Below the pieces are notes generated by a model. That model searched no databases and had not been told where the DNA came from. It was given only the letters and a program-made list of their open reading frames with translations. Of a stretch of DNA of 64,000 bases, positions 1 to 64,000 are shown in pieces; the first letter of the stretch is position 1; each line of letters starts with the position of its first letter. The stretch is from Saccostrea echinata (Eukaryota): the NCBI RefSeq assembly GCF_033153115.1, contig NW_026889750.1:24924001-24988000 (forward strand), read 5' to 3'. The position numbers were made by a program, and so were the translations under genes.

Positions 1-791
1 ATTATTGCTAATCTTATAAGAATAGAACCTAAAATTAAAATAATTATAATCTGTTATTCTTTCACAAATTAATGATTTCAACTTATTGTAGTCTTTTTTG
101 ATGCACTAATAACAGAATGACTCTTTAAATGAATAGTCAAGAGGTATTCACAGGATAATACTCCTTAAAAAATATTATGAATATCAATAGAGTAATTAAA
201 TAAAAATAAAACTAGATGCTGTCTTAAGGCAGTAATACCAGCACAAAGGTGTTTGGCTCCAAATATACTCTCCTTCCTACTTGGGTAACCAGTGAAGAAC
301 CCACAATAATTCTATAATTTACACAAAATATATACATGGATGCATCAAATTGAGCATAAAATGCTCAGGTGAGCCTGTGGCCCATAGGCCTCACAAATCT
401 GATTCCCTATTGTGCCCCTACCTTACTCCTGGGTGCCATGATTAAAACAATTTTTAATCTACACTACCTCAGGAGGCTTTCACTTATAAATGTTTCATTG
501 TTTTTGGTCAATGGTTCTTTAGAGGAAGATTTTTCATTTAATATATACGAATTCTCGTGATAACCAAACAAAAGTTTACAAATAAACGAGGCACTTGGGC
601 CACAATGCTCACCTGAGTCAATTTCTCCTATATATACCTATGTAAAAATTTTAACTACTATTGAAGCCCCACCCTACCCAATTCAAACTTGAATTTACAC
701 TACCTGAGGATGCTTCTATTTCAATAAGACTAATCATAGCTTTGCTGTTCTTGAGAAGAAGTTTTTTTAAAGATTTTTTATGATATATTTC

Positions 792-1272
792 CATCTTCAC
801 AATGTCAAAAATTTGTGATACCATCCCTTTTCACAAACCCTTGACAAAAGTCTCTATTTAAAATTGAGTTTGTGGTTACAGATAACACAATGGTTAATTA
901 TAACCCAACCAATGAGAATATATCTTTTAAATCCGTCATTTTCGAGCGACTCAAAACCATAGCACGTCTTTTGTGATTATAAGGAGGAGGATCTTCCAAA
1001 CATTACTCTCCAATATTTTATTTGAGACAACTAGTCACAAACCCTACAATATCGGCACTTTCCTTTTGAAGACAAGTCATATTTGTTTACAAAACTTAGT
1101 AAACTTTGTTTACAAATCTTCTTCTTACAATAAAGGCTGTTTTCTGATTGGTTCCAGTCCTAAACCAGGAACAAATGTAATGGTAATTTTCTAGCCGAAC
1201 TTTTAAATAGCAACTTTTGTCAAGGGTTTGTGTAGAGGAACCTTATCACAAAACCTTGACATTGTGAAGATG
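792..1272. mobile_element. MITE with long imperfect TIRs nested in the HINE
   Basis: CATCTTCACAATGTCAA..ACAAACCCTTGACAAAAG at 792 versus CTTTTGTCAAGGGTTTGT..TTGACATTGTGAAGATG ending 1272; flanks ATATATTTC / ATATATTCC resemble a TSD. Confidence 0.75.
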
Positions 1273-1462
1273 ATATATTCCTAGTATGTAAAACTTTGAT
1301 CACCCATAGTTGCCCGACCCTACCCCAGGGGTCATGATTTAAACAAACTTGAATTTACACTACCTGAGGATGCTTCCATATCAATATGACTAATCATGGT
1401 TTTGTTGTTCTTGAGAAGAAGGTTTTTTTTCTACATATATTCCTATGTCAAACTTTGATCCC

Positions 1463-1633
1463 TGTGATACCTTAGTCTCTCATACAGATGACCAAGGACG
1501 ACACAACCACATGGTTCCAATGCATGGACTTCTTTTATTTTTCACACTTCTGGTTATACTTCATATATTCTATAAAGTAAACATGTACACATACAACAAT
1601 TCTGGATAAGTATAATTACACAAGGATACTACA
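1463..1633 (-). mobile_element. Probable short solo LTR inserted in a HINE unit
   Basis: TGT..ACA termini with short IR (TGTGATACCTT / AAGGATACTACA), AATAAA on the - strand, interrupts the repeat consensus AAACTTTGATCCC|..ATTGTG; TSD degenerate. Confidence 0.4.
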
Positions 1634-1840
1634 ATCAACGATTGTGATCCCCAACTACCTCCAGGGGTCATGTTTTGGACAAACTTGAATCTACACTAGG
1701 TAATGAAGGTTTCATACAAGTTTCAACTTTTCTGGCCCAGTGGTTCTTGAGTAGAAGATTTTTCAATGATGCTACAAATTTTTCATTATTTCTTAATTAT
1801 TTCCCCTTGAAAGAGGGCATGGTCCTTCATTTGAAAAAAA

Positions 1841-1871
<31 letters not shown>

Positions 1872-2526
1872 GCAGCTGGTTTGGTTGAAATTGTCCCACT
1901 GGTTCTTGAGAAGAAATTAAAAATGTGAAAAGTTTACAAATGGACAGAGAGATGGACAGACAGATGGATGCCAGACAAAGTGTGATTAGAAAAGCTCACT
2001 TGAGCTTGCAGCTCAGGTGAGCTAAAAATAAACTAACCTTTATTAAACGGATATTGCAGAAATGGCAGATTTAACATTCTTTGTTAAAAATTGAACATTT
2101 AAGACTTTGTTATGGAAATATGAAACTAACATATGACATCATATAACATCACAGTTTGTCTCGTACAGTTTGAATTTAAGACTGAGGCAAATCTAACATG
2201 ATCTAAGTTAAAAGTGAAAAGGAATGTTATCCAATAATACACAACTGTGCAACTACGGTCACACTGTCAACATTTTATTATCTTTTATTTGTTTTGACTG
2301 AGAAATCAGTAAAGTTTAACATTCCTAATGCAAGAGTTACTGTTCTTTGTTTGGTAAGCGTTCACTGCCCTTTGTCTTGAAGAGTCCAGTAGGTGGCAAA
2401 ATCCTCCAATTTTGGAAGATTAAAAACTATACTCTGAAAATGGAGATAGTCTAGACCTGTTGAGTCCCTAAAATATCTGAATATATGAAATTATATAAAC
2501 ATACTGTGATAAAGAGCCATACTTAC

Positions 2527-3329
2527 TCAGTAATATAGATAACTGCCAGTCAATTGTTAGAGATTCATGTAGTGTTTCTAGAAGGTATAAGTAAGCCCCT
2601 TTAGGTGTGTATGTGCATAGGCCTAAATCTGATGGCAAAGGCTCACATCCTTGTTCCAGCAAATCCACAATGTCATGATCCTTATGACTCAAATGCAGGC
2701 CCTGATAGTGAATGTTGATTTTATTTTAGATTTTATTTAAAACTTTGAATTGAAAAAAAAGAATATAAAGTTTAATACTCTCTAATGACCAATATTTGCC
2801 CACAAGTTCAAACTTTGATGGAGAAATCTAAAATACAGTTGAACTTTGGTATCTTAACACTGATATCTCGAATACCATGGATATGTCGAAGTTATTTGGA
2901 GGTCCCAACCCCTTATTCTTTAAGTATTTTACCCTGGATATCTCTAACCATTAGATATCTTGAAGTTTTTTCTCTCTCCCATTGAGTTGGAGATAACGAG
3001 GTTTGACTGTATGTTCTAAACCAGGTGAATATCTGCAGACTTGAAAGCAAAAAGAATTGCCCATAATCTACTTAAAAATTAAGAAAAATTTTTGTCAATT
3101 AAGATTTTTCATACAGTACAACTGTATATATACAATGGTATACATTTCTAGAGATTTTCAAAATTTGGCTTCAATGGGGGCAAAATATGCTTTTACCGCA
3201 TGTACTCTTTCTGGCTCAACTTACACGAGTGGCTATGAATGGGAGACTAACTTTACACTGCTCAAAGACTGCAGATCTAGGTTTCTGTCCATAGTCTACT
3301 TTACTGCTCTTTGCTTCTGTTCGGAACAT
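2527..3329 (-). CDS. OXA1L: OXA1L-like mitochondrial inner-membrane insertase (Oxa1/YidC family), 5' coding exons only: 3329-3225 and 2701-2527; remainder presumably left of the window
   Basis: Spliced translation MFRTEAKSSKVDYGQKPRSAVFEQCKVSLPFIATR|GLHLSHKDHDIVDLLEQGCEPLPSDLGLCTYTPKGAYLYLLETLHESLTIDWQLSILL. EP..LGL..YTP.G....LLE.LH..L...W..SI matches the Oxa1 N-terminal [26 protein letters not shown].AI motif; R-GLHLS resembles a presequence cleavage site; canonical AG acceptors and GTAAGT donors in phase. Start codon uncertain. Confidence 0.65.
2836..3009. mobile_element. Tc1/mariner-type MITE (TA-CAGT...ACTG-TA family)
   Basis: TA|CAGTTGAACTT..AGGTTTGACTG|TA with internal GATATCTCGA repeats; related copies at ~13050-13223, 19230-19320, 43451-43606, 48213-48386, 54389-54550 and a split copy at ~9792-9830 / 10961-11012. 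Confidence 0.7.
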
Positions 3330-3589
3330 ACATCCGTGTTTCTACAAACATACCATAAGGTATCCAATATGTGCAACCGAAAAATAAAACTTAAAATAAA
3401 TCAGCTTCCGAATTTTCTCTACTACATCGATCTTTAAATAGGGAGTTATTTAATCAATGAACAATAATCAAATAAATTTTCTTACAGAGAAATGTTTTGT
3501 AGATATACTCCTTTTCAGATTGTTGGTGAAAATACACCGAGGTATCTGCAATAATCCTATTACTGAATGAAACTGCAATTTCATAACGT

Positions 3590-3730
3590 TCGTCATGCAC
3601 GCAGCTCAGCACTAATTACTTGGTATGGGTAATGTGGGGATTCACTCACAGTGAGCCGAGCCGGAAAAAAGGGGGCGCGCAAACAAATATTAAATTCATA
3701 ACGCGCGTTTTTGTTTGCACATACCGTTGC
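3590..3730 (-). promoter_or_regulatory. CpG-rich putative promoter / non-coding first exon of the OXA1L-like gene
   Basis: Local CpG enrichment (GCGCGC, CCGGAA), pyrimidine tract CCCCCTTTTTTCC on the - strand followed by donor ACT|GTGAGT at ~3649. Confidence 0.45.
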
Positions 3731-3826
3731 AGTTTAAGAATCCCGAAATAATAAGAATAAGCATCTTTTAAAACTAATAATTCAATGCTTGAAAACAGTT
3801 ATAAGAGTGCATGTCCAAAGTCATAA

Positions 3827-3907
3827 GCGCCCCCATGAAATTCTTTAAGTATATATATAGGTTTACCCCCCTATACTATAAGCGGTATACAGATATAGTG
3901 GGGTAAA

Positions 3908-3996
<89 letters not shown>

Positions 3997-4026
3997 TTAT
4001 CATTTACAGAATTACATGGGGAGCAC
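3827..4026. repeat. Fold-back (palindromic) element with an expanded (TA)n tract in one arm
   Basis: Left arm GCGCCCCCATGAAATTCT..AAGTATATATATAGGTTTACCCCCCTATA; right arm TATAGTGGGGTAAACCTA(TA)~40CTT..AGAATTACATGGGGAGCAC. Confidence 0.8.
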
Positions 4027-4152
4027 CCATGTCCAAATAAATTAATAGGCCTACACAGTCTCGTAAAATCTCACTTCCGGTAAACTACTTCCGGAGACAA
4101 CTTGGAGATCGATATATAGTGCAATTATAGTAGATTGGCGGCGTATACGGTT

Positions 4153-6487
4153 ATGACAATTTGTTTTGTATTCGATTGTAACCACCAAGGGTTGAGAAAA
4201 ACATGTAAGATGTTTCGCTTCCCAACCAGCCTCGCATTGGCGAAGAAATGGGAAAAACTTTGCAGGTACGTATCATCACTTATCATATCTTTGACCTTTG
4301 TCATCTGTTTGTACGTAGAATGCTGTATACATTTCAGAGCATGTATCAATATATGACTTTTTAAAACGTTTATTAATAAAACAGACGTAAGGATAGAAGC
4401 ATGATCCCTCAGAATGACAGGATCTGCAGCTGTCACTTTGTAGATGGTGAGAAGCGTAATGGCCCCACCCTCTTCCCATGGAGTTGTGGAAAAATGTTCA
4501 ATTTCCCTGATCCGAGCAAAATAAACAGGTACTGTATAACAGGGCTACTTTTATATAGTGTAGTAAAACATGATTTTGTTTATATGTTTTTCTGATGGAA
4601 TAAACAATCATATATTAACTGATTAAAGCTAAGTTTTCAGTGCATAAAATGTTACATTTTATTTTTGTTCAGCTTGTCGAGAACCGGAAAAAAAGAGATA
4701 AAAGAAAAAGCAGTCTCTGAAGACCAGTGTGAATCTACTGCAATGTCATGTCAACCATTACACGTTTCTCTAGATCACACCTATCAGGCTTCATATCATC
4801 AGTTAAAAGAAGAGAATCAGGTAAATATGACAGCTGTACACAAAAATAAGTGACATAGTGCATGTACTTCAATAGTAGCAATAGCATTCACCTTATTAAG
4901 AAAAAAATGTCTGATAGGATATATTAAAACTTGGTGTCTTTGGTATTTTACCTGGTACATGTTTTAATTCTTATTTGTAAGTCGGTATATGTACATTTTA
5001 CATGTATTCACCAGAACCTGAGGCGTGAGGTTGAAGAACTAAGAATACAGGTCAGGATGATGTCAACAAAGCGAGCATTCAGGATTGGTGATATCATAAG
5101 TGAAGAAAGGAAGGTACGTTTCGGAAGATAAATAGTATAAATATATCAGGTATTATATAACATGTATATTATAGTATAAATAGTATATATAAGATAAATA
5201 AGTTTAATTTTGTTATCATTCAATATAGACATTAAATTAAATTTCAGCTATAAAAACCTTGTTAAAACGTTTAAATTTATAGTTGAAAATCTCCTTTCAT
5301 AAAAATAAGCTGTGATCACACATGTCTTTGAACACGATACTTTGCGGTTAAGTATTTTCATTTCAGTTTACATGTTTATTGTGATAATGGGCCAACTGCT
5401 GGACAGTTCATCAGCCTGTGATAAATGACTGGATAAGTGCTAGAACATCCAATGCCAGGAAAGAAAATAAATCTGCTTATATCTTGTAAAACTGTTTATA
5501 TGAAATACTGCTGGACAGTATTTTCATTTTCATGGGCAAATAAATTTGAATAATAAAAGAAAAGAAACATTCTTGACACTGTGTTTTTAATGTCATGTTT
5601 TGATATAGATGCTGATGTACACAAGTCTACGTCCTGACATGTTTCTTGCCATTGATGAAATGATGCAGAGGTTCCAGATAAAGTATATTGATGGATGGAC
5701 ACCATCTTTCATTTCCTTGACTGACCAATTGTTGATGACTTTAATGAAACTGACAATGAACACCCCATTTTTGGACCTAGCTGAGAGGTTCAACACTAGT
5801 GCGTCATCTGTAAATAACATTGTAACTTCTCAGATTTGTGCATTGCATGAAGTTTTATATGAAGGACTCGTAGAGAGTCGCATTCCTTCTCTCCAAAAGT
5901 GCAAGGGGTCTATGCCTATAAGTTTTGGGGATTTCAGTTCATGTAGAATAGTACTTGATGCGACGGAAATCACCCAGGATGTTCCAGGGAATGACATGAG
6001 ATTGCAGGCCAGCACATATAGTGGATACAAAAATTCACACACTGTTAAAAGTGTTACAGGTGTTGCACCAAATGGTGCTTTGGTATTTATTAGTAAATTG
6101 TACCCTGGCAGCACATCTGATGTTGCAATTGTAGAACATTGTAAGGTCTTAGAACAGTTAGCACCAGGTGATATGATCTTAGCAGACAAAGGGTTCACTA
6201 TTCACAAGTTGTTGCCCCAAGGAGTACATTTAAATATTCCTCCCTTTCTCACATCTAAATCCCAGTACACCCCCAGTGAGGTCCAGCTATGTAGAAAAAT
6301 AGCCAAGTCTCGCATACATGTTGAAAGAGCAAATGAACGCATTAAAAATTATGAAATTTTAAGGCATGTCCCTCAGCAATTTAGATACATTTCTACAAAA
6401 GTCTTTCAATTATGCTGTGTTTTAGTCAATTTTCAGGATCCTCTCATGCAAGAAATTGCTCAGAATTTTGCAAGTGTAGACAACTAA
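4153..6487 (+). CDS. ISL2EU transposase, 460 aa: THAP zinc finger, DHxY motif, coiled coil, HTH, DDE_Tnp_4-type catalytic domain. Exons 4153-4265, 4385-4528, 4673-4820, 5015-5113, 5609-6487
   Basis: All four introns GT-AG and in phase (1383 nt). THAP: C-x4-C..FRFP..W..CR..RICSCHF..PTLFP; DHTY; HTH DQLLMTLMKL..DLAERFNTS.SSV; catalytic LDATE, LADKGF, RIHVERAN. Confidence 0.93.
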
Positions 6488-6532
6488 GATGTTAAAATTA
6501 GAATATGTTTTCACCATGTTTAATGTTATATT

Positions 6533-8749
6533 TTATAGCTGTTGTACATAAGGAAGAAATTTACAGAAATAAAAGTCTGTCAAAACAGATATGTTAATTC
6601 CCCAATTGACGTCTTTGTTAATTCTAACAATAGCACAGTCTTTTGGTGTCCAGACCATGAAATCACACAAGGACTTTCCAGTTATGTAAAGTTGTCCTTG
6701 AACTTGATCATAGTATTGGTGGTTTTCTCGTAATCTGTATGATTTCACTCCATGAAAATCCTGAACCTCTGTATGAAAAAATAAATAAAAATATATTTGT
6801 CTCATTTTTATAGAATAAGAATTTTCATTGGTGCTTCAAACATTAAAACACAATATTATGTATTTAGTATAAATTTATAAGTAATTTGTTCCTTACAATA
6901 AAGTGAGAACGCTAATTATATGCCTTGAGTACTAGCATTATAATTACAACAGGAGGAGAAAACTTTTAACAATTGTTACATGGGTACCTAACTTTATCAT
7001 ATAAAACATATATATTGGAGTTATTGAAAATAATTAACATTTTCAAAAAAATACTTAATATACACTATTATTACCTAGGCAGAAATCATTTACTTTTTCA
7101 ATAGCTTCTGGAATGGTCATATTCTTCGCTGAAAAGGGGCATTTCACCTCCAGAATTTCTGGCTTAACGTTTAACATCTCTAACATGTCAGCTAGTCCTG
7201 GATTCTGATAGTTGAATTCGAATGCAGCTGGGCGACGAATGAGTCCATCTGGGCTTGACCCAAGAACCCCATTACAGTGTAGCCAGATACCTTATAAATA
7301 GCATTATAAAGTTACAGGATAACATTATAAAGCAACACTCCGAATATTGTTATGCACTTATGTACAAGAAGACTTGTTATAAACATAACATCAAAACAGT
7401 ATATTCATACTCATTATCTTCAACTTCAGTTTAATAACTGAATTTTAAATTATCTCAAGTACAATTTTTTTTATTATTATTTATTTGCCTTAAAGAAATT
7501 AACATTTTGCTTGATTTATGAAAGAAAAATACCAACCTGTTGGCTCTACAACTGCATCCCCAAAAGTTTTGTACTTTTCAATGGCGACTTTTTCATTGCA
7601 CATCCCCCAAATAATAGCATCCTTTTTTGACAGATCATAAGCTGAACATAGTCTTTTGTATAAGGAGATAGGATATCTATTAAATAAGGAGCAAGAACAT
7701 CTGTTAAATAAGGATCAAATTTTCAATATTTTTGATTTAATTAACTGCTTTTACATGTATTATTTAATTAAATGTACATATAAAGGCATATAACTACAGG
7801 TATACCTATTTCTCTTGATCGCTGCCAAAACACAACCAAAGTTTGATGCTGTTAATCTATTCTTCCTAACAGATGACCACATGCAATTTTCTTTTTGACC
7901 AGTGGTAAGAGAGGCAATCTACAAAAGTCCTTAAACTTAAACAACATTCAAATTAAAACTGAATACTTTCAACTCACTACACAACTTTTTTGTCTTTACC
8001 TGTTGGATTTGTTGCTCATTAATCATTAATTTTTGCTTCATCCAAGCAATCGGATTTTCCGCAGAAATAAATTCCTGGCTAGATATGAGGTCTTCAACTA
8101 GAGGCACTGCAAGTGTGGGTACAGGCGGCTCAGGGGATAGTATCCAATGCATTGCTGTTGATTAAATTAAAAAAAAATTTAAACCCTCATAGAAAAATAA
8201 GGCAAATACTCAATAACCCTGTATTAAACTGCAGTTACATTACCAATTATTAATACCAGTATATATGTTTAATATTTTTTCAAACTTATTTTATTCACTA
8301 CTTCAAATAAGTGTGGGATTTCAATGTATACAATGACATGTGAAAAGAATGTACAAATAACTCCTTCAGAGTAAAAGAAATAGGTTTAAACATAATAAAA
8401 GTGTATTATTAAAAGTTTAATACAAAAACAAGAACAAAAAAAAGACAAGAACAAAGCTAAACATGTGACAATAAAAAAAAGGATCAGATTAACCTGAAAA
8501 TCTCCCCACAGTAGTCAATTTCTGATATAGGAACTCCCTGTCCCTATCATTGACTGGCCTATTTGTTGCCCTAATAATTTTTGACAAAGGTTAAAAAAAT
8601 AGAGCAAAATAAAATGCTAAATGGTTTAACACAAAGGCCTACCATGCAAAATAATTAAATCTGATACTTAAGGTACACTACATATTATCATTCACTACAT
8701 ACTGTAAATTGAAATACAAGTTAAATGCAAACATACATACACACACACA

Positions 8750-8805
<56 letters not shown>

Positions 8806-9586
8806 ATCATATATATTTTGCACATTAGTAAATGTAGTAATCATGAGCTAGCTAACCTGTAATTTACAAATCTGTCTGCTGCAGGGAAAAGGTCCTCCAT
8901 TGTCTTGGTTTGTCGAGGTGGGACCGACTTCGGATTTTTCACCCACGACTGCCGAACATCTGTCTTGGAGACATTCTTATACCTGTTGAGAATTAAATAC
9001 CTGACATACATACTTATTTTATTGAAATTTGTTTAGAACTTGTCCACCGGGGATTGAAAAGAAGTTACATATATTAACATGCATAGCATATTTTATTATG
9101 CTTGTAGGTCCATCGAATGCTTTAAAATAAATTCAATAGATTTATAAGTTGTTTATTGACTAAATAAATTTAGATTAGATTACCCATAGAGAAGGAGGCT
9201 AGCCTTATGGTGACATTTATCCTGCCCATTAACACACTCACAGGTGCTGTTCTCCACATTATAATTCGTTCCAAGACTAATCTATATATTATATATCCAT
9301 TGATAATATATTGATATATTTAGCTCATATATAAGTAGAATCAAACAAAACGTTTTCTTATCATTTTATTTTGTGTATTCAGTCTCAAAATGAAGGGAAA
9401 TCCGCCTACCGTTACATCATAACTCCTGTCTCGCATTGAAGCTTGGACCACACCGCGGACGTATGAAGCTTCCTGGTCATAAATAAACCTCAGTACATGG
9501 TCAGAATGTACAGCTATTTCAGATTTTCTGCTCAATTTTTTGGTTCCAGCTGTATAATTTGCCCAATATAAGATAGAAAACGCCAT
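6533..9586 (-). CDS. ISL2EU accessory protein, 445 aa: SWIM zinc finger + YqaJ (lambda exonuclease-like PD-(D/E)xK) nuclease. Exons 9586-9410, 9281-9184, 8982-8857, 8570-8494, 8154-8000, 7918-7806, 7676-7537, 7290-7075, 6768-6533
   Basis: Eight GT-AG introns, all in phase (1338 nt, no internal stop). VQASMR..Y.V; SWIM CECVNGQDKCHH; YqaJ motifs TTGQKEN..W...RKNRLTASNFG, AIIWGMCNE..A, LGSSPDGLI, LEVKCPF, YYDQVQGQLYITG...CDFMVWT. Confidence 0.93.
8735..8803. repeat. Compound (CA)n(TC)n(TA)n microsatellite in intron 3 of the YqaJ gene
   Basis: Directly visible. Confidence 0.9.
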
Positions 9587-9960
9587 CGCACTATTTACTG
9601 CACACCGGCCGACATGTTTGTTTATCTCCAAAACTGAAATCTCGCGAAGTCTCGCGTAACACTGTGTAGGCCTATATTCCTACTTGTGACCTGTGAGTTT
9701 CACCCTAGCAGTTTAGAAAACTGAGGTTACAGTGAAGTCACGTGTACAGCAGCTAGCTAATAATGACTTTAAAAACGTTTTGAATACATAAAGTCACACC
9801 TCGTTATCTTGAACTCGAGGGGAAAATATTAATAAAGATGATCTTCTAATTAAATTACTTCAACCATCTACACATAAAGCTAGGGACCTATATACTATAG
9901 GCCTACTAGTATATAGGTCCCTGATAAAGCAAAGGGGCTTCAGGCCTATGCTTCGACATA

Positions 9961-20300: not shown

Positions 20301-22665
20301 GTAAAACAACGGCATCCTAGCATCCAAACATGCTCTACTAATATATACCAGTATATATTAATAAAAATGAAAAAAGTAAACTTAAGAAACTTATGGAAAT
20401 TCATTGAAAATTGTATTAAAAATTATGTGTAAAAATATCATGATAATTATCGTGATATTTTTGGAAAAAATTGTGATACAAAATTTTTGGCAATACCCAT
20501 CCCTACTAAGGATGGGGTTTAAGTTAAAGAAACTTGTAGGAGAACATCTCCCTGACAGAGTGCTTGTAAAGATATGATAGGTTAACACTGTAGTACCTTG
20601 GAAATCAGCCTCAAGGTGGGGAACACCTGGTTTTTTTAACGATTTTTGTTTCTGGTGTATTTTTATTTATATACCATTTATGGCCAAATTTTAAACCTTA
20701 ATAATAGTACAAACTGATTTGCACGGAATAACATATAGCTGGAACTGATGGAGAAATGACATATTTACCAGAAAATTTGGTTCATTGTATTCTAGAAGGG
20801 GGGGGGGGGGGAGTAAAAATTGTTGCTATTATTTTAGTATTAATAATTTTGTACATTGTTTTTTAAGCCTCTATAATCCACTGTAAAATGTTGATTATAT
20901 TCAAATTAAAAATGATTCTTTTTTTTTAAATCTTAATTCAATATAACTGGATGCTTCCAGTACTTCTAATTTTCTAAAAACATGCTTGTCTGATATTTGT
21001 TTTCATTTAAATCACAATTACTTCTGTTATAATAAATCTATCAATATATCTCATTGTGTTATATCACCAGCTTCATAACTTGGAGTATAATATGGGTTCG
21101 TGGGATTCTCATCAGGAGTTCCATATTGAATTATTTATTTTTTTTTAAAGATGAATAAGTTTTTTTTTGTCTTTACTAAAACCCCCTTCTTTTGAATTGG
21201 GAGAATTAAGCGAAGTGTTTTCTCAAATTTTTGATAATCACTTAATTAGATGATGAAATTTTAATTATACATACAATACAATTAATTTATTTATAATTGA
21301 TTATTATGTTATATACTTCAAATAATCCTTTAAGGTAAAAAAAATGTGATGTTAAAAAAATTCTTTATTTACACATATACAGATATAAATATATATGTTG
21401 TGGAATGAAATAAAAGACGTCTTGATCATATAGTGGTTTATTTGAGACTTGTTATTATCTATAATAGTAACGTAAAGTATTATGACGTCACAACAAAGTT
21501 AACCTTACATAAACTCGCGGATAATCCATGACAATATATCATAGGTGTTGGAAGCAAATTGAAAGTTGGGGGGGGGGGGGGGGCTAATTGAAGAGAAAAA
21601 AAATTCAAACCTGAAAAAAAAATTGACAATTAAAGCAAAAAAAAAAAGGAAAATTGTCCAACAAGCCCAAAAAAAGTTAGCCCCCCCCCCCAGTTCCGAC
21701 GCCTATGTATATTATAATAAACTCTCCATAAATAGCATATTTATGTATTCAGAACGAAACATTGTGGTGCGAACTATCTCAGGGTGAAAAAGAATGGACG
21801 CGAACCATGCACCAGCACGAAACATCCCGTTACCAGGGGAGGGGGGATTTAAGAGCTGTGTGTTATCCACACTTCCGGTGCCTGTGGTTTAATGTGTAAT
21901 GATGTTCCCAAAATTCCAAAAAAGGTTGCTTATCATTCCAATTTTTACAGCCAAGTCCCAAAAAATGGTTTGAGAGCCCTGGTTTCTCAGAAACATAACA
22001 TTCAAGTCATGTTTCATACATCAAGAAAGAAGGGGGGTCAAGAGCTGTATGTTATCCACACTTCAGATGCCTGTGGTTTAATGTATAATGATGTTCCCTA
22101 AATTCCCCCAAAGTTCGCTAATCGTTCCAATTTTTACAGCCCCAGTCCACACGCGTTTGTTTCATACAGTACACTAGTTTTCTACTATACAATAACACAT
22201 TATTGTAAAGTAGAAAACTAGCATACTGTATGAAACAAACGCCTGTGCCCCCGTCCCAAAAAGTGGTGTGAGAGCCCTGGTTTCTCGGAAACATAACATT
22301 CAAGTAAAGCATGAACAATCTGAGGAAATTCGAACTGTAAACCACCAGTGCTTCTTCCCTCAACACTTTCCAGTCTGCTCAATCTATTTTAAGTTAAGAC
22401 TGGAAGGGTTTTAAAATACATTTTTACATACGCAGTTGTCATTGCATCACTTTGCGTTATTATTATTTACAACTTGTAAAAAGTTCACCTTGAACTATAT
22501 ACTATTCGGTTTTCTATTAAGATTGCAATGTGTTTGATGGCAAAAAAACAATACCCTGTAAATTATCCCATGTCATAAAGTTATAATTCATTACTTATTA
22601 TTAACTTACCCGATTAAGCAAAAATTGCGTGATAATGATTGAAGTCCATAAAGACGTAAAGCCAT
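14399..22665 (-). CDS. ATP5IF1: Mitochondrial ATPase inhibitor IF1. Exons 22665-22610, 19874-19806, 16892-16829, [16584-16504 or 15847-15767], 14461-14399; 110 aa with one alternative exon, 137 aa with both
   Basis: MALRLYGLQSLSRNFCLIGCRMM (presequence-like) [40 protein letters not shown][27 aa]-EAIKRHKQKISELAGKSDTD*; IREAGG.FGK.E.A.EE.Y and RHKQKI are IF1 signatures; all junctions GT-AG and in phase. Confidence 0.95.
15767..15847 (-). CDS. ATP5IF1: IF1 alternative exon 4b (His-rich): NAQQLKALKEHLDEEVHHHERIIKEHQ
   Basis: 81 nt, phase 0-0, strong polypyrimidine acceptor (TTTCCTTTCCTTTTCTTCCCACTAG), donor CAG|GTTAGT. Confidence 0.9.
16504..16584 (-). CDS. ATP5IF1: IF1 alternative exon 4a (His-poor): QKQQLKELRRHLSVEINILEKEVRNHQ
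   Basis: 81 nt, phase 0-0, acceptor TTGTAAATTAG, donor CAG|GTCAGG; 11 of 27 aa identical to exon 4b with the heptad pattern kept. Confidence 0.85.
18226..18950. repeat. Purine-rich minisatellite, ~13 units of 55-61 bp, in IF1 intron 2
   Basis: Unit AGAGGATGCAGTATCATCTCTAGGAGTAGAGGGAATGTTTAAT(AGA)nGGCAGA; GATGCAG recurs from 18229 to 18941. Confidence 0.95.
20140..20505. mobile_element. hAT-type MITE in IF1 intron 1
   Basis: TAGAGATGTG..CCCATCCCTA termini with perfect 8-bp TSD CTAAGGAT (20132-20139, 20506-20513); related internal sequence at ~52700-52860. Confidence 0.85.
21850..22305. repeat. ~190 bp tandem duplication; the second copy is interrupted by a 100-bp palindromic MITE (22148-22247)
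   Basis: AAGAGCTGT..TTATCCACACTTC..GAAACATAACATTCAAGT occurs twice; MITE arms CACACGCGTTTGTTTCATACAGT.. / ..ACTGTATGAAACAAACGCCTGTG with near-perfect 8-bp TSD CCCCAGTC / CCCCCGTC. Confidence 0.85.
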
Positions 22666-22717
22666 GTTTTATACTTTCTCCTTTCTCGAGTTTTCTCAGG
22701 AATAAGCTGGTTGGATG

Positions 22718-25243
22718 GAATTATGGATGTTTCGGGACCGCGATGTTTCGGGACCCCGACGTTTCGGGACCTGACAACACGTTTCGGGACTTGGGTTAAC
22801 ACGTTTCGGGACTTGGGCTAACACGTTTCGGGACTTCTAAATATTTTGTAAAGGAAATGAAATAAAACTTGTTTACTTGTGTTTTTATGCTTATACATGT
22901 ATAATTTCTCAGTTTGATACACAATTTATAATTTAAGAAGCACTGATTGGAGTTTTTATTAGTTTTAAAGTTTGCCTGCGGCATGGAGCACGCCTGCCGA
23001 GAAAATCAAACGCCCGCGGTTTTGTCTCTTTAATTTCTTATTACAGTATTTGACATATTACCTTTATAAAGTATTTGGTTAACATTTGACCAAAATTTAA
23101 TTCTTTTTTTTTTTTTAAAATATGTATTTGATTTATTTATAGTGTTTGATAAGAGAGTTTGTAGAATTAAAGCCGGGAGACAATCGTAACTGCTGTGTGA
23201 AGACCACGGACGTGTTTTTCTTTCTCTCCTTTTTAATAATAATTTTAGGTATTTGATTTCATATTTGTTTACAAAATTTACAAAGGCCCAAGCTAGCACA
23301 TGTGCAGTAAAAACTTTACGTTTTTGGGTAGTTGTTTTGAATCAGAATCTGAAATATTCCATCTTCAACTTTTTAAACATCAATGTATAAAATTTATAAT
23401 TATTATTTCAGGTTACATGTATATATGCAACAAAATCATAAAAGCAAATTTATACAAAATGTTACGGGTAAGAGAAATGTTATAACTTAAGCTATAAACT
23501 TCCTACACATCCATGTATACGTTAAGCAGAGAAGGAAAAAAAACGAAATGGGTAAGAAAATCAGCATGTATTTGACATTTCAAATATATATAACGTCAAC
23601 AGCTTGTAAAGTAAATTTTACTGAAAGTATGATGTGTATATATATACCATGTATGCAACATTTGGAAATTAACCAAACTTACTAATTTTCAAAATATAAA
23701 CACGTTTAACTTATTTTTCATCTTAACGTTTCAAAGTTAGACAATTTCTTCGTCTATGCAAAGTACATGTACTCGATGGCTTAAGAAAAATGATGAAAGT
23801 AATCGATTTTATTCATTTATTTTAATTAGAAAAAAATTATTCCCACGAAAGTCCCAAATATTCTCGCTATATATTATTGTACTATCAAAACTGTTAATTT
23901 GTCTACAATGATATGGATGTCTGAATTTATGTTTACTGTGTATACACAGACTACAAATCTCAATGAAACTCAATTATCGATCTTCTTATATACCCGACCA
24001 GTGCGTAATATTATATGTGGTGTTACATAGTTAGGTACATGACAAACTTTAAATAATACTGTAAATAAATACTAAATATTATTTAATTTGCAAATATTAA
24101 ATTTTTCATGCTACATGTACGTTGTAAAAGTGTTTAAAAGACATTCCACATTGACTACGTTAACAGGTCAACTTAAATTTCAAATTTCCACCTTGCCATT
24201 AAATAGATAAAGCTATGATGAAATTTAAAATGTTTTTAAAGACATTATTTGAAACGATATCAAATGAAATCATGTTGTTTATACCATTTAATGCTTTTTT
24301 TAAAGTATGGTATTTTTTTTAAATTTAGGGCCAATGTTCTCGCAACATTTGTAAAATATGTTTATTTACAATGTTTTGGAAACTTTAAAAATGTTTTCGT
24401 AACATTTCCAGGGAAGAATCTTACAGATACTATAGCCAAAACTTTTTGGAAAAAAAATATTTGAAACCGTTTGGGAAAAGGTAGACAAAATCAAGATCAA
24501 ATCATTTTGAAAACCTTTATATTTTGTTAAACTATTGTTTGATTCTGAATTATTTCATTTACCAATAAACAAACGATATTTTTTCCATATTTTTAGATTT
24601 TTATTTTCTTAAAATAATTTCAAAAGAAACCACACAATCTTTTTAGTTCCCATTACCGGCGGCGTCTTTATACATGTACGTAACACCTCCCTATGTATAG
24701 AGTATCAGTTGGGATATGTGTACCTGATCCCAGTTGTTGTTTTAACAATTTACTGACATGTTTTTTAAAGATATATTCGACGGTAGCTGGAGATCACTTG
24801 AATATTTTAAAATATCTATCATCAACCTGAGAAGATTAAATTTTGGACCCCCTCCCCCCCCCCCCCCATCACCACACACACAAGAAAAAATAACTAATAA
24901 AAAATGATAAAAAAAAAAAAAAGAAATAAAAATGAATATTGTAAAGATTTATTCTTCTTCGTCTGTTATAAAAAAAAACCCATCAAAGTATATCTTTATG
25001 ACAATTTTTATCACATATTTACATAAAAATTAAAATTCGGATTTAGCTTGAAATATTACGTACTATGTGTAATTAGAATAATATGCTATATCACCATAAT
25101 AAAATAATTTGTTTAGATCCCGAAAAAAATTAACTCAAGTCCCGAATCGTCTTTACCCAAGTCCCGAACCGTCTTGTTGCTAGTCCCGAAACGTCGTATT
25201 AGTCTGGTCCCGAAACGTCGTGGTCCCGAAACATCGTGCACCC
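22718..25243. mobile_element. 2.5 kb non-autonomous DNA transposon with inverted arrays of subterminal repeats
   Basis: Six GTTTCGGGAC copies at 22726-22835 and about six inverted (G)TCCCGAA copies at 25117-25235; 8-bp TSD GTTGGATG (22710-22717, 25244-25251); AT-rich interior with no convincing ORF. Confidence 0.85.
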
Positions 25244-25649
25244 GTTGGATGCTCCCGGGAACCAGTCAAAAACATCCTATAAAAGTTAAACCTGGAACGG
25301 TTAGGATTTTAATATACGGATTGGTTCATGCAGAGTTCAGTTAATGCTTTTGTTTTGTTTTGAACATACTGTAATTTATAAATAATGAAAAGGATCAGAA
25401 ACAAGTTCTATCAACTTATTAGTTCATCTCCTTAATATAACATGTAATAATTGTCATGCAAAAAACATCAAAAACTTAAATAAAATAATCACATTTATCA
25501 GGGACCTATATACTAGTTAGTATATAGGTCCCTGCATATATTAATATAGCTATATAAACCTACAGGATTCATTTATGAACTTGTGAACAGCAGCAAAAAT
25601 ACCATTGTTTAACTCTAATGATAAATTTTCATTGCCCCAGAGAAGTAGG

Positions 25650-26090
25650 TGTACATCTATGATATCTAAATCAAGTCTAAAAAGATAGTCAAAAAGATTA
25701 TTTCTAGCTTTATGATATTTTCTACAAACAAAGAAAAAATGATAGGCATCTTCTTGTTAACCACATGAGCAATAAGGATTGTCAATGATATTGCGTTTAT
25801 ATAAATCTTGGTTCAGTACACAGTTGCGTTTACCAAATAAAAAATAAGAAGGTGCTTTTGAGGCATTATCGCTTAAAATTTTACGAAAAGAATTAACTGA
25901 GATGGCTCCTCTTGTATCTGTATCCAATAAGTTCCATTTTTTTAACAGCATCAGGTACAAATGACTTATTAAATATTTCTAATCTGCCTCTTGGCACGTT
26001 AATTGATCTTTATTTCGTGTATTGTATTTTCATATAATTAATGCTTCACCATATCAGGAAATATTTTCCTGGTCGTTAATATGCTGTGCA
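25650..26090 (-). mobile_element. Degraded 3' fragment of a CR1-group LINE ORF2
   Basis: Translation KWNLL..R...S..SF..APSYFLFGKR..LNQDLYKRNIIDNPYCSCG is typical of non-LTR RT C-termini; stops and deletions present. Confidence 0.6.
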
Positions 26091-26374
26091 TGCAACTGCA
26101 ATCTAACTTCATCCGGTGTCAAATAATATTTGCTCCGCCTTGTATAAGGGTCCGCCTTAATGCCTCTTTTAGGTCCGCTTTTAGTCTTGTACATGTAACT
26201 TGTATGTTATAAATATTGTTCAATATATTTCATAAGTTTTACTGAAAATGTGGCAACTACATCAGAGACATAATTTTAGACATCTTAAATATGCATTTTT
26301 TTTTTCAAATTGCATCGAGCAAATATAAATAAATTAATATATATATATATTTTTAATACACATATAATGTTCAC

Positions 26375-26555
26375 AAATTTGGGGGTACTCTTTAGTGCCT
26401 CTGGAACTTTCTCATATGCCCGGGAAGACCTGTATAAAAAGGCTTTGAAAGCATTTTATGAACTGCAAAGGTATTTTTTGTCCTTGAAGCCAAGTGTTAA
26501 ACATTCTTCTATAGGGCTTGTCTTTCGGTTTGTCAAATGTAAAATAAATAAATTT
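26375..26555 (+). mobile_element. Degraded LINE (L2/CR1-group) RT thumb fragment
   Basis: LGVLFSASGTFSYAREDLYKKALKAFY resembles the YLG..F...G.F..A...L..KA.KA RT motif; ends in AATAAATAAA. Confidence 0.5.
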
Positions 26556-28216
26556 TTAATCTATTTTAAAAACACTTAAAAAGTTGTGACACTTTTGGAC
26601 AAAAAATATCATATTTTTAAAAAAAAAAAAAAAAGTATCATAGCTATACATAAACTCTACGTGTTTAGTTTTTAATTTTAATTTAGAGGTAATATTTTAA
26701 AAAACAATTAAAGGGGGGAGGGGCTTATCACTCCACAGTTATTTTATATTCACATCAACAGATTATGAAGTAGGTATGGTTCATGGGAACCTTTTCAACA
26801 ATTTCTATTTGGCTTTTAGGCTTTTAATTGTTAATACAAATCTGGATAAACCCAGGACCGCAGGAAGCAATTTCAGTAGGGGGGGGGGGGGGCAACTAAA
26901 CATTTTTTAGTTTGTTTTTTTAAAGGGGGGGGGGTATACGAAGTAAAAATTCCTTGACAAAAAAAAGTTTAGACTTTATCATTGAGGGGGCACGGTTCAC
27001 GAAGATAAAGTAGCTATGTTTTCTATAGCATACTAAATTATTATATATATATCGGTAAATTTAGGGGGGGGGGCACTCCCTTCCGGTTCCTACGACCATG
27101 AAACCATACTAGTGATTTACGTACCTGATTAAAAGATTTGATTTGCAAATATACGTGCTTACAGGTAAACTCTCTATGACAAATAAAACATGGGGCCGGC
27201 TTGCGCCGGTCATTGGGGGGGGGGGGGGGGTGAAGAATCGGAGGTGTGAAATCAAAATTTATAATATGACAAGAAGTCGAGAAGAAGTTCCAATTGCAGC
27301 CATGTATGGGATGATCTGGATCTGGAATAGGAACGCGGAATGCATGAAAAATGTGAAGGTAAATCTCATTCGTGTTAATTATTAATACATGTAGTTTCTT
27401 CAACATTGAAGACTAATTATCAGTAATTTGGGGGTTAATTATTAGTAGTTTTAGGTGGCATTCGGTCCTACAAAAGCAATAATCAAGCGTATGGAAAATA
27501 TTGAATACACATGGAATTATAAATTCGGTACATAGATCTGTCGTTGTCGTTTTCAGCTTCTTCAGAACCACTGAACCAATTTCAACTAAATTTGTCAGAA
27601 GGCATCCCTGCGTGGGTGTAAACAGGTAAAGGATTCAGATTTCTGTAAATAAAGGATCAGACCCTCTTTCACAGAGAGATAATTCAAAATTCAAAATTTG
27701 TGAAAATTTGGTGCAATCTCTTAATCCTTTCAAGAACCACTGAGCCAGAAAAGACTGAACTTATGATGAAGCTTCATTAATGAATGTGAATTCAAGTTTG
27801 TTCAAATCATGGCTGCTGGGTTTAGGATGGAGCCACAATAGGGCATATAATTAAAGGGGGGGGGTCTATAAAATTTGTCTTTTTTAAGAACAAATAAAAA
27901 GACCATGACTATAGTTACATCTATAATATATAGTTAACAATAGTGTAAAAATAGCCATGAGCATTCATTCAACCCTCTTAACAATTTTATGAGAAAAAAA
28001 GGCCTGGGAGTCTATATCGGGAGGAAGGGGGAGGGGTCCTGTTCTCAAGTACCTGTGACACTTTGATAAAATTGTAGCCTTCCTAAAGTTACTTGAATTG
28101 CAAAGATAATATATTTCTAAATTCAACAAAATCCTCTTCATATGCATGTATGAGTTATATTCTCTGTAAATAAAATAATTTCAGCCATGTACGCAGTATG
28201 TCTCTTGAATTATATT

Positions 28217-29290
28217 TTAGGTCAGCTGAGTCACTTAGGTGACCTCTAGTTATTTTCAGCTTCTTCGCTAGAACCGCATAAAATATGTAGGGGTGGGGGA
28301 AAACAAAAATTGTGAATTTCACAGTCCCCCGGAGGGCCTGAGGGATGGGTCTAAAACCATCAAAATTAAATCAATATTTTAAACTCTTCTTCTTTACTCC
28401 TAGACATCAAGCAATCAAACTGTTGCTATATTTGTAATAAGCTTTACACCCACTACCAAAATTAAAAAAAAAAAAATTCATGGCCCCCGGATCAGGGGTT
28501 CTGAAGTTGGGGGGGGGGGCTCTATTGATTATATAGCGAAAATATTATTTCTTTGAAAATCTTCTTGGTCTGCTCCTGAGCATCAAGTTAACAAACTAAG
28601 TACATGTACATAGTTATGATGAGCAAAGGTGCATCTTCGCTCCAAAATTGTGAACTTCATGACCCCAGGGTCAGGGGTTGTAGTGTTAGGGCGGGGCTCT
28701 GTTAATTATATAGCGAAAGTGCATGATTTCTCTGATTCTGGTCATCAATTAAGTTAATTAACAATCTGAGTACAAAGTGATGATGAACAAGGGTGCCTCT
28801 TCATTGCTCCTGGGTCGGGGATTCTGGTGCTAAGGCGGGGCGATATTGAATATATAGTGAAAATGCAATATTTCTTTGAAAATCTTCTCTGCTCCTGGGT
28901 ATTTAGCAGATAAGCTAAGTGCATGATTATAATGAGCAAGGGTATCTCTTCCAAAATTGTGTCCACATGCAGGATCAGCAGCACTTTTGAATATATAGTG
29001 AAAATGCATAATTCTTTTGAAAATCATCTTCTCTGGTCCTGGGTATAAAGGAAAAATCTAATGGTTGTGATGAGCAAAGGTGCCTCTTCCAAAATTGTAA
29101 ATTTCATGGTCCCTGGATTGGGGGCTGTCTATTGATAATTACATATAGTAAAAATGCAATATTTCCTTGAAAATCTTCTCTTCTCTTGTTATACACTATT
29201 AAGGAAACAAACTAATTTCATGGTTATAATGAGCAAGTGTGCCTCTTCCAAAATTATGAATTTCGTGACCCCAGGGTCGTGGGTTCCTCT
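28217..29290 (+). mobile_element. Degenerate HINE, same family as 38370-39445
   Basis: TAGGTCAGCTGAGTCACTTAGGTGACC head; ~172 bp units CCAAAATTGTGAA.TTCATGGCCCC..GGTCAGGGGTT. Confidence 0.7.
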
Positions 29291-29299
29291 TTCTTTTGC

Positions 29300-29460
29300 T
29301 CATGGACATATATTTCTTTACGAAACTTCTTAAAATAAGGCAAATTAAAACAAAGTGATATTCATCCGCTACTTCACCTTTACACATTCTACATTTTCTA
29401 TTCCCCAATTGTTACCATATCATCCTGTCTCAATTTCAAGATTATGAGAGAGAAGTCTGA
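29300..29460 (-). mobile_element. LINE 3' zinc-knuckle fragment
   Basis: NRKCRMCKGEVADEYHFVLIC fits the R.C..C....DE.HF.L.C motif of non-LTR elements. Confidence 0.5.
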
Positions 29461-29477
29461 TTTGACTATTTTGCTTT

Positions 29478-30760
29478 TTGTCCCCGCTTTCGTGAAAGCG
29501 ATGGGACATTAAATCTTATTCATCTTCCAGTCTGTCCGTCTGTCACAAAAACTTTAACCTTGGTCATAACGTTTTAATGAGAATAGAAAGGGCTTTCATA
29601 TTTCACATGTACATTACCTGTGACAAGACCTTTCCAAATATACTATGATTTCTTACCCCGTGACCTTGAAGTTTGACATACTTTTCAATATTTTAATATT
29701 ACTTTAAATTGGTCGTAACTTTTGAATAAGAAAAAAAAGGTTTCATATTAAATATGCTCATTACCTGTGAAAAGACCTTTCCAAATATACAATGATTTTT
29801 GATCCAGTGATCTTGAAGTTTGACCTACTTTTCAAAAATTTTATCTTTGCTTAATTATATCTTTTGATTGAGAAAAGATAGGGCTTTCAAATTTGACATG
29901 CGCATTATGTGAGAAGACGTTTCTGAACATGCGGAGATTTTCTACCCCTTGACCTTAATGTTTGACCTAATTTTCAAAAATGTTAACTGTGGTGATTACT
30001 TTTGAATGAGATATGATAGGACGTTCATATTTGACAAGTGCATTACCTGTGTCAAAATGTTTCTGAATATGCTATATTTGACCCAGTGACCTTGACCTTA
30101 AAGTTTGACCTAATTTCCAAACGTTATCTTTGCATTGTGTCAAAATGTTTCTGAATGTGCTATGATATTTGACTTGACCTTAGAGTTTGACATAATTTTC
30201 AAACATTTTATCAGTGTCGCTAACTTGTGAAGGAGCGAAGATTGGGCATTTATATTTGACACGTGCGTTACCTGTGACAAGTACGTGTATTTCCAAATGT
30301 ACTATGATTTTTAACCCCATAACCTTGACCTTGAAGTTTACTTAATTTAAAAAAAATTAATATAGTTGATAACTCTGGATTGAGAGAATATTGGCATTTA
30401 CATTTGACACGTGCATTACCTGTTTCAAGACTTTTGCGATTGTGTACTCTGGTTTTTTGACCTCGTGACCTTGACCTTTTTATTGTACATTTATAATAAC
30501 TTTTGAATGGGAGAAGATAGGGCTTTCATATTTCTACATGCACATTACCTATGACAATACCTTTCAGAAAATATATAATTTTTGACTTTATGACCTTGAA
30601 GCTTGACTTATAAAAATTTTTAACCTTGACCATAATCTTTATGCTCCAGAAGAGACAGGGCTTTCATATTTTTTTTTCACATGTGCATTACTTGTGACCT
30701 TTTGGATTGTATTATATTTGACCTCATGACCTTGATGTTTGGTGAAGTTTGACACACAAA
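29478..30760 (+). mobile_element. pearl/CvA-like HINE with ~150 bp GACCTTGA-containing tandem units (degenerate)
   Basis: TGTCCCCGCTTTCGTGAAAGCGATGGGACA head hairpin, (CTGT)n, units AGGGCTTTCATATTT.ACATG..ATTACCTGTGACAAGACCTTTC..TGACCTTGA. Confidence 0.75.
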
Positions 30761-33396
30761 CGAGACAGTAACAATATGCCATAAATAATGGCATCCCATC
30801 CAATAATACACCGAAAACAGGGGACCACAAATTGTTTAATTTGCTTATTGTGCATAAAAGATATAGGCTTACAAAGGGTCTTTTACATGTTCATAAATAT
30901 TCCTATTTGATAAACCATCGATTTTGTCCAATAGATTTTGAACACAAATGTCAATCTTTGTTTTATAATTATTGGGAATTTTTTTTTACAGCTAGCTCTG
31001 TCCATACCAAATATATCAACAAGAAGCAATCGGAAACATCAATTATGTTACTCCTCACTAAATAAACAAGCATTTCCAAAGCTTCAACAGGATTCATTGT
31101 AACTTTACTGGTAGACTTTCAAAGAGTATCAATGAGAACACAGTTGTTGACTTTAATACTGAAAGACAAAAAGATCCCAAAGGTCCTTAAACAATAAGTT
31201 CCTAAACTGGGAGCTCAAAGAAAAACCTTTAAAATTCACATGCTTGATTTTGGAAAATTTATTCATATTGCCTTATTTTAATTTCTAAAGATACATTCTT
31301 AAATGACATACTAACCATCACTTTTCTACTTATTTATTATATACTATTACAAGGAAACTGCAATGCCTAGAAAAATGACATATAAAAAGTATTATTATTT
31401 GGTTCACAATCCACAAAGTTTTCTTACCGAAATAAAAAGTCTCTAATTTAAAGCAAATATTTACTCTCATAAAAAAATGTCACTAAATCAACAAATTAAT
31501 TAAAACTGTTTCATTTCTCATTATTTTAGCAAAAATAACATGGCAGTATATTACACACACAAACAGTGGTGTCAAACACACAGGATGTATACTCTGAGAA
31601 CATGATATGACTAGGTAACCAACAACTGTTACTTTCACTTTCACCACTTACCCACATTTAAACCCCTCCTCCTCAGTTACACCTTGTCTACTTCACAACA
31701 TTGAGGATTACATGTATACAAAACATTCTATCAACATTAAAATGGTACTGAAGCACTGTATATATACTGGTGTCTTGTGTTAAAAAATTACATTGAAAAA
31801 TTTTCTTATCACCACATAATACTTGAATTTACTGTTTAACTGTCACAGAATAAAATGTAGATAAAGCAATCCATTACAAAAGATTACAAGAATGCATTGT
31901 TTTGTGCATTTTTTTTTAACTTGAGTGGGTTATTTATCAAAAGGGTGAAATGCAGATAAAATATAAACAATTACGAAAGGTTAAAAAAAAATTCAGCTTT
32001 TGAGCATGAAAGTTACTTCACCTTCTCAAGTTGTACATTGCTTTTGCTATAATTGTCTTTCGGTTTAACTGTCTTTGAGACACTGGACTTGACTATTCTT
32101 AACGTCCGAGTTAACCAAAAATGCTCAGTACATGTATTTGAAAAAAAAGTCATCTAAGAAAACATTGGAAAAAAAAATCATTGAAACTATCTTAATATTA
32201 AACAGGTATTACATTTAATACTTCAAACATCAAACAGTTTAAATTGTCCCTCTCGGAGGGAAATATATTGACACTTGTCCACTAATGTTCATTCATAAAT
32301 TGTACTGACCATTTTTTTCTCTTCCCCCCTCCCCCCCCCCCCCCCCCCTCTCTCTCTCTCTCTATTTTTTTTTTTTTTTTTTTTTAATATTTGGTGATTT
32401 TTTGCTGAGGTACATGTAAAAAAGAAAAAAGAACAAAAAAACACACACAGTTCAATGTCAGAGGTTTTTTGTTTACGTCTTATTCCACAGTGTTTGTTTT
32501 TCTGAACAAGGATTAATCTCTGATAATAGAGAGGTTGAGATCTTAAACTTGTACGTGTGCATAATCTTTGACATACACATTTTTGTAATTTGTCTGTTGA
32601 GATTTTAATGGAGTGTAACGTGAATGCCTACACTGTGATTGGTGGTTTCTGTTTCAACTATTTAGTAGTTTTATGACATTAGTTAATAAGCAAAACATGG
32701 TTAAAACAATTGTGCTCATGAAACTAAACATCCTAAATAATGTACAATAACATTTTCCCACAAAAATTGACTAATTTTTATTACAAAAGCTACAAGTTTA
32801 CACTTATGTGTAGATACCATTCTACAAGTTGTAGAAACATGTAGAAAACTTGTCGGCACTAAAACTGATGACGTAGTACGGGAGGAATTTAGGGAATTCC
32901 CATACTAGACGTACCCGTACATGTATTAAATCTCAACCTCTCTAATGACATAAGTTTGCATTATGTGTTACAAAAATTAAAATCCTACAAATGTATCATT
33001 TGTATGTACTAAAAAGAAATGTAACAATTACATTAATCACTCTAAAACAAAATGTTGAAGATTTTCCTCATATTGCAAGTGACTTCAAAACAACCATGTT
33101 TCTATAAATATATAATCATTTAAAAATCAATCAATTTGGCAGAGGAATAAGTATATACACTGCTACAAACAATAACCAAACAAACTGCAAAATTTTATAA
33201 GCAACTTCTGAACTTAGTAACTGATGTTAATTATCTTAAAACATTCTCTTTTAATAACAACACCAGTTTTCTTTGCTTTTTAAAAAAATATGAAAAGATA
33301 TTCAAGATAAACAAGAAAAATTCAGATCCTTTTTTTTTTAACCTCGGTTGTGTGATGACTTGCTTCACCAGTACTTGGCCATTAGATGGTGTTCTG

Positions 33397-41660
<8,264 letters not shown>

Positions 41661-42002
41661 GCATGCATTTGTTTATGAGTTGTAGTTTTGAGTGATACTA
41701 TGTATAATTAAGAGTATATGATTTAATAATATTACTTGACACACTGAAAGATTCTGTTAAGAGTTATCACAATTTCAAGTGTTGGAGGAAGAAGTAGACA
41801 CTATTATTAAGAAACACAATTCTGTATATCGGTTTTTGATTTCAATGAAAGGTGTTGCAATGGAAACAAAAAAAAAAAAAAGAAGAAGAAGAAATTTCTG
41901 TGAAATGCTTTCAAAACGCAACTCCTCCTGATCCTTCAGTTTTGGTCTGATTTTGATATAACTTGGCACACAGGTAGACTGCACTAAGATACATAATTCT
42001 AT

Positions 42003-55790: not shown

Positions 55791-58643
55791 TTAACCAGTG
55801 AAAAGTATTTTTTTTTTTTCAAAATTCAGTGATATATTGAATCTGTTGAATGCTTGTCATCATTTAGGAGGTCTCTGAGAAAATATTTTGACTGTTTACG
55901 ATTACAATAAATGCAATCATTTCACATTTCTTTGATAGTGAACATACGAGAATGATCTGGGAATCAGCAAAATAAAATTTGTGTCCAGTCCATATGTTCA
56001 TTGATAGACTCAGTGATTTTATACCCCAGGGAGAACATTTCACTCATTATAAGATGTTAATTGCCAGCTACAGGTGACTCCATGCCAAATTAAGACTCCT
56101 AATGCTGTGGATGTATAAGTGTAGGAAGGATTCTTTAACTTGTAAGCTCCTGCTGTGACACCAGCTCCTACTGTGACACAAGGCCTCTTGAAGGTTTTAT
56201 AAATCCAAAAGACATTAAAACTTGACTCATTCTCTGATGTTGAGTGTTTGGCAAAAGAATAGCCAGTCTCAAATTTGACAGGGCTGCATGATCGAGTGTC
56301 TTTAGGCAAAAAGAATCTTTTTCTGTTTTCTCCTTTTTTTTTTGATTGAGCCATCACTTGTTTCAATTCATATTTAAGGTTGCTTATGGGCAGATGATGA
56401 GACTTGAGCATGAAAGATTTTTATACTACTATACGATAATTATGGACTTGATTTTTTTGTGCTTTAATAATGGCAAATCGGGAGAGAATTGTACTTTGCT
56501 TTGAATATTATAAAGACTGTACTTAGCTGAAGTTTTCAAATCATCTAACTTATTTTTCCTCTAGAAGGATTAATCAATTATCAATGAAAATGATTCTTAA
56601 AAATCTGGAATTTGAACTCAAATACTTTACTTTAACACTGTCTTTGCCACTGTTCTATTATATAGGTGGACCATAACAAGGTCCAACCTATACATTACAT
56701 TACAAATTCAAACACTAATCATAATAAGGAACAACAATAAGAAATAAATAGACATTTGAATTTTATAGTAATTAAGTTATCAGTGTACTGAAAAACACAA
56801 AGTACAAAAAGAAGTATAACACCCTTATCACGCAAATGGGGGGAGGGCCGGGGCACAGTTATTTAGTTATCCATTAAAGTTTTTGATCCACCAGTGAATG
56901 TACACATTTAGGTTTTCTTATTTAAAAAAAGAAATCATTTTAAATAAAGATGGAATTCCAGCGACCAGTGTGTCCAGACACAGGACAATTAATGCATTGC
57001 TGTGAGATTGCTGACATCTTTGAATTAATGTATATCTGAATTAGTGAAATATTTTTCATTGGCTCAGTAAGTAACACATTCATGTACCTTGCAAGATGCT
57101 ATTCTGTAACTATAAAAAAAAAAATCAGGGGTGGGTCCAGAAGTATTTTTATTTTCTTTAAATGCTTAAATTTTTGAACTCAATTGACCGATTTCATTTT
57201 GCCAATTAATTGATTCACATTTTTCTCATCTCGTGCATGCATGTGTTAATGTCTAGTTTTTCATTTTGCCTAATATGTAATAATAACTTAAAGAACTACA
57301 ATGACGCATTAATTACTTTTTTTTCCCAGAATTCCCCCATGGTAACCCCAGACAAGTGCCCTAGATAACCCAGGTGAGTGTTATGAATACTGATATTTAT
57401 ACAGAGGCCTGTGATCTTCATTATACACCTGTCAGGTGAAAATGAATAGGTGTCACCTTGAGCACATCTTCAACTGCACAGGTTTTTCATAGAATCATTT
57501 TAAATTACCCACTTCTGTGTAGGTTAATCCACACATTTACATGCATGGGATTTAGACATTAATTGACACAAAAGGCACAAATACTGTGTACTTTCGGAAA
57601 ATTGTGCATATGTAGCTATCAAACAAAGTGGATTATTGTTGAGTGGTTCATTTGATTTCGTTTTAAATTTATCAAGAAGAGATTGTACACTAATTCAATC
57701 ATGTATTACATATGCAATATATTACAAATTCATTTATTGGAATGTTGTGTAAGTCATTTTTTAAATATTGCCAATGATTTGTGGGTTAACTTTTTCATGT
57801 TTTTGTAAAAACATTTTTTATAAAATGATTTTTCAAATAAAAAGAAATTAATTTAAAAATCATTGAAATATTATTTGAATCATCGATGCATGTATCCCCT
57901 CCAAAAAATTATAAGACTAGTGCAGTGTATTTCCTAAAAGTTCAAGTTATGTTTGATATTAGGAAACCGATTTTGGATTAAAAATTTTTGCTGTTTAATT
58001 TAACTTCATGGATTTTTGAAACTAAATCCAGTTTCTGAAATTCATTAATCCACCTTTAGAGGTAGTTACATTTGGGTTCAGGATGGGTGAAAAAAAATCC
58101 ATGTCTGAATGTATTCATGTGGGAATGGAGTTCCTCCTGGAATACTTGTATATGTTTCTTTCTGAACAAACCTCCTCCCTAATACGGACTAATTTACGCA
58201 CAGTACACATAAAGCTAAAACTAGCAAAACAGCCTTTTGGCTCACTTTAAATATATTGGGAAATCTTTTGATGAATGAATTCATGTAATATTAGATACTG
58301 AATAATTTCCTGTATCAGTGTTAAATTTTGAGTTTCGATCATTTAGCATTTGGTGAATTTGCTGACAGAGAGCTGGAATGAAACTCACTGAAAAAAAAAT
58401 TGCTAACCAGAAAGTACAATTTATGAAAGTTTACATAGAATTTATTGAAAAAGTTCTTTCAAATTTGTCAGCTCTGCTGGACTATAGAATGAACTGGGCA
58501 GCGGGTGAACAGAAATTTTGTACACTCATGGCGATAAGAAACCTCCTCAACCCCATTGTTTCCTACAGACATATATGAATTCAATGTTCCATTTTTGTAA
58601 GGACCCATGAGGCACTAATTACATACTATCACAAATGGAGCCA

Positions 58644-58897
58644 AGTCGCCTGCATGGCACTATGGTTAGAGCATTTGCTCTAGATCATGAAGTAAGGAGT
58701 TGATCCTTACATCACAGGTACAAATCCATTGTGTCACGGGGAGTAGGTCCTTTGGATGAGACCATATAAACTGAGGTGCTGTATAGCAGTAGGTGCTGGC
58801 ACGAAAAAGATCCCTCACTGCTCAAGAGCCATAAATGCCGAGTACAGGTCTAAATTTGCAGCCCTCCACTGGCAAATGGTGATGTCTCCATGTGAAA
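58644..58897 (+). mobile_element. Degenerate V-domain SINE copy, followed by an opposite-strand tRNA-derived fragment
   Basis: GTCGCCTGCATGGCACTATGGTTAGAGC..GGTCCTTTGGATGAGACCATATAAACTGAGG..AAAAGATCCCTCACTGCTCAA. Confidence 0.75.
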
Positions 58898-59399
58898 TCT
58901 CAGTGTTAAATTTAACAGAAAAAAGATAATATCTATGGCTGGACCAGGAATCAAACCCAAGACCTTTACTAGCAACACCTGGAGTATCAGTGTATTGCAT
59001 TTTGTCTGGTTGGTGGACCTGTCTGGCATGTGGCCCTACCAAGAGCTCCTGCCAGCATAGTTCTTGGGGTCATTGAGACATACAAGCCCTTCAACAATCC
59101 TTGAAGGCATCCTTAATAGGATCTACAAATTTCTTTTTTTTTCATGGATACAAATCTTTCCTGTAAATCATTTCTTACAGTATCTACAATCAATCATGTT
59201 TCAGATCATTTTCTGGGAAGTTGATCCTGGTGTACGAGGAAGTTGATCCTGGTGTAAGGGCTTAGTAATTCATTATACTAAGTAAAACAATCAACCTTTT
59301 TCAAAGAAATGTTTAAATTTGAGCAATACAGACTAACATTCCCACTAACTTTATGAGGGCTGGATAATAATGCGTATGGATATATTTACTTAGGGGAAG

Positions 59400-60596
59400 T
59401 TCTGTTGACCACGGGGCCAATTTCAACCAAACTAATTGCCACAAAGTATCCTTGGGTAAAGGGGATTCAAGATTGTTCAAATGAAGGGCCACACCTTCTT
59501 CCAAGGGGAGATAATTATAAATTCATGAAAAATTAAGGGCATGTTTTAAAAATCTTCTCAAGAACCACAGGACTGGAAATTATAAAACTTATGTGGATTC
59601 ATTGTGAGATAGTGTACATTCAATTTGTTAAAACCATGACCCCGGGGGGTAGGGTGGGGCCACAATGGGCAATCAAAGTTTTACATAGGAGAAAAAATAA
59701 GAAAAATCTTTAAAAATTTTCTTCTCAAGAACAGCAAAGCCATGATTGGTCATATATGGCAGCATTCTCAGGTAGTGTAAATTCAAGATTTCTTCAAATC
59801 ATGACCCCAAGGGGTAGGTTGAGGTAGTGTAAATTCAAGATTTCTTCAAATCATGACCCCAAGGGGTAGGGTGAGGCCACAGTGGGCAATCAAAGTTTTA
59901 CACAGGAATACATAGGGAAAGCCTTTAAAAATCTTCTTCTCAAGAACAGTAAAGCCATGATTGGTCATATTTATATGGAAGCATCCTCAGGTAGTGTAGA
60001 TTCAGTTTTGTTCAAATCATGACCCCAAGGGGTAGGGTGGGGCAACTATGGGCAATCAAAGTTTTACATAGGAAAAATCTACATAAATCTTCCCAAGAAC
60101 AGCAAAGCCATAATTGGTCATATTCATATGGAAGCATCGTCAAGTAGTGTAGATTATCAAGATTGTTCAAATCATGACCCGCGGGGGTAGGGTGGGGCCA
60201 CAATGGGTGACCAAAGTTTTATATAGGAATACATAGGAAAAATCTTTAAAAATTCCTCTCAAGAACAACAAAGCTGTGATTGGTCATAATATAAAAGCAT
60301 CCTCAGGTAATGTAGATTCAAATTTGTTGGAGGGGCCAAAACAGGGGATCATAGTTATACAAAGGAATATAAAGGATATATCAATGAAAAATTTCTTCTT
60401 AAGAACAGCAAAGCCTTTATGTGTCATATTAATTCAAAAGCATACTTAGGAAGTGTAGATTCAAGTTTGTTCAAATCATAACCCCCGGCCCAACCCCCAA
60501 CCACTTATATTTTATTACTTTTCAATACTGAACTGATTTCTGCTTTTTCCTAGCCAAAGTGCTCAGGTGAGCGATGTGGCCCCTGGGCTTCTTGTT
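59400..60596 (+). mobile_element. 5'-truncated HINE with about six ~165 bp units (family of 10061-10857)
   Basis: Units TTCTCAAGAACAGCAAAGCCATGATTGGTCATAT..GCATCCTCAGGTAGTGTAGATTC..AAATCATGACCCC; 3' GCTCAGGTGAGCGATGTGGCCCCTGGGCTTCTTGTT. Confidence 0.82.
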
Positions 60597-62199
60597 ATAT
60601 AGATGTGATATATATCTCAAATAAGCTAGGAATCTGAATATTATCAAGTTTCATCAATGCCTTACTGCAGTACGTTTTAGCTGTCATAAATCAATGTTTT
60701 GGTGTTTCTCTTCTCAGTTGTTTGGGCAGCCAGAATTTGTATATATAAGGTCTGATATATACCTTACAATTATAATTATTATCAATCAGAACTATTTACA
60801 AGGGAGCTAGAACTCATGATTAAATCTTTGGATGTAACTAGGTAATTTAAAATGCAAGCATATGGTATGTATCAGACAATTTCAATGCGCAGCTAAGATT
60901 TGTCAGAAATTCTAGACATGCTTGTGTGTCATAGTCCAGAATAGCAGTATAATAAAAGCAAATTAAGTCTGCAAAAACAAGGAACATGCATACAATGACT
61001 GAAATAAAAGAAAGATTTGTGACCATATCGATAAGAAATTTATACAGAAGCCAATACAGTATCATTTCATTTTACATATTTATTTTACGATCAACATATT
61101 GGGAACATAATATTTTATTTCATTTTATTTATTTATTTTACAATCAACCCTTGATCATTTTATTATAAAACATTTCAAGAATGTTTTACACAGACTACTT
61201 AATAATCTAAATTTTATTGTAATAGAATCTATAAAAATGCAGAGATTAAGTGTTAGAAATTTAAATGTTTTTTTATTGAAGTCCCTCGTTTGAGCCCCAA
61301 TCCTGTTTTTGGCCGACACTTGATCTTGTGTTTCCCGTACTTTGTTTTCATTGGCTGATGTTGATATAACTGTAGATAAAGTGAGATATTCAGCTATTGA
61401 TTTAGAGGCATCATGTGACTTCATATATATACAAAGAGGTGAGTTAATACTGCCAAACATCTAGGTCAGACATATTTACTCTGAGTGCAGACTACACCGA
61501 CCATGTGTCATACAGAATTTTAAAGCTCACTGGGGCATGACAGTGCTCTCCTCTATAGATGACCTGCTTTGGAAACATTGAATTCCCTCCACATGTTATC
61601 TTGCCCAGGACTACAACAGGTTTGTGTCCCAGACAGTCAGACTTGTTCTTTAATCTCAATGTGTAAAATCTTGTCTGAGTCATGCTTTAGCTGTGGAAAA
61701 CATCTGCACTGACAATCCTATAGATCTTCATGTTGTATTGGTTGGCATGTGGTCTCTTATGTTTTGTCATAACTGTATAATCTTAAGAGAATTTAGAATA
61801 CAGTTGAGATGTTCATTCAAAATGTCACTAAGATATTGTGTTATTGCTAATAATCTATTAATTGTTTAATATATGAATTTACAGACTGAGGAGCATTCAT
61901 TGTAAATACAAATATACTTGCAACTCATGTATGTAAAGCTCTTAATTTTTGGAGGATCATTGTGTGCGGATGTAATCATGTAAACATTTAACAATTGCCT
62001 TGATTTTTTTTTTCATATGCAAGGTATACACATACTTATTCATATGGAGTTGTAACTTTTAGATGTTACAACATATCAAATCCACAGAAGACAGCTTGAC
62101 ACTTTGTAATTCTGAATGACAAGAAACCAATTAATTCTGAAGTTAATTGGGCAGCAGGTGAAATGTTTGACTTTCACTTGTGTTCATTACTTTGTAGAT

Positions 62200-62260
62200 T
62201 GTTGCTAAGCCATGAGTCAGAGGGCGGAATCCCTGAGGAGCAGAGGTAACTATGGTAACA
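62200..62260. promoter_or_regulatory. Compact motif cluster (AP-1, GC box, RFX X-box)
   Basis: TGAGTCA 62213-62219, GGGCGG 62222-62227, GTAACTATGGTAAC 62246-62259. Confidence 0.35.
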
Positions 62261-63279
62261 GAAAGTGTGTGCTTCACGTATAGAATATGTAGCACATATC
62301 ACAAAAGAGAGACTCTAATTATAAATAGTATGGGTAGACCTACATGTGGACTGCACATGGAGATTAAGTATTTAATCCTGATATACATACTTAACATGCC
62401 TACATGTGGACTGCACACAGAAATTCAGTATTTACTCCCGATCTACATCCCTAATATGCTGTGATGCAATGTTTTTCTTTTCAAAATAAACATGAAAACT
62501 ATAAACTTAAATATGTGTACTACACTGTATGTACAACAGAGATATGCAGCAATCACTTTACTTAATAGTTTCTAACTATATTGTTGCTCTTTCCTAATAT
62601 GGAAACACAAAAATTTAGTTCATTTTATTGACATCATCATACATTGGCATATAGTCACGAATACAACAAAACAGTGAACAATAATAATTATCTAATTAAG
62701 AAATGTGCAAGCTTTGTATATATTAGACAATGTAATACAATACACTACACAAAAATATAAGCTTTTTATGACTATTATAAGAATTTGATGGCATAAGGAT
62801 CCGCATGCATGTTCACCTCTAGAGAAAATATATATGTTGAAGTCCTTTACACAGATATCAACTTATCTGTTTATCTTTTTCAACTTGACACACATACAGA
62901 CGTCTTAGTTTTGAGATTCTGTTGTTTTGGTCATCTTATCACACTTCATAGACAAAATGTTTATACAATACATTTGAGATTTTCTTTCTTTTCCGTTCTT
63001 ACTGATTTTTGTAATGTTAAAATGGGAAAAAAGCATTTATCAATCTTTTATCATAAGCATGGCAGATCCTTTGCAATTCGAAAAAAAAACAAAGAATGGA
63101 AAGAAATGAAGTTGGCTATTGTATTTTTTTTATGTCTGTGATCCATCCATACAATGAATGTGTCAAAGCTATAGATTGGCTTCTATGAATACAATGAACT
63201 ACACGGAGGATTGATCTCAATGACATAGTATACATGTATGGTTATTGATTGAAATTTTAATGTTTGTGTCCTTCTTCAG

Positions 63280-64000
63280 ATGAGATCCCACTCAGGCGAC
63301 GCCCTGCCCCACAGACCAGGGAGAGGTCCAGAGATAGAGAGAAGGAGAAAAGTAAGGAAAGAAAGAAAAATAAAATCTATATTTATCCAACATTGTTTGA
63401 ACAGAAAACAAAACAAAGTCATTGATATGCTCAGAAGAAATAATTACTTTTCTGTTTTCTGTATAAAATAAATTCTTATTTCTGAAGATTTGAATTCTAC
63501 CTTAATTAATCCATGTAAGAGTTAAGTAATAAAACACTCGATAGCAATCAACAAGCATATAGCCCTTGTTTCATCATGACAGATGTTGGTGTTACAGAAG
63601 AGGCAGAGAAGGCTGGAGGTATGAGAACCAGATTATCAACTGGTAGCATTCATATGAATGGTACCACTACTGTCGCTGTCGCCAGGGAAATCGAGAATAA
63701 TCAGAGACTCCAGGGGAAAGCATCTAAGGATGGCATAGGTATTGTATAAATTCATTATCAGAATGCTAAAATGAAAAGATTATTTTGGAAACAGATGAGG
63801 ATTGATGAAAAGATGTGATTTTGTTGATGTAATTGTAATAGGTTAATGACCTCTACTAAATGTTTAGTAAGTAGCACTTTATCTGAAGTATCTTACATTC
63901 TTCTTACATACAAATTTTACTATTGTATAATATTTTGACTACCTGCATGATTATTTAAACAGAATCCCCAGCTAAAAGGAAGAAGGGTTCCACCAGTGAT
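63280..64000 (+). CDS. Internal or 5' coding exons of an unidentified gene: 63280-63351, 63583-63618 (or -63738), 63963-end
   Basis: Good acceptors and donors; the phase-1 frame gives EIPLRRRPAPQTRERSRDREKEK-NVGVTEEAEKAG-ESPAKRKKGSTSD (NLS-like). The phase-0 frame from ATG 63280 is also open, so the frame is not certain. Confidence 0.55.

Follow-up and report, generated by a model that had tools for sequence, protein, structure and literature searches.

The question raised by positions 4047–9673 of the window (the whole 64,000-nucleotide stretch of Saccostrea echinata DNA analysed here) is whether this segment is a mobile element, of what kind, and whether it still makes the proteins that would move it. 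The segment measures 5,627 bp, ends in perfect 13-bp terminal inverted repeats and contains two convergent genes. It is an ISL2EU element, as all the published defining features are present; the assignment in the earlier note, made from the sequence alone, agrees with the domains, homologues, motifs, ends and AT duplication reported below. ISL2EU is a group of the PHIS superfamily described in Repbase and by Han et al. in 2014 and 2015 (PMC4122938, PMC4482050), and the pairing of a transposase with a YqaJ protein has already been published for it (PMC4482050, PMC4122938). Oyster families, including C. gigas ISL2EU-8_CGi and ISL2EU-10_CGi, are also in Repbase already; the locus adds one more member to a known kind of element and is not a new system. 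Taken as a whole, it is best explained (probability about 0.88) as an autonomous ISL2EU cut-and-paste DNA transposon of the PHIS superfamily, one of four near-identical copies resulting from recent multiplication. Compared by published descriptions, it shares with ISL2EU the two ORFs (one for a THAP/HTH/DDE_Tnp_4 transposase, the other for a YqaJ protein), the 2-bp AT duplication, a length of about 5 kb, an animal host, a low copy number and short terminal repeats; the C. gigas families have 14-bp repeats and AT duplications (PMC4482050 and Table S2), and the repeats here are 13 bp long. Unlike the published elements, it resides in another host species and its repeat begins with an A ahead of the usual GG.

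The left terminal inverted repeat, AGGCCTACACAGT (4047..4059, forward strand), is the perfect reverse complement of the right one (9661..9673, reverse strand), as had been read from the sequence. The same left end occurs at 9 places in the genome and the same right end at 8, the sister family included, which points to a low-copy family. Inward of the 13-bp repeats, the similarity between the two element ends is patchy only. The element is flanked by the dinucleotide AT at 4045..4046 and 9674..9675. Of the four full-length copies, three are bordered by AT at both ends, copy L002 carries TC in place of AT on one side, and an empty site paralogous to copy L003 has a single AT; the flanks and this empty site together settle the target site duplication as 2-bp AT rather than TA, a choice that the earlier note had left to be made. 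The left subterminal region (4060..4101, forward strand) contains two ACTTCCGG motifs (4073 and 4087) and a GGAGAYAA motif, all kept in the sister family. The right one (9619..9660, reverse strand) contains two CGCGAGA motifs (9640 and 9650) and GGAGATAAACAAA, and the sister family has it almost unchanged. About 55 bp of subterminal sequence per end is conserved between both families, though synonymous sites between them are saturated. The RNA contigs of gene 2 start at 9605–9644, overlapping the right subterminal region, and the motifs at both ends are candidate promoters or binding sites.

Gene 1 (forward strand) has five exons and a 1,383-nt coding sequence with no internal stops; its predicted product of 460 aa comprises THAP, HTH_Tnp_4 and DDE_Tnp_4 domains. 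Profile and homologue searches were done exon by exon, not on spliced proteins. Exon 1 (4153..4265) encodes the first half of the THAP zinc finger (C4, C9; the exon by itself matches Pfam THAP at E = 5.6e-4) and is 41–53% identical to residues 1–43 of full-length bivalve homologues with PF05485; its splice to exon 2 is present in RNA contigs. The second THAP half (C52, H55, GPTLFPW) lies in exon 2 (4385..4528), which is 53–67% identical to homologues and has both flanking junctions in RNA contigs. Exon 3 (4673..4820), a linker weakly conserved in the sister family, has both flanking junctions in contigs of all four runs. Exon 4 (5015..5113) is a linker or coiled coil with an RNA-confirmed acceptor; in comparison with the sister family it shows 0.25 nonsynonymous changes per site (19.8/78.5) and 0.94 synonymous ones (19.2/20.5). 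Exon 5 (5609..6487) carries HTH_Tnp_4 (E = 3.6e-9), the complete DDE_Tnp_4 catalytic domain (E = 8.4e-39, profile positions 1–158 of 158) and the stop codon. The catalytic triad that had been called complete is indeed so: D117, D193 and E239 of exon 5 (protein residues 285, 361 and 407) match conserved homologue positions. In the two homologue alignments (12 and 36 sequences), no sequence departs from D117 or E239, and D193 is invariant among the 12 and at least 90% conserved among the 36. Full-length bivalve homologues (457–483 aa, THAP + HTH + DDE) have the same breakpoints as exons 1, 2 and 5.

Gene 2 (reverse strand) has nine exons and a 1,338-nt coding sequence without internal stops, predicting a 445-aa protein with a SWIM-like zinc finger and a YqaJ/lambda-exonuclease fold. 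Exon 1 (9410..9586) begins with the ATG at 9586 in a checked frame, and the RNA junction 9410/9281 occurs in three runs. Exon 2 (9184..9281) carries the SWIM-like CxC...CxH signature (CECVNGQDKCHH); Pfam SWIM gives no match on this exon alone, and the exon aligns with the SWIM segments of homologues P0152 and P0198, where the profile matches at E = 2.5e-5 and 4.8e-7, respectively. Exon 3 (8857..8982) is joined to exon 2 in RNA and has 85% amino-acid identity to the sister family. Exon 4 (8494..8570) is a 77-nt cassette joining the SWIM and nuclease frames, and exon 5 (8000..8154) opens with a conserved methionine (MHWIL, at 8152). The nuclease domain starts in exon 6 (7806..7918; RLTASNFG), which by itself matches Pfam Viral_alk_exo at E = 0.0046 and whose RNA junctions are seen. 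Exon 7 (7537..7676) has RNA junctions on both sides; these place its acceptor at 7676 and not at an in-frame alternative at 7700. The catalytic core (SSPDG...LEVKCP) lies in exon 8 (7075..7290; Pfam YqaJ E = 0.035 alone), which is 76% identical to P0123, itself a YqaJ protein at E = 2.2e-15. Exon 9 (6533..6768), joined to exon 8 in RNA, contains the C-terminal part of the domain (YYDQVQGQL) and the stop codon, and gives 1,696 matches with phmmer. Since the Pfam matches of single exons are weak, the family assignment depends on homologues and motifs: SPDG and LEVKCP of exon 8, QVQGQL of exon 9 and RLTASNFG of exon 6 are conserved motifs of 25 homologues, and the first two bear out the PD..EVK motif noted previously. 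The structure model of the 285-aa homologue P0123 (pLDDT 91.9) matches lambda exonuclease and LHK-Exo (E = 1e-8, TM 0.64–0.70 by target). The gene structures proposed in the earlier note, with five and nine exons, are likewise borne out, as all 12 introns are GT–AG and both frames are open; the ORF list within the window contains fragments only, as that note had said.

Related systems differ from this arrangement. PIF/Harbinger elements share a related DDE_Tnp_4 transposase, two genes and an AT-rich target preference; however, Harbinger makes 3-bp TWA duplications, its transposase lacks THAP, and, in place of a nuclease, its second gene encodes a Myb/SANT DNA-binding factor responsible for recruiting the transposase. 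Spy, a PHIS element active in cells (PMC11304231), has a related transposase core but a single ORF, without target site duplication, THAP or nuclease.

The genome contains four full-length copies, 99.1–100% identical, on four contigs with unrelated flanks, all with the same terminal repeats at their ends. Both frames are open and all 12 splice sites are kept in three of them, and divergence outside microsatellites is about 0.1–0.25%. The copy in the window has a private D57 in exon 1 of gene 2, where the other three have N. Segmental duplication as the origin of the four copies was considered and is excluded for the 1.5-kb flanks, which are unrelated. Older decayed copies are also present, and one copy interrupts a repeat of which other members are uninterrupted. 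In each of the 12 exons, out of 14 in both genes, for which the sister family allowed a comparison, nonsynonymous change is 0.085–0.25 per site against synonymous change of 0.63–0.94, which shows purifying selection on all 12. The element is intact in its DNA and recently mobile, as the description of it as young and multi-copy had anticipated; given the low copy number, activity could have ceased.

The RNA evidence comprises transcript contigs from four public runs; contigs drop rare forms, and holes in their coverage prove nothing. PMC4122938 and PMC4482050 contain no statement on the transcripts or splicing of ISL2EU elements; the contigs give both, and the new contribution relative to that work is evidence on splicing, with 9 of the 12 introns spliced as predicted and truncating forms of both genes. 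Both genes are transcribed. The expectation that transcripts would follow the predicted junctions held for those nine introns and failed for the splicing of gene 1 intron 4 and the inclusion of gene 2 exon 4, each seen in none of the four runs. Unexpectedly, gene 1 contigs pass from exon 4 into intron 4 (5114..5608, forward strand), which is retained in all of them, and end at 5532–5574, near AATAAA at 5539 and 5552. Among the contigs of the four runs, donor 5113/5114 is not seen in use, coverage of the DDE exon is zero, and none joins the THAP exons to it. Read-through of intron 4 stops the frame after 5 codons (ORF 4931–5131), and an RNA ending there by polyadenylation would give a 173-aa THAP-only product. 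The Drosophila P element also has a THAP-domain transposase, and when its last intron is not removed, a truncated THAP-containing repressor of transposition is made. Gene 1 resembles it in yielding, in the RNA contigs, a THAP-only RNA with the last intron unremoved; the P element differs in its unrelated catalytic domain, its 8-bp target site duplication and its lack of a nuclease gene. In gene 2, the joint 8154/8857, which skips exon 4, occurs in four runs, and no contig of these runs includes this exon. Skipping brings a stop 8 codons into exon 5 and sets a 141-aa SWIM frame apart from a 285-aa nuclease frame. Since neither intron 4 splicing nor exon 4 inclusion is seen in the four runs, full-length mRNAs of both proteins are without contig support; because of the truncating forms, the full-length proteins may be rarely made or confined to unsampled tissues. 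None of the private bases of the window copy appears in the contigs that cover them (9302, covered by a single contig, has the base of the other copies), so transcription of this particular copy also lacks contig support.

These RNA forms lend some weight to the view, somewhat unlikely in our estimate, that the copies are intact as DNA but active transposase is no longer made, the burst being over and the copies relics. What is made would then be a DNA-binding fragment with THAP only, and a SWIM product apart from a nuclease product, through self-repression or decay of expression. The retained intron 4, the empty DDE exon and the constant skipping of exon 4 fit it; no run contains more than 0.37 of the element's sampled words, and the RefSeq models of relatives in Crassostrea and Saccostrea comprise the DDE part only (229 and 202 aa) or the nuclease only (285 aa). 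However, such low divergence, with three copies keeping both frames and all splice sites, is unexpected after long inactivity, and two element–flank junctions in the RNA contigs match none of the four copies in the assembly. The limits of the contigs also count against this view, as rare isoforms are invisible to them and the runs may have sampled other tissues. An autonomous element that multiplied recently stays the preferred reading.

Another possibility, which appears doubtful, is that the SWIM finger and the nuclease are normally separate proteins, the nuclease of 285 aa starting at the exon 5 methionine and the 445-aa fusion not being the main functional product. The observed mRNA without exon 4 fits it. 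The MHWIL methionine is kept in the sister family, and the 285-aa RefSeq models in Crassostrea begin with it; among at least 12 RefSeq proteins from Crassostrea angulata and C. gigas, eight are annotated as 285-aa YqaJ-only proteins, and the structure model of the 285-aa homologue is a complete lambda-exonuclease-like domain. On the other hand, exon 4 has the same length, AG/GT sites and frame in the sister family, with 64% amino-acid identity and 0.22 nonsynonymous against 0.80 synonymous changes per site. The open frame of gene 2 is weak evidence by itself, because 32 of 652 AG..GT cassettes within the 702-nt interval also restore it; it is conservation that argues for exon 4. Single chains with SWIM and YqaJ are common among homologues (P0152, P0198, P0157, P0190), and coral protein P0221 has an exon 4-like segment between its matches to exons 3 and 5. 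Moreover, eukaryotes translate a second frame inefficiently when one of 141 codons precedes it.

In the autonomous element, the THAP/HTH part would bind the conserved subterminal motifs, and the DDE domain would cut the element ends and join them to a staggered AT target. The nuclease may be an accessory factor digesting 5′ strands at DNA ends made in transposition, whether on the non-transferred strands of the element ends or at the donor break. For the former, Tn7 offers a parallel: its TnsA cuts the 5′ strands, making excision complete. As with TnsA/TnsB, a DDE transposase and a nuclease of the PD-(D/E)xK superfamily, here read from sequence, occur in one element; however, TnsA, an endonuclease, has a restriction-enzyme-like fold, and the nuclease here is, by the P0123 model, closest to lambda exonuclease. 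It resembles lambda exonuclease, LHK-Exo and YqaJ of phage recombination modules in its fold match and catalytic D...ExK motif, and differs in lacking an annealing partner, in having an N-terminal SWIM finger and introns and in residing inside a eukaryotic transposon. The earlier note speculated that the nuclease resects ends and may steer donor-site repair toward homology-directed restoration of the element; excision would then be a net gain of copies. This is unlikely, although the modelled fold is that of 5′-to-3′ resecting exonucleases of phage recombination systems and all compared gene 2 exons are under selection within the element. No Red-beta- or RecT-like annealing partner is found in its 5.6 kb, which hold only two genes; donor-site resection is already done by host enzymes, and action on the element's own 5′ strands, by analogy with TnsA, would account equally for the fold.

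Finally, that both are domesticated host genes and not a mobile element is refuted in spite of their transcription and purifying selection, since, where a single-copy locus might have been found, there are four near-identical copies on four contigs in unrelated flanks with the same terminal repeats and AT duplications, alongside older decayed copies and a copy that interrupts a repeat intact elsewhere.

The transposon in the window occupies positions 4047-9673 (5,627 bp). It starts with AGGCCTACACAGT and terminates in the reverse complement of this sequence; according to a script check, the ends form a perfect 13-bp inverted repeat, with patchy similarity beyond it. Base 1 of the repeat is A, followed by GG, and ISL2EU repeats usually start with GG; the placement of the terminal A inside the element is fixed by the empty site of L003, one of the other full-length copies. 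Gene 1, the transposase gene on the forward strand, comprises exons 4153-4265, 4385-4528, 4673-4820, 5015-5113 and 5609-6487, with a coding sequence of 1,383 nt (460 codons and a stop). Gene 2, the nuclease gene on the reverse strand, comprises exons 9586-9410, 9281-9184, 8982-8857, 8570-8494, 8154-8000, 7918-7806, 7676-7537, 7290-7075 and 6768-6533, with a coding sequence of 1,338 nt (445 codons and a stop). Both models were rebuilt from the sequence and checked by script; neither contains an internal stop and all 12 introns are GT-AG. The genes are convergent, with 45 bp between their stop codons (window 6487-6533). The perfect terminal repeats and the two stop-free, spliceable genes of 5 and 9 exons claimed in the earlier note are thus reproduced, as is its remark that the ORF track shows only fragments, which holds for the mechanical ORF list.

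The element is assigned to ISL2EU (PHIS superfamily) by its domains, its second ORF and its target site duplication. All the defining features testable here (DDE_Tnp_4 with HTH, THAP, a YqaJ ORF, an AT duplication and short repeats) were found, the definition being taken from published descriptions (PMC4482050, PMC4122938, PMC9179366). Han et al. described the Crassostrea gigas families ISL2EU-8_CGi and ISL2EU-10_CGi (Repbase), with 14-bp repeats, AT duplications and the THAP/DDE plus YqaJ pair (PMC4482050). Elements of this kind, with this gene pair and in oysters, are therefore already on record and the advance is modest; the additions made here are a settled target site duplication for this element family, the subterminal motifs that are conserved, the recurrence of a SWIM finger in ORF2 and the finding that the RNAs seen do not match the conserved full-length frames.

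The family has multiplied recently. A search of the genome (923 Mb in 425 contigs) found four full-length copies, namely the window copy, two copies at 99.8% identity and one at 99.1%; their 1.5-kb flanks are mutually dissimilar. Outside microsatellites, about 0.1-0.25% of sites differ between copies. Both frames and all 12 splice sites are kept in three of the four, and in the fourth a 7-bp deletion in gene 1 exon 1 shifts the frame. Older, decayed copies, 80-95% identical, are present on contigs C1 and C46, and end fragments on C36. These results bear out the earlier reading of a young element (four copies at 99% identity or more, with dissimilar flanks) and exclude a pair of domesticated genes, since the element is mobile and multi-copy. 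Amplification of the MITE type is rejected because the genome contains just 9 exact left and 8 exact right ends, the sister family counted; the family is low-copy, without a MITE swarm. Most of the differences among the four copies come from a (CT)n(TA)n microsatellite in gene 2 intron 3 (window 8733-8816).

The flanks read AT on both sides in three of the four full-length copies and TC/AT in the remaining one, and older and sister copies also read ...AT|AGGCC...GGCCT|AT... AT and TA are both palindromes, so the flanks alone cannot tell an AT duplication from a TA duplication with GGCC ends or from the absence of any duplication. The choice between AT and TA, raised in the earlier note, was decided by a search for empty sites. 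Copy L003 sits within a repeat that has more than 1,000 members in the genome; where the repeat is uninterrupted, it reads TAG-AT-TTAATGAAT, and the interrupted member reads TAGAT, then the element, then ATTAAATGAAT. This paralogous empty site contains a single AT and has exactly the length predicted by the AT model. Without a duplication, it would be 2 bp shorter than observed; with a TA duplication, it would be 2 bp longer, and both models are rejected. The length fits the AT model only; the duplication is AT and the element ends are A...T, matching the target A|AT|T published for ISL2EU (PMC4482050).

Among the flanks searched, only those of L003 led to a paralogous empty site that could be used. 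In the genome search, the window copy has a unique left flank and 286 unique bp beside its right end, the flank beside copy L002 is also unique, and neither copy yields an empty site; the repeat matches beside L004 are just 73% identical. In L002 (G000:C2:3631409-3637031), TC replaces AT beside the gene 1 (left) end, with AT on the other side; a base substitution, the insertion of 1 bp or an imprecise event could each account for the TC. The flanks of L003 (G000:C56 around 10977919 and 10983543) and the loci L053-L055 represent a short interspersed repeat, whose members are about 92% mutually identical.

The sister ISL2EU family in this genome shares the 5 + 9 exon layout and the ends, and its exons are about 76% identical. 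Its copies are L031 (G000:C10:7565471-7572212), L032 (C9:50962005-50969703) and L033 (left part, on C15). All the compared exon pieces of L031 are stop-free; hence, the genome has at least two ISL2EU families that look coding-competent. Both genes are under selection. In the 12 exons compared, which are gap-free and alignable and comprise all but gene 1 exons 2 and 3, synonymous differences between the families amount to 0.63-0.94 per site, nearly saturated (at least 0.74 in all exons but one), and nonsynonymous differences to 0.085-0.25 per site in each exon.

About 55 bp at each element end are kept between the two families despite divergence elsewhere. Two (A/G)CTTCCGG motifs at the left end, two CGCGAGA motifs at the right end and a GGAGAYAA motif at both ends are present in both families; the subterminal motifs of the element include ACTTCCGG and CGCGAGA. 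These conserved motifs probably serve as binding sites for the transposase or as parts of promoters. The 5′ leader of gene 2 contains a 6-codon upstream ORF (window 9619-9599, reverse strand; ATG TCG GCC GGT GTG CAG TAA), located before the ATG at 9586.

Domain searches were run exon by exon for both genes. Gene 1 exon 5 alone matches DDE_Tnp_4 across the full profile (E = 8.4e-39) and HTH_Tnp_4 (E = 3.6e-9). Exon 1 alone matches the first half of THAP with E = 5.6e-4, under Pfam's cut-off because an intron splits the domain; the C4, C9, C52, H55 pattern of THAP is present, and exons 1-2 align with homologues carrying PF05485. A word search with gene 1 retrieved 747 relatives, including RefSeq proteins of 457-483 aa with THAP, HTH_Tnp_4 and DDE_Tnp_4 from Ostrea, Crassostrea, Saccostrea, Mya, Dreissena and Haliotis. 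Full-length relatives share the breakpoints of exons 1, 2 and 5 with the window gene. The exon-5 residues D117, D193 and E239 correspond to protein residues 285, 361 and 407. D117 and E239 are invariant among 12 and among 36 relatives; D193 is invariant among the 12 and at least 90% conserved among the 36. Profile matches and residue conservation agree with the previously proposed THAP-DDE transposase with a complete D-D-E motif.

The single-exon Pfam matches of gene 2 are all sub-threshold, the best being Viral_alk_exo (E = 0.0046, exon 6) and YqaJ (E = 0.035, exon 8), and a PDB sequence search with exon 8 returned only noise. For this reason, exon 9 was used as a query against the full library, which gave 1,696 relatives. 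The whole length of one of them, P0123 (285 aa), is 60-77% identical to window exons 5-9 and matches YqaJ with E = 2.2e-15; the longer relatives P0152, P0198, P0157 and P0190 combine SWIM and YqaJ in a single chain. When the window exon peptides were aligned with 25 relatives, every conserved motif was present: CxC...CxH in exon 2, RLTASNFG in exon 6, SPDG and LEVKCP in exon 8 and YYDQVQGQL in exon 9, with SPDG and LEVKCP in nearly invariant columns. The SWIM-like CxCxnCxH signature in exon 2 is CECVNGQDKCHH; it aligns with homologues scoring 4.8e-7 and 2.5e-5 for SWIM. Exon 2 alone has no Pfam SWIM match because the domain spans the exon 1/2 junction.

The best structural matches of the AlphaFold model of P0123 (pLDDT 91.9) are LHK-Exo and lambda exonuclease (E = 1e-8), followed by Cas4-like and herpesvirus alkaline nucleases. 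Judged from the motifs and, for the fold, from this homologue rather than from the window protein, gene 2 is predicted to encode a nuclease of the lambda-exonuclease fold with a SWIM-like finger, in agreement with the SWIM-YqaJ gene with a PD..EVK motif described earlier. The transposase core is 94-95% identical at the protein level to partial RefSeq models from Crassostrea angulata and Saccostrea cucullata (P0028, P0033), and the nuclease merely 60-79% identical to the 285-aa Crassostrea proteins, such as P0123. The difference points either to very unequal rates of evolution in the two genes or to a lack of orthology between the families compared.

The family is transcribed. RNA data were taken from four public runs from three studies and two organisms, as Logan contig sets, which drop rare variants and in which coverage holes prove nothing. 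Spliced GT..AG joints in all four runs indicate that all four are RNA; a retrocopy source of the spliced contigs, considered because one run is labelled 'DNA?', is rejected, as the genome search gave no intron-less, high-identity match. The contigs exactly confirm 9 of the 12 predicted introns (gene 1 introns 1-3 and gene 2 introns 1, 2, 5, 6, 7 and 8) and place the gene 2 exon 7 acceptor at 7676, not at the in-frame alternative 7700. In this respect the splicing proposed in the earlier note stands; the joint of gene 1 exons 4 and 5 and gene 2 exon 4 are both absent from the four runs.

Removal of gene 1 intron 4 is seen in no contig of the four runs. Gene 1 contigs pass from exon 4 into intron 4 and stop at 5532-5574, just past the AATAAA signals at 5539 and 5552; the DDE exon (exon 5) has zero contig coverage in every run, in line with which the best run contains only 0.37 of the element's words. 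The RNA seen would encode 168 residues plus 5 read-through codons, i.e. a THAP-plus-linker protein without the catalytic domain. A loose contig end at 5429 was considered as a splice and rejected, as it derives from an unrelated locus on contig C30 sharing 18 nt with the element.

In all gene 2 contigs, exon 3 is spliced straight to exon 5; the joint leaves out 702 nt, the 77-nt exon 4 among them. The skip shifts the frame to a stop 8 codons into exon 5, so that the mRNA seen carries a 141-codon SWIM frame and a 285-codon nuclease frame starting from the Met at 8152, which is kept in the sister family. The length of 285 aa is also the RefSeq length of eight proteins of C. angulata and C. gigas annotated as 'uncharacterized' or 'YqaJ domain'. 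Since the mRNAs seen are not coding at full length, genome-derived models and RNA-derived annotations disagree, as in the nuclease-only 285-aa RefSeq proteins of Crassostrea.

An open frame alone is weak evidence for exon 4, since 32 of the 652 AG..GT cassettes in the skipped interval also restore the frame. Conservation argues for it more strongly. The sister family retains the length of 77 nt, the two splice sites and the frame, with 64% protein identity, and the flanks barely align; nonsynonymous differences between the families are 0.22 per site versus 0.80 synonymous. The coral protein P0221 has an exon 4-like segment between its matches to exons 3 and 5. Exon 4 is thus judged to be a genuine coding exon, which the dominant RNA in the material sampled leaves out.

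Full-length mRNA for either protein is absent from the contigs of the four runs, which can miss rare forms. This lowers, without excluding, the claim of an active autonomous transposon. At position 9302, the sole covering contig has the base of the other copies and not that of the window copy; the private base at 9418 is unresolved in the contigs and that at 6337 lies within the uncovered exon. The contigs therefore carry no sign of transcription of the window copy itself. Two RNA contigs run from an element end into flanks matching none of the four genomic copies. The flank on an X2 contig is absent from the assembly and so yielded no orthologous empty site, and that on an X1 contig is the AT-rich part of a 45-copy repeat, uninterrupted in the four genomic copies fetched; these novel flanks suggest insertion polymorphism, short of proof. 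Gene 2 RNA contigs extend to 6507, and the gene 1 AATAAA lies farther right (about 6560); a full-length gene 1 mRNA and the gene 2 mRNA would thus overlap at their tails, and double-stranded RNA might arise from them.

The role of the ISL2EU second ORF, the YqaJ nuclease, has been stated as unknown (PMC4482050), and the literature searched contained no experimental ISL2EU transposition, an absence that is not proof. By analogy with the protein families concerned, the THAP/HTH part would bind the conserved element ends, the DDE domain would nick the ends and transfer the 3′ ends into an AT target with a 2-bp stagger, and the nuclease would digest 5′ strands. A complex prediction for the exon-5 transposase product and the 285-aa nuclease homologue scored 0.32 against a mark of 0.34, which speaks neither for nor against binding. 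According to the earlier note, the nuclease may resect the donor-site gap for homologous repair. About equally likely, and preferred here as a guess with a probability of about one in three, is that the nuclease acts at the ends of the element on the strands that are not transferred, by the same logic as TnsA/TnsB in Tn7. The copies with open frames, defined ends, a settled duplication and mapped junctions are a starting point for asking why a cut-and-paste transposon carries a lambda-exonuclease-like enzyme.

It is a tentative and rather unlikely proposal that the element restrains itself by the way in which the RNAs of its two genes are processed. If it did, polyadenylation within intron 4, the last intron of gene 1, which can be likened to the retained third intron of the P element, would give a THAP-only protein that could occupy the element ends as a repressor, and skipping of exon 4 would uncouple the SWIM finger from the nuclease. 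Production of the full-length transposase and of the SWIM-nuclease fusion would then be restricted to settings that reverse both events, the germline being one example.

A (TA)43 microsatellite (window 3910-3995) lies 51 bp to the left of the insertion. A 163-bp tandem repeat (window 10151-10602, 2.7 copies) begins about 480 bp beyond the right end of the element; in the genome search it had more than 6,000 first-look candidates, often in longer arrays, which assigns the repeat to a satellite-like family.
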